The notes: generated by a model not told the origin, from the sequence alone. A DNA stretch of 64,000 nt from an uncultured Actinomycetota bacterium (GCA_963752715.1 CAVVZQ010000005.1:10030-74029); one strand, 5' to 3'; positions 1-64,000 are shown, counted from the stretch's first letter. A program made the numbers and translations.

Positions 1-399
1 GTGATCGTCATCGACGCCTCCGCCATGGTGGAAGCGCTGGTCGGCCGAGATGTCGACGTTGCCCTTCTCGACCTGCTCGAGGGCGACATCGCCGCTCCGC
101 ACCTGCTCGATGTCGAGGTCATGTCGGCGCTACGCGGACTCGAACGGGGCGGCAAGCTCGCAGACCCAGCGGCCGAACAGGCTCTCCGCGACCACTTCGC
201 CCTCGCCATCACCCGCCACGAGATGCTCCCGCTCGCCGAACGCGTATGGCAACTGCGTCACCAGTTCAGCAGCTACGACGCGTGCTATCTGGCCCTGGCA
301 GAAGCGCTCAACGTCCCGCTGCTCACGTGCGACTCCACGCTCGACAGGCCCGGACACGGCGCCCATACGGTCGTGGTCTCGCGGACGCACAGAGAGTAG
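1..399 (+). CDS. vapC: PIN-domain (VapC family) toxin; antitoxin presumably upstream of the window
   Basis: 132 aa, N-terminal IVIDASA, LDVEV..ALR, and SYDACYLALAE..L.TCD acidic PIN motifs. Confidence 0.88.
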   Translation: MIVIDASAMVEALVGRDVDVALLDLLEGDIAAPHLLDVEVMSALRGLERGGKLADPAAEQALRDHFALAITRHEMLPLAERVWQLRHQFSSYDACYLALAEALNVPLLTCDSTLDRPGHGAHTVVVSRTHRE

Positions 400-414
400 G
401 AGATGCGCTGCGTC

Positions 415-600
415 CTATCGCCGCGAGTCGCGCTGGCATGGATCTGCTTGTCTCACGATCGCGACGGGCCTCGGGGCGTCGTTGTCAGCCATGACGAAGC
501 GCCCGCCGGGGCGCAGCACCCGAAACACCTCGGCGCTGTCATAGGGCGCGAAGACAGCGGTGACTGCCGAGAACTCGCCGTCGCCGAAGGGGAGGACCAT
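415..600 (-). pseudogene. Remnant of a class I SAM-dependent methyltransferase
   Basis: Minus frame reads LPFGDGEFSAVTAV...AEVFRVLRPGGRFV (C-terminal half of the fold); no motif I glycine loop. Confidence 0.55.
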
Positions 601-717
601 CACCTGCGTCCTGGCCGGGGTGAGCCGCCGTGCCGCATGCCTGGTACGTCTTCGATGCATCCACGAGCACGGCCAGCACCTCACCCGGCTTTCGTCGTCC
701 CTGGTTCACTCGCGGTC

Positions 718-1953
718 ATGGGATCGCAGCGTGAACGGTGGCTGGAGCGCGTGCAGGACCGCTACCAGCCGACAGGCATCCTGGCGACGTTGGAGGACCC
801 GCGGCTGGGTGTGCGGGTCATGCTGGCCAACTGCCTCGTCCCGCCGGTACTGATTCTGCTGTCGGTCCTGGGCTGCTGGGCGTTGGGCGAGTCGGGGGTG
901 GCGTGGGTGCTGACCGGGTTCCTGGCTGCCCAACTGGTCGCGGCGGGCACGTTCCTCGGTCAGGGTGACGCCCGGCGTGCCGTGCTCATCCAGCTGTGGG
1001 CACTTCTGGTGGCGTCCACGGTCTGCCACGCGCTGCTGGGCGGTTTCGTGTGGTCCGGAGGGAGCCTGCTCTACGGCATCGCCGTCGCCGCCGGCGGAGC
1101 GCTGTTCATCGATCGGCGGACCGCGTACCTGCTGATGGCGGTCTGCCTGGCAGTGGCAGCTGTCATGGTGCCGCTGGAACCGGTACTGCAGGGGCGACGC
1201 GACCAGCCCCTGCTCGGGCTGTCGCTGTTCGTCATGGTCACGCTGTACGTGGCCATCCTGGTGCTCCTCGTCCCCTCGGCGGTGGCCACGGTTGACCGTC
1301 TGCGCTACGAGCAGGACCGCAGCCGGGCGCTGCTGCTCAACGTCCTGCCGGCCAGCGTCGCCGACCGGCTCAAAGCCGAGCCGGGGCTGATCGCGGACGA
1401 CTTCCCGTCGTGCAGCATTCTCTTCGCCGACCTGGTGGGCTTCACCTCGCACGCCCACAGCCAGCCGGCTGACCGTGTCGTCGCCGAGTTGAACACGGTG
1501 TTCACCAGGTTCGACACTCTGGTGGCTGCCAGCGGGGCGGAGAAGATCAAGACGATCGGGGACGGATACCTGGTCGCGTGCGGACTGCCCGACCCGGACC
1601 CCGGGCACGTCACGTCGGCCTGCCGGGTCGCCCTCGCCCTGCGCGACGCCATGCCCGACCTCAACGCGACGCTCGGCACGGACTTCCAGCTCCGAATCGG
1701 CCTGCACACCGGGCAGGCCGTAGCGGGCGTGATCGGCACGGCCAAGTTCTCCTACGACGTGTGGGGCGACACCGTCAACCTGGCCAGCCGCCTCGAGTCC
1801 ACCGGCGTGCCCGGCACCGTCTCCGTCTCAGCCGAGGTCGTCGCAGCAGCAGCGGACGGCTTCCGGTTCGAGCCGGCGGGACGTCGCGAGATGAAGGGCC
1901 GCGGGGAGGTCGAGGTCTACCACCTCGTCGCCCCGGCCCCCGCCGGGACATGA
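718..1953 (+). CDS. Membrane-anchored class III adenylate cyclase
   Basis: About 6 hydrophobic helices, then FADLVGFT, EKIKTIGDGY, YDVWGDTVNLASRLES; K/D specificity residues indicate ATP; start set at ATG 718. Confidence 0.9.
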   Translation: MGSQRERWLERVQDRYQPTGILATLEDPRLGVRVMLANCLVPPVLILLSVLGCWALGESGVAWVLTGFLAAQLVAAGTFLGQGDARRAVLIQLWALLVASTVCHALLGGFVWSGGSLLYGIAVAAGGALFIDRRTAYLLMAVCLAVAAVMVPLEPVLQGRRDQPLLGLSLFVMVTLYVAILVLLVPSAVATVDRLRYEQDRSRALLLNVLPASVADRLKAEPGLIADDFPSCSILFADLVGFTSHAHSQPADRVVAELNTVFTRFDTLVAASGAEKIKTIGDGYLVACGLPDPDPGHVTSACRVALALRDAMPDLNATLGTDFQLRIGLHTGQAVAGVIGTAKFSYDVWGDTVNLASRLESTGVPGTVSVSAEVVAAAADGFRFEPAGRREMKGRGEVEVYHLVAPAPAGT

Positions 1954-1973
1954 CGGCGTTCGACGGCGGGTCC

Positions 1974-2897
1974 TCACTCAGCGACGGCGATCACGAGCTT
2001 GCCTCGTACGTGACCCTGTCGGCTGCGTGTGAAGGCGGCCGGCAGCTGTTCGAGAGGCAGGACGTCGGCGACGGGCACGTGCAGGTCACCGGCGTCGGCG
2101 AGCCGGCCGAGCTCCACCAGCCCCTCGGCTGAGGGCCGTACCCAGAACCATGAGCCGCCTGTCTCCAGAACAGACCCGTCGGCGATGGAGGCATGCCGAC
2201 CATGACCACCCAGCACAGCCACAGTCACGTCGCGCACACCGCCGACGAAGTCAGCGACCACATCGACCCCATCCGGGGCGACGGTGCGCACCCGCTGCAC
2301 CAGCCCCTCGCCGTAGGCCACCGGGATCGCGCCAAGCTCGGCGAGGAACTCGTGGTTCGCTGGTGACGCGGTTGCGATCACGCGCGCGCCCCGCGCCCGG
2401 GCGATCTGCACAGCGAACGCTCCGACGCCACCCGCCCCGCCATGGATCACGACCGTGTCGGACGCAGTCACGGCAAGCCGGTCGAGCGTCTGCAACGCGG
2501 TCAGCCCCGCCAGCGGAAGACCGCCCGCCTCCTCCCAGCCGAGCGCCGCGGGCTTGGGAGCCACTCCCCGCACACTCATCGTCACCAGCTCAGCGAAGGT
2601 GCCACCGTGCAGGACGTCCTTGCGCGCGTACGCCACGACTTCATCGCCGATCGCGAACTCGGGCGCATCGATCCCGACCGCCTCGACGACCCCGGCGACG
2701 TCCCACCCCGGAACGACCGGGAAGACGGCGTCCATCAAGGCGTCGAGGCCACCCGACATGGCCTTCCAGTCGACCGGGTTCACCCCGGCACACCGGACCC
2801 GGATCCGCACCTCACCCGGGCCGACCTTCGGGTCGGGAAGCTCACGCAGACCCAGGACGTCCTCAGACCCGTACCTGTCGTACGCCATCGCTCTCAT
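1974..2897 (-). CDS. NADP-dependent oxidoreductase (MDR / quinone oxidoreductase-like)
   Basis: GVNPVDWK, PGWDVAGVV, HGGAGGVG, GKLVI. Confidence 0.9.
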   Translation of the reverse strand: MRAMAYDRYGSEDVLGLRELPDPKVGPGEVRIRVRCAGVNPVDWKAMSGGLDALMDAVFPVVPGWDVAGVVEAVGIDAPEFAIGDEVVAYARKDVLHGGTFAELVTMSVRGVAPKPAALGWEEAGGLPLAGLTALQTLDRLAVTASDTVVIHGGAGGVGAFAVQIARARGARVIATASPANHEFLAELGAIPVAYGEGLVQRVRTVAPDGVDVVADFVGGVRDVTVAVLGGHGRHASIADGSVLETGGSWFWVRPSAEGLVELGRLADAGDLHVPVADVLPLEQLPAAFTRSRQGHVRGKLVIAVAE

Positions 2898-3094
2898 GAG
2901 CCGACGCTAGCCCCGCAGCAGCAACCCGGCAGACCTCGCGCGGCAGCGGATCGAACCCCAGCACCAACCCAGGCCGGGAGCGGTACTCGGGTCGAAGGCA
3001 GCCGATACCCCTCCTCCACGTCCGGACGACGACGAGATACGGGGAGCCAAGGCGGCCCAGGCCGCACCGGGTCCTTCCGCCGCGAGTCGACTGC

Positions 3095-3200
3095 GGGAAG
3101 ATGGGAATCCGTCCAGCCCATCGCCGCCTGGAACAGTGTGTGGACAACGTCGAGGGTCAGATCGCCCCGCAATGACAGACGCCGCCAGATCCTCGATCGC
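3095..3200 (-). pseudogene. Remnant of a pRiA4b ORF-3-like protein
   Basis: IWRRLSLRGDLTLDVVHTLFQAAMGWTDSHL resembles the family N-terminal motif; similarity is lost on both sides. Confidence 0.55.
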
Positions 3201-3327
3201 CTGGTCAACCAGGCGGTCGGCAAGAGCGGCATCGCCGACCGAAGGCGGTAGGGGTGGTCTGGCTTACCCTTCTCTGCGGACGCTGCACCACGTTCACGGC
3301 GGCGGGTGTGGAGAAGGAAGGCTGAGA

Positions 3328-3840
3328 ATGTCCCCCAAGCAGACTGAGTCCGAGATCGGGTCCGAGATCGGGTCCGAGATCGGGTCCGAGTCTGAGTCCG
3401 AGTCGGGTTCCGGCTCGTCCGACGGCTTCAGCGCGGAGGAGCGCGCCGCTATGAAGGAGCGTGCCGCCGAGCTGCGCGCTGAAGGAAAGAAGGGAGCCAA
3501 GCGAGCAGACGGCCTGCAGGCGGTCCTCGACAGGATCGCCGAGATGGCGCCCGAGGATCGCGCGCTCGCCGAGCGCGTGCACGTGGTGGTGACCGGGATC
3601 GCCCCCGAGCTGTACCCCAAGACCTGGTACGGGATGCCTGCCTACGCCAACGCGGACGGCAAGGTCGTCGTCTTCTTCCAGGACGCGGGCAAGTTCAAGT
3701 ACCGGTACTCGACGCTGGGCTTCCAGGAAGCGGCGACGCTCGACGACGGAGCCATGTGGCCGGTGTCGTACGCGCTGCTGAGCTGGAGTCCAGACGTGGA
3801 GCGGAAGGTCGTCGAGCTGGTCAAGGCCGCCGTTTCCTGA
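3328..3840 (+). CDS. DUF1801 (YdhG-like) protein
   Basis: GFSAEERAAMKERA...PKTWYGMPAYA...FKYRYSTLGF...MWP; SD-like AAGGAAGG before ATG 3328. Confidence 0.85.
   Translation: MSPKQTESEIGSEIGSEIGSESESESGSGSSDGFSAEERAAMKERAAELRAEGKKGAKRADGLQAVLDRIAEMAPEDRALAERVHVVVTGIAPELYPKTWYGMPAYANADGKVVVFFQDAGKFKYRYSTLGFQEAATLDDGAMWPVSYALLSWSPDVERKVVELVKAAVS
3349..3390. repeat. 12-bp in-frame tandem repeat TCCGAGATCGGG (SEIG) x3.5
   Basis: Copies at 3349, 3361, 3373, partial at 3385. Confidence 0.9.
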
Positions 3841-3880
3841 CAGCCGCCACAGGGAGCACGGTGGTCCCCCGCGGCGGCTG
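3841..3880. terminator. GC-rich hairpin between convergent genes, possible bidirectional terminator
   Basis: CAGCCGCC...GGCGGCTG inverted repeat right after the stop codon; no U-tract. Confidence 0.4.
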
Positions 3881-3903
3881 CGTCGGGTCTGCGAGGTGCC
3901 GCC

Positions 3904-5757
3904 CTACTCGTCGGCCTCCGCGTCAAGCGCAGCACTGATCCTGCGGTGGGCCTCCCAGATCGCCTCGGGCAGGTTGTCGAACTGCTCGAGGTGCGTCGTA
4001 CGGTGCTCCATCTCTTGGCGCCACCGGGGCACATTGATGGACAGGATCGTCTCCAGGTCCTCGGGGGAGATGTCGACCCCGTCGAGGTGGAGCTCCTCCG
4101 CCGTGGGAATGATCCCGACCGGCGTGTCACGCCCGGTCACCTCGCCGTTCTTCAGCCTCATCAGCCAGAGCAGCGGGCGCAGGTTCTCCCGGTACCCGGG
4201 CCACAGGAAGTGCCCGTCCTCGGGGTCCCGCTGGAACCAGTTGACGTGCGCGAAGACCGGCTGCACCTTCGCCGAGCCGATGATCTTGAGCCAGTGCTCG
4301 GCGTAGGGACCCTCGGGGTAGGACATGAACGGGCGCATCGACATGGGGTCGTAGCGCAGCTCGCCTTCCTTGCCCTCGGCGGCGAACGTGGCCTCGGCAC
4401 CCAGTGTCAGGCCGTCGTAGACGCCCTCGGCGAGGTCGTGCATCGCACGGATGAGGGGCTCGCGGTCCCGGGTGCGCCCGCCGAAGATGATGGCGTCGAT
4501 CGGCACGCCCCGGGGCTCGTTGAAGTCGGGGGCGACGTTGGGCACGGTCGTCAGCGTGGTGGTGAACCGGCTGTTGGGGTGCGCCCACGGGTCGTCCCGC
4601 CGCTCCGCCGGCCGGTCGGCGATGAGCTCGCCCTTCCAGTCACGCCAGCCGGTGACGTCCGCCGGGGGCTGCGGCGTCTTGCCCTCCCACCAGACCTCCT
4701 GCGTCACGTCGTTGTAGGCGACGTTGGTGAACAGCGCCTGGGTGCCTTCGGCGACAGCCGCGACGGCCGTCGGGTTCGTGGTCTCGTTGGTGTCCTTGGC
4801 CACGCCGAACACACCGAACTCCGGGTTCATCCCGTACAGCCGACCGTCTTCCGGGTCCACCCAGAGCCAGGCGATGTCGTCGCCGTAGAAAGTGACGTGG
4901 TAGCGGTCGCCGAGGGCGTCCGGGGCCAGCATCATCGCAAGGTTGGTCTTGCCCGAGGCGCTCGGGAAGCCACCGCAGATGTGGTAGGTCTGGCCGGTCT
5001 GCTTGTCCTTGATGCCGAGGAGCATGAACTGCTCGGCGAGGAACTGACCGGAGTCCCAGCCGTCGTAGGCGGCCTGGCGCAGGCCGTGGGCGATCTTGCC
5101 CAGCAGGGCGTTCCCGCCGTAGGAGGAGCCGTAGTGCAGGATGGTCCGCTCGTCCGCCACCGTCACGAAGTAGCGCTTGTCCTCAGGGGTGCCCTGACCC
5201 AGGTTCTCCAGGTCGCCGGTGACGTGGACAGCGCGGACGAAGCGGCTGGGATGGCTGAGGTTCTCGATGAACTGCACACCGACCCGCGCCATGCGGATCA
5301 TGTGGAGCACCACGGTGCGGTGGTCGGTGAGCTCGACTCCGGCGGAGAAGTCCTCCAGCGGTGATCCCGGCGGGGCCATCAGGTAGGGGATCACGTACAT
5401 CGTCTTGCCGGCGGAAGCGCCGCGCATCCGCTCCTCGAGCAGGGGGCGCATCTCCGACGCGGGCCGCCAGTTGTTGTAGATCCCCTTGTCCGCGGGGTTG
5501 TTCGTCGCTACGACGGTGCGCTCTTCGGAGCGGGCGGTGTCCTTGGAGTAGCTGCGCGAGTAGTAGAGCCCCTCGCCCGCCGGGAGAATCTCGCCCGCCT
5601 CGAGCGACTCCTCGATCAGTCGCTTGTCGTCGGAGGCGCTGACAACCTCGACGCGCTCCGGCTCGGTGACCGCTGCCCAGTAGTGGACGTAGTCGCGGAC
5701 CTCCGTGTTGGTGAGTCCGGCTTCGTCCAGCACCTTGTCCACGTCAGACGCGTTCAT
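3904..5757 (-). CDS. pckG: Phosphoenolpyruvate carboxykinase (GTP)
   Basis: YGGNALLGK, FPSASGKTNLAM, GDDIAW, NPEFGVFGVA, AHPNSRF, IIFGGR, VNWF. Confidence 0.93.
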   Translation of the reverse strand: MNASDVDKVLDEAGLTNTEVRDYVHYWAAVTEPERVEVVSASDDKRLIEESLEAGEILPAGEGLYYSRSYSKDTARSEERTVVATNNPADKGIYNNWRPASEMRPLLEERMRGASAGKTMYVIPYLMAPPGSPLEDFSAGVELTDHRTVVLHMIRMARVGVQFIENLSHPSRFVRAVHVTGDLENLGQGTPEDKRYFVTVADERTILHYGSSYGGNALLGKIAHGLRQAAYDGWDSGQFLAEQFMLLGIKDKQTGQTYHICGGFPSASGKTNLAMMLAPDALGDRYHVTFYGDDIAWLWVDPEDGRLYGMNPEFGVFGVAKDTNETTNPTAVAAVAEGTQALFTNVAYNDVTQEVWWEGKTPQPPADVTGWRDWKGELIADRPAERRDDPWAHPNSRFTTTLTTVPNVAPDFNEPRGVPIDAIIFGGRTRDREPLIRAMHDLAEGVYDGLTLGAEATFAAEGKEGELRYDPMSMRPFMSYPEGPYAEHWLKIIGSAKVQPVFAHVNWFQRDPEDGHFLWPGYRENLRPLLWLMRLKNGEVTGRDTPVGIIPTAEELHLDGVDISPEDLETILSINVPRWRQEMEHRTTHLEQFDNLPEAIWEAHRRISAALDAEADE

Positions 5758-5886
5758 TCGTCGCTCTTCCTCCCCGGAGACGCCCGTTACGGCCACGGTA
5801 CGGCGTCGGCGCCGTCCGTGTGGCTGACTGCGCCAGACCTATGACGCAGGTCGCCCCAGCGGCTGGTGCAGGTGGCGGTGGGGCGG

Positions 5887-6924
5887 TTAGAGCGAGGCCA
5901 GGAACCGCAGCGTCTCTCCCACGTACCAGGGCAGTTTCTTGCCGCGTTCGTGGAACCCCACGTGGCCGCCGAGCGCAGTGACGGCCCGGTGCACGTACCC
6001 GAGCTCGGCCAGGCCCTCCCAGTCCACCGCCCGGTACGGCCCGTCCGGGATCATCGGGTCGTCGACCGCGTGCACGACCAGCGTCGGGACCCGGATCCGG
6101 GGCAGGAACCGACCTGAGGAGTTCACCGCGTAGTACTCCGCTGCGTCCCGCCACCCGTTGCGGCGGGCGGTGATCAGATCGTCGAACTCCACGATCCGGG
6201 AGACGGCGCGGATGTCCTCGCGCTCCTGTGAGGTGAGTCCGTACGGCTGGGAGAGCGCGTCCCGTCGCAGCCCCGTCAGCAGGAACCTCTCGTACGCTCC
6301 CCAGGCCATGTGGTGCAGGTGCTCGGAGCCGACTGCCAGGTCGAGGGGAGCCGACACCGCGACTCCCGCCGCCACGGGCAGCCCTTGCAGTGGCTCGCCG
6401 AGCAGCTTCAGGGTGAGGTTGCCTCCCAGCGAGAACCCCATGACCGCGATCGACGCTGTTGTGCCGCCACAGGTGGCCTCGGGCAGCCGTGCCAGGACCC
6501 GCAGCACATCTCGGAGGTCCTCGGTGCGTCCCGCGTGGTAGAGGCCCGAGCTGTGCTCGAGGGAGCGTCCCGCTCCCCGCAGGTCCACACGAGCGACGTG
6601 GTGGCCGGCCGCGAGGAGGCCGGCCGTGGTGGCCACCACGTAGGACGACTCGGCGGACCCGCCCAGTCCGTGCACCAGTGCGACCAGGTACGGGGCAGCC
6701 GGGGGTCGGGTCGCGTCTGCCTGGTCGTGCCGGCGGGAGTGGTGCACCGCGACCACGATCTTGTCGCCGGTGCCGTCCGACAGGCCCACCAACCCGTAGC
6801 GGGTCGACCCCAGCGCATCCAGATCGTAGGAGCGGGGCAGCACCCGGCTCCGGATCGTCTGCAGGTGCGGGGAGGCCCAACCCCGGGGCGGGGCGAAGGA
6901 CCGGTTCACCAACGGCTCGGGCAC
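5887..6924 (-). CDS. YheT-family alpha/beta hydrolase
   Basis: PHLQT, VHGLGGS, YHAGRTED, GFSLGG nucleophile, DDP, GGHVGF; start uncertain (frame open to 7113). Confidence 0.85.
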   Translation of the reverse strand: MPEPLVNRSFAPPRGWASPHLQTIRSRVLPRSYDLDALGSTRYGLVGLSDGTGDKIVVAVHHSRRHDQADATRPPAAPYLVALVHGLGGSAESSYVVATTAGLLAAGHHVARVDLRGAGRSLEHSSGLYHAGRTEDLRDVLRVLARLPEATCGGTTASIAVMGFSLGGNLTLKLLGEPLQGLPVAAGVAVSAPLDLAVGSEHLHHMAWGAYERFLLTGLRRDALSQPYGLTSQEREDIRAVSRIVEFDDLITARRNGWRDAAEYYAVNSSGRFLPRIRVPTLVVHAVDDPMIPDGPYRAVDWEGLAELGYVHRAVTALGGHVGFHERGKKLPWYVGETLRFLASL

Positions 6925-7130
6925 GGACGGAGAATCCCACCGCCCGGGATGCCGCGCACCGGCGGGCTGCCCGGGACCGCGGCTCAGCGCCAGCGCAGGG
7001 CGGACGGGCGACTGCGGCTGCGCTACCGCGTCCGGCACGAGCCCTGACCCAGCGTTGTCCCCGGGCGGGCACCAGGACCAGGTCTTGTCAAGCCGTGGAC
7101 CAGGGGTGACCATCAGGGAGAGGTAGTGGC

Positions 7131-8597
7131 ATGTCCGCCGACCCGTGGGGCTTCACACGCTTCGGCCGCGTAGATCCACCCGTGCGGCCGGTGGGGGAAC
7201 GCGTGCATGACTGGCTTCCGCTCTACCGGTCCGTACCCCCCGACGAGGTTCAGCGCCAGGCCAACAGGTGCATGGACTGCGGGGTTCCGTTCTGTCACGC
7301 GGGATGCCCGCTGGGGAACCTGATACCCGAGTGGAACGAGCTGGTCGCCACCCAGGACTGGCGCGAGGCTGCCGAACGGCTGCACGCCACCAACAACTTC
7401 CCCGAGTTCACCGGCTGGCTGTGCCCGGCGCCGTGCGAGGACGCCTGCGTGCTGACCTTGACCGGCGATGGCTCGGTCACGATCAAGGAGGTCGAGCTCG
7501 CGATCATCGATCGGGCGTGGCAGGAGGGGTGGGTCACCCCCCAGCGCCCGCGGCAGCGTACGGGTGCGCGGGTGGCCGTGGTGGGCAGCGGTCCCGCGGG
7601 GCTGGCCGCGGCGCAGCAGCTCACTCGGGCGGGCCACGCCGTCGTTGTCCTGGAACGGCAGGACCACCTGGGAGGCCTGCTGCGCTACGGAATCCCGGAC
7701 TTCAAGCTGGAGAAGCGACTCATCGACCGCCGGATCGCCCAGATGGCCGCGGAGGGAACCACGTTCGTCGTCCGTACGGAGGTCGGCTCGGACCTGGGGG
7801 TCGCCGAGCTGCAAGCCGGGTTCGACGCCGTCGTGCTCGCCTGCGGTGCGACCCAGCCGAGGGACGTGCAGGTACCCGGCCGTGATCTCGTCGGCGTGCA
7901 CCAGGCCATGGACTACCTGCCGCAGGCCAACCGCGCGGTCCGTACCGGTGGTCGTCCCACTGTCGACGCCTCGGGCAAGAACGTCGTGATCATCGGCGGC
8001 GGGGACACTGCCGCCGACTGCCTCGGTACCGCGAGGCGGCAGGGTGCTCTGGAGATCCACCAGATCGATCACAACCCGGAGCCACCGAGGCACCGGGACG
8101 TGCTGGCGAACCCATGGCCCCAGGTCGCGCAGGTCCACCCGAGCGCACCCGTGTACTCGGAGGGCGTCGCAGAAGAGTGGGCCACCGAGGTCGTGGCCTT
8201 CGAGGGAGACGAGCGGGGCCGCGTCCGTGCGGTGCGGGGCCAGCATGTGCGCGCCGTGTACGACGAGGCGGGTACCCGAACCTTCGTTCGGACCTCCCAG
8301 GAGTTCCGCCTCGACGCGGAGCTGGTGCTCCTGGCCGCCGGGTTCACCGGGCCGGAGTCGGCGCCCTGGCTGGCACGGTGCGGTGTGGCGGTGTCCGGGA
8401 AGGGCCGCGTGTCCGTGGACGAGCACTGGCGCACTGACAAGGACGGGGTCTGGGCATGCGGTGACGCCACCAGAGGCGCCTCGCTGGTCGTGTGGGCGAT
8501 CGCCCAGGGCCGAGCGTGCGCCGCGGCGGTGGGTGCGGCACTGGGGGACGCCGGGGGCGTTCCAGCGGTCGTGACGCCGGCGACGCAGACGCTGTGA
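7131..8597 (+). CDS. gltD: Glutamate synthase small subunit (NAD(P)H-dependent)
   Basis: RCMDCGVPFCHAGCPLGNLIPEWN, TNNFPEFTG.LCPAPCE, GSGPAG, GGGDTAADC, GASLVVWAI. Confidence 0.92.
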   Translation: MSADPWGFTRFGRVDPPVRPVGERVHDWLPLYRSVPPDEVQRQANRCMDCGVPFCHAGCPLGNLIPEWNELVATQDWREAAERLHATNNFPEFTGWLCPAPCEDACVLTLTGDGSVTIKEVELAIIDRAWQEGWVTPQRPRQRTGARVAVVGSGPAGLAAAQQLTRAGHAVVVLERQDHLGGLLRYGIPDFKLEKRLIDRRIAQMAAEGTTFVVRTEVGSDLGVAELQAGFDAVVLACGATQPRDVQVPGRDLVGVHQAMDYLPQANRAVRTGGRPTVDASGKNVVIIGGGDTAADCLGTARRQGALEIHQIDHNPEPPRHRDVLANPWPQVAQVHPSAPVYSEGVAEEWATEVVAFEGDERGRVRAVRGQHVRAVYDEAGTRTFVRTSQEFRLDAELVLLAAGFTGPESAPWLARCGVAVSGKGRVSVDEHWRTDKDGVWACGDATRGASLVVWAIAQGRACAAAVGAALGDAGGVPAVVTPATQTL

Positions 8598-8612
8598 GGG
8601 CTGCCGCTAGTC

Positions 8613-10316
8613 CTACTGGTACGACACGAAGTCGGGTGTCGGCTTCACAGTCGTCATGGTCCGCTCGGGAGTGAAGGTCGGCTGGTCCTCGTCGATGAAG
8701 TTCTTCCAGCCCCAGAAGAACGTCTCCTCGGCATCGGCGGTCAGGTAGTCGTAGGTCTCGAACTTCTCCGAGGGCGTCCCGAAGCCGTCCACGTGAATGA
8801 GCACCGCGACCTGGTCGACGTCGGTCTTGAGCTGGTCGCGGTCGGAGATCATGGCGATCCGGAACTGGTGCACCACCAGCAGCTTCTGCGGGATGTCATT
8901 CTCGGTGACCAGGTTCGCCAGGTAGTCGACGACCTCGTTGACCTCCTCGGCGGTGACCGAGCCGATCCGGGTCAGCGGCAGCTCGTCCGGTCCGATGTGC
9001 CACTCGGGATCCAGCGCCAGCCCGACGTTGGGCATCAGGAGGAGCTCCTCGTACAGCTTCGCCTGCTCGAGGAAGCTGGCGCGGCCGGGCTGCAGGTCCA
9101 GGACCGCGTACATGCCGGCCTCGTCGGCCGCCTCGACCCACGGCCGAATCAGCTCGATGTCGGACTCGTTGGAGTAGTTGCCGTCCGAGCCTGCTTCGCG
9201 TGCGGCGATCGTGGTGATGATCTCGAACGAGGGGATCACCGGGACATCGCTGAACGGCTCGTACTCCGCCGCCAGATCCGCCGCTCGGTCGACCGCTCCC
9301 TCGACGTCCGTCTCGCCCATCACGCCGAGCGCCGGGACGCCCGGGTGACCGTACAACGCGACCATGAGGCGGCCGGGCAGCACGAGCTTGCCTCCGCCGG
9401 GAAGCTCGGCACCGTTGGCGGCGACGTCGAGCCGGTAGTCGAAGGACTCCTGTGAGCCGAACCCGTCGCCGAGTGCGAGAACCGCCGTCGGCTCCGTCTC
9501 CTCCAGCGCGGTGATGATGCCGGCATTCCCCCGCGGGTCGTAGCCGGCCATCACGGTCACGTCGGCACCGGCGGCGCGTGAGGTGGCGGCCGCAGCCGCG
9601 GGGACGGTGCCTGCCTGGGCGGACGCCAGCACGAGCACGTCGGTCACCGGGTCCGGGAGCTCGGTAGCCGGGAGCGCCGCTTCCGCGGACGCGCCCGTCG
9701 CGGCGGGTTCTTCCGAAGCGGGGCCAGGGGAGGGTTCGCCTGCCTCGGTCTGGGACTCCGACGGGGACCCGGGGGACTCGGCGGCGGGCGCCTGGACTGT
9801 CAGCAGCGTCGACCCACCGGGAGTCAGGGCGGCGATCTCAGTGACCAGGTCCGCCTCCGCGACCGGCGTCATCTGGTAGGACCCCTCGTGGCCAGTCACG
9901 CTGGCCAGTTCGGAGGGGTCGTCGGGGGCCGGTACGACGTCCAACCCGCCGATCTGCTCCGCCCAGGACACACCCGCACCTCCGACGGCGAGGACGGTGT
10001 CCGCGTCCAGCCTGTCCAGCTCCACGTCCGCGGCGTCGGAGGCCACCAGGACCGGTACGCCGAGCGAGACGGCCAGCGACGCGGCGCGCGCCTGCGAGTC
10101 GAGGTCGTCGCCGGTCACCACGACGACCGAGGCCTCCTCGAACAGCGTGGCCGCGGTGGCGGCGGCAAGGGAGCCTGCGTCCGTACCCGGCACCACGGCT
10201 GTGGCGGCGGGATCGGCGACGGTGGCTTGTTCCGGGTCAGGGTCGGAGGAACAGGCCGCCAGGGCAAGTGAGCCGACGACGGCCAGACCAGCGACGCGCA
10301 GCGTCAGTGTTCTCAT
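8613..10316 (-). CDS. Conserved actinobacterial lipoprotein with uncharacterised C-terminal domain
   Basis: Lipobox LALAAC, acidic/Pro-rich linker, C-terminal ALYGHPG, LDLQPGR, LALDPEW, HVDGFG, WGWKNF. Confidence 0.75.
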   Translation of the reverse strand: MRTLTLRVAGLAVVGSLALAACSSDPDPEQATVADPAATAVVPGTDAGSLAAATAATLFEEASVVVVTGDDLDSQARAASLAVSLGVPVLVASDAADVELDRLDADTVLAVGGAGVSWAEQIGGLDVVPAPDDPSELASVTGHEGSYQMTPVAEADLVTEIAALTPGGSTLLTVQAPAAESPGSPSESQTEAGEPSPGPASEEPAATGASAEAALPATELPDPVTDVLVLASAQAGTVPAAAAATSRAAGADVTVMAGYDPRGNAGIITALEETEPTAVLALGDGFGSQESFDYRLDVAANGAELPGGGKLVLPGRLMVALYGHPGVPALGVMGETDVEGAVDRAADLAAEYEPFSDVPVIPSFEIITTIAAREAGSDGNYSNESDIELIRPWVEAADEAGMYAVLDLQPGRASFLEQAKLYEELLLMPNVGLALDPEWHIGPDELPLTRIGSVTAEEVNEVVDYLANLVTENDIPQKLLVVHQFRIAMISDRDQLKTDVDQVAVLIHVDGFGTPSEKFETYDYLTADAEETFFWGWKNFIDEDQPTFTPERTMTTVKPTPDFVSYQ

Positions 10317-10555
10317 TACCCACCTCAGACAGGACGTGTCGCCGGAATTCAGTTCAGGCTACGGGGGAGACCGGGCGGAATCGCGCGCCACGCGAAGAGC
10401 ATCCGCTGTCGTGCGGCGCGGTCGACGGGGATTGTTCGCTCCGACCGCCTCGAGATGCCGCCGTCGGTGATTGGGAGCACGATAGAGGCCCCCGATCAGT
10501 CTGATCAGACCTGCTCAGCCCGATCACACCCAGAACCGCCCGTACGGAGGCAGTG

Positions 10556-11215
10556 ATGTCGCTCTTCACCTCCTTCAGTGCCCTGACCAGCCCGTTCAAA
10601 GCGCGGATGGTTACCGAGCAGGACGCACTGCCCGGTCGCGAGCAGCCGATCACCACTCCCGGTGTGCATGCTGTCCTCGGAACGCCGCTGGCCGGCCCAT
10701 ATCCCGCGGGCTACGACGTCGCGGACTTCGCGCTGGGATGCTTCTGGGGAGCGGAGAAGAAGTACTGGCAGGTGCCAGGGGTCCACACCACAGCTGTGGG
10801 CTACGCCGGCGGGTTCACCCCGAACCCGACCTATGAAGAGGTGTGCTCCGGTCGTACCGGGCACGCCGAAGTGGTTCGCGTGGTCTTCGACCCTGAGCGA
10901 GTCTCCTACCGGAGCCTGCTGAAGCTGTTCTGGGAGGTCCACGACCCCACCCAGGGCATGCGTCAGGGCAATGATGTGGGTACCCAGTACCGCTCGGCGA
11001 TCTATGTCCACTCTGAGGAGCAGAAGGCGCTCGCGGAGGCCAGTCGCGAGATGTTTGCGCCTGCTCTGGGAGAGGCCGGGTACGGAGACATCACGACGGA
11101 GATCGCCGATGCGGGACCTTTCTACTTCGCGGAGGAGTACCACCAGCAGTACCTCCACAAGGTCCCCAACGGGTACGACTGCCATACCGCTACCGGCGTG
11201 TCCTGTCCCTTGTGA
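10556..11215 (+). CDS. msrA: Peptide-methionine (S)-S-oxide reductase
   Basis: [46 protein letters not shown]; GGAGG upstream. Confidence 0.96.
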
Positions 11216-11263
11216 GAGGCGGCTCGGGGCCGGATCGGAGGCGGCACCGGGAGGCACGGGGCA

Positions 11264-11352
11264 GCGCCTAGTCAGCACGGGGCGGCGCGGGGGCGGCGCC
11301 TAGTCAGCACGGGGCGGCGCGGGGGCGGCGCCTAGTCAGCACGGGGCGGCGC
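11264..11352. repeat. 32-bp intergenic tandem repeat (about 2.7 copies)
   Basis: Unit GCGCCTAGTCAGCACGGGGCGGCGCGGGGGCG at 11264, 11296, partial at 11328. Confidence 0.9.
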
Positions 11353-11397
11353 CGTGCTAGACAGTTCTGGTGACTGACGTGACCGTGGGCTCCTGAG

Positions 11398-12843
11398 GTG
11401 GCCTCCTCGCTTCATCTCTCCAGCCGACAGGGCCGGTGGGTACTCGCGGCTGCCGTGCTCGGCAGCGGGGTGGCGTTCCTCGACTCCACGGTGGTCACCG
11501 TTGCCCTCCCCACCATTGCGGAAGACCTGGGCGCGAGCTTCTCCCAGCTGCAGTGGATCTCGAACGCCTATCTGCTGACCCTCGGCTCGCTGGTGCTGGT
11601 CGGCGGTGCGATGGGGGACCGGTTCGGCCGCCGGCGCCTCTTCCTGGCAGGCCTCGCGCTGTTTACCCTCGCCTCTCTCGCCTGTGGTCTGGCTCCCTCG
11701 GCGGAGTTCCTGATCGCAGCCCGGGCCGTGCAAGGCGTCGGGGCGGCGATGCTCACGCCCGTCAGCCTGGGAATGCTCCAGGCCGTCTACCGGAACGAGG
11801 ACACCGGTCGAGCCGTGGGCCTGTGGTCCGGCTTGTCGGGGGTCTCCACGGCGGCGGGGCCGTTCCTCGGTGGCTGGCTGGTGGACGCCGCGACGTGGCG
11901 CCTGGTCTTCGTCATCAACGTCCCGATCGCGGGTGCTGCCATGGCGATCGCATTGCGCCACATCCCGGAGACCCGAGACCCGGGCGCACAGGGGCGGCCC
12001 GTCGACGTCTTGGGCGGAGCAGTGGTCACGTTCGCGCTGGCTGCGCTGGTCTGGCCGTTGATCGAGCAGGACGCCGCCAACGGCGTCCGGGTGGCGTCGC
12101 TCCTGGCGTCGGCCGTTGCCTTCGTCGCCTTCGTGCTCATCGAACGGCGGGTGGACTACCCGATGCTGCCGCTAGGGCTGTTCCGGTCGCGACCCTTCAC
12201 GGTGCTCAACCTCTACACGCTGGCCCTGTACGGGGCGCTGAGCGCGACACTGTTCCTGCTCACCGTTCATTTGCAGGTCAACCTGGGGTACTCGGCGCTG
12301 CTGGCCGGGATGGCGAGTTTGCCCATCACGGTGCTGCTGCTGGTGATGTCACCCCGGGCGGGAGCCCGGTCCGGCCGCAGCGGTCCCTGGCCGCTGCTGG
12401 TGTGGGGGGCTTCCCTAGCGGGACTGGGACTGGTGCTGCTCACCCGGGTCGAGCCGGGAGTGAGCTACCTGACCGCGGTGTTCCCGGGCGTGCTCGTGTT
12501 CGGGGTCGGACTCGGTCTGCTGGTCGCACCCCTGACGTCGTCGGCGCTCGCTGTGGTCGGGGCCGACCGGGCAGGCATCGCGTCGGGAGTCAACAACGCG
12601 GTGGCTCGGGTAGCGGGGCTGCTCGCTGTGGCCGGAGTGCCTGTCGTCGCGGGGATCTCCGTACTGGGCAGCGACGGGTCCGCCGCCACGGGCCCCGGCT
12701 CGCTGGCGGACGGTTTCGCCGCGGCGATGTACGTCTGTGCGCTGCTGTGCCTGGTGTCCGCGGCGGTGGCCGCGTTGGCGCTGCCGCGCGGCGTGCTGAC
12801 CCCGGTGCTGGCCGCCGGTGCCGACGGGGGAGAGGACTCCTGA
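11398..12843 (+). CDS. MFS efflux transporter (DHA2, EmrB/QacA-like)
   Basis: FLDSTVVTVALP, GAMGDRFGRRR motif A, about 14 TM helices, ASGVNN. Confidence 0.92.
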   Translation: MASSLHLSSRQGRWVLAAAVLGSGVAFLDSTVVTVALPTIAEDLGASFSQLQWISNAYLLTLGSLVLVGGAMGDRFGRRRLFLAGLALFTLASLACGLAPSAEFLIAARAVQGVGAAMLTPVSLGMLQAVYRNEDTGRAVGLWSGLSGVSTAAGPFLGGWLVDAATWRLVFVINVPIAGAAMAIALRHIPETRDPGAQGRPVDVLGGAVVTFALAALVWPLIEQDAANGVRVASLLASAVAFVAFVLIERRVDYPMLPLGLFRSRPFTVLNLYTLALYGALSATLFLLTVHLQVNLGYSALLAGMASLPITVLLLVMSPRAGARSGRSGPWPLLVWGASLAGLGLVLLTRVEPGVSYLTAVFPGVLVFGVGLGLLVAPLTSSALAVVGADRAGIASGVNNAVARVAGLLAVAGVPVVAGISVLGSDGSAATGPGSLADGFAAAMYVCALLCLVSAAVAALALPRGVLTPVLAAGADGGEDS

Positions 12844-12871
12844 TGCCCAGGGGTCGGGCGTGCGCAGATAC

Positions 12872-12911
12872 GGTCCGCGAAACGGTCCGAAACCGCGCCG
12901 TTTCGCGGACC
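12872..12911. repeat. 40-bp palindromic (REP-like) element, copy 1
   Basis: GGTCCGCGAAACGG-N12-CCGTTTCGCGGACC perfect 14-bp arms, between convergent MFS and hisN. Confidence 0.8.
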
Positions 12912-12931
12912 TAACTGACCTAGCGCGAGGG

Positions 12932-13964
12932 TCAGCCGACGGCCGCGCTGCCGGGGCGGCGGTCAGCGCTCGGTCCCTGTTGCGCAGGCTGGCTCGCCTG
13001 AGGTCCGTTGAGCTGGCGGAGGATCTCCAGCGCCGCCGCATGCAGTCGCCCATTGGTGCACAGCACGGTGCCGCCGTCCGGACGCGCGCGCCCCTGGTGG
13101 TCGGTGAACCGGCCGCCCGCCTCCTCCACCACGACCTGGAGGGCGGCCAGATCCCATAGGTTCACAGCGGGCTCCGCGGAGACGTCCACTGCTCCCTCGG
13201 CGACCAGCATGTGGGACCAGAAGTCCCCGAACCCCCGGGTACGCCACACTGACCTGCTCAGGGTGTCGAAGGCCTCTCCTCGGCCGGCCTGGTGCCAGGA
13301 GCCTGCACCGGAGTAAGCGAGGAACGCGTCGGAGAGCTGCCCGATCTGCGAGACCGCGAGCCTGCGTACCGCGGCAGCCCGGGGCGCTCACCCAGGCGCC
13401 CCCGTCCCGGACCGCCCACCAGCGCCGGGCCAGCGCGGGAGCGCTGACCACACCGACCACGGGTGTCCCGTTGCCCAGTGGGTCGGCCTCGGACGGCTCA
13501 CCGGCGCCATCCATCAGGGCAATCAGGGTGGCCCATACCGGTACCCCGCGGACGAAGTTCTTGGTCCCGTCCACGGGGTCGACCACCCATCGCCGGGGGA
13601 CCGAGCCCCACCCCGACCCGGGTCCCGAGTCCGGCCCCGACCCGAGCTCCGAGTCCGGCCCCGACCCCGAGCCGGCGCCCGAGCCCGGCCCGCTCAGTCC
13701 GTACTCCTCGCCCAGGACCGCGTCGGAGCCGCGCTGCTGGCCGAGCATCTCCCGTACCGCGCGCTCCACCCCCCGGTCGGCGTCGGAGACCGGGGTGGCG
13801 TCCGGCTTGTCCTCCACCTGCAGGTCGACGGCCAGGAAGCGGTCCATCGTGATCGCGTCCGCGGCGTCGGCGATCCGCAGCGCCAGCGCGAGGTCGGCGC
13901 CGTACCGCGCCGCGCCTGTACCGGGGCCCGTACCGGGGCCCGTCCCGGGCTGGTCCTGGCTCAC
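12932..13964 (-). pseudogene. hisN: Histidinol-phosphatase (IMPase family), frameshifted near 13375 (true lesion or sequencing error)
   Basis: N-part [37 protein letters not shown]; C-part in another frame [23 protein letters not shown]; GTG 13964 overlaps rsgA stop. Confidence 0.85.
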
Positions 13965-14980
13965 GGTCGCTCCTCCGAGGCCATCGACGCCAGCAGCCGC
14001 CGGAAGCTGTCGAGCCGACCCGGGGCGGCTCCGCCCTCCGCTGCGACCCATTCGTCGAGCGCGCAGCCGGCCTCGGCCGATGTGTGCGGGCAGTCGGAGG
14101 GGCAGTTCTGCGCCCCGGCGGTCAGGTCTGAGAACGCCCGCAGGAGGTGGCCGGGCGAGACGTGGGCAAGGCCGAAGGAGCGGATGCCGGGCGTGTCCAC
14201 GATCCAGCCGCCCCCGGGCAGCGGGAGCGCGACCGCCGATGTGGACGTGTGCCGGCCCTTCCCGATCGCACTGACGTCGCCGATCCGCCGCTGGGCCTCC
14301 GGGACGAGCCGGTTTACCAGGGTGGACTTGCCCACGCCCGAGTGCCCCACCATCACGCTGACGGCATTGGCCAACACCCGTCTCAGGGGGTCCAGGTCGC
14401 TGCCGGGCTGCGTCGAGACGGTCGGTACGCCGAGGTCGGCGTAGGTGCGCAAGAGCTCGGGGGCGGGTCCGAGGTCGGTCTTGGTGAGGCAGAGCACGGG
14501 CTGGATGCCGGCGTCGTAGGCGGCGACCAGATAGCGGTCCACCAGGCGGGGCCGGGGCGGGGGATCGGCGACCGAGACGACCATGACCAGCTGGTCGGCG
14601 TTGGCGACGACGACTCGTTCCACCGTGTCGGTGTCATCCGCGGTCCGCCGGAGCACAGAGTTGCGCGCCTCGATGCGCACGATGCGGGCGAGGGTCCCTG
14701 CTCGCCCGGTGGCGTCACCCGCCAGCGCCACCGCGTCACCGACCACCACGGACTTGCGGCCGAGCTCGCGTGCGCGCATCGCGGTGACGGTCCGCTCCTC
14801 GCCGTGGTCGACGACCAGGCAGGCGTACCTGCCGCGGTCTACTGCCGTCACGAACCCGGGCACGGCGGTGGCGTGACGCGGTCGGTGGCGGGTACGGGGT
14901 CGGCTGCCCCGGCGGGACGGACGTACCCGTACGTCGTCCTCGTCCAGGTCGTGCCGACCGGAGGGGAGATGTCGGCTCAG
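13961..14980 (-). CDS. rsgA: Ribosome small subunit-dependent GTPase A
   Basis: [30 protein letters not shown]-x3-C-x-H-x6-C; conserved N-terminus [16 protein letters not shown] lies upstream of the first GTG, so start placed at CTG 14980. Confidence 0.93.
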
Positions 14981-15005
14981 GGTTGCCTCCGGAGCGCTCG
15001 CTGCC

Positions 15006-16445
15006 TCACGAGGGCATCATGCCAGCCCACAGCGACACGAAGTCCGGCACCGTCTTCGCCGTGGTGGCAACGTTCTCGACGAGCACGCCCGGAACGGCCA
15101 GGCCGAGCACGGCAGCGGCCATCGCCATTCGGTGGTCGTCGTAGGTGGCCACACGCGCGCCGTGCAGCGGGCGTGGCTCGATGGTCAGTCCGTCCGCCGT
15201 CTCGCGGACCGAGCCCCCGAGCCGGTTGATCTCGGTGGCGAGCGCGGCCAGCCGGTCTGTCTCCTGGCCGCGAAGGTGTGCCACACCCCGCAGTGTCGAG
15301 GGGGAGTCGGCGAGCGCGGCGACCGCGGCAAGCACGGGCGTCAGCTCGCCGACGTCCGAGAGGTCGACGTCCACGCCGCGGATGCCTCGGCTGACGGCCC
15401 CACCGCCCGAGCCCCCGCCCGACCGGGAAGGCCCAGCGCCGCCCGACCGGGAAGGCCCAGCGCCGCGCACCGTGAGGCCCTGGTCGTCCCGGGAGACATC
15501 GGCCCCCATGGCCGCGAGCAGCTCGGGCAGCAGGGCGCCCGGCTGCGTGCTCTGCTCCGGCCAGCCGGCGACGGTGACCGACCCCCCCGCGACCAGGGCG
15601 GCGGCCAGGAACGGAGCGGCACTGGACAGGTCGGGTTCGATAGCGCGGTCGTACGGCTGCAGCTCCCCGGGTCGCACCTGCCAGGTCGTGCCCGGGCCGC
15701 CGTCGCCGGCCACCTCGACCTCGGCTCCGGACTCGCGCAGCATCTGGACCGTCATCGCCAGGTGCGGTCCACTGGGTACCCGTTCTCCCGTGTGGGTGAG
15801 CACCACGCCGCTCTCCCAGCGGGGCGCGCTGAGCAGCAGCCCGGAGACCAGCTGGCTGGAGCTCGAGGCGTCGAGGCTGACCGTGCCGCCTGCGAGCCGG
15901 CCGCGGCCGTTGACGGTCAGCGGGATGGCGCCGCGCCCCCCGTCGTCGATGTCGGCCCCGAGGGTCCGCAGCGCCCGTACGAGTGGTCCGAGCGGCCGTT
16001 CCCGCATCCGTGGGTCACCGTCGAACCTGACCGGGCCGTCCGCGAGGGTGGCGACCGGCGGGACAAACCGGGCCACGGTGCCGGCGTTGCCGACGTCGAC
16101 CCGTACGCCGCCGCGCAGCGGGCCTGCAACCCCGCGCACGACCCAGTCCGTACCGGCGGGGCCGTCCTGGGTCGTCGCGGCCTCGCTGACCGATACCCCC
16201 AGCGCCCGCAGGGCCTCGGCCATCAGCAGCGTGTCCCGGGAGCGCAGCGGGCGCATCAGCCGGGACTCGCCGGCGGCCAAGGCCGACAGCAGCAGTGCAC
16301 GGTTGGTCGCTGACTTCGAGCCGGGCACACGGACCGTCGCCGCCAGGGGAGCCGACGCGGTCGGGGCGGGCCACGGATCCGGCACGGGACTCGCTGGTGG
16401 GTCCGTCCGGGAAGCCGGTACGGCGTCAGGGGGAGGAACGCTCAC
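15006..16445 (-). CDS. aroA: 3-phosphoshikimate 1-carboxyvinyltransferase
   Basis: [47 protein letters not shown]; start approximate. Confidence 0.95.
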
Positions 16446-16549
16446 AGCCACCCAGTGTGCGCCCTCCGACCGCTGGGAGTCGGGTGGGAGAACGGCGTCG
16501 CAGCAGTCACCCTGGGAGTGGCGGGACCCATCCGTCAGGGAGGACGGCC

Positions 16550-17308
16550 ATGTGCGGCAGGTACGCAGCCACGAGCAGCCCCGAGAAGCTGGCGGAGGAG
16601 TTCGAGGCCGAGGACGCAACCGGGGGCGGCCTGCGCGAGGACTACAACGTCGCGCCCACCAAGGACGTTCCGGTCGTACGGGAGCGCACCGACGAGGACG
16701 GCACCCGGATCCGTCGCATCGAGCTGATGCGGTGGGGTCTGGTTCCCTCCTGGGCCAAGGACACCACCATCGGCAACCGCATGATCAACGCCCGGATCGA
16801 GTCGGTGGCCGACAAGGCCGCCTTCCGGCTGGCGGCGAAGCGGCGGCGCTGTCTGGTGCCGGCGGACGGGTGGTACGAGTGGGCTCCGGCGGCTCCCGGC
16901 CAGCGCGGCAAGCAGCCCTACTTCATGACCCGATCGGACGGTCACCCGCTGGCGTTCGCGGGCCTGTACGAGCTGTGGCGGCCCAAGGAGGCCGAGTCCG
17001 ACGTTCCGTGGCTGGTGACCGTCACGGTCATCACTGAGCCCGCTATCGGGGTGCTGGCCGAGATCCATGACCGGATGCCGTACGTGCTGGCCCCCGACCA
17101 GTGGGACCGCTGGCTTGACACGCAGACCACGGATGTCACCGGACTGCTGGTCGCGACCCCGGAGGACTACGTGGCACAGCTGGAGGTTCGGCCCGTCTCC
17201 ACCGCGGTCAACAACGTCCGCAACAACGGGCCGGAGCTTGTCTCGGTGGTGCCGCTCGGCCCGCCCGCCGGCGACGAGCAGGCCTCCGCCCCGCTTCCGG
17301 GCGTGTGA
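16550..17308 (+). CDS. SOS response-associated peptidase (SRAP/YedK)
   Basis: MCGRY N-terminus, YNVAPT, WGLVPSW, INAR.E, GWYEW, IHDRMP; GGAGG SD. Confidence 0.94.
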
Positions 17309-17314
17309 CCGCTG

Positions 17315-17370
17315 GTGGCGGGCATGGCGGGTATGGCGGGCATGGCGGGCATGGCGGGCATGGCGGGCAT
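17315..17370. repeat. 9-bp tandem repeat ATGGCGGGC (Met-Ala-Gly) x6
   Basis: Directly visible; creates a row of in-frame start codons. Confidence 0.9.
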
Positions 17371-18079
17371 CACCACTCCCAGCGGGCCCGCCCGGGTGTA
17401 TCTCTACCTGGCATCAGCCGGGCCAGCGCCAGGCGGGTCAGCGTCAGGCGGGTCAGGCGGGACAGCCGGGGCGGGTGTAGAGCCGGGGCCGGCTCCCGGG
17501 CTGCTGGTGCTCGGCCACGGGGCCGGGGGTTCCCTGGATGCCCCGGACCTCGTCGCGGCGCGGTCCGCCGCGCTGCGGCTGGGATGGGTGGTCGTGGGTG
17601 TGGAGCAGCCGTACCGCGTGGCGGGTAGGCGATCACCACCGGCAGCGAAAACGCTCGACGCGGCATGGATCGCGGCCGTGCGTGCTGTCGGGGCTTCGAC
17701 GGGGAACCCCCTCATGACAGAAGTCCCGCCGACTCTGGTGCTCGGAGGCCGTTCCAGCGGGGCACGAGTGGCCTGCCGTACGGCTATCGAGCTGGGGGCC
17801 GACGCCGTTCTCTGCCTCGCATTCCCCTGGCACCCGCCGGGCAGGCCCGACCGAAGCCGCGGCGGCGAGGTGGAGCAGGTCGTCGCGGCGGGGCTGCCGG
17901 TGCTGACGGTCCAGGGGAGTCGCGACCCGTTCGGTCAGCCGCCCGGGTCGGTGCGGTCGGACCCCGCGGTGTCCGCGGTGTCGATCGAGGGCGGTGACCA
18001 CTCGCTGAAGAAGTCCGCGGGCGAGGTGGAGGCCGAGGTCGGCGGCTGGCTGGGGCGGCTCGCGGCAGGGGCTGCCTAG
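17315..18079 (+). CDS. Alpha/beta hydrolase
   Basis: LGHGAGG, EQPYRVAGRR, GGRSSGARVA, FPWHPPG, RDPFG, GDH; start ambiguous in the MAG repeat. Confidence 0.85.
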   Translation: MAGMAGMAGMAGMAGMAGITTPSGPARVYLYLASAGPAPGGSASGGSGGTAGAGVEPGPAPGLLVLGHGAGGSLDAPDLVAARSAALRLGWVVVGVEQPYRVAGRRSPPAAKTLDAAWIAAVRAVGASTGNPLMTEVPPTLVLGGRSSGARVACRTAIELGADAVLCLAFPWHPPGRPDRSRGGEVEQVVAAGLPVLTVQGSRDPFGQPPGSVRSDPAVSAVSIEGGDHSLKKSAGEVEAEVGGWLGRLAAGAA

Positions 18080-18564
18080 CGGCCCGGGGCCGCCGCGATG
18101 GGTGCCACCACAGCCGTGGTTGCCGAGACCAGGTCCGCGGGCGCGAGCTCGACCTGAAGGCCGCGCCGTCCCGCGCTGACCACGACGGTCTCCTGCTCGA
18201 GCGCGCTCGCGTCGAGGACCGTGCTCAGGCGGGTCCGCTGACCGAAGGGCGAGGTACCCCCCGCCTGGTATCCGGTGGCCTTCTCCGCCTCGGGTAGGGG
18301 CGCGAGGGACGCCTTCTTGGCGCCGAGGGCGCGTGCCAGAGCCTTCGTGTCCAGCCGCGCGGGTACGGGCACGATGCCCACGGCCAGCCCGCGGTCGGTC
18401 GTAACCACCAAAGTCTTGAACACCTGTTCCGGGGGGAGGCCCAGCTTCTGCACGACCTCGTCCCCGTACGCCCGAGTGTTCGGGTCGTGGTCGTAGGGGT
18501 GCACGGTGTAGCTGATGCCCAGGGAGTCCAGCGCCCGGGTCGCAGGGGTCTGGTTAGCGGCCAC
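18076..18564 (-). CDS. ybaK: Cys-tRNA(Pro) deacylase
   Basis: [35 protein letters not shown]. Confidence 0.92.
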
Positions 18565-18594
18565 GAGCGACACCCTAGGGCCAGTCCGCGGGTC

Positions 18595-18621
18595 GGAATG
18601 CCGCACGCCTCCAGGGCGTTG
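18595..18621 (+). promoter_or_regulatory. SigR/SigH-type promoter (autoregulatory)
   Basis: GGAAT (18595-18599) - 18 nt - GTTG (18618-18621), matching the GGAAT-N18-GTT consensus, upstream of the sigma gene. Confidence 0.75.
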
Positions 18622-18919
18622 CCTGCCAGTGACGGCAGAGATCCGGCTGTCGGGCCCGCAGCGGGCCCGCGGCAGGTCCAGAGCGAACCAGTGGGGCGAC
18701 GGTGAGACCATGAGGCAACTCGACCTAGTCGACCCAGGCAACCTAGCCGACCCAGGCAACCTAGCCGACCGAGCCGACCGAGTCGACCGAGGTACTGGGC
18801 CCGCGGGCAGCAACGCCGTCGCGTCGAGGTACCCGGGGTGGAGCGCGCTGGACGCCAGAGGCCTCGGGTACGAGATGACCGCGGGGCAGATACGCTCTCG
18901 CGAGACGCCGTCACGATCT

Positions 18920-19558
18920 ATGGAGCCGACGGGCTGGGAGGCGGGGGTGCACCGGGTGGCCGAGGAAACCCCGGAGCAGCGAAACGAGCGATTCGAACGG
19001 GACGCCCTGCCGTACCTGGACCAGCTCTACTCGGCCGCGCTGCGCTTGACGCGCAATCCGGCTGATGCCGAGGACCTCGTTCAGGAGGCCTATGCGAAGG
19101 CGTTCGCCGCGTTCGAGTCCTTCGAGGAGGGCACCAACCTCAAGGCCTGGCTCTACCGGATCCTGACCAACACCTTCATCAACAACTACCGAAAGCGGCA
19201 GCGCCAGCCCCTGCAGGCGTCCACCGAAGGCATCGAGGACTGGCAGCTGTTCGAGGCGGGGTCGCACTCCTCCACCGGCCTGCGCTCCGCCGAGATGGAC
19301 GCGATGGACAACCTGCCCGACGACGACATCCGCGAGGCACTGGCGCAGCTGCCCGAGGACTTCCGTCTGGCGGTCTACCTGGCCGACGTCGAGGGCTTCG
19401 CCTACAAGGAGATCGCCGAGATCATGGGCACTCCGATTGGCACTGTCATGTCGCGGCTGCACCGAGGTCGCCGAACGTTGCGAACCCTGCTGGAGGACTA
19501 CGCGGCCACCCGCGGTGTGGTCGAGCCCGCTGGGGAACCGGCAGGTGAGGGGCAGTGA
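18920..19558 (+). CDS. sigH: ECF sigma factor SigH/SigR
   Basis: [66 protein letters not shown]; start uncertain, frame open back past 18629. Confidence 0.93.
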
Positions 19559-19842
19559 GCGAGACTTCTCAGAGCGGCTCGCCGTGTGCGTGTGACGACG
19601 TCCTGGCGGACATGGACTCCTACCTGGACAAGGAGCTCGCCGACGACCGCGCAGCCGCTATCCGCCAGCACCTCCTGGACTGCTCCCCCTGCCTGTCGGA
19701 GTACAAGGTGGAGCACGAGGTGAAGATTCTGGTGGCCCGGGGCTGTGCCCAGCACGCGCCGCCGCAGGTGCATGCCCGGGTGCGCGCCCGGCTGCGGTTC
19801 CTGGGCGTGAACTGTTCGGACCAGGAGGTCCGGGAGGACTGA
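19555..19842 (+). CDS. rshA: Zinc-binding anti-sigma factor RshA/RsrA
   Basis: HxxxCxxC (HLLDCSPC); GTGA overlap with sigma gene. Confidence 0.92.
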
Positions 19843-19876
19843 TTTTGACTGACCGCGCGACGGTCGGCGCCACGGG

Positions 19877-21070
19877 CTAGTAGACGCAGCTCGGATCGTC
19901 CACCCAGGGGCTCTCCGCTGCACTGCCATCAGCTCCCTCCGACGGTGCCGGCGTGGCCGTAGGTGCCGGGCTCGCGTCGGGACTGCCGACGTCGCTGGGC
20001 TCCGAGGAGGGACTCACGGTCTCGCTAGGGGTCTCCGTGGGGGACTCAGTCGGGGTCTCGGTGGTGGTCTCAGTCGGGTCCGGGAGATCCAGCGACGCCA
20101 CGAACCCGGGAATCGCCGGCTCGTCGAGCAGGACCACCGACTGCTCGCCGATCGTCGCATTGATGTCAGCGACCGGCAGGGTTGTCGTACGGACGGTCGT
20201 GCCGAGGCTGCGGACCGCCGCGTTGGCCACCGCTGCGGCCTGGGCCGAGCGTCGGAAGGCCTCGTCGGCGAAGAGGTTCTCGCCGACCGTGGTTGCCAGG
20301 TCCATGCCGTAGCTCGGACTGAGCAGGTTGTCGCGGATGGCGTGGGCGGCCGCCGCGAGATACGCCTGCTGCCGCTTGACGCGGTCGAGATCTCCGTTGG
20401 GCAGGTTCTGGCGCTGACGCACGAACGCCAGGGCGTCCTCGGGCTCGAGAACCTGGGGGCCGGCGGGAAGCGCCAAGCCGGTCGCGGGATCGCTGGTCGG
20501 CTCCTTCAGACACACCTCCACCGGTCCGATGGCCTCGGTGATCCGGGCGAAGGAGGCGAAGTCCACCACCAGGGTGTGGTGGATGGGCATACCGGTCACC
20601 GCTGTCACGGTCTCGGCGAGCAGGCTGGTGCCCTCGGCGCCGCCACCGCCCAGCCCGAAGGCTGCGTTGATCTTGTCCATCCCGTAGCCCGGGATGTCGA
20701 CCCATGAGTCGCGCGGAATCGACACCAGGCTCACGGGCGTCCCGGCCGGGGCGTCCGACGGCGGGATGTGCAGCACCATGATGGTGTCGGTCAGGGTGGA
20801 CTCGGTCCGCCCCGTGGCGTACTTGGCGACCTCTTCGTCGGTCAGCCGGCTCCGGTCGTCAGTGCCCACCAGCAGGAGGTTCAGGCCGGAGGGGACCGAC
20901 CACTGCGTCGCGCTCACCGGCGCCACGGTGACCGGGTAACGCTGCAGGCTCTCGTCGAACGCCCGCCACAGCAGGTAGCCGTACGCCGACCCCAGCAGCA
21001 GGACAGCGACCAGTCCCGCGGCCAGCAAGCGGCCGACCCAGGTCGCTGCCCTGCGCGGTGATGTCGTCAG
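19877..21070 (-). CDS. LCP (LytR-CpsA-Psr) family protein
   Basis: TM anchor, NLLLVGTD, TDTIMVLHI, VSIPRDSWV, KINAAF, GDLDRVKRQQ, Pro/Thr tail; start CTG 21070 or TTG 21028. Confidence 0.88.
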   Translation of the reverse strand: MTTSPRRAATWVGRLLAAGLVAVLLLGSAYGYLLWRAFDESLQRYPVTVAPVSATQWSVPSGLNLLLVGTDDRSRLTDEEVAKYATGRTESTLTDTIMVLHIPPSDAPAGTPVSLVSIPRDSWVDIPGYGMDKINAAFGLGGGGAEGTSLLAETVTAVTGMPIHHTLVVDFASFARITEAIGPVEVCLKEPTSDPATGLALPAGPQVLEPEDALAFVRQRQNLPNGDLDRVKRQQAYLAAAAHAIRDNLLSPSYGMDLATTVGENLFADEAFRRSAQAAAVANAAVRSLGTTVRTTTLPVADINATIGEQSVVLLDEPAIPGFVASLDLPDPTETTTETPTESPTETPSETVSPSSEPSDVGSPDASPAPTATPAPSEGADGSAAESPWVDDPSCVY

Positions 21071-21141
21071 GAGTTCGGCCGCTTGCCGTGGTTGGCGGCC
21101 TTCTTCTTGCGGGCCTTCTTCTTGCGTGACTTCTTGGCCAT
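21067..21141 (-). CDS. Actinobacterial 50S ribosomal protein bL37
   Basis: 24 aa MAKKSRKKKARKKKAANHGKRPNS with the ANHGKRPNS signature. Confidence 0.9.
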   Translation of the reverse strand: MAKKSRKKKARKKKAANHGKRPNS

Positions 21142-21244
21142 GGGGTCGCTCCCTGGTTCCGGTTCGTCCCGGCGATGGTCCATCGCAGGAGGTGGTGCCG
21201 TTTTCGAGGGTACGGGCAGGAAGATGCGGATAGGCTGTCGCGTC

Positions 21245-22588
21245 GTGTTCGACACCGTGCTCATAGCCAACCGCGGCGAGATCGCCTGCCGCATCATCCG
21301 AACCTGCCGCGAGCTCGGAATCCGCTCGGTGGCCGTTCACAGCGAGGCGGACGCTTCCGCGCTGCATGTACGGATGGCGGACGAGGCGGTCCTGATCGGT
21401 CCTCCGCCCGCCCCACAGTCGTACCTGCAGGCGGAGACCATCATCTCTGCGGCTCGCGACACCGGAGCGCAGGCGATCCACCCCGGGTACGGCTTCCTGG
21501 CCGAGAGCGCCCACTTCGCCCGTCTGGTCGCGGAGGCGGGACTGGTGTGGGTGGGCCCCTCGCCGGAGTCGATCGAGGCGATGGGGGACAAGATTGCTGC
21601 CCGCAACGCGATGGCCTTCGCGGGCGTGCCGGTCGCGCCGGGCACCGAGGAGCCCGTGCATGACCTCGAATCCGCGGTGAAGGCCGGACTCGGCATCGGC
21701 TATCCCCTGATGGTGAAGGCGTCTGCCGGCGGTGGCGGAATCGGCATGTCCGTCGTGTCGTCGGAGGCGGACCTCAGGAAGGCATTCGAGACGGCCCGTA
21801 CCCGTGCGGAGCGCTTCTTCGGGTCGCCCTCGATCCTGCTCGAGCGCTACATCCCGGATGCCAGGCACGTGGAGGTACAGATCCTCGGGCTGGCCGACGG
21901 GCGGATCCTGGCTCTCGGGGAGCGCGACTGCTCCGTACAGCGCCGTCACCAGAAGCTGCTCGAGGAGACACCCTCTCCCGCGGTCAGCCACCAGCTGCGG
22001 GAACGGATGCTCACCGCGGCGGTGCGGGCGGGGGAGGCGGTCGCCTACCGCAACGCCGGCACGGTCGAGTGCCTGGTGGACCCCGCGACCGAGGAGTTCG
22101 TGTTTCTCGAGATGAACACCAGGCTGCAGGTCGAGCACCCGGTGACGGAGCTGGTCACCGGCATCGACCTGGTCGCGGAGCAGCTGCGGGTGGCCGCCGG
22201 TGAGCCTCCCGGGTTCGACCCGGACTCGCCGCCCTCACCGCGCGGACACGCGATCGAGATGCGCATCTACGCCGAGGACCCGGTGCGCTTCCTGCCGGGC
22301 CCGGGGACGATCAGCAGCTGGAGGCCGCCGACCGGCGAGGGTGTCCGGCTGGATACCGGGTACGTCGAGGGCGACACCGTCACGCCGTTCTACGACCCGT
22401 TGATCGCCAAGCTCTGCGTCCACGGAGCTGACCGCGAGGAGGCGCTGCAGCGGGCGTCGCAGGCGGTTGCCTCCTTCGAGATCCACGGCCCGAAGAACAA
22501 CCTGCCCTTCTTCGCTGAGCTGCTCGCCTCTCCGGAGTTCCGCGCGGGCTCCTACACCACCTCGGCAGTGGAACGGCTGCGTCGCTGA
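21245..22588 (+). CDS. Stand-alone biotin carboxylase
   Basis: LIANRGEIA, HPGYGFL, GGGGIG, RDCSVQRRHQK, EMNTRLQVEHPVTE; no fused biotinyl domain. Confidence 0.93.
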   Translation: MFDTVLIANRGEIACRIIRTCRELGIRSVAVHSEADASALHVRMADEAVLIGPPPAPQSYLQAETIISAARDTGAQAIHPGYGFLAESAHFARLVAEAGLVWVGPSPESIEAMGDKIAARNAMAFAGVPVAPGTEEPVHDLESAVKAGLGIGYPLMVKASAGGGGIGMSVVSSEADLRKAFETARTRAERFFGSPSILLERYIPDARHVEVQILGLADGRILALGERDCSVQRRHQKLLEETPSPAVSHQLRERMLTAAVRAGEAVAYRNAGTVECLVDPATEEFVFLEMNTRLQVEHPVTELVTGIDLVAEQLRVAAGEPPGFDPDSPPSPRGHAIEMRIYAEDPVRFLPGPGTISSWRPPTGEGVRLDTGYVEGDTVTPFYDPLIAKLCVHGADREEALQRASQAVASFEIHGPKNNLPFFAELLASPEFRAGSYTTSAVERLRR

Positions 22589-22666
22589 GGGGCGGAAGGT
22601 TTCCGGCGTGGTGAACTGAGACGCTTGAGCAACCGATGTCTGAGAGCGCGAGGGGAGGTGGCCGCA

Positions 22667-22885
22667 ATGGCTGAGGAGCTGCGGGCCGAGATGGTGGCCA
22701 ACGTGTGGAAGGTGCTCGTCGCGCCGGGCGACGCGGTCGACGAGGGAGACACCGTCGTCATCCTGGAGTCGATGAAGATGGAGATCCCCGTGCTGACCGA
22801 GAGCGCCGGTACCGTCAGCACGGTCGAGGTCTCGGAGGGTCAGACGGTCCAGGAAGGTGACCTCATCGCCGTCGTCGACGACTGA
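22667..22885 (+). CDS. Small biotin/lipoyl carrier protein (Rv3221c-like)
   Basis: AEMVANVWKV...LESMKMEIPV biotinylation motif; GGAGG SD. Confidence 0.92.
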   Translation: MAEELRAEMVANVWKVLVAPGDAVDEGDTVVILESMKMEIPVLTESAGTVSTVEVSEGQTVQEGDLIAVVDD

Positions 22886-22903
22886 GCGGGCTGGCGGCGT
22901 CGC

Positions 22904-23764
22904 TCACACGTCGAGCAGGTCCTCTCCCCGAGCCCCGCTCCACTCGCGCAGGCGCTCGTACAGCTGGGTCCTGCGGAAGTACCGCGAGTCGTACGCCAGC
23001 CGCAGGTCCTTCTCGATCAGCTTGGGGTGGTACGCGCTCGGCGGGCGCTTGGCGAAGCCGCACTCCCGCAGCGCGTAGGCGAGCAGCTCCACCATGTCGT
23101 GTCCCTGGCACAGCAGCGCGGGGTCGTAGTCCTTGCGCAGCTCTGCGACCAGCATCCGACCCACCTGGTCGAGACTGGCCGTGGTCCGGGAGCGGGCGTG
23201 GACGTCCCTCAGGTAGCGCATCGCGTCGAAGCGCAGCGCAGTCGGCTCGACATATCCCGACACCGGAAGCTTCGCGAACCTCAGACCCAGGTCTTCCCTG
23301 CTGTTGATCAGGCGCAGGGTCGCCGACGGACGACACCGGTCGTAGAGCAGGTCGCGGAGGGAGGGGAACGGTCCGGCCTGGTCGAGGAAGGCCTGCAGGC
23401 GGTCCGGGTCGGCATGCTCGGCCAGCACGGCATCCAGCGCGCGGCTGGCGATCAGCATGGCCTCGAGGTCGTGGGCGTCGGTGACGACGACGTCGGAGGG
23501 TGGCGCTCGATGGTCGAGCCACCAGAAGTCGGTGTCGACGACCGCCACCGCGCCGCCGAGCCGGGCCTTCTGCCGCCGTGACATGACCACCAGGACTCCG
23601 CGCTTGCCCTGGCAGGGCTGCACCATTCCGGAGTCGGGGTCGACGAACCGCTCCAGCACGGCGCGGTCTGTGTCGCCCTCGACGAGGACCCAGGTTCCCG
23701 TGAAGGTCCGGCGCAGCATCCGCATGGACGCGATGACGTCGTCCGGAGTGAGATGGCGCCTCAC
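22904..23764 (-). CDS. TOPRIM/DUF4435-like nuclease, PARIS AriB-like
   Basis: VLVEGDTD, VVDTDF (DxD), TDAHDLE, CQGHD; GTG 23764 overlaps the ATPase stop. Confidence 0.78.
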   Translation of the reverse strand: MRRHLTPDDVIASMRMLRRTFTGTWVLVEGDTDRAVLERFVDPDSGMVQPCQGKRGVLVVMSRRQKARLGGAVAVVDTDFWWLDHRAPPSDVVVTDAHDLEAMLIASRALDAVLAEHADPDRLQAFLDQAGPFPSLRDLLYDRCRPSATLRLINSREDLGLRFAKLPVSGYVEPTALRFDAMRYLRDVHARSRTTASLDQVGRMLVAELRKDYDPALLCQGHDMVELLAYALRECGFAKRPPSAYHPKLIEKDLRLAYDSRYFRRTQLYERLREWSGARGEDLLDV

Positions 23765-25173
23765 GCGTCGGGCCCATCTACCGACCGTGCGCCTGGCCGG
23801 GCGTCGGGGTTCTCCGGCTCGTCGGGGTCGTAGCCCTCGTCCTCCCCCTCCAGATCGACGGTCAGGTCCCAGTGGGTGTGCACGATCTGGGGCGAGTGCG
23901 TGGCGATCAGGAAGTCCAGCCCCCGGACCGCGCCGGTGCGGATCAGCCCGTCCACCACCGCCTGCTGCCAGGCGATGTGCAGCGAGAGCTCCGGCTCGTC
24001 GATGAGAACGAGGCTGCCTTCGTCGACCTCGAACAGCAGGGCGCACACCAGGACGAGCAGGTGCTGCTCCCCGGAGGACAGCGACGACAGCGGTACGGAC
24101 TCGCCGCTGGCCAGGCGCACGGTGAGACCCTGTTCCCGGTCCATCGCCAGACGCTTGCCGAGGAAGGTACGGCCGGCGCGAGCCTGCAGGATGCCGAAGA
24201 GTGCCTCCAGTCGTTCCCGCACGTCGTCGAAGGCTGCGAGCTTGGCGTCGGAGTCCTGCAGGTAGGTCCACAGCACCCGGCGCTCCGCCTCGTCGAGGGG
24301 ACGTACGGGCAGCGCGATCGGCTCGAAGGAGTCGATCAGCGAGAACTCGTGGAGTCGGGTGAAGTGCTCGCTCTGCTGGGCGAAGCGGGCGCGCAGCTCG
24401 GTCTCCGACGGTGGCGGCGCCTCCTGGTTGAGCACCCGGCTCGGAAAGGTGCGGTCGAGCGAGCCCGCCGCGTCGGCGTAGCGTCGCTGGGCGTCCCGGA
24501 TGCTGCGCAGGATGAGGTTGGAGTACCAGGTGACTGCCGGCATCCAGCCCGAGTAGCTCACGTCCTCGAACCGCGTCTGTGGCTCCCAGACGATGAGGCG
24601 GTCGGCACCGATCAAGCGACAGGGGACGCCGTCGATGATCTCGGAGAGCCAGTCGGGCTCGTCGAGCAGCCGACGCAGGATCGGGACCGCCTCGGGGTGT
24701 CGGGCCAGCAGGGCGTTGGTCGTCATGGAGTGCCCCGTACGACGGTCCAGCCACTCCTCGGGTCCGGTCTGGGCCAGGTAGGGGTTGGCCTCGGTGACCC
24801 GCGCCCACGTGGCAGCACCTGCCTCGGGGAGATGCGTGGGCTGCCACACCTTGACGTCCCCGCCCGTGGGGTCGCTGAGCTCGACGGACATGTCACCGTG
24901 GGTCTCGGCCCCGGCCGCGGTGAGCTCGGCGGGAGCGTGGTTGTGCACCACGAGCCGGCGCCCGTCGTCCAGCCGGACCTCGAAGCGCCGTACGGGTGCT
25001 CTCGCGACCGCACCCCAAGCGCCCCGCAGGACGTTCTCCACCAGGTTCAGAAGGGTGGTCTTGCCCAGCCCGTTGGCCCCGTGCAGGATCGTGACCCGTT
25101 CGTCCAGGTTGAGGGCGAGCTCGAAGTCGAACTCGTCGTACATGCCGTCCACGGCCAGGCCTGCTACGCGCAC
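23761..25173 (-). CDS. ABC-type ATPase (AAA_21/AAA_15-like), PARIS AriA-like
   Basis: Walker A HGANGLGKTT, long helical insert, signature LSSGE, Walker B LIDEPE, H-loop ATHS; no permease partner. Confidence 0.85.
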   Translation of the reverse strand: MRVAGLAVDGMYDEFDFELALNLDERVTILHGANGLGKTTLLNLVENVLRGAWGAVARAPVRRFEVRLDDGRRLVVHNHAPAELTAAGAETHGDMSVELSDPTGGDVKVWQPTHLPEAGAATWARVTEANPYLAQTGPEEWLDRRTGHSMTTNALLARHPEAVPILRRLLDEPDWLSEIIDGVPCRLIGADRLIVWEPQTRFEDVSYSGWMPAVTWYSNLILRSIRDAQRRYADAAGSLDRTFPSRVLNQEAPPPSETELRARFAQQSEHFTRLHEFSLIDSFEPIALPVRPLDEAERRVLWTYLQDSDAKLAAFDDVRERLEALFGILQARAGRTFLGKRLAMDREQGLTVRLASGESVPLSSLSSGEQHLLVLVCALLFEVDEGSLVLIDEPELSLHIAWQQAVVDGLIRTGAVRGLDFLIATHSPQIVHTHWDLTVDLEGEDEGYDPDEPENPDARPGARSVDGPDA

Positions 25174-25253
25174 GCCAGCCTCCTCACGCCTTTGCCGGGT
25201 CGTCGCCCAAGGCGCGCCGCACTGTGACGGGCACCCCGGGGCTCTCCGTCACC

Positions 25254-26174
25254 CTAGAAGGCGATGCCCGAGGCTGCGAGGCCACCGCCGGCGGCCAGGC
25301 CCCCGACGAGAGCCACGCCGACTGCGAGGGCGGCCACCCGTACGGGTGCTGCACGTCGTGCGCGTGCCTGGCGGCGTCGCTCCCGCTCGGCGACCTCGGA
25401 GAGCGCGCCGAGCAGTCTCTCGGCGTCGGGGCGCTGGGCTGGGTCGGCCGCCATCGCGCTGCGCAGCAGAGGAGCGATCGGCGCGGGGACGTGCGCCAGG
25501 TCGGGCTCGGAGTACCGCACCCGGTCCAGCACCTCGAACGTGGGCCCGCTCCCGTACGGGTTGCGGCCGGTGGCCGCGTAGGCCACCACCCCGGCCCAGC
25601 CGAAGATGTCCGCGGCGGAGGTGGCCCGCTGCCCGCTCATCAGCTCGGGGGCAGTCCAGCCGGGAGAACCCATCACGACGTCGGTAGAGGTGATCGGCTC
25701 CGCCTGGGTCGGCTGAACGATCCCGAAGTCGATCACCACGGGACCGCGCTCGGCGAGGATCACGTTGTTGGGCTTGAGGTCGCGGTGGACCATGCCGGCG
25801 CCGTGGACCGCGGCGAGGGCGTGAGCCAGCCCGGTGGCGAGGGACAGGAGCTCGTCGAGCTCCAGCGCTCCAGCGGTCTTGAGTCGCTGCTCGATAGTGG
25901 GGCCGGAGACGTACTCCATGGCCAGGTACGGCGTGGGGGCATCGGGGTCCGCGGCGAGGAGCCGGGGCGTGTGCGGCCCGGTCAGGCGGGCCAGCGCCTC
26001 GACCTCGCGGGCGAACCGGCTGCGAAAGTGAGCCTGCCGCTCGAGCGGGGTACGCAGCACCTTCACCGCCACAGCAGAGCCGTCCTGCGTGACCGCCAGC
26101 CAGAGGACACCCATTCCGCCGGTCGCGAGCCTGCGGGTGAGGGTGTACCCACCGAGGCGCGTGCCCTCGGTCAT
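25254..26174 (-). CDS. Hanks-type Ser/Thr protein kinase with C-terminal membrane anchor
   Basis: LATGGMG, VAVK, FARE, HRDLKPNN, DFG, WTAPE, ADIF, RP; RRQARARR then a hydrophobic tail. Confidence 0.93.
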   Translation of the reverse strand: MTEGTRLGGYTLTRRLATGGMGVLWLAVTQDGSAVAVKVLRTPLERQAHFRSRFAREVEALARLTGPHTPRLLAADPDAPTPYLAMEYVSGPTIEQRLKTAGALELDELLSLATGLAHALAAVHGAGMVHRDLKPNNVILAERGPVVIDFGIVQPTQAEPITSTDVVMGSPGWTAPELMSGQRATSAADIFGWAGVVAYAATGRNPYGSGPTFEVLDRVRYSEPDLAHVPAPIAPLLRSAMAADPAQRPDAERLLGALSEVAERERRRQARARRAAPVRVAALAVGVALVGGLAAGGGLAASGIAF

Positions 26175-26460
26175 CGGCCGACCCCATTCGTCCGCCCGGC
26201 CTGATGGACGTCCCCGGTCAGCCCGGTCAGCCGGGTCAGCCCCGTCAGCCGGGTCAGCCCCGTCAGCCGGGTACCGCTCGCCGGACAGGAGACCGACAGC
26301 AGAGGCCCGCACCGCGCTCGCTGCGGCCGCGTCGGGGCGAGTCACCTCGACGGGAGCAGGGCGATTAACGGTGTTCACAAGGACATAACGCCGCAGGGAG
26401 GTGTGATCACTCCCCGCATTGATGAGATCTTGGACACGTCGCCCCCCGCTTGCGCAGACG

Positions 26461-26736
26461 CTAGGACGACACAGCCACCACCCCGTGCTGCGAGCAGCGG
26501 GCCTCCCAGCCCCGTGGAACCACCTGGACCACCATGCGCCGTCGGCACCGGTGGCAGTAGCGGGGTGGCTCCAGTCGCAGCGCAGCCTCGCAACGGTCGT
26601 GGGCGGGACTGCGTCCAGCGTGAGTGGGTACGGCGTGAGTGGGCTCACCGCAGCGGGGGCACCAGGTACCCGGCAGGTCGACCTGCCCGTCCTCGGCCGT
26701 GGTCTCTGGCTGGTCTCCGTTCCTGAGCTCGCCCAT
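26461..26736 (-). CDS. bsaP: Biotin synthase auxiliary protein BsaP-like
   Basis: WCPRCG...[34 protein letters not shown]. Confidence 0.82.
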
Positions 26737-26801
26737 GTAGGCAGGCTAGATCCGGCGCGGCCGTGCAGTGGGCTTCTCGGGGTGCGGCATAGGCTCACGG
26801 C

Positions 26802-27845
26802 ATGCGGATGGACCTCGTTCTCGAAGGCGGCGGCGTCAAGGGCATAGCCATCGTGGGGGCACTGTCCGTCTTCGAGGAGCACGGATTCGTGGTCAACCGG
26901 GTGGCGGGCACGTCGGCGGGCGCGATCGTCGGCTCGCTCGCTGCCGCGGGCATGTCCGTCGGCCGGATGACCGAGGTCATGAAGACGCTCGACTTCCGCA
27001 AGTTCATGGACCGAGGCCGCCGCAAGGTGCCGGTGGTCTCGGAGGGTGTCTCGCTGATGCTGGACCAGGGTGCGTTCTCAGGCGCCTACGCCCGGGACTG
27101 GGTCCGGGAGATGCTCTCCGAGCAGGGTGTTGCGACCTTCGGCGACCTGAGGCTGGCGGAGGATCGGGCCGAGCCCGCCGCGGAGCTGCCTCCCGAGCAG
27201 CGCTACAAGCTGGTCGTCATGGCGGCCGACGTCACCCAGCGTCGCCTGGCACGCCTGCCCTGGGACTACCGCCAGCACTACGGCCTCGACCCGGACGCGG
27301 TATCCGTGGCCGAGGCGGTGCGGGCGTCGATGTCCATCCCGTTCTTCTTCGAGCCGGTGCGGCTGAGCTACGAGCGCTCCCGGCCCGACGTACCCGTGGA
27401 GGCGGCGGAGTCCGTCCTGGTGGACGGAGGTCTGCTGTCCAACTTCCCGGTCGAGAGCTTCGACCGCGCCGATGGCGCCCCGCCGCGCTGGCCGACCATC
27501 GGGATCAAGCTGTCCTCCCCCGGGGGCAGCCGCGACATGTTTCCCAGCATCGCGCCAGGTCCCCTGGGGCTGGCCTTCGACCTGCTCTCCACCATGGTCG
27601 ACTCCCGCGACAACCAGATCTCGCAGCGCGCCGACGTGCTGTCGCGGACCGTGTTCGTGGACACCTCGGGCGTGGCGATCACCAACTTCAACCTCAAGCA
27701 GGCGGACAAGGACCGGCTGTTCGACAACGGGCGCACGGCCGCCACGGAGTTCCTGTCCTCCTGGGACTTCTGGGCCTATGTCCAGGACTACCGCACGGGT
27801 CCGCTCAAGGCGCTGAGTCACGTGCCGCTGGCCGAGGACGCCTGA
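26802..27845 (+). CDS. Patatin-like phospholipase
   Basis: EGGGVKG, GTSAG, ASMSIPFFF, DGGLLSNFP. Confidence 0.93.
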   Translation: MRMDLVLEGGGVKGIAIVGALSVFEEHGFVVNRVAGTSAGAIVGSLAAAGMSVGRMTEVMKTLDFRKFMDRGRRKVPVVSEGVSLMLDQGAFSGAYARDWVREMLSEQGVATFGDLRLAEDRAEPAAELPPEQRYKLVVMAADVTQRRLARLPWDYRQHYGLDPDAVSVAEAVRASMSIPFFFEPVRLSYERSRPDVPVEAAESVLVDGGLLSNFPVESFDRADGAPPRWPTIGIKLSSPGGSRDMFPSIAPGPLGLAFDLLSTMVDSRDNQISQRADVLSRTVFVDTSGVAITNFNLKQADKDRLFDNGRTAATEFLSSWDFWAYVQDYRTGPLKALSHVPLAEDA

Positions 27846-27897
27846 GCGAGCTGGCACCCGCGATCCGGCGTTGGGTCCGCGATCAGGTCCGCGATCA

Positions 27898-27937
27898 GGT
27901 CCGCGAAACGGACACGAAACGGGCCATTTCACGGACC
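27898..27937. repeat. 40-bp palindromic (REP-like) element, copy 2, preceded by 12-bp tandem duplications
   Basis: GGTCCGCGAAACGG-N12-CCATTTCACGGACC; arms extend with GATCA/TGATC; GGTCCGCGATCA repeated from 27874. Confidence 0.75.
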
Positions 27938-27983
27938 TGATCGGCGGTAACCCGTGGCGTGACCCGGCTGCTGGCCACAGCGG

Positions 27984-28523
27984 TCAGTCCCGGCTGAAGA
28001 ACTGCCCGTAGACGATGAGGTCGACGCCGGCCCGGGGTGACCAGTCCCGCTCCGGAAGTCGCTGGAAGCCGAGCCGCTCGTAGAGCCGGTGGGCGGCGGT
28101 CATGCCCGGCATCGAGGACAGCACCAGGGCGGACGCACCGGCCCGCCGAGCCCGATCGAGACACTCCCGGACCAAGCTCGCTCCGACGCCCTGGCGGCGC
28201 GCCTCGGGGGCGACAGCAAGCATGCGAAAGACCGCCTCGTTCTCCCGGCCCACCTCCGCCACCGGCGAGGGCCAGAGAGCCAGCGCCACCGCACCGACCA
28301 CCACGGCGTTCTCGCCCAGGGTGGCCACCAGGATCTCGGCGTGGCGGGCACGGCCCGCGACGTCGGCGAGAGCCTGCGCGTACTCCTCGTCGCCGAAACC
28401 GTCGCCGAGGTATCCCCGCAGCGTCACATCGCGGACGGCGTCGTGGTCGAGCGGTGTGGCGTCGCGCACCCGTACGGTGCCGGTGCTCGCTGCCGCGGCC
28501 GACTGCCCGTGGTGGCTGCTCAG
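27984..28523 (-). CDS. GNAT family N-acetyltransferase
   Basis: [25 protein letters not shown]; start GTG 28469 or CTG 28523. Confidence 0.88.
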
Positions 28524-29530
28524 AACGTCTCCGAGAGCGCCTTGATCGGCATGCCCAGGTCGCGCAGCATCGAGATGTCCTCCTCGGCCGGCCGCCCCAG
28601 AGTGGTGAGGTAGTTGCCCACGATGACTGCGTTGATGCCCCCGGAGAGCCCCCGGTCGGCCAGGTCGCCGAGAGTGATCTCGCGGCCACCGGCGTAGCGC
28701 AGGATCGTGCGCGGCAGCGTCAGCCGGAACGCGGCCACGGTGCGCAGCGCCTCCTCCGGAGACATCACGTCGAGGTCCTCGAACGGTGTGCCGGGTCGGG
28801 GGTTGAGGAAGTTGAGTGGAACCTCGTCCGGGTCCAGTGACGCGAGCTGGGCAGCGAACTCGGCACGCTGGGCGAGCGTCTCGCCCATCCCGACGATGCC
28901 GCCGCAGCACACCTCCATGCCTGCCTCCCGGACGTACCGCAGCGTCTCGAAGCGCTCCTCCCAGGAGTGGGTGGTGACGACCTGGGGGAAGAAGGTACGT
29001 GCGGTCTCCAGGTTGTGGTTGTAGCGGTGCACGCCCATGTCCCGCAGCTCCGCGGCCTGCTCCTGGCTGAGGATGCCCAGTGAGCAGGCGACATTGATCT
29101 CGACAGCCGCATGGATCGCTGCCACGCCGTCCCGTACCTGAGACATCAGCCGCTGGTCCGGGCCGCGGACGGCAGCCACGATGCAGAACTCGGTCGCGCC
29201 GGTGGATGCGGTCTGCTCGGCGGCGCGGACCAGGTTGGGGATGTCCAGCCAGGCGGAGCGAACCGGGGAGGAGAACACCCCCGACTGCGAGCAGAAGTGG
29301 CAGTCCTCCGGACAGCCGCCGGTCTTCAGGCTGACGATGCCCTCGACCTCCACCTCGGGGCCGCACCACCGCATGCGTACCTCGTGAGCGAGCTCGAGCA
29401 GCTCGCCGAGCCGCTCGTCGGGGAGCTCGAGGACCTCGAGGCACATCGCCTCGTCCAGACCCTGTCCCTGCTCCAGCACGCGCGTGCGCGCCACGTCGAG
29501 GACGCCGGTCTTCTCGATGATCTCGGTCAC
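28520..29530 (-). CDS. bioB: Biotin synthase
   Basis: [11 protein letters not shown] radical-SAM motif, [27 protein letters not shown]. Confidence 0.97.
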
Positions 29531-29551
29531 GTTCTCACTCCCGCCGGCACG

Positions 29552-30292
29552 TCAGTCGAGGCCGTTGCTGGTCTGTTGCTGGCGTATCCATTCTGAGGGG
29601 TCGAAGGTTCCTCCGTAGGCAGGTGCGAGCCACTCGCGGGCCTGCGCGGCGAAGGCCTCCGGGTCGGGCCAGTGTCTCCTGCCCACCCCGTCCGGCACCA
29701 CTCCCGCCAGCGGCCGGTTGGCCAGCGCCGTCAGGTCGGTGAGGTTGCATCTCATGGCCAGGTCCGGCTCGGCGGGCCAGGCGCCGACCACGACTCCGGA
29801 CAGCCGCAGCCCTCGTCCGGCTGCGACCTCCAGGGTCAGGGCGGTGTGGTTGAGGGTTCCCAGACCCGCCGCCGCGACCACGAGTACGGGTGCGTCCAGG
29901 GTTCGGGCCAGGTCGGCAAGGGTCCGGCCGTCGTCGTCGTAGTGCACGAGCAGACCCCCGGCACCCTCGACGAGGACCAGGTCGACGTCCCGCCGTAGCT
30001 GTGCCACCTCGGCTGCCACGAGGTCGAGGTCGACGGCGGGCAGGCCGCGCAGCCGGGCGGCGGTGGCCGGAGCGAGCGGGTCAGGGAACCGTGCGAACTC
30101 GCGCAGGCGGCGCGCCCCGCACAGCCGGGCCACTTCCTGCAGGTCGCCGGGCTCTTCCGCGGTGACCCCGGTCTGCGCGGGCTTGACGACGGCCACCGAG
30201 CAGCCTCGCTGCAGGGTCACGGCGGCCAGGGCGGCGGTGACGACCGTCTTCCCCACTCCGGTGCCGGTACCAGTGACGACGAGGATGCTCAT
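29552..30292 (-). CDS. bioD: Dethiobiotin synthase
   Basis: VTGTGTGVGKT, KPAQTG, VEGAGG, LGTLNHT. Confidence 0.96.
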   Translation of the reverse strand: MSILVVTGTGTGVGKTVVTAALAAVTLQRGCSVAVVKPAQTGVTAEEPGDLQEVARLCGARRLREFARFPDPLAPATAARLRGLPAVDLDLVAAEVAQLRRDVDLVLVEGAGGLLVHYDDDGRTLADLARTLDAPVLVVAAAGLGTLNHTALTLEVAAGRGLRLSGVVVGAWPAEPDLAMRCNLTDLTALANRPLAGVVPDGVGRRHWPDPEAFAAQAREWLAPAYGGTFDPSEWIRQQQTSNGLD

Positions 30293-30329
30293 GTCGACTC
30301 GACCGTACGGGAGGCTAGGCTTGCGCCCC

Positions 30330-30761
30330 ATGACCATGCCCGCTCGGGTGACGTTCGTCACCCTCGTAGTCCGTGATCTGCAACGAATGGCGGGCTTCTT
30401 CCGGGCGCTCGGGTGGCCGGAGTCGGAGCGCAGGGGGCCGGGGCACGTGGCGTTCCGCTGCGGCGGTGCCGTGTTCGCGCTGGCCCAGGCCTCTCTCGTG
30501 GTCGAAGACCTGGGAGCACCCCCACCGCCGGGCGCCTTCAAAGGCGTCGTGTTCACCGTCAACGTGGACGTTCCGGACGAGGTCGACAGGGCTTTCGAGG
30601 CGGTCAAGGACGTCGACGGCGCGCTGATCCTGACCGAGCCGCACGACCTCTTTCTCGGAACCCGCGGTTTCACCTTCCGGGACCCGGAGGACAACGTCTG
30701 GGACGTCATCTGGACGGAGGGCACCACCTTTGACGACCGCGGTGGACTCAACTACCCGTAG
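30330..30761 (+). CDS. VOC (glyoxalase/bleomycin resistance) family protein
   Basis: VTLVVRDL...FF..LGW; FRDPEDNVW. Confidence 0.85.
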   Translation: MTMPARVTFVTLVVRDLQRMAGFFRALGWPESERRGPGHVAFRCGGAVFALAQASLVVEDLGAPPPPGAFKGVVFTVNVDVPDEVDRAFEAVKDVDGALILTEPHDLFLGTRGFTFRDPEDNVWDVIWTEGTTFDDRGGLNYP

Positions 30762-30803
30762 CGGGACACCGCGCGAGTCAGGTCAGCATCGGAGGCAGAC
30801 AGC

Positions 30804-32234
30804 ATGAGCAGTGACCCGGAGCGCTTGGCGAGTGCCGACAGCTTCTGGCTGGACGCGGATGTCACCCGCCCGTCGATCGCGATCGGCGCTCTCACGGTCG
30901 TGGACGGGCCAGCGCCCACGATCGAGCAGCTGCGTGAGCTGACCGCACAGCGGCTGCCCGAGATGGAGCGCCTGCGCCAGCGTGTCAGGCCGAGCAGTGT
31001 CAGGCTGAAGCGCCCGACCTGGGAGACCGTCGACGAGGTGGACCTTGAGCATCACGTCCGGGCGGTCACTCTCGAGGCCCCCGGAGACCGGGCTGCGCTC
31101 GAGCGGCTGGTCGGCCGCATCATGGAGATCCCCCTGGACCTCGACCGTCCGCTGTGGGACAGCCACGTCGTCTACGGGCTGCCGGACGATGGCTGGGCGA
31201 TGGTCACGCGTACCCACCACGCCGTCGCCGACGGTCAGGGGGCGGTGCTGCTGATGGGAAGGTGGCTCGACACCGACCAGGCGGGCAGCATGAGCCTGAC
31301 CGCGGCCCTGGAACAGCTCATGGCGGCGGCCGGGCCGTCCGGCGGGTCCGACAGTCCCGGTCAGGACTCTGGGCTCGACAAGAACACCAGGACGCAACGC
31401 TCGCTGGCGCAGGCCTTCAGCCAGGGCGGAGACCTCATCCTGCGGACGCTGCGCAAGGGCGTCGAGGCGGCTCCGGAGGTCATTTCCCAGGCCGGTGAGG
31501 GGCTGTCCACGATGGTTGGCCACAAGCCGGGCTCGCTGGCCGGTCGTCCAGGTGACGAGCGGCACTGGGTCTCCGTGGACGTCTCTCTGTCCGACGTCAA
31601 GCGGATCCGCACGGCTCACGGAGGAACCGTCAACGACGTCGTGATGACTCTGCTCTCGGGCGGCTACCGCAAGGCGATCGAAGCGCTCGACGAGCCGCTC
31701 GCTGGCCGCATTGTTCGCGTACTGGTCCCGGTGTCGATCCGTACGCCGGGTGACCTTGCCACGAACAACCAGGTCAGTGGCCTGTTCGTGCAGATTCCGG
31801 TGGACGGCACGGCGGCGGAGCGGCTCACCGCCATCCGCACGCACATCAACAAGCTGAAGGGATCCGGCTTCCCGGCGGCGGGCAAGCTGATGTGGGAGGC
31901 CACCCAGTCCACGCCCGCGGCGCTGCAGACGGTCGTCGTGGGCAACATGACCACGCTGCCCGCGTACATCATGGAGACCCTGGTCACCAACGTTCCCGGG
32001 CCGCAGTTCCCGATCTACCTGGCAGGCCGGAAGCTCCAGGCGATGTACCCGATCATCCCGCTGGGCGGGTCGCTTCGGGTCTCCACCGGGGTGCTGTCCT
32101 ACGACGGGACGCTGAACTTCGGTATCTCCGGGGGCAAGTACGCCGGGGACCAGATAGCGCAGATCCGGGAAGGGATTGAGGAGACCCTGAACGAGCTGCT
32201 CAGCCCCGCGCAACCGACTCCAGCGCCCGCCTGA
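30804..32234 (+). CDS. Wax ester synthase / diacylglycerol acyltransferase
   Basis: LDLDRPLW, HHAVADG catalytic motif, GTVNDVV, VTNVPGP; GGAGG SD. Confidence 0.94.
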   Translation: MSSDPERLASADSFWLDADVTRPSIAIGALTVVDGPAPTIEQLRELTAQRLPEMERLRQRVRPSSVRLKRPTWETVDEVDLEHHVRAVTLEAPGDRAALERLVGRIMEIPLDLDRPLWDSHVVYGLPDDGWAMVTRTHHAVADGQGAVLLMGRWLDTDQAGSMSLTAALEQLMAAAGPSGGSDSPGQDSGLDKNTRTQRSLAQAFSQGGDLILRTLRKGVEAAPEVISQAGEGLSTMVGHKPGSLAGRPGDERHWVSVDVSLSDVKRIRTAHGGTVNDVVMTLLSGGYRKAIEALDEPLAGRIVRVLVPVSIRTPGDLATNNQVSGLFVQIPVDGTAAERLTAIRTHINKLKGSGFPAAGKLMWEATQSTPAALQTVVVGNMTTLPAYIMETLVTNVPGPQFPIYLAGRKLQAMYPIIPLGGSLRVSTGVLSYDGTLNFGISGGKYAGDQIAQIREGIEETLNELLSPAQPTPAPA

Positions 32235-33423
32235 TCCGGTCCTGCTCGCCGGCGGTGAGCCCGGCGTGGGCGGTCAGTCGCAGGCAGCTGCGACCAGGGG
32301 GTACGGACGGCGGCCGGAAGCAGCCGACCCGTACGCCGTGTCGCTGACAGGCGTCACGGCCGAGCAGCGCGGCCTCCTCCGAGCCCATGAGCACCGAGAC
32401 CACGGCCGCATCGGGTCGTGAGGCACGCAGTCCCACCGCGGTGGCGGTGCCGGCGAGCCAGTCGGCCGCGGCGCGGGCGCGCTCGGGAAGCCCCGGGTCG
32501 GACGCCAGCACCCGCAGGGCCTCGGTCGCGGCCGCCGTGGCCGGCGGTGCCAGCGCGGTATCGAAGATCACCGGTCGGGCGGTGTTGACCAGCAGGTCAC
32601 GAACCTCCACCGGGCCCAGCACCGCCCCGCCCTGGGAGCCTAGGGCCTTGGAGAGGGTGACCGTCAGCAGCACGTCCGGTTCGCCGGCGAGCCCGGCTGC
32701 GGCCGCTGCGCCCCGTCCGCCCGGCCCGACCACGCCGAGTGCATGGGCTTCGTCAACCACCAGCCACGCCTCGTGCGCGCGGCAGATCTCGTGCAGCTCG
32801 CGCAGCGGTGCCAGGTCGCCGTCCACGCTGAACACCGCGTCGGTGACCACGACGGCATGGGCCTCGCTGCGGGACTCCAGCGCGGCACGGACGCGTGCCA
32901 CGTCCCGGTGGCCGACGACCTCGACGCGCGCGCGGGACAGCCGGCAGGCGTCGATCAGCGAGGCGTGGTTGTCGATGTCCGAGACGACCAGCGTGCCCGG
33001 CCCCGCCAGGGCGGTGACCAGTCCGAGGTTGGCGAGGTAGCCGGAAGAGAAGGTCAGCGCCGACTCACTGCCGGTGAAGCCTGCCAGGGCTGCCTCGAGA
33101 GCAGCGTGCAGCTCTGTGTGACCGGTGACCAGCTGCGAGGCGCCGGACCCGGCTCCCCAGGTCCGCGCCGCCTGGGCGGCAGCCGCCGTGACCCGCGGGT
33201 TCGTCGCCAGCCGGAGGTAGTCGTTGGAGGCGAGATCGATGTCGCCGATGTCGCCGGCGTCGCCGGGGTCGCCGGGGGAGGTGCCCCCCGGCCACGGCGT
33301 ACGGGCCCCGAGGCTGCGCCACAGCCCGGCCTCGCGCCGGGCCTGCAGAGTCGCGCGCACCTGCCGCAGCACGCTGGGCTCGACGCGCTGGGCGGCCGTC
33401 GAGCGCGCGTCGGGCCCCGTCAC
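32200..33423 (-). CDS. bioF: 8-amino-7-oxononanoate synthase
   Basis: DLASNDYL, FSSGYLAN, NHASLIDA, VFSVDGD, VDEAHA, TLSKALG, FRPPSVP; GTGA overlap with bioA. Confidence 0.95.
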   Translation of the reverse strand: MTGPDARSTAAQRVEPSVLRQVRATLQARREAGLWRSLGARTPWPGGTSPGDPGDAGDIGDIDLASNDYLRLATNPRVTAAAAQAARTWGAGSGASQLVTGHTELHAALEAALAGFTGSESALTFSSGYLANLGLVTALAGPGTLVVSDIDNHASLIDACRLSRARVEVVGHRDVARVRAALESRSEAHAVVVTDAVFSVDGDLAPLRELHEICRAHEAWLVVDEAHALGVVGPGGRGAAAAAGLAGEPDVLLTVTLSKALGSQGGAVLGPVEVRDLLVNTARPVIFDTALAPPATAAATEALRVLASDPGLPERARAAADWLAGTATAVGLRASRPDAAVVSVLMGSEEAALLGRDACQRHGVRVGCFRPPSVPPGRSCLRLTAHAGLTAGEQDRIRRALESVARG

Positions 33424-34811
33424 CCGAACACCTCGTCGAGGCCGCTCGCCAGCGCGGCCACGATGGTCTCGATCTCCGGCTCCTGGATCGCCAGCGGCGG
33501 CATGATGACCACGACGTCGCCCAGCGGCCGCAGCCACACGCCGTGCTCCCGGGCCCGACGGCACACGTCGAAGCCCGTCCGCTCCGTCCTGGGATGCACT
33601 TCCACCCCTGTCATGGTGCCGATCCGGCGGATCTCCCGTACCCCTGGGTGGGAGGCCAGCGGCGCCAGCCGCGCGCCCAGCCGCTCGCCGACGTCGGCGG
33701 CGTGGGCGACCGTGTTGCGCGTGTGCATGAGCTCCAGGTTCGCCAGTGCCGCCGCACACGCCAAGGGGTTCGCCGTGTAGGTGTGGCCGTGGAAGAAGGT
33801 CCGGGCGCTGGCCGGCGTTCCGAGGAAGGAGGCGAATATCTCCTCGGTCGCCAGCACCGCCGACAGCGGCAGGTACCCGCCGGTCACGCGTTTGCCCAGC
33901 ACCAGCAGGTCCGGCACGACTCCGGCGTGGTCCACGGCCCACCATCGCCCGGTGGCCCCGATCCCGGTGGCGACCTCGTCGGCCACCATGGCCACGCCGT
34001 AGGTGTCGCAGACCTCCCTGACGCCGACCAGGAACTGCGGGTCGTGGGTCAGCATCCCGCCGGCCCCCTGCACCAGCGGCTCGACCACGACGGCACACAC
34101 TGCGTGGCCCTCGGCGGCCATCAGAGCTCTGAGCTCGGCCACCACCTCGGCTGCCCGCTCGGCGGGGGCCTGGCCCTCGCGTCGGACACCGGGGGAGGAA
34201 ACCATCCGTGTCTCGAGCAGGATGGGCCCGTAGGTGTGGTGGAACAGGTCGATGCCGCCCACGCTGACCGCGCCCAGGGTGTCCCCGTGGTAGCCCTCGG
34301 CGACGTGCACGTAGAGCGGTCGCCGCTCGCCCCGCTGCAGAGCCGACTGGTAGGCCATCTTGATGGCGGCCTCGGCGGCCGACGAGCCGTCCCCGGCGTA
34401 GAACACGCGCGTCAGCCTGCGATCCGGTCCGGTGGGCGCCACCCGGAGCAGCTCCTCGGCCAGCCTGATACCCGGCTCGTGGGTCATGCCCAGGAACGTG
34501 CTGTGGTCCAGCTGGCGCAGCTGGGCGGTGATCGCCGCGTCGATCTCCGGAACGCGGTGCCCGTGCACCGTGACCCACAGCGACGACACGGCGTCGAGGT
34601 AGCGGCGGCCCTCGGTGTCCACGAGGTACATGCCTTCCGCCCGGTCGATCACCAGGGGGGCGTCCTCAGCCCAGCGCGAGTGCTGGGTGAACGGGTGCCA
34701 GACGGCATGCTGGTCCCGGGCGAGCAGGTCGGACGTACGGTCGGTCGGGTCGGTCTGGTGCTGCGGAGCCAGGGGCACGTGCGTCACCTTCGTGGGACGG
34801 TCGGGTGGCAT
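33420..34811 (-). CDS. bioA: Adenosylmethionine-8-amino-7-oxononanoate aminotransferase
   Basis: VWHPFTQ, SSLWV..HGH, YHGDT, EPLVQGAGGM, DEVATG, FFHGHTY; start may be slightly downstream. Confidence 0.95.
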   Translation of the reverse strand: MPPDRPTKVTHVPLAPQHQTDPTDRTSDLLARDQHAVWHPFTQHSRWAEDAPLVIDRAEGMYLVDTEGRRYLDAVSSLWVTVHGHRVPEIDAAITAQLRQLDHSTFLGMTHEPGIRLAEELLRVAPTGPDRRLTRVFYAGDGSSAAEAAIKMAYQSALQRGERRPLYVHVAEGYHGDTLGAVSVGGIDLFHHTYGPILLETRMVSSPGVRREGQAPAERAAEVVAELRALMAAEGHAVCAVVVEPLVQGAGGMLTHDPQFLVGVREVCDTYGVAMVADEVATGIGATGRWWAVDHAGVVPDLLVLGKRVTGGYLPLSAVLATEEIFASFLGTPASARTFFHGHTYTANPLACAAALANLELMHTRNTVAHAADVGERLGARLAPLASHPGVREIRRIGTMTGVEVHPRTERTGFDVCRRAREHGVWLRPLGDVVVIMPPLAIQEPEIETIVAALASGLDEVFG

Positions 34812-34832
34812 GTCGTGGCACGCTTGAGGTCA

Positions 34833-36401
34833 GTGTCCACACTGCCGCACCTCGCCGCCCGCGACATCGCTTTGGGGCCACGTGACATCAGCCACCTGAA
34901 GCATCTGGTCGCGGACTGGCAGCTGCTCGCGGACCTCTCCTTCGCCGACCTGCTGCTATGGGTGCTCCGAACGGACGGGACGTGGGTCTGTGTGGCGCAG
35001 GTTCGCCCGCTGACGAGCCCGACCGCATACGAGCACGACCGGATCGGACAGCGCGCCGAGCCGACGCTGGCGGGACTGCTCGCCTCGGGAGCCGCGGCAC
35101 GCCACCCGTTGCGCATCACCGGGCTTCCCGGTCGCCCCGGCGGCCGGGGCGGTCCCGGGCCGGCACGGGTCGGTAGCGTCCCGGTGTCGCGTGACCTGAT
35201 ACCGGTGCGGTTCGAGGGTCGGGTGGTCGGTGTTCTGCTCCGGGACCGCGGCGCGGTCGGTCGGGAGCGCTCCGGCGGGCTGGAGGCGAACTACCGCAGG
35301 GCTGCCGACCTGCTGTGCGAGATGGTCGCCGAGGGGTCGTTTCCCGCGGCCTCGGACGGCTCCGACGACCCCCTCGGCCCCAGGGTGGGGGACGGGCTGG
35401 TGCGCCTCGACCCGGCGGGCGTCGTGACGTTCGCCAGTCCCAACGCCCAGTCCGCCCTTCGCAGACTGGGCCTGGCCCGCTACCTCGTCGGGGAGCGACT
35501 GGCCGACGTGGTCACCGAGCTGATGCCGGAACCCGGCGAGCGACGTGCCGCGCTGTCCGGCATGGCGGCGGCGCTGGCGGGCGAGAGCTCCGCCCCGGTG
35601 GAGCTGGTGGGCGCCGGGGCAGCGGCGGTGCTGCGGGTGATCCCGGTCCGCCGGGCGGGACGGGGCGCGGGAGCTCTGGTGCTGCTGCGTGACGTCACCG
35701 ACCTGCGGCTGCGGGAGAGCCAGCTGCGCGGCAAGGAGGCGACGATCCGGGAGGTGCACCACCGCGTCAAGAACAGCCTGCAGAGCGTCTCTGCTCTGCT
35801 GCGGCTGCAGGCCAGGCGGGTGGGCTCGCCGGAGGCCGCCGACGCGCTGCTGGAGGCCGTACGACGGGTGAGCTCGATCGCCCTCGTGCACGAGGCACTC
35901 GCGCGCGCGGGTGACGAGGCGGTGCCGTTGGACGATGTCGTGAGGGTCGTGGTGGCTTCCATGAGCGAGCTGGGCGGCGTGGCCGGAGACATTCGTACCG
36001 AAGGGGTGTTCGGCGAGGTTCCCTCGGAGGTGGCCACCCCGCTGGTCGTCGTGATCGGCGAGCTGCTGCACAACGCGGCCGAGCATGCCTATCCGGAAGG
36101 GCAGCCGGGGCCGGTGATCGTTCGCGCCGGCCGGCGTCGCGGACTGCTGCGCGTCGTGGTGTCCGACCGAGGGGTCGGCCTTCCCCGTGACGGCGCTGCT
36201 CGATCCACCCGCGGACTGGGCCTGAGCATCGTCCGGACGCTGGTAGAGGATGAGATCGGCGGGCTGTTCAGCATCGGTCCGGGGGTGGGAACCGACGGTA
36301 CTGCCTGGGGTACCGAGGCGGTCGTCGAGGTTCCGTTGCGGGACCAGTCGGTGAGCGGTGACCAGGGGCTCGCTGCGGGGGCGCAGGACCCACAGCGCTA
36401 A
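34833..36401 (+). CDS. PdtaS-like cytoplasmic sensor histidine kinase (HisKA_2)
   Basis: DWQLLADLSFADLLLWV, PRVGDG, IREVHHRVKNSLQ, ELLHNA.EH, GLGLSIV. Confidence 0.92.
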   Translation: MSTLPHLAARDIALGPRDISHLKHLVADWQLLADLSFADLLLWVLRTDGTWVCVAQVRPLTSPTAYEHDRIGQRAEPTLAGLLASGAAARHPLRITGLPGRPGGRGGPGPARVGSVPVSRDLIPVRFEGRVVGVLLRDRGAVGRERSGGLEANYRRAADLLCEMVAEGSFPAASDGSDDPLGPRVGDGLVRLDPAGVVTFASPNAQSALRRLGLARYLVGERLADVVTELMPEPGERRAALSGMAAALAGESSAPVELVGAGAAAVLRVIPVRRAGRGAGALVLLRDVTDLRLRESQLRGKEATIREVHHRVKNSLQSVSALLRLQARRVGSPEAADALLEAVRRVSSIALVHEALARAGDEAVPLDDVVRVVVASMSELGGVAGDIRTEGVFGEVPSEVATPLVVVIGELLHNAAEHAYPEGQPGPVIVRAGRRRGLLRVVVSDRGVGLPRDGAARSTRGLGLSIVRTLVEDEIGGLFSIGPGVGTDGTAWGTEAVVEVPLRDQSVSGDQGLAAGAQDPQR

Positions 36402-36470
36402 GTGTCCTGGCGGGCGGCCGGGCTGCCGGGCGCCGGGTAGCTGAGTGGCCGGGTGGCTGAGAAGCCGGAG

Positions 36471-36719
36471 TCAGGCGGTACGGGCGCGGGCGCGCTGCCG
36501 GCGGCGGAGTGCCCGCCGCTCGTCCTCCGACAGTCCTCCCCAGATCCCTGCGTCCTGACCGTTGTCTAGCGCCCAGGTCAGGCACTCCTGAGTCACCGGA
36601 CAGCGGGTACAGATAGCCTTGGCCCGCTCCAGCTGGCGCACCGCGGGGCCGGTGTTGCCGATGGGGAAGAAGAGCTCGGGGTCCTCGTCGCGGCACAGGG
36701 CGTGGTGACGCCAGTCCAT
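36471..36719 (-). CDS. whiB1: WhiB-family Fe-S regulator (WhiB1/WblE)
   Basis: MDWRHHALCRDEDPELFFPIGNTGPA, C..CPV..C, GIWGGLSEDERR. Confidence 0.93.
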   Translation of the reverse strand: MDWRHHALCRDEDPELFFPIGNTGPAVRQLERAKAICTRCPVTQECLTWALDNGQDAGIWGGLSEDERRALRRRQRARARTA

Positions 36720-36758
36720 GTCTTCTCTCCTCTGCGTAGCGCCGCCCTGCGGCACTCC

Positions 36759-36800
36759 GTCAAGCCCTAACTGTCAAGCCCTAACTGTCAAGCCCGAACT
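36759..36800. repeat. 14-bp tandem repeat x3 upstream of whiB1
   Basis: GTCAAGCCCTAACT at 36759 and 36773, variant at 36787; reads TTGAC on the whiB1 strand. Confidence 0.88.
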
Positions 36801-36901
36801 CCTGCGTACGGGGCCCGGTGTGGGTCCCTACCCCTTCGCTTGTGCAGCCTTGCACAAGACGGAGCCTTGTCAAGGGTGGTCTTGTCATGACTTGGCCGCT
36901 A

Positions 36902-36917
36902 CATGACCTCGATCACT
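36902..36917 (-). promoter_or_regulatory. Candidate CRP-family binding site upstream of whiB1
   Basis: AGTGA-N6-TCATG on minus strand resembles TGTGA-N6-TCACA; a TTGACA hexamer lies at 36873-36868. Confidence 0.4.
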
Positions 36918-36956
36918 CCCACCACTCCCATCCTTCGCAGCCGCGCCGTGCCAGCG

Positions 36957-37880
36957 CTAGGCCACGACTGTCAGCGCCGTGGGGAAGGCGCGGATGGTGA
37001 CCGCCGTACGCTCCCCGATGTAGTCCCCGTCCAGCTGGAAGGGGGTGGGACGGCGGGCCCGCAGCGTGAGCTCCCACAGGTTGTGCCGTCTGACCAAGTG
37101 AGGGCCCCGCGGTCGGCCCGGCACCTGAACGATCTGCGACAGCGTCCAGAAGGTGGTCAGGCTGTCCAGTCGCTTCATCGCGAACAGGTCGAGGCCGCCC
37201 TCGAAGGTCGCGTCGGGGTTGGGGTCGATCGGCCACACGCCCGCGTACGTCCACGGTGTCGTGTTGGACAGGATGACCTCGGCCAGGCGGGGAATCGGTG
37301 GCTGGCCGGGAATGTCCAGCGTGATGCCGGGCTGGAAGCGCTTGCTGGAACCGTAGAACTCCTTGACCGCACAGTTCGTGTACAGGAAGCTCGAGGCCCG
37401 CTGGCCCTTGGCCCGTTCCTCCTCCACCCGCTTGAGCACCGCCGCGTCGAAGCCCATACCTGCGGTGAAGGCGAACCAGCGCTCGTCCGCGCGGCCCACC
37501 GTGATCTTTCGCGTCTTGCGAGCCGCGATGTTCTCCAGAACCTGACCCAGCGCCTCGAGCGGAAGGTTCGAGTAGCCGAGGGAGCGTGCTACCACGTTGG
37601 CCTGGCCGCCCGGCACGATCGCGAGCGCGGGAAGGTCGTCGCGAGGGCCGTCGCTGAACAGCCCGTTGAGGACCTCGTTCACCGTGCCGTCGCCACCCAC
37701 CGCAACGACCAGGTCGAAGTCCCCCCGAGCGGCGTCGCGGGCGATCTCGACGGCGTGCATCCGGTACTGCGTCTCGACCACGCTGAGATCCTGACGGGCA
37801 GACCGGACGGCTTCCTCGACCACCCGCCGTGCTGCGCGACTCGTGGTGGCCCGCGGGTTGAGAATCATCAGCGCTCGCAC
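36957..37880 (-). CDS. Diacylglycerol kinase family lipid kinase
   Basis: LNPRAT, GGDGTVNEV.NG, PGGQANV.AR, GMGFDA, QLDGD. Confidence 0.92.
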   Translation of the reverse strand: MRALMILNPRATTSRAARRVVEEAVRSARQDLSVVETQYRMHAVEIARDAARGDFDLVVAVGGDGTVNEVLNGLFSDGPRDDLPALAIVPGGQANVVARSLGYSNLPLEALGQVLENIAARKTRKITVGRADERWFAFTAGMGFDAAVLKRVEEERAKGQRASSFLYTNCAVKEFYGSSKRFQPGITLDIPGQPPIPRLAEVILSNTTPWTYAGVWPIDPNPDATFEGGLDLFAMKRLDSLTTFWTLSQIVQVPGRPRGPHLVRRHNLWELTLRARRPTPFQLDGDYIGERTAVTIRAFPTALTVVA

Positions 37881-37914
37881 GGAAGCGAACTCTAGTCGGT
37901 CGTACCCTCGCACC

Positions 37915-38334
37915 GTGGCTTCAGCAGCGTCGTCCCAGTCCGCACCGCGCGTCCCCGCCGCCGTGCGCCGCGCCGCGACCGTCGTGGCAGTCGAGGGCGT
38001 GCTGCTCGGCGTGGTGGCGGGCTGGCTGGTCGTCCTCCTCTTCACGCGGGAGGAGACCGACACCTCCCTGGCCGTCGTCGAGATCGTCGTCGTCGTCGCC
38101 GCGGGGGCACTGCTCCTGGCGCTGGGCCGAGGTCTGTGGCGGGGGAACGCGGCGGCTCGGGCCCCGGCCGTGGTGATGCAGGTGCTGGCCACGCCGGTGG
38201 GCTGGACCTTGCTGGGTGGTGGGCAGGTGGTGCTCGGGCTCGTCGTGCTGGGTCTGGCCGTCGCCGTGCTCGCGCTGCTGTTCGGCAGTGCCTCGGCCCG
38301 CGAGGCGCTGGCTCGGGGGCCCGGGGCCGGGTGA
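37915..38334 (+). CDS. Small integral membrane protein (Rv3217c-like position)
   Basis: Four hydrophobic segments, ARAPAVVMQVL; conserved position next to the lipid kinase. Confidence 0.75.
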   Translation: MASAASSQSAPRVPAAVRRAATVVAVEGVLLGVVAGWLVVLLFTREETDTSLAVVEIVVVVAAGALLLALGRGLWRGNAAARAPAVVMQVLATPVGWTLLGGGQVVLGLVVLGLAVAVLALLFGSASAREALARGPGAG

Positions 38335-38424
38335 GAAGTGCGAGGCGCCACCTCATGGCGTCGCGCGGCGCGACCGGTGACAGGATGCCCCCGACCAGTT
38401 GTCGTCCCCTGATGCTGAGGACCC

Positions 38425-38955
38425 ATGTCCGCTCCGCTCCCCACGCGCATCGGTGTCGTTGCCGTGGGCGGCGCCGTGGGTGCGGCCCTGCGGTACACGA
38501 CTGAGCTGGTCCTCCCCGACCGGGAGCTGCCCTGGGGAACGCTCGCGGCGAACCTGCTCGGATGTGTCCTCGTAGCGGCGGTCATCGTGTTGCTCGAGGA
38601 GACCCGCCGGGCGGCAGAGGCCGGGATGCTGCCCGCCGACATCGACATCGACGTCGACCTCGAGGTGGAGCAGCAGGCCTACAACGTCCCTGCGCTGGGT
38701 CGACTCGCGGCGCCGGCGCTGCTGGGCGAGCGGGGGATGCTGCTGAGACTGCTGCTCGGGACCGGCCTCGGCGGCGGTCTGACGACCTTCTCGACATTCG
38801 CGGTGGACATCGTGGACCTGTTCGACGAGGGGCGCCCTCGGGCGGCAGTCGCCTACGCGTCGATCACGATCACGCTGGGCATCGTCCTGGTCAGCCTCAC
38901 CGCGACGCTGACGCGGCGGGCCGTCCCGCGGCTGTTCCCCGGTAGGCAGCCATGA
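38425..38955 (+). CDS. crcB: Fluoride channel Fluc/CrcB, copy 1 (long acidic loop)
   Basis: GGAVGAALRY, PWGTLAANLLGC, GTGLGGGLTTFSTF. Confidence 0.9.
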   Translation: MSAPLPTRIGVVAVGGAVGAALRYTTELVLPDRELPWGTLAANLLGCVLVAAVIVLLEETRRAAEAGMLPADIDIDVDLEVEQQAYNVPALGRLAAPALLGERGMLLRLLLGTGLGGGLTTFSTFAVDIVDLFDEGRPRAAVAYASITITLGIVLVSLTATLTRRAVPRLFPGRQP

Positions 38956-39338
38956 TCGAGGTCGTCATGGTCATGGCGGGCGCGATGGTCGGGGCGCCGA
39001 TGCGCTACCTCGTAGACACATGGGTGACGACCCACTGGCGCCCGCGGGTCGAGGACCGGTTCCCGCTCGGGACGTTCGTCGTGAACATGACCGGGTGCCT
39101 GGCTCTGGGGTTCGTGGTCGGCCTGGACCGCACCCAGGGCCTGACCCCTGAGGTCGCGAGCCTGCTCGAGGTCGGCATGCTCGGGTCCTACACGACCTTT
39201 TCGACCTACGCCTGGGAGTCCTACGTGCTGCACAAGGCAGGTGAGACCTCGGTGGTGCTCGTCAACGTCCTCGGCAGTGCCCTGATCGGGTCCGCTCTGG
39301 CAGCCACCGGCTTGTGGCTGGGCGGGGTGCCGGGGTGA
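38952..39338 (+). CDS. crcB: Fluoride channel Fluc/CrcB, copy 2
   Basis: GAMVGAPMRY, FPLGTFVVNMTGC, GSYTTFSTY; ATGA overlap. Confidence 0.9.
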   Translation: MIEVVMVMAGAMVGAPMRYLVDTWVTTHWRPRVEDRFPLGTFVVNMTGCLALGFVVGLDRTQGLTPEVASLLEVGMLGSYTTFSTYAWESYVLHKAGETSVVLVNVLGSALIGSALAATGLWLGGVPG

Positions 39339-39402
39339 GCGAGGGGGCCCCGTCGGGCCCACCCCGCCAGCCCGGTCTCCCAGCCCCCGGGTTTCAGGCC
39401 CG

Positions 39403-39888
39403 TCAGCCCTTCTTGGTGTCCCAGAAGATCAGCGAGATCTCCTCGATCTTGTTGAGCAGCTCCTGACCCACGTGCGGGTCGGTGGACGCCTTCGCTCCCG
39501 CAGCCCCGGCCAGCTTGGTGGCCTCATTGAACAGCTGGTGCAGCTGCGGGTGTGCCTCGAAGTGCGGCGGCTTGAAGTAGTCGGTCCAGAGGACCCAGAG
39601 GTGGTGCTTGACCAGCTCGGCGCGCTGCTCCTTGATCTGCAGCGCCCGGGCGCGGAAGACCGGGTCGTCGTTGGCCTGGTACTTCTCCTGGATCGCCTTG
39701 ACCGACTCCGCCTCGATGCGGGCCTGGGCGGGGTCGTAGACCCCGCAGGGCAGGTCGCAGTGCGCGGACGCGGTTGTGCGGGGAGCCAGCGCCTGCGCCA
39801 GACCGGCAAGCCCGGCACGGTGGGAGAACTGGGTGATCTGGGTGATCTGGGTGATCTGGGTGAGGCGGATAGGGCGGATGAGGTGCAC
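39403..39888 (-). CDS. sodN: Nickel superoxide dismutase precursor
   Basis: Ni-hook HCDLPCGVYDP, VKHHLWVLWTDYFK; GGAGG 5 nt before GTG 39888 (ATG 39900 is an alternative). Confidence 0.96.
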   Translation of the reverse strand: MHLIRPIRLTQITQITQITQFSHRAGLAGLAQALAPRTTASAHCDLPCGVYDPAQARIEAESVKAIQEKYQANDDPVFRARALQIKEQRAELVKHHLWVLWTDYFKPPHFEAHPQLHQLFNEATKLAGAAGAKASTDPHVGQELLNKIEEISLIFWDTKKG

Positions 39889-39979
39889 TCGGACCTCCAT
39901 GAGGATCGACTGGATTCGCAGTGACTGCGTACGACCTTAGCGCCAGACACGGGGGCGGCCCATGGGTGACCCTGGTCGC

Positions 39980-40324
39980 ATGCGCTTGCAGTCCCCCGTC
40001 GCACGGGTCCTCGTGGTGGGTCCGTCCATGGTCCCCGCGCTCCGTCACGGCGACCAGGTGATCGTGGCCAGGCGCCTGTCCGTACGGACGGGTGATGTCG
40101 TGCTGGCTCGCTTCGACGCACGTCCGGATCTTCTTGTCGTCAAGCGGGCGGTGCGCCCCTGCGAGAACGGGACGTGGTGGGTCGAGGGGGACAGCTCGGT
40201 CGTCGCCGACGACAGCCGCCGGTACGGGCCTGCGGTGGTCACCGGCCGCGTGGTCTGGCGGTACTGGCCGCCCCTGCGGCGCCGCGAGGTCAGCCGGCTG
40301 CGCTCGCTCCTCCGGCTCCGGTAG
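39980..40324 (+). CDS. sodX: Ni-SOD maturation protease (S26/S24-like)
   Basis: GPSMVPAL..GD, VVKR, WWVEGD..DDSRRYG; divergent from sodN. Confidence 0.88.
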   Translation: MRLQSPVARVLVVGPSMVPALRHGDQVIVARRLSVRTGDVVLARFDARPDLLVVKRAVRPCENGTWWVEGDSSVVADDSRRYGPAVVTGRVVWRYWPPLRRREVSRLRSLLRLR

Positions 40325-40325
40325 C

Positions 40326-40934
40326 TCAGCCGGCGTGGTGGCGCAGCTCGTCCTGCCAGGCCAGGCAGTCGTCCCAGGTGGGCAGGATGCCGTCGGCCTC
40401 CGCCTGGGCCAGGGTCGGTGCGGCCTCGTCCTTCGGGGACAGCAGCAGCTCGATGTCCGTCGGCCAGGGCAGTCCCAGTGCCGGGTCGTTCGGGTGCACC
40501 CCGAACTCCCGCTGCGGGTTGTACGGCGTCGAGCAGAGGTAGGTCACCACCGAGTTGTCCTCCAGGGCGCAGAAGGCGTGGCCCAGCCCCTCAGAGAGAT
40601 AGACGGCTCGCCGACTGGTGGTGTCGAGGACGACGGAGTCCCAGCTGCCAAACGTCGGTGAGCCCACGCGGATGTCCACCACCACGTCCAGCACGCTGCC
40701 GTACGGGCAGTAGACGTACTTCGCCTGACTCGGAGGCACGGCGGCGAAGTGCAGGCCCCGGACGGTCCCGCGGCGGGAGACGCTGTGGTTGGCCTGAGCC
40801 AGCGTGAAGGGGTGCTGCAGCACGTCGTGCAGCACATCCTCCTTGAACCACTCGAGGAAGACTCCCCTGTCGTCACCGAACTGCCGGGGAGTGAACTCCC
40901 AGGCACCGGACACGCTCAGCTCGCGGACGTCCAC
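40326..40934 (-). CDS. rmlC: dTDP-4-dehydrorhamnose 3,5-epimerase family protein
   Basis: DDRGVFLE, QANHSVS..GTVRGLHF, VDIRVGSPTFG, GLGHAF, LSPKD. Confidence 0.92.
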   Translation of the reverse strand: MDVRELSVSGAWEFTPRQFGDDRGVFLEWFKEDVLHDVLQHPFTLAQANHSVSRRGTVRGLHFAAVPPSQAKYVYCPYGSVLDVVVDIRVGSPTFGSWDSVVLDTTSRRAVYLSEGLGHAFCALEDNSVVTYLCSTPYNPQREFGVHPNDPALGLPWPTDIELLLSPKDEAAPTLAQAEADGILPTWDDCLAWQDELRHHAG

Positions 40935-41018
40935 GACAAGCCAGGCTAACCGAGCCGAGCCGGCCGCGAGGTGGGAACCATCCCTCGCTGCGGCATCCCG
41001 TACGACCCGGCGCGGAGC

Positions 41019-41680
41019 TCAGGATCGTGATGTCGCGGCGTCGATCGCTGCCTCCAGGATGTCCAGTCCCTCATCGACGAGGGCGGCCGAGATGGTCAGG
41101 GGAGGCAGGAACCGGAAGACGTTGCCGAACGTACCCGCGGTCAGGGTGACCAGGCCCTGGCTGTGGCAGTGTCGGTTCACCGCGGCGGCGAGGTCGTCGG
41201 TCTCCATCGTGCGCAACGCCGCCAGCGCCGCGGCACACGTGACGGGGTTCCTTCGCCATGGTGACCAGGTCGGGAACGATGCCTTCCGGCTCGCTGGCGA
41301 ACCAGCTGCCGGTGCGGCAGAAGCCGGTCTGGATCTCGTCGGCGATCAGGGCGATGCCGTTGTCCGCCGCGTACCGGGACAGTGCGGGCAGGAACCCCGG
41401 TGCCGGTACGACGAACCCGACCTCGCCCTGGATCGGCTCGATGACGATCGCGGCGACGTTCGTTGCGCCGATCTCCGTGTCGATCCGCGTCGTCACCGCC
41501 CGCGCGGCGTCCGGTCTTCTTCGCGTGCCGGCCGGGAGTGAGTCGGTTCAGCTCCTCGCAGACCGCCACGTAGCCCTCGTACGGCGTGACCATGAAGCAG
41601 GTGTGTGTGAAGGCCTCCACCTGGGCGCGGACGGCGTCCACCACGGCCGGGGCGGCAGAGACTACGTGCACGCTCACGGG
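41019..41680 (-). pseudogene. gabT: 4-aminobutyrate aminotransferase remnant with internal deletions
   Basis: Three blocks in different frames: FTHTCFMVTPYEGY; EPIQGE.GF...IADEIQTGFCRTG...MAK; TAGTFGNVFRFLPPL; about 660 bp, roughly half a normal gene. Confidence 0.85.
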
Positions 41681-41806
41681 CACCTGCGAGTACCGTCCCC
41701 GCCATGGGTGGAGCTCCCGTGTTCCCAGGTCAAGGCTCCCAGGCCAGCCCCAGCGGCCAGGGCGGCTTCGGTGGCCAGGGCGGCTCCAGCGGCCAGGGCG
41801 GCTTCG

Positions 41807-43291
41807 GTGTCTGAGGCGTCGAAGCCGCTTGAGGTGCCTCAGGTTGCGCAGGCCCTTGCTCTGGCTCCGACCCAGCTGCTCATCGGGGGCGGCTGGCGGG
41901 ACGCCCGCGACGGCCGGACGTTCCCGGTTCTCGACCCCGCCACCGGCGCCGAGCTGTGCGCGGTCGCTGACGCCTCCCCGGACGACGGGATGGCTGCGCT
42001 GGAGGCAGCCGCGGCGGTACAGCACGACTGGGCCCGGCATCCGCCGCGGGAGCGGGGCGAGATCCTGCGCGCCAGCTACGAGGCGCTGATGGACCGCATC
42101 GACGAACTGGCGCTGCTCATGACGCTGGAGATGGGCAAGCCGCTGACGGACTCGCGGGCCGAGATCGGCTACGCGGCAGAGTTCTTCCGCTGGTTCTCCG
42201 AGGAGGCGGTGCGCATTCACGGTGACTACCGGGTCGCGCCTGCCGGGGACAAGCGCATCCTCACGATGCGCCAGCCGGTCGGCCCCTGCCTGTTCGTCAC
42301 GCCGTGGAACTTCCCGATGGCGATGGGGACCCGCAAGATCGGCCCCGCGGTCGCGGCCGGGTGCACCGTCGTGGCGAAGCCGGCAGCGGAAACGCCCCTG
42401 TCGATGCTCGCCCTGGCCCGGGTCATGCAGGAGGCGGGCTTGCCCGCCGGGGTGCTCAACGTCGTCACCACCCGGCACTCGGGGCAGGTCATGGAGCCGC
42501 TGATCCGGGATCCGAAGGCTCGCAAGCTGTCGTTCACCGGATCGACCGGTGTCGGTCGCAGGCTCGTCGAGCAGTCGGCGCACCGGCTCCTGCGCGTCTC
42601 GATGGAGCTCGGGGGCAACGCCCCGTTCCTGGTGTTCGCCGACGCCGACCTCGATGCGGCGGTGGACGGGGCCGTGCAGGCCAAGATGCGCAACATGGGC
42701 GAGGCCTGTACGGCGGCCAACCGGTTCCTCGCCCACGCCGATGTCGCGACGGAGTTCGCTGAGCGGCTCGCTGAGCGGCTCGCATCCCTGACCGTCGGCC
42801 CGGGCCGACAGCCTGGCGTCCAGGTGGGCCCGGTCATCACCGAGCAGGCCCGTACCGGCATCCTGTCGCTGGTCGAGGACGCTGCGGAGCGGGGCGCGAC
42901 GGTGCTCACCGGCGGCCGCGCGCTGCCCGGCGCAGGCTACTTCCTCGAACCGACCGTGCTCTCCGACGTCCCACCCGAGGCCCGGGTGTGCCGTGAGGAG
43001 ATCTTCGGGCCGGTCGCCCCGGTGCAGAGCTTCACCACCGAGTCGGAAGCGGTGGCGCTGGCCAACGACACGGAGTTCGGTCTGATCGGGTACGTGTTCA
43101 CCGAGAACCTGTCCCGGGCCCTGCGGGTGTGCGAGGACCTCGAGGTGGGGATGGTGGGTCTGAACGCCGGAGTGATCTCCAACCCGGCCGCGCCGTTCGG
43201 CGGCGTGAAGTCCTCGGGGTTCGGCCGCGAAGGAGGCCGCGAGGGGATCGAGGAGTTCCTTGAGGTCAAGTACGTTGGGATGCCCGGATAG
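41807..43291 (+). CDS. gabD: NAD(P)-dependent succinate-semialdehyde dehydrogenase
   Basis: TPWNFP, KPAAETP, SFTGST, MELGGNAPF, GEACTAANR, EEIFGP, PFGGVK.SG.GREG. Confidence 0.92.
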   Translation: MSEASKPLEVPQVAQALALAPTQLLIGGGWRDARDGRTFPVLDPATGAELCAVADASPDDGMAALEAAAAVQHDWARHPPRERGEILRASYEALMDRIDELALLMTLEMGKPLTDSRAEIGYAAEFFRWFSEEAVRIHGDYRVAPAGDKRILTMRQPVGPCLFVTPWNFPMAMGTRKIGPAVAAGCTVVAKPAAETPLSMLALARVMQEAGLPAGVLNVVTTRHSGQVMEPLIRDPKARKLSFTGSTGVGRRLVEQSAHRLLRVSMELGGNAPFLVFADADLDAAVDGAVQAKMRNMGEACTAANRFLAHADVATEFAERLAERLASLTVGPGRQPGVQVGPVITEQARTGILSLVEDAAERGATVLTGGRALPGAGYFLEPTVLSDVPPEARVCREEIFGPVAPVQSFTTESEAVALANDTEFGLIGYVFTENLSRALRVCEDLEVGMVGLNAGVISNPAAPFGGVKSSGFGREGGREGIEEFLEVKYVGMPG

Positions 43292-43321
43292 GCACGTCAG
43301 GGCCGGGTCTACGCCCCCTCC

Positions 43322-43792
43322 ATGGCGTACGAACCGCGCGACCATCCCACCCGCGACTACCTCAGTACGGCCTCCAATCTGAACTTCGCCCGTCGCGCGG
43401 TGTGGAGCAAGCTGGGGCGCACGGCAGAGCGGCTGGACACCTCGATCAGGGACGGCCGGGCAACGGCCGGGCTGGAGGATGCGCTCGCCGATGCGGGAGC
43501 GCTACTCGACGCCCTTCTTCGATGCCCTCAAGGCGTACGCCGACCGGCCGATCGGCAACTTCCACGCGCTGCCGATCGCGCGCGGGAACTCGATCTTCAA
43601 CTCCCGGTGGATCCGGGACATGGGCGAGTTCTACGGGCGCAACATCCGCCAGGCTTCCCGATCCTGGTCCCGGGGCAGGTGGTCACCCCCGAGGTCGTGG
43701 ACTTCATGACGAAGCTGGACGTCAGCGAGATCCACGGGTACGAGCCGGAGCTCGGCCTTGCGGTCTTTACCCAGGAGGCGCTGGCCGTCTGA
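43322..43792 (+). pseudogene. Collapsed remnant of a large Orn/Lys/Arg-type amino-acid decarboxylase (Rv2531c-like)
   Basis: TPFFDALKAYADRPIGNFHALPIARGNSIFNS..FYGRNI joined out of frame to C-terminal PPGFPILVPGQVV..LDVSEIHGY; PLP core missing. Confidence 0.75.
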
Positions 43793-43810
43793 TCTCAGTA
43801 GGCTGCGGCC

Positions 43811-44782
43811 GTGCTTGCCGCCTACGCAGCCCGTACCGACCAGGACGACCCGCTGAGCGGTCTCGAGGTCGGCCAGCGACCAGAGCCGGCCGGGGACGGC
43901 CCCCCGGACTGGGTCACGGTGGACGTACGGGCCGCCACGCTGAACCACCACGACCTGTGGTCGCTGCGCGGTGTCGGTCTGCCCGCCGACCGGCTGCCCA
44001 TGATTCTCGGCTGCGACGCTGCAGGGCTCGGACCCGACGGCACCCCGGTGGTGGTCCACTCCGTGGTGGGTGACCCGGCCGCCGGCGCGGGCGACGAGAC
44101 TCTGGACCCGAAGCGGTCGCTGCTCTCGGAGGTCCACCCGGGGACCCTGGCAGAGCGGGTGGCGGTGCCGGCGCGCAACCTCGTCCCGATGCCCGAGGGG
44201 ATGTCCTTCGAAGAGGCCGCGTGCCTTCCGACCGCCTACCTCACCGCCTATCGGATGCTGTTCACCAAGGCCGAGGTGAGCAGCGGAGACTCCGTGCTCG
44301 TCCAGGGAAGTGGTGGGGGTGTGGCGACGGCGGCGATCCAGCTTGCGGTGGCGCGGGGGTGCACCGTCTTCGCCACCAGCAGGGACGAGCGCAAGCGGGA
44401 GTACGCGACGTCGCTGGGAGCCACCGCCCTGGAGCCGGGGGCACGGTTGCCGATGCGGGTGGACGCAGTCATGGAGACTGTAGGTGAGGCGACGTTCGAG
44501 CACTCGCTGAAGTCGCTGCGCCCCGGGGGACGTCTGGTGACCAGTGGCGCGACCGCAGGCTATCTGCCCCGGGTCGACCTGCGCAGGGTGTTCTTCCTGC
44601 AGCTGGAGATCCTGGGGTCCACGATGGGTAACCGCGACGAGCTGGATGCCCTGATCCGGTTCTGCGCCGAGCACGACGTGCGGCCGGTGGTGGCCGCCAG
44701 CTATCCGCTGAGCGAGGCACGCGGGGCGCTCGAGCAGCTGGCATCCGGAGATGTGCTCGGCAAGATCGTGGTCCTTCCCTAG
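43811..44782 (+). CDS. Zinc-binding dehydrogenase family (MDR) oxidoreductase
   Basis: LNHHDLWSLRGVGL, ILGCDAAG, QGSGGGVA, GSTMG, GKIVV. Confidence 0.9.
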   Translation: MLAAYAARTDQDDPLSGLEVGQRPEPAGDGPPDWVTVDVRAATLNHHDLWSLRGVGLPADRLPMILGCDAAGLGPDGTPVVVHSVVGDPAAGAGDETLDPKRSLLSEVHPGTLAERVAVPARNLVPMPEGMSFEEAACLPTAYLTAYRMLFTKAEVSSGDSVLVQGSGGGVATAAIQLAVARGCTVFATSRDERKREYATSLGATALEPGARLPMRVDAVMETVGEATFEHSLKSLRPGGRLVTSGATAGYLPRVDLRRVFFLQLEILGSTMGNRDELDALIRFCAEHDVRPVVAASYPLSEARGALEQLASGDVLGKIVVLP

Positions 44783-44848
44783 CCACCTTCGGTCAGGTCA
44801 CGGGCTGGTTGCTGGCTGGTCGCGGGCGGTCATTGGCGGTCAAGGCGG

Positions 44849-47800
44849 TCACGGCGGGTCCGTGAGCGACTCGGCAGCCACGTACTCCGTGTGGTTGGGC
44901 GCCACGTAGTGAAAGGCGGCGCGCACCCGTCCCACGTCGGTGCCGACGATCTCCGCCCACGCGTGGCGGTAGACCGCGAGCTGGACCGCCGCGTGGACGG
45001 CCGCGTCGCCCTCGGGTCGCGCCCCGGTCTTCCAGTCCACGACGAGATGCGAGCCGTCGGGCTCGGCGAAGACGGCATCGATGCGTCCTCGGACGGCGTG
45101 GTCGCCGATGCGAGTGTCGAACGGGACCTCGACGGCCAGCGGTACCCGGTCGGCCCAGACTGACTGCTCGAACGCCTGCTGCAGGGCGAGCAGGGCGGCG
45201 TCCCGGGCCTCGGAGTGCGCCGCGGCCTGGTCGGCGAAGACCCTGGGATCGTCGATGTCGAGTGGACCGACGGTACGGAACCGCTGCTCGAGCCAGCTGT
45301 GGAAGGCAGTACCTAGCGCGGAGGCATCACTTGTCGGCTGCGGCATGGGCCGCCGAACCGAGCGGGCGAACCGCTCCGGATCCGTTCGCAGTCGTACCAG
45401 GTCGGTCGCCGACAGGCGCTGCGGCACCGGGACCTCCAGCGGCCGGGACGCTGCGGCGCGCGCCTCGGCCAGGCCGGCGAGGACCGTGTCGACCGCATGG
45501 GCCCACGGGTCATCTTCCGAGTCCTGCTCGGCCGTCGCTGTCGTCCGTTGTCGCGGAGGAGTCCAGGGACGGCGACGCGCCCTGCTCCAGACACTCCCGG
45601 ACCATGGCAGCGGCCTGCTCCACCCGTTGCCGCTGGGAGCCCAGCGGGTCGTAGGGCCACTGAGCCCGGTCGGGCTCGGTCAGCAGGGGGTTGTCGCCCT
45701 CGGGCTCGCCCGCCCACACATCCAGCTCCGCATCGGAGGAGCCCGTGCTGCCCGGCGAGGTGTCGGTGCACAGCGTGTGGACCGCCTCGAGAATCTCCGA
45801 GGGTCCGCGCACCTTCGCCGGCCCGTCGATCCACCAGGCCCCGCTGCATGCCAGCCAGCGCCGGGCCCGAGTGAGTGCCACGTAGGCCAGGCGGCGCTCC
45901 TCCAACAGGTCATGGTGACGCCACTGGTCGCGGTGGTCGGCAAGCCGGTCCCGCAGGTCCTTCTGGTCCACCGCCTGGGTGCCGTCCCACCGAGGCAGGT
46001 CCGAGGCGTCGCCGCGCAGGTCGACGGGTATCTGTCCGAGGTCGGTCAGCCAGGTCGACGAGCCGTGCTCGTCGGGGAACACCCCCTTCGTCAGTCCGGC
46101 GACGAAGACGGCATCCCACTCCAGGCCCTTGGCGCTGTGCACCGTTCCGAGCTGGACCGCGTCGCGGGTCGCGGTCATGGTCGCGGCGGTCAGACCTCCC
46201 TCGCGTTCGGCGGCCGCCTGCAGGTAGTCGAGGAAGGCCGTGAGCGAGGGCTGCTCGGCGCTGCGTGCGAAGTCGCCGGCGACGGAGACGAGCCGGTCGA
46301 GGTGAGAGCGAGCCTGGTGGTGGGGTCCCTCGCCGTGCACGCCCACCTCGATGTCGAGGCTGAGCGTGCGGATGACACGGTCGATGAGGTCCGGAAGCGC
46401 ATCGCTGCCGTGCTGCGACAGCCAGCCGATCTCCTGGGCGAGCTCGCGGAGCCGGGACACCGCCCGGGTTGAGTACTGTTCCGGGGAACCGGGGTCGAGC
46501 ACCGCCTCCAGCAGCGTGCCTCCGGGCAGTCGTGCCGCGTCTCGCACGGCCGAGTCCAGGTCGCCGGGGGACGCCGGCGCGCTGCGTGCGCCGTACGCAC
46601 GAGAGAGCTCACGGGCCCGGCGGCCCAGGGCGACCAGGTCGCGTGCCCCCAAGCGCCATCGGGGTCCCGCCAGGAGGCGGATGAGCGCGTCGTTGGCCTC
46701 CGGAGAGTCCAGCACGCGCAGAGTCGCTACGACGTCGGCCACCTCGGGGATGTCGAGCAGCCCGGAGAGCACGCTGACCTCGGCCGGCACCCGGGCCTCG
46801 AGCAGAGCCCGATGGATGCGTCGCAGTGTGGACTTCTTCCGTGCCAGTACGGCAATCTCGCGTGGCGCGACACCTGACTGCGATGAGATCCGATGCGTGC
46901 CAGGCGATCCAGCGGGCCTCGTCCTCCGCGGTCGGGTGCAGGGCGCAGCGCACGGTCCCCGGATGGTCCACGCCCGAGGTCAGGGGCGGGCCGTCCGAGC
47001 GAAGTCCCTCGGACACCGCGTTCGCCAGCCGAAGAATCGCCGAGCCGTTGCGGAAGCTGCGGCTCAGATGGAACGTCGCCGGGGGCGCGCCGTCCGGTCG
47101 GGCGTAGTCGCGCTGGAACCGGCTCATCGCTCCGGCGCTGGCCCCGCGCCATCCGTAGATGGCCTGAACCGGGTCGCCGACCGCCGTCACGGGGTGGCCG
47201 TCGGCGAACAGCGAGCGCAGCAGCACGTCCTGGGCCTGGCTGGTGTCCTGGTACTCATCGAGCAGGACAACGCGGTACCGCGCGCGCTCGGCCCGTGCGA
47301 TATCGGGGTGCTCGCGGGCCAGTCGTGCGGCGAGCGAGACCTGGTCGCCGTAGTCGATCAGCTCCGCCTCGCGCTTGGCCCTTTCGTAGGCTTCGACCAG
47401 CGGCAGCAGGCGCAGGCGCATCTCCTGCCGGCCCAGCGCGCGAAGCACGTCGGCGTAGGGGGCACCTGGGTCCGTGGACCGGTCGGCGTCGCGTGGCAGG
47501 GTCGCCGCGTGTCCCGTGAGGACCCGGGTGGCCGAGTCGACGCGGGTCGCGTCGGTCAGGTGCTCCCCGAGCTCGGCGGAGAGCCGCAGGACGGTCGCCG
47601 TGAGCGTGGTCGCAGACATGCCGAGCTGTTCGAGGGGGCCCGGCCAGGAGTGCACCACGCGGGAGGCGATCTGCCAGCAGGCCGCCTCACCCGCGAGCCG
47701 GGAGTGGGGCTCGATTCCGCCCCGGGCGGCGTGCTCGGACAGCAGCGCTGCGGCGTAGGAGTGGTATGTCAGCACCACCGGCTCGGCGTCTCGCAGCTGG

Positions 47801-48174
47801 TGGTGCCGAGCCTGGTCGATGAGTCCCGTACGGGCCAGGCCGTCCCGGGCGTGCGCCAGGCGCTGTCGCAGCCGCTGCGCCAGCTCGGCGGCGGCCTTGC
47901 GGGTGAAGGTCAGGCCCAGCACGTGCTCCGGGGAGACCCGGCCGGTGGCCACCAGCCAGACGACCCGGGCAGCCATCGTCTCGGTCTTGCCCGACCCGGC
48001 GCCGGCCTGCACCAGACCGGCGCTCAACGGGGCTGCGATGACCTGCGCCTGCTCGTCGGTCGGGAGCCTGAGGCCGACCACCCTGGCGAGGTCCGTGGGG
48101 GAGAGGTCCGCAGCCCCGCTGGCGGCCGCGCCCCGCCTGTGGGGCTGGCTCTCGTGCTGGGCGGTCCTGGTCAT
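44849..48174 (-). pseudogene. adnB: AdnB helicase-nuclease, split by frameshifts near 46885 and 45540 (lesion or sequencing error)
   Basis: AGAGSGKT, LTFTRKAA, LDEYQD, VGDP.QAIYGWRGA | EIAVLAR, TVHSAKGLEWD, EERRLAYVALTRA | GTAFH, GRIDAVF, VDWKTG, QLAVY in three frames. Confidence 0.88.
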
Positions 48175-51100
48175 GTCGTCACCTGCTGTCCGCACTCCTG
48201 AAGCGGGCACGCCGAGCGAACCGGGCAGAAGCTGCAGTGCCGGTTGGCCACGGCGGGAAAGGTGGCCGCGGCCATCCCCGCGGCAGCCTCGACCACGAGG
48301 TTCGTGGCGGACTCGACAGCCTCGGTGTCCTCGGACAGCGGCGACTGGTGCCGCTCGGTAGCCGAGGTGCCTGACGTACGGACGTGGACCAGTGCAGCGC
48401 CGCCGGCACCGGCCGCCCCGTGGTCGCGGAAGGCTCCCAGCTCGGCGGCGAGCTGATAGGCGGTCAGCTGGGGATGTGACTCCGCCTCGGATCGCGACGG
48501 GACCGAGGCTCCGGTCTTGTAGTCGACGATGACGGCACGTCCCTGCGTGTCTCGCTCGAGCCGGTCCACGGTTCCCGTCAGGCGAGCCCGTCCCACGCCC
48601 ACGTCGAAGGCCACCTCGGTACCGAGTGGAGCCCCGGTACGGGACGCCAGCCAGCGGGCCAGCTTCCGCGCCATGTCCAGGGCGAGGTCCCGCTCGCGCC
48701 GGTCCACCCACCCCTCGCCGGAGCGGACGGCCGGCCAGGCCGACTCGAGCGCAGCCGCCAGAACGTCCTCGTCCACGGGCGTCTGGGCGACGGCGGCCTG
48801 ATCAGCGAGGGCATGGACCATCCGGCCCACCTGCTGTGCTGAGCTGGGTGGACGGCCGCCACCCGAGGACTCCAGAAGCCAGCGCAACGGGCACTCGCCG
48901 AACAGGCCGAGTCGTGACGGTGAGACGAACACCGGGGCGTCTGCCTCGACCAGCGGCGCACTGTCAGTGAGGGGCAGCAGCCCGTACCAGGAGTCCGGGT
49001 GAGCCCCCGGCACGCCGGCGTCGGCCAGACGGGCGAGGTGGGACGCCGCACGCCGGCGCTCTCGGTCCGAGCGGGCCTCGTCCGCCAGGACTCGTCTGAG
49101 CTGGGAAACCAGCGAACGAGCGGATGGTGCGGGTCGGTCGGGTGCCGACGGCCCGCTTCCCTCCCGCGGAGGTTCGGGATGGTCGTCAGCCGACTGGCGC
49201 GGGGCCGGAAGCACTGCACCTTCCATGTGCAGCAGCTCCTCGAGAAAGCGCGAGGGGTACTCGCCGTCGGTCTCGTTGCCCACTGCCGTGACCAGGAGAT
49301 GGCTCTCGGCGCGGGAAACCGCGAGGTAGAACAGCCGCCGCTCGGCGGCGAGCCTGTCGGCGACCGTCACCGGTTCGCTGCCGCCCCCCGCGTCCCTCAG
49401 ACAGGCGAGAAGGTCATCACCACTCAGGACGCCGCCTCGCCCTCGCAGGTCGGGCCAGGTCCCGTCCTGGACGCCCGCCACCACGACGACCTGCCAGTGG
49501 CGACCCTTGGCCCGGTGCACCGTGGTCACGTCCACGCTCTGAGAGGCCATCGCCGTGCCCACCTGCCCCGCTCGGACGGGTAGCCGGTTCGCTCGGATAT
49601 GGGACAGGAATGCTGTCGGCGTGGATCCGGGGCGTGAGCCGTCGAAGTCGCGCGCGAAGTCGAACAGCTCGACCACCGAGTCCAGGTCCCGGTCGGCTCG
49701 CCGGCCGGAGGAACCACCCGCCAGGCTCGCACGTTCCCATCGTGGGGCGAGACCGGAGGCATCCCAGAGCTCCCAGAGGACATGCTGTGCTCCCGTGTCC
49801 GCTGCGAGCTCCTCCCGGGTCCTGTCGACGACCCGGCGCAGCCGCTGGGCACCCGAGCGGAGACTCCGGGGCATCTTCGCCACCAGCGAGGAGTCGGACC
49901 AGACCGCACTCAGCTGTGGCGCCGGGTCCGAAGCGGCGACGTGGTCGGTCAGCCACCGCTGCAGCGCGGCGACCTGCACCGGGGTCATTCCGCCCACCGG
50001 GCCCACCAGCAGATCACGGGTCCGGAGGTCGTCCAGAGCCTCGGGGGAGATGGCAGCTTCGAGGAGGTCGAGCAGCAGACGCACGGCTGGCCTGCGCGCC
50101 AGGGGGACGGAAGGGTCGCTGAGCCGGACGGGTACATCCGCCGCGTGCAGCAGGCGGCGCAGGTCGGCTGTGCGCGCCTCGGAGCCTCGGACCAGGACGG
50201 CCATCTCGGACCACGCGTACCCGGCGTGGACATGGCAGCGATGCAGGTAGTCGGCGATGCGGGTGGCTTGGTGGGTCTCGTTGTCGGCGACGACCAGCTC
50301 CACGGTGGGCGTGCCGCCGCGTCCTGTAGGGGCATCGGGCGAGGTATCGAGTGAGGCACCGGGCGAAGCCTCGGGTGAGGTATCGAATGACGTCGGCGAG
50401 CCAGCGGCAGCGTATCGGTGACCTGCCGGACCGGGCAGCCGGGCGCTGACCGTCCCGACCACTCGCCGCAGGTGCTCGGGTCGAGCGTCGCGCGGTGTCA
50501 GGGTGACCACCGGAGCGGACTGCCGGCGCACGGTTCGAAACTGCGCCGGGAAGTCCCGAACAGCCTCGCCATGCGACCCTCGGAACCCGAACACCGCCTG
50601 GTCGGGATCGGAGAACGCGACGAGCGGGCGTCCGTCACCGCAGAGCATCAGGAGCAACCGTCGCTGCGCCTCGTTTACCTCCTCGTACTGCGCCACGATC
50701 ACCAGCTCGAGTCGGGACCGCTCCTCCGCCAGTGTCACGAGGTCGCCCGCCAGCAGCGCTTCGGCGGCTGTGACCATCTCTGCCTGGTCGAACGTCCTGC
50801 CCTCGCCCCGCAGCCCGAGAACACGCTCGTACTGCTCGGCGAAGTCCGCCACCGCGCGCCAGTCCTCGCGCGCCCGGGAGTGGGCGAGGCGTCGTATCTC
50901 GGTGGACGTGATCCCCTGTTCCCGCAGCCGCATGACGAGGTCGCGCAGCTCCTGGCCGAAGCCCGCGGTCGCGAGCGCCCCGAGCAGTCCGGGCGGCCAG
51001 TCGACCCCTTCACCCCGCAGGTCGCCGTGCAGCAGGTCCCGCACCATGGCGTCCTGCTCCGACGCTGTGAGAAGGAGAGGCGGCGCCAACCCCCGGGTGT

Positions 51101-51485
51101 GCGCGTCGCGTCGCAGGAGGTCGAAGGCGTAGGAGTGGAAGGAGCGCGCCAGCGGCTGGCGCGTGGTCACGGTCAGCCGTCTGGCGAGACGGTCGCGTAG
51201 GTCCGCAGCTGACTCGGCCCGGGGCGTCAGTACGAGCAGGCGCCGCGGATCGATGCCGTCGGCCACCCGGGCCCGCACAAGCTCCACCAGAGTCGTGGTC
51301 TTGCCCGTCCCTGCAGCGCCGAGCACGAGCAGCGGGCCTGTGGAGTGCGCGACCACCGACTGCTGTCGGGCATCGAGATCTTCGTCCGGCAGCCGAGCCG
51401 TCTCCGGGCCCGGAACCATCACCGGAACCAGCCGACGCTGCTCCCCGGAGGGGCTCCCCTGCGGTCTGGTCGGTCTCACACCCAT
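48171..51485 (-). CDS. adnA: AdnA helicase-nuclease subunit
   Basis: GAAGTGKT, DPDQAVFGFRG, ERRLFYLAVSRA, RecB-like VDRLE..IVDYKTG, QLTAY, Fe-S cysteines CPLRW and CSFCPVRSAC; start approximate. Confidence 0.9.
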   Translation of the reverse strand: MGVRPTRPQGSPSGEQRRLVPVMVPGPETARLPDEDLDARQQSVVAHSTGPLLVLGAAGTGKTTTLVELVRARVADGIDPRRLLVLTPRAESAADLRDRLARRLTVTTRQPLARSFHSYAFDLLRRDAHTRGLAPPLLLTASEQDAMVRDLLHGDLRGEGVDWPPGLLGALATAGFGQELRDLVMRLREQGITSTEIRRLAHSRAREDWRAVADFAEQYERVLGLRGEGRTFDQAEMVTAAEALLAGDLVTLAEERSRLELVIVAQYEEVNEAQRRLLLMLCGDGRPLVAFSDPDQAVFGFRGSHGEAVRDFPAQFRTVRRQSAPVVTLTPRDARPEHLRRVVGTVSARLPGPAGHRYAAAGSPTSFDTSPEASPGASLDTSPDAPTGRGGTPTVELVVADNETHQATRIADYLHRCHVHAGYAWSEMAVLVRGSEARTADLRRLLHAADVPVRLSDPSVPLARRPAVRLLLDLLEAAISPEALDDLRTRDLLVGPVGGMTPVQVAALQRWLTDHVAASDPAPQLSAVWSDSSLVAKMPRSLRSGAQRLRRVVDRTREELAADTGAQHVLWELWDASGLAPRWERASLAGGSSGRRADRDLDSVVELFDFARDFDGSRPGSTPTAFLSHIRANRLPVRAGQVGTAMASQSVDVTTVHRAKGRHWQVVVVAGVQDGTWPDLRGRGGVLSGDDLLACLRDAGGGSEPVTVADRLAAERRLFYLAVSRAESHLLVTAVGNETDGEYPSRFLEELLHMEGAVLPAPRQSADDHPEPPREGSGPSAPDRPAPSARSLVSQLRRVLADEARSDRERRRAASHLARLADAGVPGAHPDSWYGLLPLTDSAPLVEADAPVFVSPSRLGLFGECPLRWLLESSGGGRPPSSAQQVGRMVHALADQAAVAQTPVDEDVLAAALESAWPAVRSGEGWVDRRERDLALDMARKLARWLASRTGAPLGTEVAFDVGVGRARLTGTVDRLERDTQGRAVIVDYKTGASVPSRSEAESHPQLTAYQLAAELGAFRDHGAAGAGGAALVHVRTSGTSATERHQSPLSEDTEAVESATNLVVEAAAGMAAATFPAVANRHCSFCPVRSACPLQECGQQVTT

Positions 51486-51573
51486 AGGTATGCCATGGGG
51501 GTATGACAGATCCCGGGTAGCGTCGCCGCCGTGTCGTGGGTTGGTCCCGGGTGAGTCCCCGGTTGGTCCCGGG

Positions 51574-51747
51574 TCAGTCCTCGTCGTCGACTCGGGCCAG
51601 CCAGGTCGCCAGTCGGTCGACCGCGGTCTCGTGCTCGGGGTGCAGGTCGACGAACGTCCGCAGCTGCTCAGCCAGCCAGCGCAGGCTGACTGTCTCCTCG
51701 CCCCGACGGTCCATCAGTTCCTCGATGCCCTTGTCGGTGAAGTACAC
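51574..51747 (-). CDS. Small conserved actinobacterial protein (DUF6104-like), 57 aa, absent from the ORF track
   Basis: GTG 51747, MYFTDKGIEELMDRRGEETVSLRWLAEQLRTFVDLHPEHETAVDRLATWLARVDDED, TGA at 51574. Confidence 0.8.
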   Translation of the reverse strand: MYFTDKGIEELMDRRGEETVSLRWLAEQLRTFVDLHPEHETAVDRLATWLARVDDED

Positions 51748-51751
51748 CGCG

Positions 51752-54700
51752 TCACTCCGCGAAGGCGGAGTCGAGGAGCGCCGCCTGCTCGGCCTCGTGC
51801 ACGTGGATCGAGCCCACCGCGGCGCTCGCCGAGGCAGGACGGCTCACCCGGCGTACGGGAAGGCCATCGGCGAGCTCCGGCAGCCGAAGCCCGACGTACG
51901 GCCAGGCGCCCTGGTTCTCCGGCTCCTCCTGTACCCACCGGATCTCGGTGAGGTTGGGGTACTGGGCGATGGCCTCCTGGATCGCCTGCCGGCCCAGCGG
52001 GTAGAGCCGTTCGAGCCGGACCACCGCGGTGTCCCTCGCGTCGAGCGCGCGTCGCTTGGCGAACACCTCGTAGGACACCTTGCCCGAGCACAGGATGAGT
52101 CTGCGTACGCCGAGCGGGTCGATCGCTTCCCCGTCGATGCCCGGATCCGGCAGTATCGGCTGGAACTGACCCTCGGTGAAGTCGGACACCGCCGAGGCGG
52201 CGGCGCGCAGCCGCAGCATCGACTTGGGCGTGAAGACGATGAGGGGCTTCGCCCGCCGTCCGATCACCTGACGGCGCAGCAGGTGGAAGTAGTTGGCGGG
52301 GGTGCTGGGCAGCGCGACGGTCATGTTGTCGTTCGCGCACAGCTGCAGCCAGCGCTCGATCCGGGCGCTGGAGTGGTCCGGCCCCTGCCCCTCGTAGCCG
52401 TGCGGCAGCAGCAGCACCAGACGGGACTCCTGTTCCCACTTGGCCTCGCCCGAGCTGATGAACTCGTCGATGATCGTCTGAGCGCCGTTGGCGAAGTCGC
52501 CGAACTGCGCCTCCCAGATCACCAGGGCCTTGCGGTTGGCCAGCGCGTAGCCGTACTCGAACCCGACAGCCGCGAACTCCGACAGCAGCGAGTCGTAGAT
52601 GTGGAAGGGCAGGTGCTGGTCCGGGTCGAGATGGCGCAGCGGGGTCCACTCGACTCCCGTCACACGGTCCACGAGAACCGCGTGACGCTGCCCGAAGGTG
52701 CCACGACGGGAGTCCTGGCCGGCCATGCGTACGGGGTGGCCGTCCAGCAGCAGAGAGCCGAAGGCCAGCGTCTCGGCGAAGGCCCAGTCGATGCCACCGT
52801 CGTCAGCCATGGCAGCCCGACGCTGAAGCTGGGGCCCGAGCCGTTCATGCACGGTGAAGCCCTCGGGCAAAGTGACCTGGGAGTCCGCGATCCGCTTGAG
52901 GGTCTCCCGGCTGATGGCCGTCTCCTCCGGGTCGTCGGCGCGGTCCGTCGGGAACTCGGCCGGCAGCAGGGGTCGGGGCGGCCGGGAGCGCGCGTCCTCC
53001 CGGGTCTCCTGGAACACGATCTCGAGCTGCTTCTGGTAGTCCTGCAGCGCCTCCTCGGCCTGCTCGATGGAGATGTCCCCGCGGCCGATCAGCGTCTCCG
53101 TATAGGTCTTGCGCACCGAGCGCTTGGCGTCGATCAGGTTGTACATCAGGGGCTGGGTGAAGGAGGGCTCGTCGACTTCGGAGTGGCCACGCTTGCGGTA
53201 GCAGATGAGGTCGACCACGACGTCCTTGTTGAAGGTCTGGCGGAACTCGAAGGCCAGCCGGGCCACCCTGACGCAGGCTTCGGGGTCGTCGCCGTTGACG
53301 TGGAAGATGGGCGCCTGAACCATGCGGGCGGCGTCGGTGCAGTACACCGTGGATCGCGCGCTGGCCGGGGCGGTGGTGAAACCGACCTGGTTGTTGACGA
53401 TGATGTGCACCGTTCCGCCGGTACGGTACCCGCGCAGCTGGGAGAGGTTGAGCGTCTCGGCGACGACACCCTGGCCGGCGAAGGCCGCGTCGCCGTGCAG
53501 CAGCACCGGCAGGATCGTGTATCCGCCCTCGCCCTTGTTCAGCTCGTCCTGCTGGGCGCGTACGTAGCCCTCCAGGACCGGGTCCACCGCCTCGAGGTGG
53601 CTGGGGTTGGACACCAGGCTGACATCGACGCTGACCTCCTCGCCCGCACCGTCGGGCCCGGTGGTCGTCGTGAACACGCCGTGCTGGCCCAAGTGGTACT
53701 TGACGTCGCCGGAGCCGTGGGCGGTGCCGGGATCGATGTTCCCCTCGAACTCCCGGAAGATCTGGCCGCTGGACTTGCCGACGATGTTGGCCAGTACGTT
53801 GAGCCGGCCCCGGTGCGGCATGCCGATGCCCACCCCGTCCATCCCGCTGCGCGCCGCGTTGGAGAGGACCTCGCTCAGCATGGGGATGACCGACTCGCCA
53901 CCCTCCAGACTGAACCGCTTCTGGCCCACGTACTTCGTCTGCAGGAACGTCTCGAAGGCTTCGGCCCGGTTCAGCCGCATGAGAATGCTGGCGCGCTCGT
54001 CCGGGTTGACCTTCCATTGGACGCCCTCGACGCGCTGCTGGATCCACTCGCGCTGCTCGGGGTCCTGGATGTGCATGTACTCGACGCCGACGCGTCGGCA
54101 GTAGGCATCGCGCAGGATCGTGAGCACGTCGCGCAGCTTCATCATCCGCTGGCCGGCGAAACCTCCCACCGGGAACTGTCGGTCGAGGTCCCACAGTGTC
54201 AGCCCGTGCTCGGCGATGTCGAGGTCGGGGTGGCTGCGGACCTTGTACTCGAGCGGGTCGGTGTCGGCGAGCAGGTGTCCCCGTACCCGGTAGGCGTGAA
54301 TCAGCTCCATGACCCGCGAGCCCTTGGCGATCTGGCCCTCGCGGGTGGTGGTGACGTCCGTCGTCCAGCGGATCGGCTCGTACGGAACCTGCATCGACCG
54401 GAAGACCGTCAGGTAGAAGTCGTCCTCGCCGAGGAGAAGCTGGTGGATGCGGCGCAGGAACTCGCCGGACTGCGCTCCCTGGATGATCCGGTGGTCGTAC
54501 GTCGAGGTGAGCGTGATGATCTTGCTGACGCCGACCGTGGTGAGCGTCTCCGGGGCGGCCCCCTGATACTCCGCCGGGTACTCCATGGCGCCGATGCCGA
54601 TGATGGCGCCCTGACCCTCCATCAGCCGGGGGACGGAGTGCACCGTCCCTATCGTCCCGGGGTTGGTCAGGCTGAGGGTGGTGTCGGCGAAGTCCTCCAT

Positions 54701-55495
54701 CGTGAGCTTGTTCTGGCGGGCCCGACGCACGATGTCCTCGTAGGACTGCCAGAACTGCCGGAACGTCAGGGTGTCGGCGCGCTTCACCGACGGGACGACC
54801 AGGCTGCGCGAGCCGTCGGGGCGCTGCAGGTCGATCGCGATGCCCAGGTTGACGTGCTCGGGCTGCACCACCGCAGGCTTGCCGTCGACCATGGCGAAGG
54901 AGGAGTTCATCGCGGGCTGGTCGGCGAGCGCCTGGACCAGCGCGTACCCGATGAGGTGGGTGAAGGAGACCTTGCCGCCCCGTCCCCGTTCCAGGTGCCG
55001 GTTGATGACCAGTCGGTTGTCGGCCAGAAGCTTGGCGGGCACACCGCGGACGCTGGTGGCCGTCGGTACGCCGAGCGAGGCCTCCATGTTGGCGACCACG
55101 CGGGAGGCCGCGCCGCGCAGAGGTCGTACGGTTGCTCCCTCAGGAGCCGTCCGGACGGGCGTCGGGCCCGCCGGAGCCTTCGCCGCGGGGGCGGGAGCCT
55201 GGGTGGCGGGTGCGGTGGGTGCGGCGGTGGGTGCGGGCGCTGTCGGGCGCTGTGGTTGCGGGCCTTGTCGCTGCGGGTGCCGACGCTGCCGACGCTGCCG
55301 ACGCTCTGGGGCGGCCTGCTCTGCCTGCTCCTCGGCAGGAGCCTCGCGGCGGTAGTCGGCGAAGAAGTCGTGCCAGGCGGAGCCGACGCTGGAGGGGTCC
55401 TTGAGGAAACGCTGGTACATCTCCTCGACGAGCCACTCGTTCGGCCCGAAGTCGCCCAGTCTTCCCTCAGGGCCGGTGTTCGTGCTTTGCGTCAC
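51752..55495 (-). CDS. kgd: Multifunctional 2-oxoglutarate dehydrogenase E1 / decarboxylase
   Basis: [13 protein letters not shown]2-like [55 protein letters not shown]. Confidence 0.96.
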
Positions 55496-55732
55496 GTTCT
55501 GCTCGCCCGCCTCGTCACGCTCCGGCGCCCGGGGAGCCGGGAGCCCTCGACGGCTCAAGGCTAGTGGTTCTGCCCCAGTTCGCGATATCGACATCTCGTG
55601 TCCCCGGGTCCTCGACGGGCGAGCGAAGACCTGCATGTCAGAGGGCATGTGCCGAGCGGCGTCTGGTTGGCATCCGGTATGCGTACCCACAGACCTGCCC
55701 CGCGGCAGCGGTGTGGGGGGACGGCGTTGGAC

Positions 55733-56491
55733 CTAGACGTCGCGGCGCATCGTCGTCAGTGAGCCGACCACTGCCAGGCCGACCGCCCACGCCACGAAGA
55801 CCACGGCACCGGCCCAAGGCTCCAGCAGCTGGCCCTGCAGTGAGCCCAGGCGTGCCATCGCCGAGGCCGCACCGTTCGGCAGCCACCGCCCCACCTCGGG
55901 AACCAGGCCCGCGAGCAGGTCGCCGACGATGAGGAAGAGCACCAGGCTGCCCACGATGGCGGCGACCTGGTTGCGCACCAGGGAGCCGATGCCAACTCCC
56001 ATGGCGCCGTAGAGCGTGACGGCAAGCATCCCGCCCAGCAGTGCCATCGCGACATCGGAGGCGGGTATCAGCGAGGCGTACCCGCGTAGGGCGAGCACCG
56101 GCAGCCCGGTGGCCAGCGTGACGACCGCCCCGGCGACCGCGAAGGCAAAGCCGAGCAGCAACGAGGCGAGCAGCTTGGCCGCCACCACGACCCGACGCCG
56201 TGGCTGAATCATGAATGTCGTGCTGGCGGTACCGTGCCGGAACTCACCGGTGATCATCATGATGCCCGCGACCAGGGCGAAAATGTACGCCGACAGCGCC
56301 TGGCCGTACACGGCGTTGGCGGCCTCGGTCGCACTCAGGCCGATGTCGGAACCAGCCAGCTGGTCGCGACCGGTGAGAAACCCGAGCAGCATGGCGTTGA
56401 TACCCACGTAGCAGCCGGCGAGCAGCACCAGTCCCCAGGTGAGACGCAGCGAGAACACCTTGGTGATCTCGGCCCGGAGCTGGCGGGTCAC
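55733..56491 (-). CDS. ABC-2 type permease
   Basis: LRAEITK, TGEFRHGT...PRR..V..AK, about 6 TM, RRDV end; GTGA overlap. Confidence 0.88.
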   Translation of the reverse strand: MTRQLRAEITKVFSLRLTWGLVLLAGCYVGINAMLLGFLTGRDQLAGSDIGLSATEAANAVYGQALSAYIFALVAGIMMITGEFRHGTASTTFMIQPRRRVVVAAKLLASLLLGFAFAVAGAVVTLATGLPVLALRGYASLIPASDVAMALLGGMLAVTLYGAMGVGIGSLVRNQVAAIVGSLVLFLIVGDLLAGLVPEVGRWLPNGAASAMARLGSLQGQLLEPWAGAVVFVAWAVGLAVVGSLTTMRRDV

Positions 56492-57378
56492 GAGTCGTCC
56501 CGGGTGAGGCGCAGGAACGCGTCTTCCAGCCCCGCTTGCTCGGCAACCAGCTCGCTCAGCGCCACTCCTGCCTGCAGGGCAATCTGTCCGACGACGGCCG
56601 GAGTGGTCTCCGACACCCGCAGCGTCCCCGGTTCGATGAGCAGTGCGCTCAGTCCCTCCTCGGCGAGCGCGGACTGCAGGGGCTCGATCGTCGCCGAGCG
56701 CACGCGTACCGCACCGGTGAGGCTGTCCCGCAGCTCGGCGAGCGGGCTCGCCAGAACCAACCGCCCGTGGTCGAGGATGACCACGTCGTCGGCGAGCTGC
56801 TGGACTTCCGTGAGCACGTGACTGGAGACCAGCACGGTTCGGCCTTGGTCCGCGGTCCAGCGCAGCAGCTCCCGCAGCCAGTGGATCCCGGCCGGGTCCA
56901 GGCCGTTGGACGGCTCGTCGAGGATGAGCACGGAAGGGTCGCCGACCAGGGCGGTGGCCAGTGCCAGGCGTTGCTTCATGCCCAGGGAGAAGTCCCCGAC
57001 GCGTCGCTTCGCGGAGTCCGACAGACCGACGGTGGCCAGCGTCTGGGCGGCCCGGTCCCGGGGGAGTCCTGCCGCCTGGCAGACCGCTTCCAGGTGTCGG
57101 ATCGCGCTGAGGCCCGGGTGCGCGCCAGTGGTGTCGAGGACGGCCCCCACGACATGGGTCGGGTTGCCGATCTCCACGTACGGCTGTCCGCCGACCGTGG
57201 CGCTGCCGCTGGTTGGCTCCGCGAGCCCGAGCATCATCCGCAGCGTGGTGGACTTGCCTGCGCCATTGGGCCCGAGCAGCGCGGTGACCCGACCCGGATG
57301 GACGGTGAAGGAGAGCTGGTCGACAGCGACCAGGGCGCCGTAGCGCTTGGTCAGGTCGCGGGCCTCCAGCGTGAGCAC
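56488..57378 (-). CDS. ABC transporter ATP-binding protein
   Basis: GPNGAGKST, FSLGMKQR, ILDEP.NGLD, SSH. Confidence 0.94.
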   Translation of the reverse strand: MLTLEARDLTKRYGALVAVDQLSFTVHPGRVTALLGPNGAGKSTTLRMMLGLAEPTSGSATVGGQPYVEIGNPTHVVGAVLDTTGAHPGLSAIRHLEAVCQAAGLPRDRAAQTLATVGLSDSAKRRVGDFSLGMKQRLALATALVGDPSVLILDEPSNGLDPAGIHWLRELLRWTADQGRTVLVSSHVLTEVQQLADDVVILDHGRLVLASPLAELRDSLTGAVRVRSATIEPLQSALAEEGLSALLIEPGTLRVSETTPAVVGQIALQAGVALSELVAEQAGLEDAFLRLTRDDS

Positions 57379-57511
57379 ACAACCATCATGCCGCGCCCCG
57401 GTCCTTGGGGGCCCGAAGGCAGCGCGTCGTCACGCAACCGTTAGACAGGGGCTGCCGAATCGTGTGCCAGGTGGTCCCGGGGTAGTGGAACGGGAATCGT
57501 GGAACGGTCTG

Positions 57512-57583
57512 TGCCCCCGGCAGGATTCGAACCTGCGCTCCCGCCTCCGGAGGGCGGTGCTCTATCCCCTGAGCTACGAGGGC
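57512..57583 (-). tRNA. tRNA-Arg(CCG), CCA not encoded
   Basis: GCCCTCGTAGCTCAGGGGATAGAGCA-CCGCC CT CCG GA GGCGG-...GGTTCGAATCC..CGGGGGCA cloverleaf. Confidence 0.95.
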
Positions 57584-57685
57584 CCGAGGGCCAGTCCGAG
57601 AGTACCAGCGCGGCCCTGTCCGCAGGGGTCCCGCGGGATCGTCTGAACATGCTCCGGGACAAAGCCAGCGGGATAGGCTCGCCGC

Positions 57686-58063
57686 ATGTCGCAGGGGCGG
57701 GTGCTGGTCGTGGACGACGAGGAGGCCATCCGTCACCTGATCCAGATCAACCTGGAGCTGGAGGGCTTCGAGGTCCGTACCGCGGCGGACGGCGCGGAGG
57801 CGCTGGAGCAGGTGCGCGACTTCCGCCCGCAGGTAGTGACGCTGGACGTGATGATGCCCGGGCTGTCCGGGTGGCAGGTCGCCGAGAAGCTCATCGGGTC
57901 GAGCGAGACCGCGGACGTCAAGGTGATCCTGGTGTCCGCCCGGGCGCAGACGACGGACCGGGAGAAGGGTCAGGCGCTCGGCGTTCACGGGTACGTCACC
58001 AAGCCCTTCGACCCCGACGAGCTGGTCGCCGAAGTCAGGAGGCTGTGCCAGCCTGCCCGGTAG
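57686..58063 (+). CDS. Single-domain response regulator (receiver only)
   Basis: LVVDDE, LDVMMP, VSA, TKPF; 125 aa. Confidence 0.92.
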   Translation: MSQGRVLVVDDEEAIRHLIQINLELEGFEVRTAADGAEALEQVRDFRPQVVTLDVMMPGLSGWQVAEKLIGSSETADVKVILVSARAQTTDREKGQALGVHGYVTKPFDPDELVAEVRRLCQPAR

Positions 58064-58168
58064 GCCGCCGCGGACCGGGTGCGGATTGGTGCGGACGGGC
58101 TGCATGCAGCCGACCGAATGCCGACCCGCTGGGCCACAGGGCAGCGGCGTCGCGACTACCCTGGCCTG

Positions 58169-59872
58169 GTGACTCCCGAGGACCTGTCGTCAGCCGTGGT
58201 GGCCGCCATCCGTGCGGCCGTCGAGGCCGGCGAGCTTGCGGTGGAGGTTCCGCCCTCGGTCCCGGTGGTAGCTCCCAAGGTGAAGGAGCACGGCGACTTC
58301 TCCAGCAACGCCGCCTTGCAGCTGGCGCGGAGCGCGGGCAGGCCGCCGCGAGAGGTCGCATCGCTGCTCGCGGCACGGTTGCGGGAGGTCCCCGGCGTGG
58401 CTGCCGTCGACATCGCCGGCCCGGGGTTCCTCAACATCACGCTGGAGTCGGCGGCGCTCGGCGAGCTGGCCCGCGGCATCGTCCGGGCGGGTGCGGGGTA
58501 CGGCTGGTCTGACGACAACACCGGCCAGCACGTCAACCTCGAGTACGTCTCGGCCAACCCGACCGGCCCGATCCACATCGGCGGAGCCCGCTGGGCGGCC
58601 GTCGGCGACTCGCTGGCCAGGCTGCTGGAGGCAAGCGGCGCCGAGGTGACACGGGAGTACTACTTCAACGACGCCGGCGCCCAGATCGACCGCTTCGCGG
58701 CCTCGCTGGATGCGGCGGCGCGCGGTGAGCCGGTTCCCGAGGACGGCTACGGCGGCGACTACATCGTGGAGATCGCCCAGCGCATCCTGGCCAACGAGCC
58801 GGGACTGCTGGAGGCCGATCGGAGACAGGCCCTGGATTTCTTCCGTACCCGGGGCGTCGAGCTCATGTTCGACGAGATCAAGCGCTCTCTGGCCGACTTC
58901 GGGGTCGTGTTCGACGTCTACTTCAGCGAGCGCTCGCTGCACGAGGAAGGGCGCATCGTGCACGCCATCGAGGTGCTCAGGCGGCAGGGGCACCTCTACG
59001 ACTCCGACGGCGCCCTCTGGCTGCGGACCACGGACTTCGGTGACGACAAGGACCGGGTGCTCATCAAGAGCGACGGCGCGGCGACCTACTTCGCCGCCGA
59101 CGCGGCCTACTACGTACACAAGCGGGAGCGCGGGTACGACCGCTGCGTGTACATGCTCGGCGCGGACCACCACGGCTACGTCGCCCGCCTCAAGGCTCTC
59201 GCGGCCTGCGCCGGGGACGACCCGGACACCAACATCGAGATACTGATCGGGCAGCTGGTCAACCTCGTGAAGGAGGGCGTCCCGGTACGCATGTCCAAGC
59301 GCGCCGGAACCGTCATCACCCTCGAGGACCTCGTCGACGCGGTCGGGGTCGACGCGGCGCGCTACGCGCTGGCGCGATCCTCGAGCGACTCGCAGCTGGA
59401 CCTGGACCTCGACCTGCTGGCCTCACGCACCAACGACAACCCGGTGTTCTACGTGCAGTACGCCCATGCCCGGCTGTCCTCGCTGATGCGCAATGCGGCC
59501 GAGCTCGGCATCTCGCTGGCTGGTCCGGGACAGGCCGACTCCCAGACCGGCGCGCAGGCTCGCGCCGTGAGTGAGATCGACGTGGCGCTGCTCGGCCACG
59601 AGCGCGAGGTGGACCTGCTGCGGGCGCTCTCGGAGTTCCCCCGTGTCGTCTCCACCGCCGCGGCCCTGCGCCAGCCCCACCGTGTGGCGCGCTACCTCGA
59701 AGACCTCGCGGGGACCTACCACCGGTTCTATGACGCCTGTCGGGTGCTGCCGCGTGGCGACGAGACCCCGACCGACCTGACGTATGCGCGCCTGCTGCTG
59801 TGCGAGGCGACCCGGGTTGTGCTGGCCAACGGGCTGGGCCTGCTCGGCGTCCGGGCGCCCGAGCGCATGTAG
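58169..59872 (+). CDS. argS: Arginine--tRNA ligase
   Basis: [52 protein letters not shown]. Confidence 0.97.
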
Positions 59873-59880
59873 CGAGCACG

Positions 59881-61230
59881 ATGGAGCCGCAAGGAGTGAT
59901 CAACGTGACCGGTACGGGCTTCCACGACCAGCTCGACGCAGATGTCTGGCCGAAGTCCGCCCGGCGCGAGCGCGGTGTGCTGCACGTCGGAGGCTGCGAC
60001 GTCCGGGATCTCGCCGGGGAGTACCAGACCCCGCTGTGGGTGCTCGACGAGGAGGAGTTCCGCAGCCGGTGCCGGCAGTGGCGCGAGGCGTTCCCCACCG
60101 GAGATGTCTACTACGCGGCGAAGGCCTTCCTCTGCCTGGCGATCGCCCGGTGGATCGACGAGGAGGGGCTTTCCCTGGACGTCTGTACGGGCGGAGAGCT
60201 CGCAGTCGCGCTGCGGGCCGGGTTTCCGCCCGAGCGGCTGTTGTTCCACGGCAACAACAAGTCCCGGGCCGAGCTCGACCGTGCCGTGGAGGTGGGCGTG
60301 GGACGGGTGGCCGTCGACTCCTTCGAGGAGGTCGTGCGGCTCGCCGACGCTGCGGAGCGGGCGGGACGTCGTCAGCGGGTCCTGCTCCGCGTCACGCCCG
60401 GGGTGGAGGCCCACACCCACGAGTACGTCGCGACCGGGCAGGAGGACCAGAAGTTCGGCTTCTCCCTCGCCTCGGGTGCCGCCGCCGAGGCGGTTCGACG
60501 GATCCTGAAGCTCCCTGCCCTGGAGCTGGTCGGGCTGCACTGTCACATCGGTTCGCAGATCTTCGACACCGCCGGGTTCCGGCTGGCCGTCCACCGCCTG
60601 GTCGCGCTGCTCGCCGAGATCCGTACGGAGCACGGAGTCGAGCTGCCGGAGCTCGATGTCGGCGGTGGCCTGGGTATTGCGTACACCGACGGCGACCTGC
60701 CGATGGAGCCGGCGGAGTTCGCCCAGCGACTGTCGGCAGACCTGGCCAAGGAGTGTGGTGCAGCGGGCCTGGCGGTGCCGCGGCTCGCGGTGGAGCCGGG
60801 CCGGGCGATCTCTGGCCCGACGACCATCACGCTCTATGAGGTCGGGACCGTCAAGGACCTGCCCGGGCTGCGGACGTACGTCAGCGTCGACGGCGGCATG
60901 AGCGACAACATCCGTACCGCCCTGTACGGAGCGCACTACAGCCCGGCGCTCGCCTCCCGGCAGTCCGAGGCGGAGATGCACAACGTGACCGTCTGCGGCA
61001 AGCACTGCGAGAGCGGCGACATCGTCGCGCACGACGTGCCGCTGCCTGCTGACCTGGCTCCGGGGGACCTGATCGCGCTGCCGTCCAGCGGCGCCTACCA
61101 CAGGTCGATGGCCAGCAACTACAACCACGTGCCCCGGCCGGCGGTCGTGGGAGTCCGCGGTGGGAGCTCCCGGGTGCTGGTACGACGCGAGACGGAGGAG
61201 GACCTGGTCCGCCTGGACCTCATGCCATAG
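59881..61230 (+). CDS. lysA: Diaminopimelate decarboxylase
   Basis: YAAKAF, HGNNKS, KFG, HCHIGSQ, VGGGLG, EPGR, CESGD, GAY..MASNYN. Confidence 0.96.
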   Translation: MEPQGVINVTGTGFHDQLDADVWPKSARRERGVLHVGGCDVRDLAGEYQTPLWVLDEEEFRSRCRQWREAFPTGDVYYAAKAFLCLAIARWIDEEGLSLDVCTGGELAVALRAGFPPERLLFHGNNKSRAELDRAVEVGVGRVAVDSFEEVVRLADAAERAGRRQRVLLRVTPGVEAHTHEYVATGQEDQKFGFSLASGAAAEAVRRILKLPALELVGLHCHIGSQIFDTAGFRLAVHRLVALLAEIRTEHGVELPELDVGGGLGIAYTDGDLPMEPAEFAQRLSADLAKECGAAGLAVPRLAVEPGRAISGPTTITLYEVGTVKDLPGLRTYVSVDGGMSDNIRTALYGAHYSPALASRQSEAEMHNVTVCGKHCESGDIVAHDVPLPADLAPGDLIALPSSGAYHRSMASNYNHVPRPAVVGVRGGSSRVLVRRETEEDLVRLDLMP

Positions 61231-61296
61231 CGCGCCCCTCACCTGCCCCCCGTTGCCTGCCCCCTGCCTGCCCCCCGTTCGCCTGCCCCCCGTTCG

Positions 61297-61517
61297 GTGA
61301 TCATGGCGCTCTTGCGCGCCCCTCGCGGTGATCATGGCGTTAGGGCATGACACGCAGGCGCGACTCGCCGTGTTTGCGGACCTTCTGCCATGATCACGGC
61401 GCTCTGGCGGACCTTCTGCCATGATCACGGCGCGGCTGTGCCTAGCACCAGGATCGCGCCGGGTCTGTGCGGACCGCCATGATCGCGGCGAGTCTGACGC
61501 CAGAGTGCCCAGATCAC
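61297..61517. repeat. Array of about 30-bp periodic repeats with an 11-bp core GCCATGATCAC in both orientations
   Basis: Reverse cores at 61297 and 61328; forward cores at 61387 and 61418; degenerate cores at 61447, 61476, 61507. Confidence 0.75.
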
Positions 61518-61586
61518 GTCGATGAGGAACCGCCGTCCCGCCCTCCCCCCGTTCGAGTCACTCGCGCGGACGGTCACACTGGAGGG

Positions 61587-62888
61587 GTGGAGAGGCCGAT
61601 TCGGATAGCCCTGCTTGGTGCCGGGACCGTGGGTGGTGAGGTGCTGAGGCTCCTCGAGGAGCATGCCCCTGACCTGGCCGCCCGGGCGGGCGCTCCGCTC
61701 GAGCTGGCCGGCGTCGCGGTGCGCCGGGTGGACGTTCCCCGCCGGGTCGACATCCCGCCCCATCTCATCACCGACGATGCGCACGCGCTGGTGAACCGCT
61801 CCGACGTGGACATCGTGATCGAGCTCATCGGCGGCATCGAGCCGGCGCGGGAGCTCCTCACGGCCGCACTACGCAGCGGGAAGTCTGTCGTGACCGCGAA
61901 CAAGGCGCTGCTGGCCGAACACGGCCCGAGCCTGTACCGGGCCGCCTCCGAGGCCGGCGTCGACATCTATTTCGAGGCAGCAGTGGCGGGTGCGATCCCA
62001 CTGCTGAGATCCATCCAGGTCAGCCTGGCGGGCGACCGGATCAACCGGGTGATGGGCATCGTCAACGGTACGACGAACTACATCCTGACCAAGATGGACG
62101 AGAGCGGGGCCGATCTGTCCGACGCGCTCGCCGAGGCGACCCGGCTCGGGTACGCCGAGGCCGACCCCACAGCCGACGTCGAGGGGTACGACGCCGCGAG
62201 CAAGGCCGCGATCCTGGGGAGCCTGGCATTCCACACCCGCGTCGCGTCCGAGTCGGTCTTCCGGCGCGGGATCACGGCGGTGACGGCGGAGGAGGTGGCC
62301 GACGCGAGAGATCTCGGGTACGTGATCAAGCTGCTCGCCATCGCCGAGCGCACGGACAGCCCCACGGGCCCGGCGCTGTCCGTGCGCGTCCACCCCACCC
62401 TGATACCCCGCAACCACCCACTCGCCAGCGTCCGGGAGGCCTTCAACGCGGTGTTCATCGAGGCCGAGGCGGCCGGTCAGCTCATGCTGTACGGGCCCGG
62501 GGCCGGTGGCGCGCCGACCGCCTCCGCAGTGATGGGTGATGTGGTGACCGCGGCTCGCCACGTGGTCGAAGGGTCGATCGGACCGGGGGAGTCGGCCTAC
62601 GCCGACATCGAGGTGCTCCCGATGGACGCCACCATCACCCAGTACTACCTGCGCATCGACGTCGCCGACGAGACAGGCGTGCTGGCGTCGATCGCGAGGG
62701 TGTTCGCCGACCGGGGCGTGAGCATCGCGACCGTACGCCAGGAGGGTCAGGGGGAGGACGCGACGCTGAAGGTCATGACGCACCGTGCCGTCGAGGCCGA
62801 TCTCGCCGCCGTCGTCGGCGACCTGCGGGATCATAGGTCGGTACGCAGCGTCTCCAGTGTGCTGCGGGTCCACGGGAGCGAAACGTGA
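61587..62888 (+). CDS. hom: Homoserine dehydrogenase
   Basis: [45 protein letters not shown]-terminal ACT; GGAGG SD. Confidence 0.96.
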
Positions 62889-63997
62889 CGATTGCCAGCC
62901 CTTCACCGTCTGCCCAGCGCAGGTCCGGACCGGCGCGGCCGCAGTGGCGGGGTGTGGTGGAGGAGTTCCGGGAGCGGTTGCCCGTCGCGCCGGAAACCCC
63001 GGCGGTCACGCTGCTGGAGGGCGGTACCCCGCTGGTCCCGGCCCGGATTCTCTCCGAGCGCACCGGTGCGCAGGTGTTCCTCAAGGTCGAGGGAGCCAAC
63101 CCGACGGGTTCCTTCAAGGACCGCGGGATGACGATGGCGATCACCCAGGCTGCCGCAGCAGGCGCGCGTGCGGTGATCTGCGCTTCCACCGGAAACACCA
63201 GCGCCAGCGCCGCCGCGTACGCCGTACGTGCCGGTATGACGTGCGCGGTGCTGGTGCCGCAGGGCAAGATCGCCCTGGGCAAGCTGGCTCAGGCGCTCGT
63301 GCACGGCGCGCGGCTGCTGCAGGTGGACGGCAACTTCGACGAGTGTCTCGACGTCGCACGTGAGCTCTCCGAGAAGTACCCGGTGACGCTGGTCAACTCG
63401 GTCAACCCGGACCGCATCCAGGGACAGAAGACTGCGGCCTTCGAGATCTCCGACGTGCTCGGCAGGGCCCCGGACATCCACTGCCTGCCGGTGGGCAACG
63501 CGGGGAACATCACGGCGTACTGGCTCGGCTACCGCGAGTATTTCGACGACGGCACTGTCGACTCCCTGCCCCGGATGTACGGGTTCCAGGCCGCGGGCGC
63601 TGCTCCGATCGTCCGCAACGCCCCGGTCGCGGCGCCGCAGACGATCGCCACCGCGATCCGGATCGGCAACCCCGCCTCCTGGACGCAGGCAGTCGCGGCG
63701 CGGGAGGAGTCCGGTGGTCTCATCGACGCGGTGACCGACAGGTCGATTCTCAACGCCTACAAGCTCCTGGCCAGCCAGGAGGGCGTCTTCGTGGAGCCCG
63801 CGTCGGCCGCGTCCGTGGCGGGACTCCTGCAGGTGGCCGCCGAAGGCAAGGTCCCGTCCGGCTCAACAGTCGTCTGCACGGTGACGGGCCACGGACTGAA
63901 GGACCCCGAGTGGGCGATTGCCGGAGCCCCGCGGCCCGTGACGGTTCCGGTGGACGCCGATGCCGCCGCCGAGACCCTCGGGCTCGACGAGCGGTGA
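62885..63997 (+). CDS. thrC: Threonine synthase
   Basis: [37 protein letters not shown]. Confidence 0.96.
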
Positions 63998-64000
63998 GCC

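What the first reader, a model, noticed from the sequence alone, without database searches (positions are those of the whole stretch)
22904..26174. Candidate three-gene system: membrane Ser/Thr kinase plus PARIS-like pair
Seen: an intact Hanks kinase, anchored by a C-terminal hydrophobic tail with no extracellular sensor, ends 80 bp before the ATPase on the same strand. A lower-GC promoter-like patch (26360-26435) lies upstream of all three. Known: Ser/Thr kinases act in phage defence (Stk2, PglW) but are not part of described PARIS. Inference: phosphorylation may gate or trigger the ATPase-nuclease complex. This is the best candidate for a new system here, resting on adjacency only.
Basis: inference. 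Interest (0 to 1): 0.72.

Follow-up and report, generated by a model that had tools for sequence, protein, structure and literature searches.

The report
PARIS-like defence pair beside unrelated kinase
The ATPase and nuclease genes are a divergent copy of the known two-gene PARIS anti-phage system, and the membrane kinase next to them is a neighbour found only in this lineage, not a shared third part.

Summary
They are a 306-aa tail-anchored Hanks kinase (25254-26174), a 470-aa ABC ATPase (23761-25173) after an 80-nt gap, and a 286-aa DUF4435/Toprim protein (22904-23764) whose GTG start overlaps the ATPase stop.

The ATPase and nuclease are full-length structural homologues of PARIS AriA (Z 23.8) and AriB (Z 13.8). 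The pair recurs as a self-contained module: DUF4435 lies directly downstream in 77 of 80 loci from many bacterial and archaeal phyla.

The kinase does not travel with it. None of the 72 loci with more than 1 kb of upstream DNA has a kinase there. Three further genomes of the same phylum also lack one. None of 89 loci holding the kinase's nearest homologues has the pair. No neighbour family recurs in more than 4 of 80 loci. Kinase-pair adjacency was seen only in three near-identical relatives (93-96% nucleotide identity), where shared ancestry explains it.

The kinase's PD-T4-6 "defence" hit is non-specific. Co-transcription remains untested.

Verdict: an ordinary, divergent PARIS member beside a lineage-specific kinase. 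Low interest.

The parts
22904..23764 (-). AriB-like DUF4435/Toprim nuclease gene (286 aa, P0003). Its GTG start overlaps the ATPase stop codon (GTGA).
   Evidence: PF14491 E 2.3e-7. PADLOC AriB PDLC02983 E 1.5e-10, covering positions 5-220 of 236. AlphaFold model pLDDT 96.3. Best solved match is AriB 8v46_D/8ux9_A: Foldseek E 1e-4; VIA Z 13.8, 248-258 residues aligned, next best Z 7.7. Acidic residues E29, D33, D77, D79 and D99 are invariant across 35 homologues.
23761..25173 (-). AriA-like ABC ATPase gene (470 aa, P0002). GTG start preceded by GGAGG.
   Evidence: AAA_21 E 2e-18 and AAA_15 E 1.7e-12. PADLOC AriA E 2.6e-25. Family profile against PDB: AriA 8ux9_B E 2e-30, PtuA 1.8e-15. Model against AriA 8v45_F: Z 23.8, 345 residues aligned, next best PtuA-type ATPases at Z 16.2 or less. 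Walker A GxxGxGKT, LSSGEQ, DEPE and ATHSP are invariant across 29 sequences.
25174..25253 (-). 80-nt spacer between the kinase stop and the ATPase start
   Evidence: Sequence read. No terminator-like site. RNA fold no better than shuffles, z -0.35. No Rfam match. Its first 57 nt (as far as the two relatives' fragments were aligned) show 2 differences from relatives L093/L094.
25254..26174 (-). Tail-anchored Hanks-type Ser/Thr kinase gene (306 aa, P0001). A neighbour, not a conserved part of the pair.
   Evidence: Pkinase E 8e-32. Catalytic motifs and C-terminal hydrophobic segment 278-306. Nearest solved relatives are M. tuberculosis PknA at 1e-35, then StkP and PknB. Coding-type GC3 begins near 26170.
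26169..26344 (-). About 180 nt present here but absent from close relatives. It lies between the low-GC patch and the kinase ATG and holds a 9/18-nt tandem repeat at 26213-26272.
   Evidence: blastn breakpoints at 26168/26333. Joint 26164>26345 in a relative's DNA contig. TRF result. Alignment A4. GC3 is not coding-like, 0.67-0.77.
26360..26435 (-). Lower-GC intergenic patch upstream of the kinase. A possible promoter region, unverified.
   Evidence: About 57% G+C in the 90-nt block 26343-26432. Conserved in L093/L094. No sigma-70-type match.
26461..26736 (-). bsaP (biotin synthase auxiliary protein, 91 aa). A housekeeping gene upstream on the same strand that marks the edge of the locus.
   Evidence: NCBIfam NF052237, 76.3 bits against a cut-off of 39, E 1.3e-21.

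Best explanation
Two separate things lie side by side.

(1) Genes 23761-25173 and 22904-23764 are a divergent member of the two-gene PARIS (AriA/AriB) anti-phage family. The following mechanism is inferred from homology to the solved E. coli system, not shown here. The ABC ATPase assembles into a scaffold that holds the Toprim nuclease inactive. A phage protein binding the ATPase, together with ATP turnover, releases the nuclease. The nuclease then dimerises and cuts host tRNA, stopping translation and aborting the infection.

(2) The upstream gene 25254-26174 is an intact, tail-anchored Hanks-type Ser/Thr kinase. It is an accessory gene of this lineage and is not a conserved component of the pair. 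It may or may not be read through into the pair, but the pair works as a self-sufficient module in every other genome examined.
For: **The pair is PARIS-like**
- Family profile against PDB puts AriA first (E 2e-30, against 1.8e-15 for PtuA).
- ATPase model against AriA: Z 23.8 over 345 residues, next best Z 16.2.
- DUF4435 model (pLDDT 96.3) against AriB: Z 13.8 over about 250 of 286 residues, next best Z 7.7.
- PADLOC AriA and AriB hits.
- ATPase motifs and Toprim acidic residues are invariant.

**The pair is a self-contained module**
- The DUF4435 start overlaps the ATPase stop.
- DUF4435 lies directly downstream in 77 of 80 loci from many bacterial and archaeal phyla. The three exceptions are one contig end, one degraded locus and one with no hit.
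- No neighbour family recurs in more than 4 of 80 loci, and those that do are syntenic cyanobacterial groups.
- The family was found in only 4 of 401 sampled genomes of the phylum, G000 included. This sporadic spread is typical of mobile defence genes.

**The kinase is not part of it**
- 0 of 80 loci has a kinase directly upstream; 72 have more than 1 kb of upstream DNA.
- 0 of 3 further pairs in the same phylum has a kinase within about 1.4 kb. Two of these, G041 and G126, are unpublished genomes.
- 0 of 89 loci of the kinase's nearest homologues holds the pair; 51 have at least 600 nt downstream.
- No fused long forms were found, which is weak evidence.
- The PARIS paper describes two proteins in 11 clades; its kinase passages shown (T4 polynucleotide kinase as a reagent, one adenylate-kinase reference) do not concern the system (passages read).
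- The kinase's PD-T4-6 hit (2.5e-57) is matched or exceeded by 5 of 6 control kinase domains (1e-61 to 1e-140); the sixth scored 2.8e-50, slightly weaker.
Against: - The kinase is on the same strand only 80 nt upstream. No terminator was detected and no significant hairpin, so co-transcription is possible.
- Adjacency is kept in all three close relatives seen (L093, L094, and a 4080-nt DNA contig in run X5). At 93-96% nucleotide identity, shared ancestry explains this.
- Like the pair, the kinase is an accessory gene. No orthologue was found in 40 genomes of the same order (best 45-46% identity), and the next best in the large protein collection is 49%. The two could have arrived together.
- In G000 only 9 Pkinase genes lie in 2.93 Mb, so chance adjacency at one given locus is a priori rare, about 0.6% for either flank. 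That figure is my own estimate and assumes about 2,800 genes.
- Two independent cyanobacterial loci (L024/L051 and L054) have a different kinase just downstream of the pair.
- The defence function and tRNA target of this divergent pair are inferred, not shown. AriB identity is only 14-15%.
Confidence: 0.78

Rival explanations
1. The kinase, ATPase and nuclease form one three-gene defence system in this lineage. The membrane-anchored kinase senses infection at the envelope and phosphorylates the ATPase-nuclease complex to gate or trigger it.
For: - Same strand, 80-nt gap, no terminator-like site.
- Adjacency is retained in the close relatives L093, L094 and the X5 contig.
- Both the kinase and the pair are accessory genes wedged between housekeeping biotin genes.
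- Contigs from two RNA libraries (X7, X19) lie on pieces of the kinase and the ATPase, and X19's also on the nuclease. DNA carry-over is not excluded.
Against: - 0 of 80 (72 informative) plus 0 of 3 homologous pairs have an upstream kinase.
- 0 of 89 kinase-homologue loci have the pair.
- No recurrent third gene and no fusion found.
- Translational coupling links only the ATPase and the nuclease. The ATPase has its own GGAGG site.
- The kinase carries no defence-specific signature.
- PARIS as described needs only two proteins.
Confidence: 0.07
2. The kinase is an independent single-gene defence kinase (PD-T4-6- or Stk2-like). It sits with PARIS in a small defence islet but acts on its own targets, not on the pair.
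For: - Best PADLOC family is PD-T4-6 at E 2.5e-57, covering almost the whole 292-position profile.
- It lies next to a defence module.
- It has an accessory distribution, with no orthologue in 40 genomes of the same order.
Against: - All 6 control kinase domains hit the same PD-T4-6 models at 1e-50 to 1e-140; 5 of them as well or better, one (2.8e-50) slightly weaker.
- NCBIfam scores are far below the cut-offs for MAD6 (125 against 460) and PglW (59 against 990). Generic AfsK and PknB models score as well.
- The rest of the window is housekeeping, with no defence island.
Confidence: 0.09
3. The ATPase-DUF4435 pair is not an anti-phage system. It could be another OLD/Toprim-type module, for example one used for repair or plasmid maintenance, that merely shares a fold with PARIS.
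For: - Sequence identity to the solved AriA and AriB is low: 18-19% and 14-15%.
- phmmer and the DUF4435 family profile do not reach AriB in the PDB by sequence.
- The locus is not in a defence island.
Against: - Both partners match AriA and AriB over their full lengths, well above every other family.
- The gene order and overlap are those of ariA-ariB.
- The pair is sporadic and its contexts vary across phyla.
- PADLOC AriA and AriB are the best or only hits.
Confidence: 0.04

Closest known systems
PARIS (AriA/AriB) of E. coli B185; PDB 8ux9, 8v45-8v49; PMC11464382
   Same: - A two-gene module with the ABC ATPase first and the DUF4435/Toprim nuclease second.
- Similar sizes: 470 and 286 aa here, against solved chains of 464 and about 305.
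- Full-length fold matches: Z 23.8 and Z 13.8.
- ATPase motifs and Toprim acidic residues are conserved.
   Different: - Only 14-19% identity in the structural alignments.
- Sequence searches with the nuclease do not reach AriB in the PDB.
- The host is a high-GC actinobacterium and the locus is chromosomal among biotin genes, not in a P4-like satellite.
- The trigger and the tRNA target are unknown.
- I could not test whether this clade is one of the 11 published clades, because I did not consult the paper's supplements.
Septu and retron-type PtuA ATPases with HNH PtuB (PDB 8ee4, 8eea, 9e8z)
   Same: The ATPase head is of the same AAA_15/AAA_21 family. These are the second-best matches: profile E 1.8e-15 and Z 16 or less. 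Many PADLOC PtuA hits cover the C-terminal lobe only.
   Different: The partner here is a DUF4435/Toprim protein, not an HNH nuclease. NCBIfam PtuA scores 58 bits against a cut-off of 500. The matches cover less of the protein than AriA does.
OLD-family nucleases and Gabija GajA (PDB 6p74, 6nk8, 8jq9)
   Same: The same pairing of an ABC ATPase with a Toprim nuclease. OLD C-terminal regions are the next-best fold matches for the nuclease, at Z 6.5-7.7.
   Different: In OLD and GajA the two domains are fused in one polypeptide. Here they are two genes, and the scores are far below those for AriB.
Actinobacterial Hanks kinases (M. tuberculosis PknA, PknB, PknE); defence kinases PD-T4-6, BREX PglW, MADS MAD6
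   Same: A canonical Hanks catalytic domain with all motifs. PknA is the best solved relative at E 1e-35. PD-T4-6 and mad6 models are hit.
   Different: There is no extracellular or extra cytoplasmic domain, only a terminal membrane anchor. The defence-model hits are non-discriminating or far below the curated cut-offs. That PD-T4-6, Stk2 and PglW act in phage defence is recalled knowledge. I saw only search listings that name them.

Membership tests
PARIS (AriA/AriB) | AriA: an ABC ATPase of the AAA_15/AAA_21 type with intact Walker A, signature, Walker B and H-loop | tested here: met
   PF13304 at 2e-18 and PF13175 at 1.7e-12. G32/N34/G35/G37/K38/T39, S366-Q370, D392-E395 and A424-P428 are invariant or nearly so across 29 sequences.
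PARIS (AriA/AriB) | AriA full-length architecture (ATPase head plus helical insertions) like the solved AriA | tested here: met
   Model residues 1-445 align to AriA 4-443 with Z 23.8, rmsd 4.2 and 345 residues. The next family is at Z 16.2. Profile E 2e-30 against AriA. Model pLDDT is only 79, with weak stretches at 198-208 and 445-470.
PARIS (AriA/AriB) | AriB: a DUF4435 protein with a Toprim nuclease core and conserved acidic residues | tested here: met
   PF14491 at 31.2 bits against a cut-off of 27. PADLOC AriB at 1.5e-10. E29, D33, D77, D79 and D99 are invariant across 35 sequences. AriB is the top fold match at Z 13.8, against 7.7 for the next.
PARIS (AriA/AriB) | ariA directly followed by ariB on the same strand, as one unit | tested here: met
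   4-nt GTGA overlap. DUF4435 directly downstream in 77 of 80 homologous loci.
PARIS (AriA/AriB) | [quoted passage not shown] | not tested
   No complex prediction was run. Inferred from homology only (PMC11464382 abstract and passages).
PARIS (AriA/AriB) | Anti-phage activity triggered by a phage protein, with tRNA cleavage by released AriB | not testable with these tools
   This needs phage assays and RNA analysis.
Hanks-type Ser/Thr protein kinase (PF00069) | Gly-rich loop, catalytic Lys, HRDxKxxN, DFG and APE motifs | tested here: met
   PF00069 at 111 bits against a cut-off of 31.7. Motifs at residues 19, 38, 130, 149 and 175.
PD-T4-6 (single-gene defence kinase, PADLOC) | A specific match to PD-T4-6 models beyond what any Hanks kinase gives | tested here: inconclusive
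   P0001 scores 2.5e-57. All 6 control kinase domains hit the same models: 5 score 1e-61 to 1e-140, one 2.8e-50. The models do not discriminate.
BREX PglW / MADS MAD6 kinases | A score above the NCBIfam curated cut-off | tested here: not met
   PglW 58.6 bits against 990; MAD6 125.4 bits against 460.
Septu PtuA | A PtuA equivalog score and an HNH partner (PtuB) | tested here: not met
   NF041760 at 58 bits against a cut-off of 500. The partner is DUF4435/Toprim.

The most novel reading that the evidence does not exclude
In this one actinobacterial lineage a tail-anchored Hanks kinase has been recruited to a PARIS module and is co-transcribed with it. It couples an envelope or membrane signal of phage attack to phosphorylation of AriA or AriB, giving PARIS a second, host-encoded trigger or brake. 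The two independent cyanobacterial loci with a kinase just downstream of the pair would then hint at repeated recruitment of this kind.
Probability: 0.06. Interest if true: 0.7.

Novelty: new member of a known kind. Interest (0 to 1): 0.15.

Why it matters
The locus adds a divergent, high-GC actinobacterial member to the PARIS family. The wider family of about 450-aa ATPases with about 290-aa DUF4435 partners spans many bacterial and archaeal phyla. Such distant members could help define which parts of AriA and AriB are universal and which are tuned to different phage triggers or tRNA targets.

The result also shows that adjacency alone misled here: the proposed kinase-gated system fails the recurrence test. 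If the kinase were nevertheless linked, it would be the first PARIS with a host signalling input. The evidence gives that low odds.

Tried and rejected
- **RNA read-through.** I laid contigs of two metatranscriptome runs (X7, X19) and two DNA runs (X3, X5) on 22000-27900. RNA-library contigs lie on parts of the kinase and the ATPase, and X19's also on the nuclease. No listed RNA contig bridges 25174-25253. Contigs cannot show transcript ends, DNA carry-over is possible, and lack of cover proves nothing, so this says nothing either way about co-transcription.\n- **Synteny in relatives.** The genome has no close relative among the species representatives; the nearest are of the same order. Kinase homologues there (11 loci) and patatin homologues (10 loci) have no bsaP, BCCP, kinase or pair beside them within about 1.5 kb. 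I therefore could not tell whether the kinase and the pair were inserted together.\n- **Composition.** GC3 is 0.88 for the kinase and 0.90 for each of the pair genes, against 0.83-0.92 for the neighbouring genes measured in frame. There is no sign of recent foreign origin for either.\n- **Fused forms.** A search for proteins longer than 823 aa with the ATPase found none. The tool itself calls this weak evidence.\n- **More distant ATPase relatives.** P0005 and P0006 (84-85% identity, on contigs of 4034 and 1734 nt) could have shown whether the kinase is kept at greater distance. No kinase of 50-90% identity is on record, but I could not fetch those contigs, so this stays open.\n- **Cyanobacterial kinases.** 4 of about 25 cyanobacterial loci (my count from the record titles) have a kinase within 6 kb. 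Those genomes carry 48-88 Pkinase genes each. That predicts roughly 3 such loci by chance (my arithmetic), so I rejected this as enrichment. L024 and L051 are the same syntenic locus.\n- **RNA elements.** No Rfam match in 22500-27000, and no significant structure in the spacer.\n- **Sequence search with the nuclease.** Neither P0003 nor the A2 profile reaches AriB in the PDB. The best hits are de novo TIM barrels and RNase M5, and are weak. Only the fold comparison linked it to AriB.\n- **Complex prediction.** I did not run kinase with ATPase or nuclease. An enzyme-substrate pair chosen on adjacency alone is outside what that test resolves well.\n- **Literature.** Searches, and passages of PMC11464382, turned up no PARIS variant with a kinase. 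One search returned only noise. I did not read the supplements of the PARIS papers, and these could show whether this clade is already catalogued.
Full report
**What is there.** The window is about 70.6% G+C. On the minus strand of the flagged region I read three genes.
- A 306-aa kinase (26174 down to 25254).
- A 470-aa ATPase (25173 down to 23761), after an 80-nt spacer. It starts at GTG, preceded by GGAGG.
- A 286-aa protein (23764 down to 22904) whose GTG start overlaps the ATPase TGA (GTGA).

Pfam assigns Pkinase (E 8e-32), AAA_21/AAA_15 (2e-18 and 1.7e-12) and DUF4435 (2.3e-7, above the gathering score). The kinase has every Hanks motif. Its only strongly hydrophobic segment is the last 29 residues, 278-306, preceded by an Arg-rich stretch, so the tail-anchor description holds. 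GC3 shows that kinase coding begins near 26170 and that the long upstream open frame is not coding.

**The surroundings.** This is not a defence island.
- Downstream and convergent are a biotin carboxylase and a BCCP gene.
- Upstream on the same strand is a 91-aa gene that NCBIfam identifies as bsaP (76 bits against a cut-off of 39).
- Further upstream are a divergent patatin gene, then bioB, bioD and a wax-ester synthase gene.
- The rest of the 64 kb is housekeeping: PEPCK, 2-oxoglutarate dehydrogenase, ArgRS, LysA, homoserine dehydrogenase and others.
- GC3 of the three genes (0.88-0.90) falls within the range of their neighbours measured in frame, 0.83-0.92.

**What the pair is.**
- PADLOC's best hit for the ATPase is AriA (2.6e-25). 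Its only hit for the DUF4435 protein is AriB (1.5e-10, nearly the full profile).
- A profile of 29 ATPase homologues finds AriA of the solved PARIS complex first (E 2e-30), well ahead of PtuA (1.8e-15).
- The ATPase model (pLDDT 79) aligns to AriA over residues 1-445 with Z 23.8 and 345 residues. The next family, the PtuA-type ATPases, reaches Z 16.2.
- Sequence searches with the nuclease do not reach AriB. Its model (pLDDT 96.3) has AriB as the top two matches by Foldseek (E 1e-4) and by VIA-align (Z 13.8, 248-258 residues of 286; next best OLD C-terminal regions at Z 7.7).
- Walker A, the signature motif, Walker B and the H-loop are invariant in the ATPase family. The Toprim acidic residues E29, D33, D77, D79 and D99 are invariant in the nuclease family.

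The pair is thus a remote but full-length homologue of PARIS. Its mechanism is inferred from the E. coli system (PMC11464382, abstract and passages). There, AriA holds AriB, a phage trigger releases it, and the AriB dimer cleaves tRNA and stops translation.

**Does the kinase belong to it? Starting from the ATPase.** I tested recurrence from both sides, beginning with the ATPase family.
- The species-representative genome collection had at least 592 matching stretches. The best 80 loci returned come from Actinomycetota, Cyanobacteriota, Chloroflexota, Planctomycetota, Acidobacteriota, Bacillota, Proteobacteria, Bacteroidota, methanogenic archaea and others.
- With profile HMMs, DUF4435 lies directly downstream in 77 of 80. 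The three exceptions are a contig end (L064), a degraded locus (L051) and one with no hit (L041).
- A kinase HMM hits six loci, and none is directly upstream of the ATPase. L024, L051 and L054 have it downstream. L071 has a kinase-helicase fusion about 4 kb upstream on the opposite strand. L079 has a fragment 5.5 kb upstream. L033 has a weak hit downstream on the opposite strand. Of the 80 loci, 72 have more than 1 kb of upstream DNA.
- Clustering all flanking ORFs found no family that recurs in more than 4 of 80 loci.
- In a sample of 401 genomes of the same phylum, the ATPase family occurs in 4, G000 included. The three others have the pair and no kinase within about 1.4 kb. Two of these three are unpublished genomes, G041 and G126.

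**Does the kinase belong to it? Starting from the kinase.**
- No orthologue turned up in 40 genomes of the same order (best 45-46% identity, all in much longer open frames). In the large protein collection the next best is 49%.
- Its 90% cluster has five members and the ATPase cluster has four. Contig lengths (11395 and 36139) suggest shared contigs.
- The metagenome scan returned two near-identical relatives (L093, L094). Both are collinear with the window at 93-96% nucleotide identity and carry kinase then ATPase. A 4080-nt DNA contig in run X5 shows the same.
- None of the other 89 kinase-homologue loci (78 metagenomic, 11 genomic) has an ATPase or DUF4435 hit. Of these, 51 have at least 600 nt downstream.

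The adjacency was thus found only in this lineage, where descent explains it.

**Is the kinase a defence kinase in its own right?** Its best PADLOC family is PD-T4-6 (2.5e-57). Four other kinase domains of this genome and two from related genomes all hit the same models: five score as well or far better (1e-61 to 1e-140) and one slightly weaker (2.8e-50). NCBIfam scores for MAD6 and PglW are far below their cut-offs, while generic AfsK and PknB models score as well. The nearest solved relatives are M. tuberculosis PknA, StkP and PknB. Nothing marks this kinase as defence-specific.

**What stays open.**
- The 80-nt spacer has no terminator-like site, no significant fold and no Rfam match. Read-through from the kinase into the pair is possible.
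- Metatranscriptome-library contigs touch the kinase and ATPase (one run's also the nuclease), but none bridges the spacer, and contigs cannot settle this.
- With 9 Pkinase genes in 2.93 Mb, chance adjacency at a given locus is rare, but the locus was picked because of the adjacency.
- The cyanobacterial cases amount to 4 of about 25 loci with a kinase within 6 kb, three of them independent. This fits the 48-88 kinases per genome found there.

**Verdict.** The pair is a divergent member of a known two-gene defence family. The kinase is a lineage-specific neighbour, and the three-gene system fails its own stated refutation test. I give about 0.78 to this reading, 0.07 to a true kinase-gated system, 0.09 to an independent defence kinase and 0.04 to a non-defence role for the pair.

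Noticed in passing
window 26461-26736 (-): A 91-aa zinc-ribbon-like ORF is the biotin synthase auxiliary protein BsaP (NF052237). It is separated from bioB (28520-29530) by a GNAT-domain ORF and a divergent patatin gene, so the biotin cluster is interrupted here.
   Followed up: partly
window 26169-26344, repeat at 26213-26272: About 180 nt holding 6.7 copies of a 9-nt unit (equally 3.2 copies of an 18-nt unit) lie in frame with the kinase, just before its ATG. The stretch is absent from relatives L093, L094 and the X5 contig, where the kinase starts at a GTG right after the low-GC patch. It is either a variable 5' leader or an N-terminal extension. Its GC3 suggests it is non-coding.
   Followed up: partly
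L024 8858-10825, L051 8018-9925, L054 8519-10282 (all +): Three Nostocales loci have a roughly 590-650-aa Hanks kinase just downstream of the PARIS-like pair on the same strand. L024 and L051 are syntenic (78% identical kinases). The L054 kinase is unrelated at 31% identity. Given 48-72 kinases per genome this fits chance, but only 80 loci were sampled.
   Followed up: partly
L071 1-2043 (-): A Coleofasciculus locus has a kinase fused to an AAA_11/UvrD-like helicase N-terminal region about 4 kb upstream of the pair, on the opposite strand.
   Followed up: no
L065 5998-8340 and 10310-12534: One Phototrophicaceae genome carries two ATPase-DUF4435 pairs in tandem within 6.5 kb.
   Followed up: no
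L186 2796-3056 and 3038-3694 (genome G126, unpublished): The DUF4435 gene after the ATPase is split between two reading frames, so it is probably frameshifted.
   Followed up: no
window 8613-10358 (-): A 581-aa ORF with coding-type GC3 (0.88) has no Pfam family at E 1e-5 or better.
   Followed up: no
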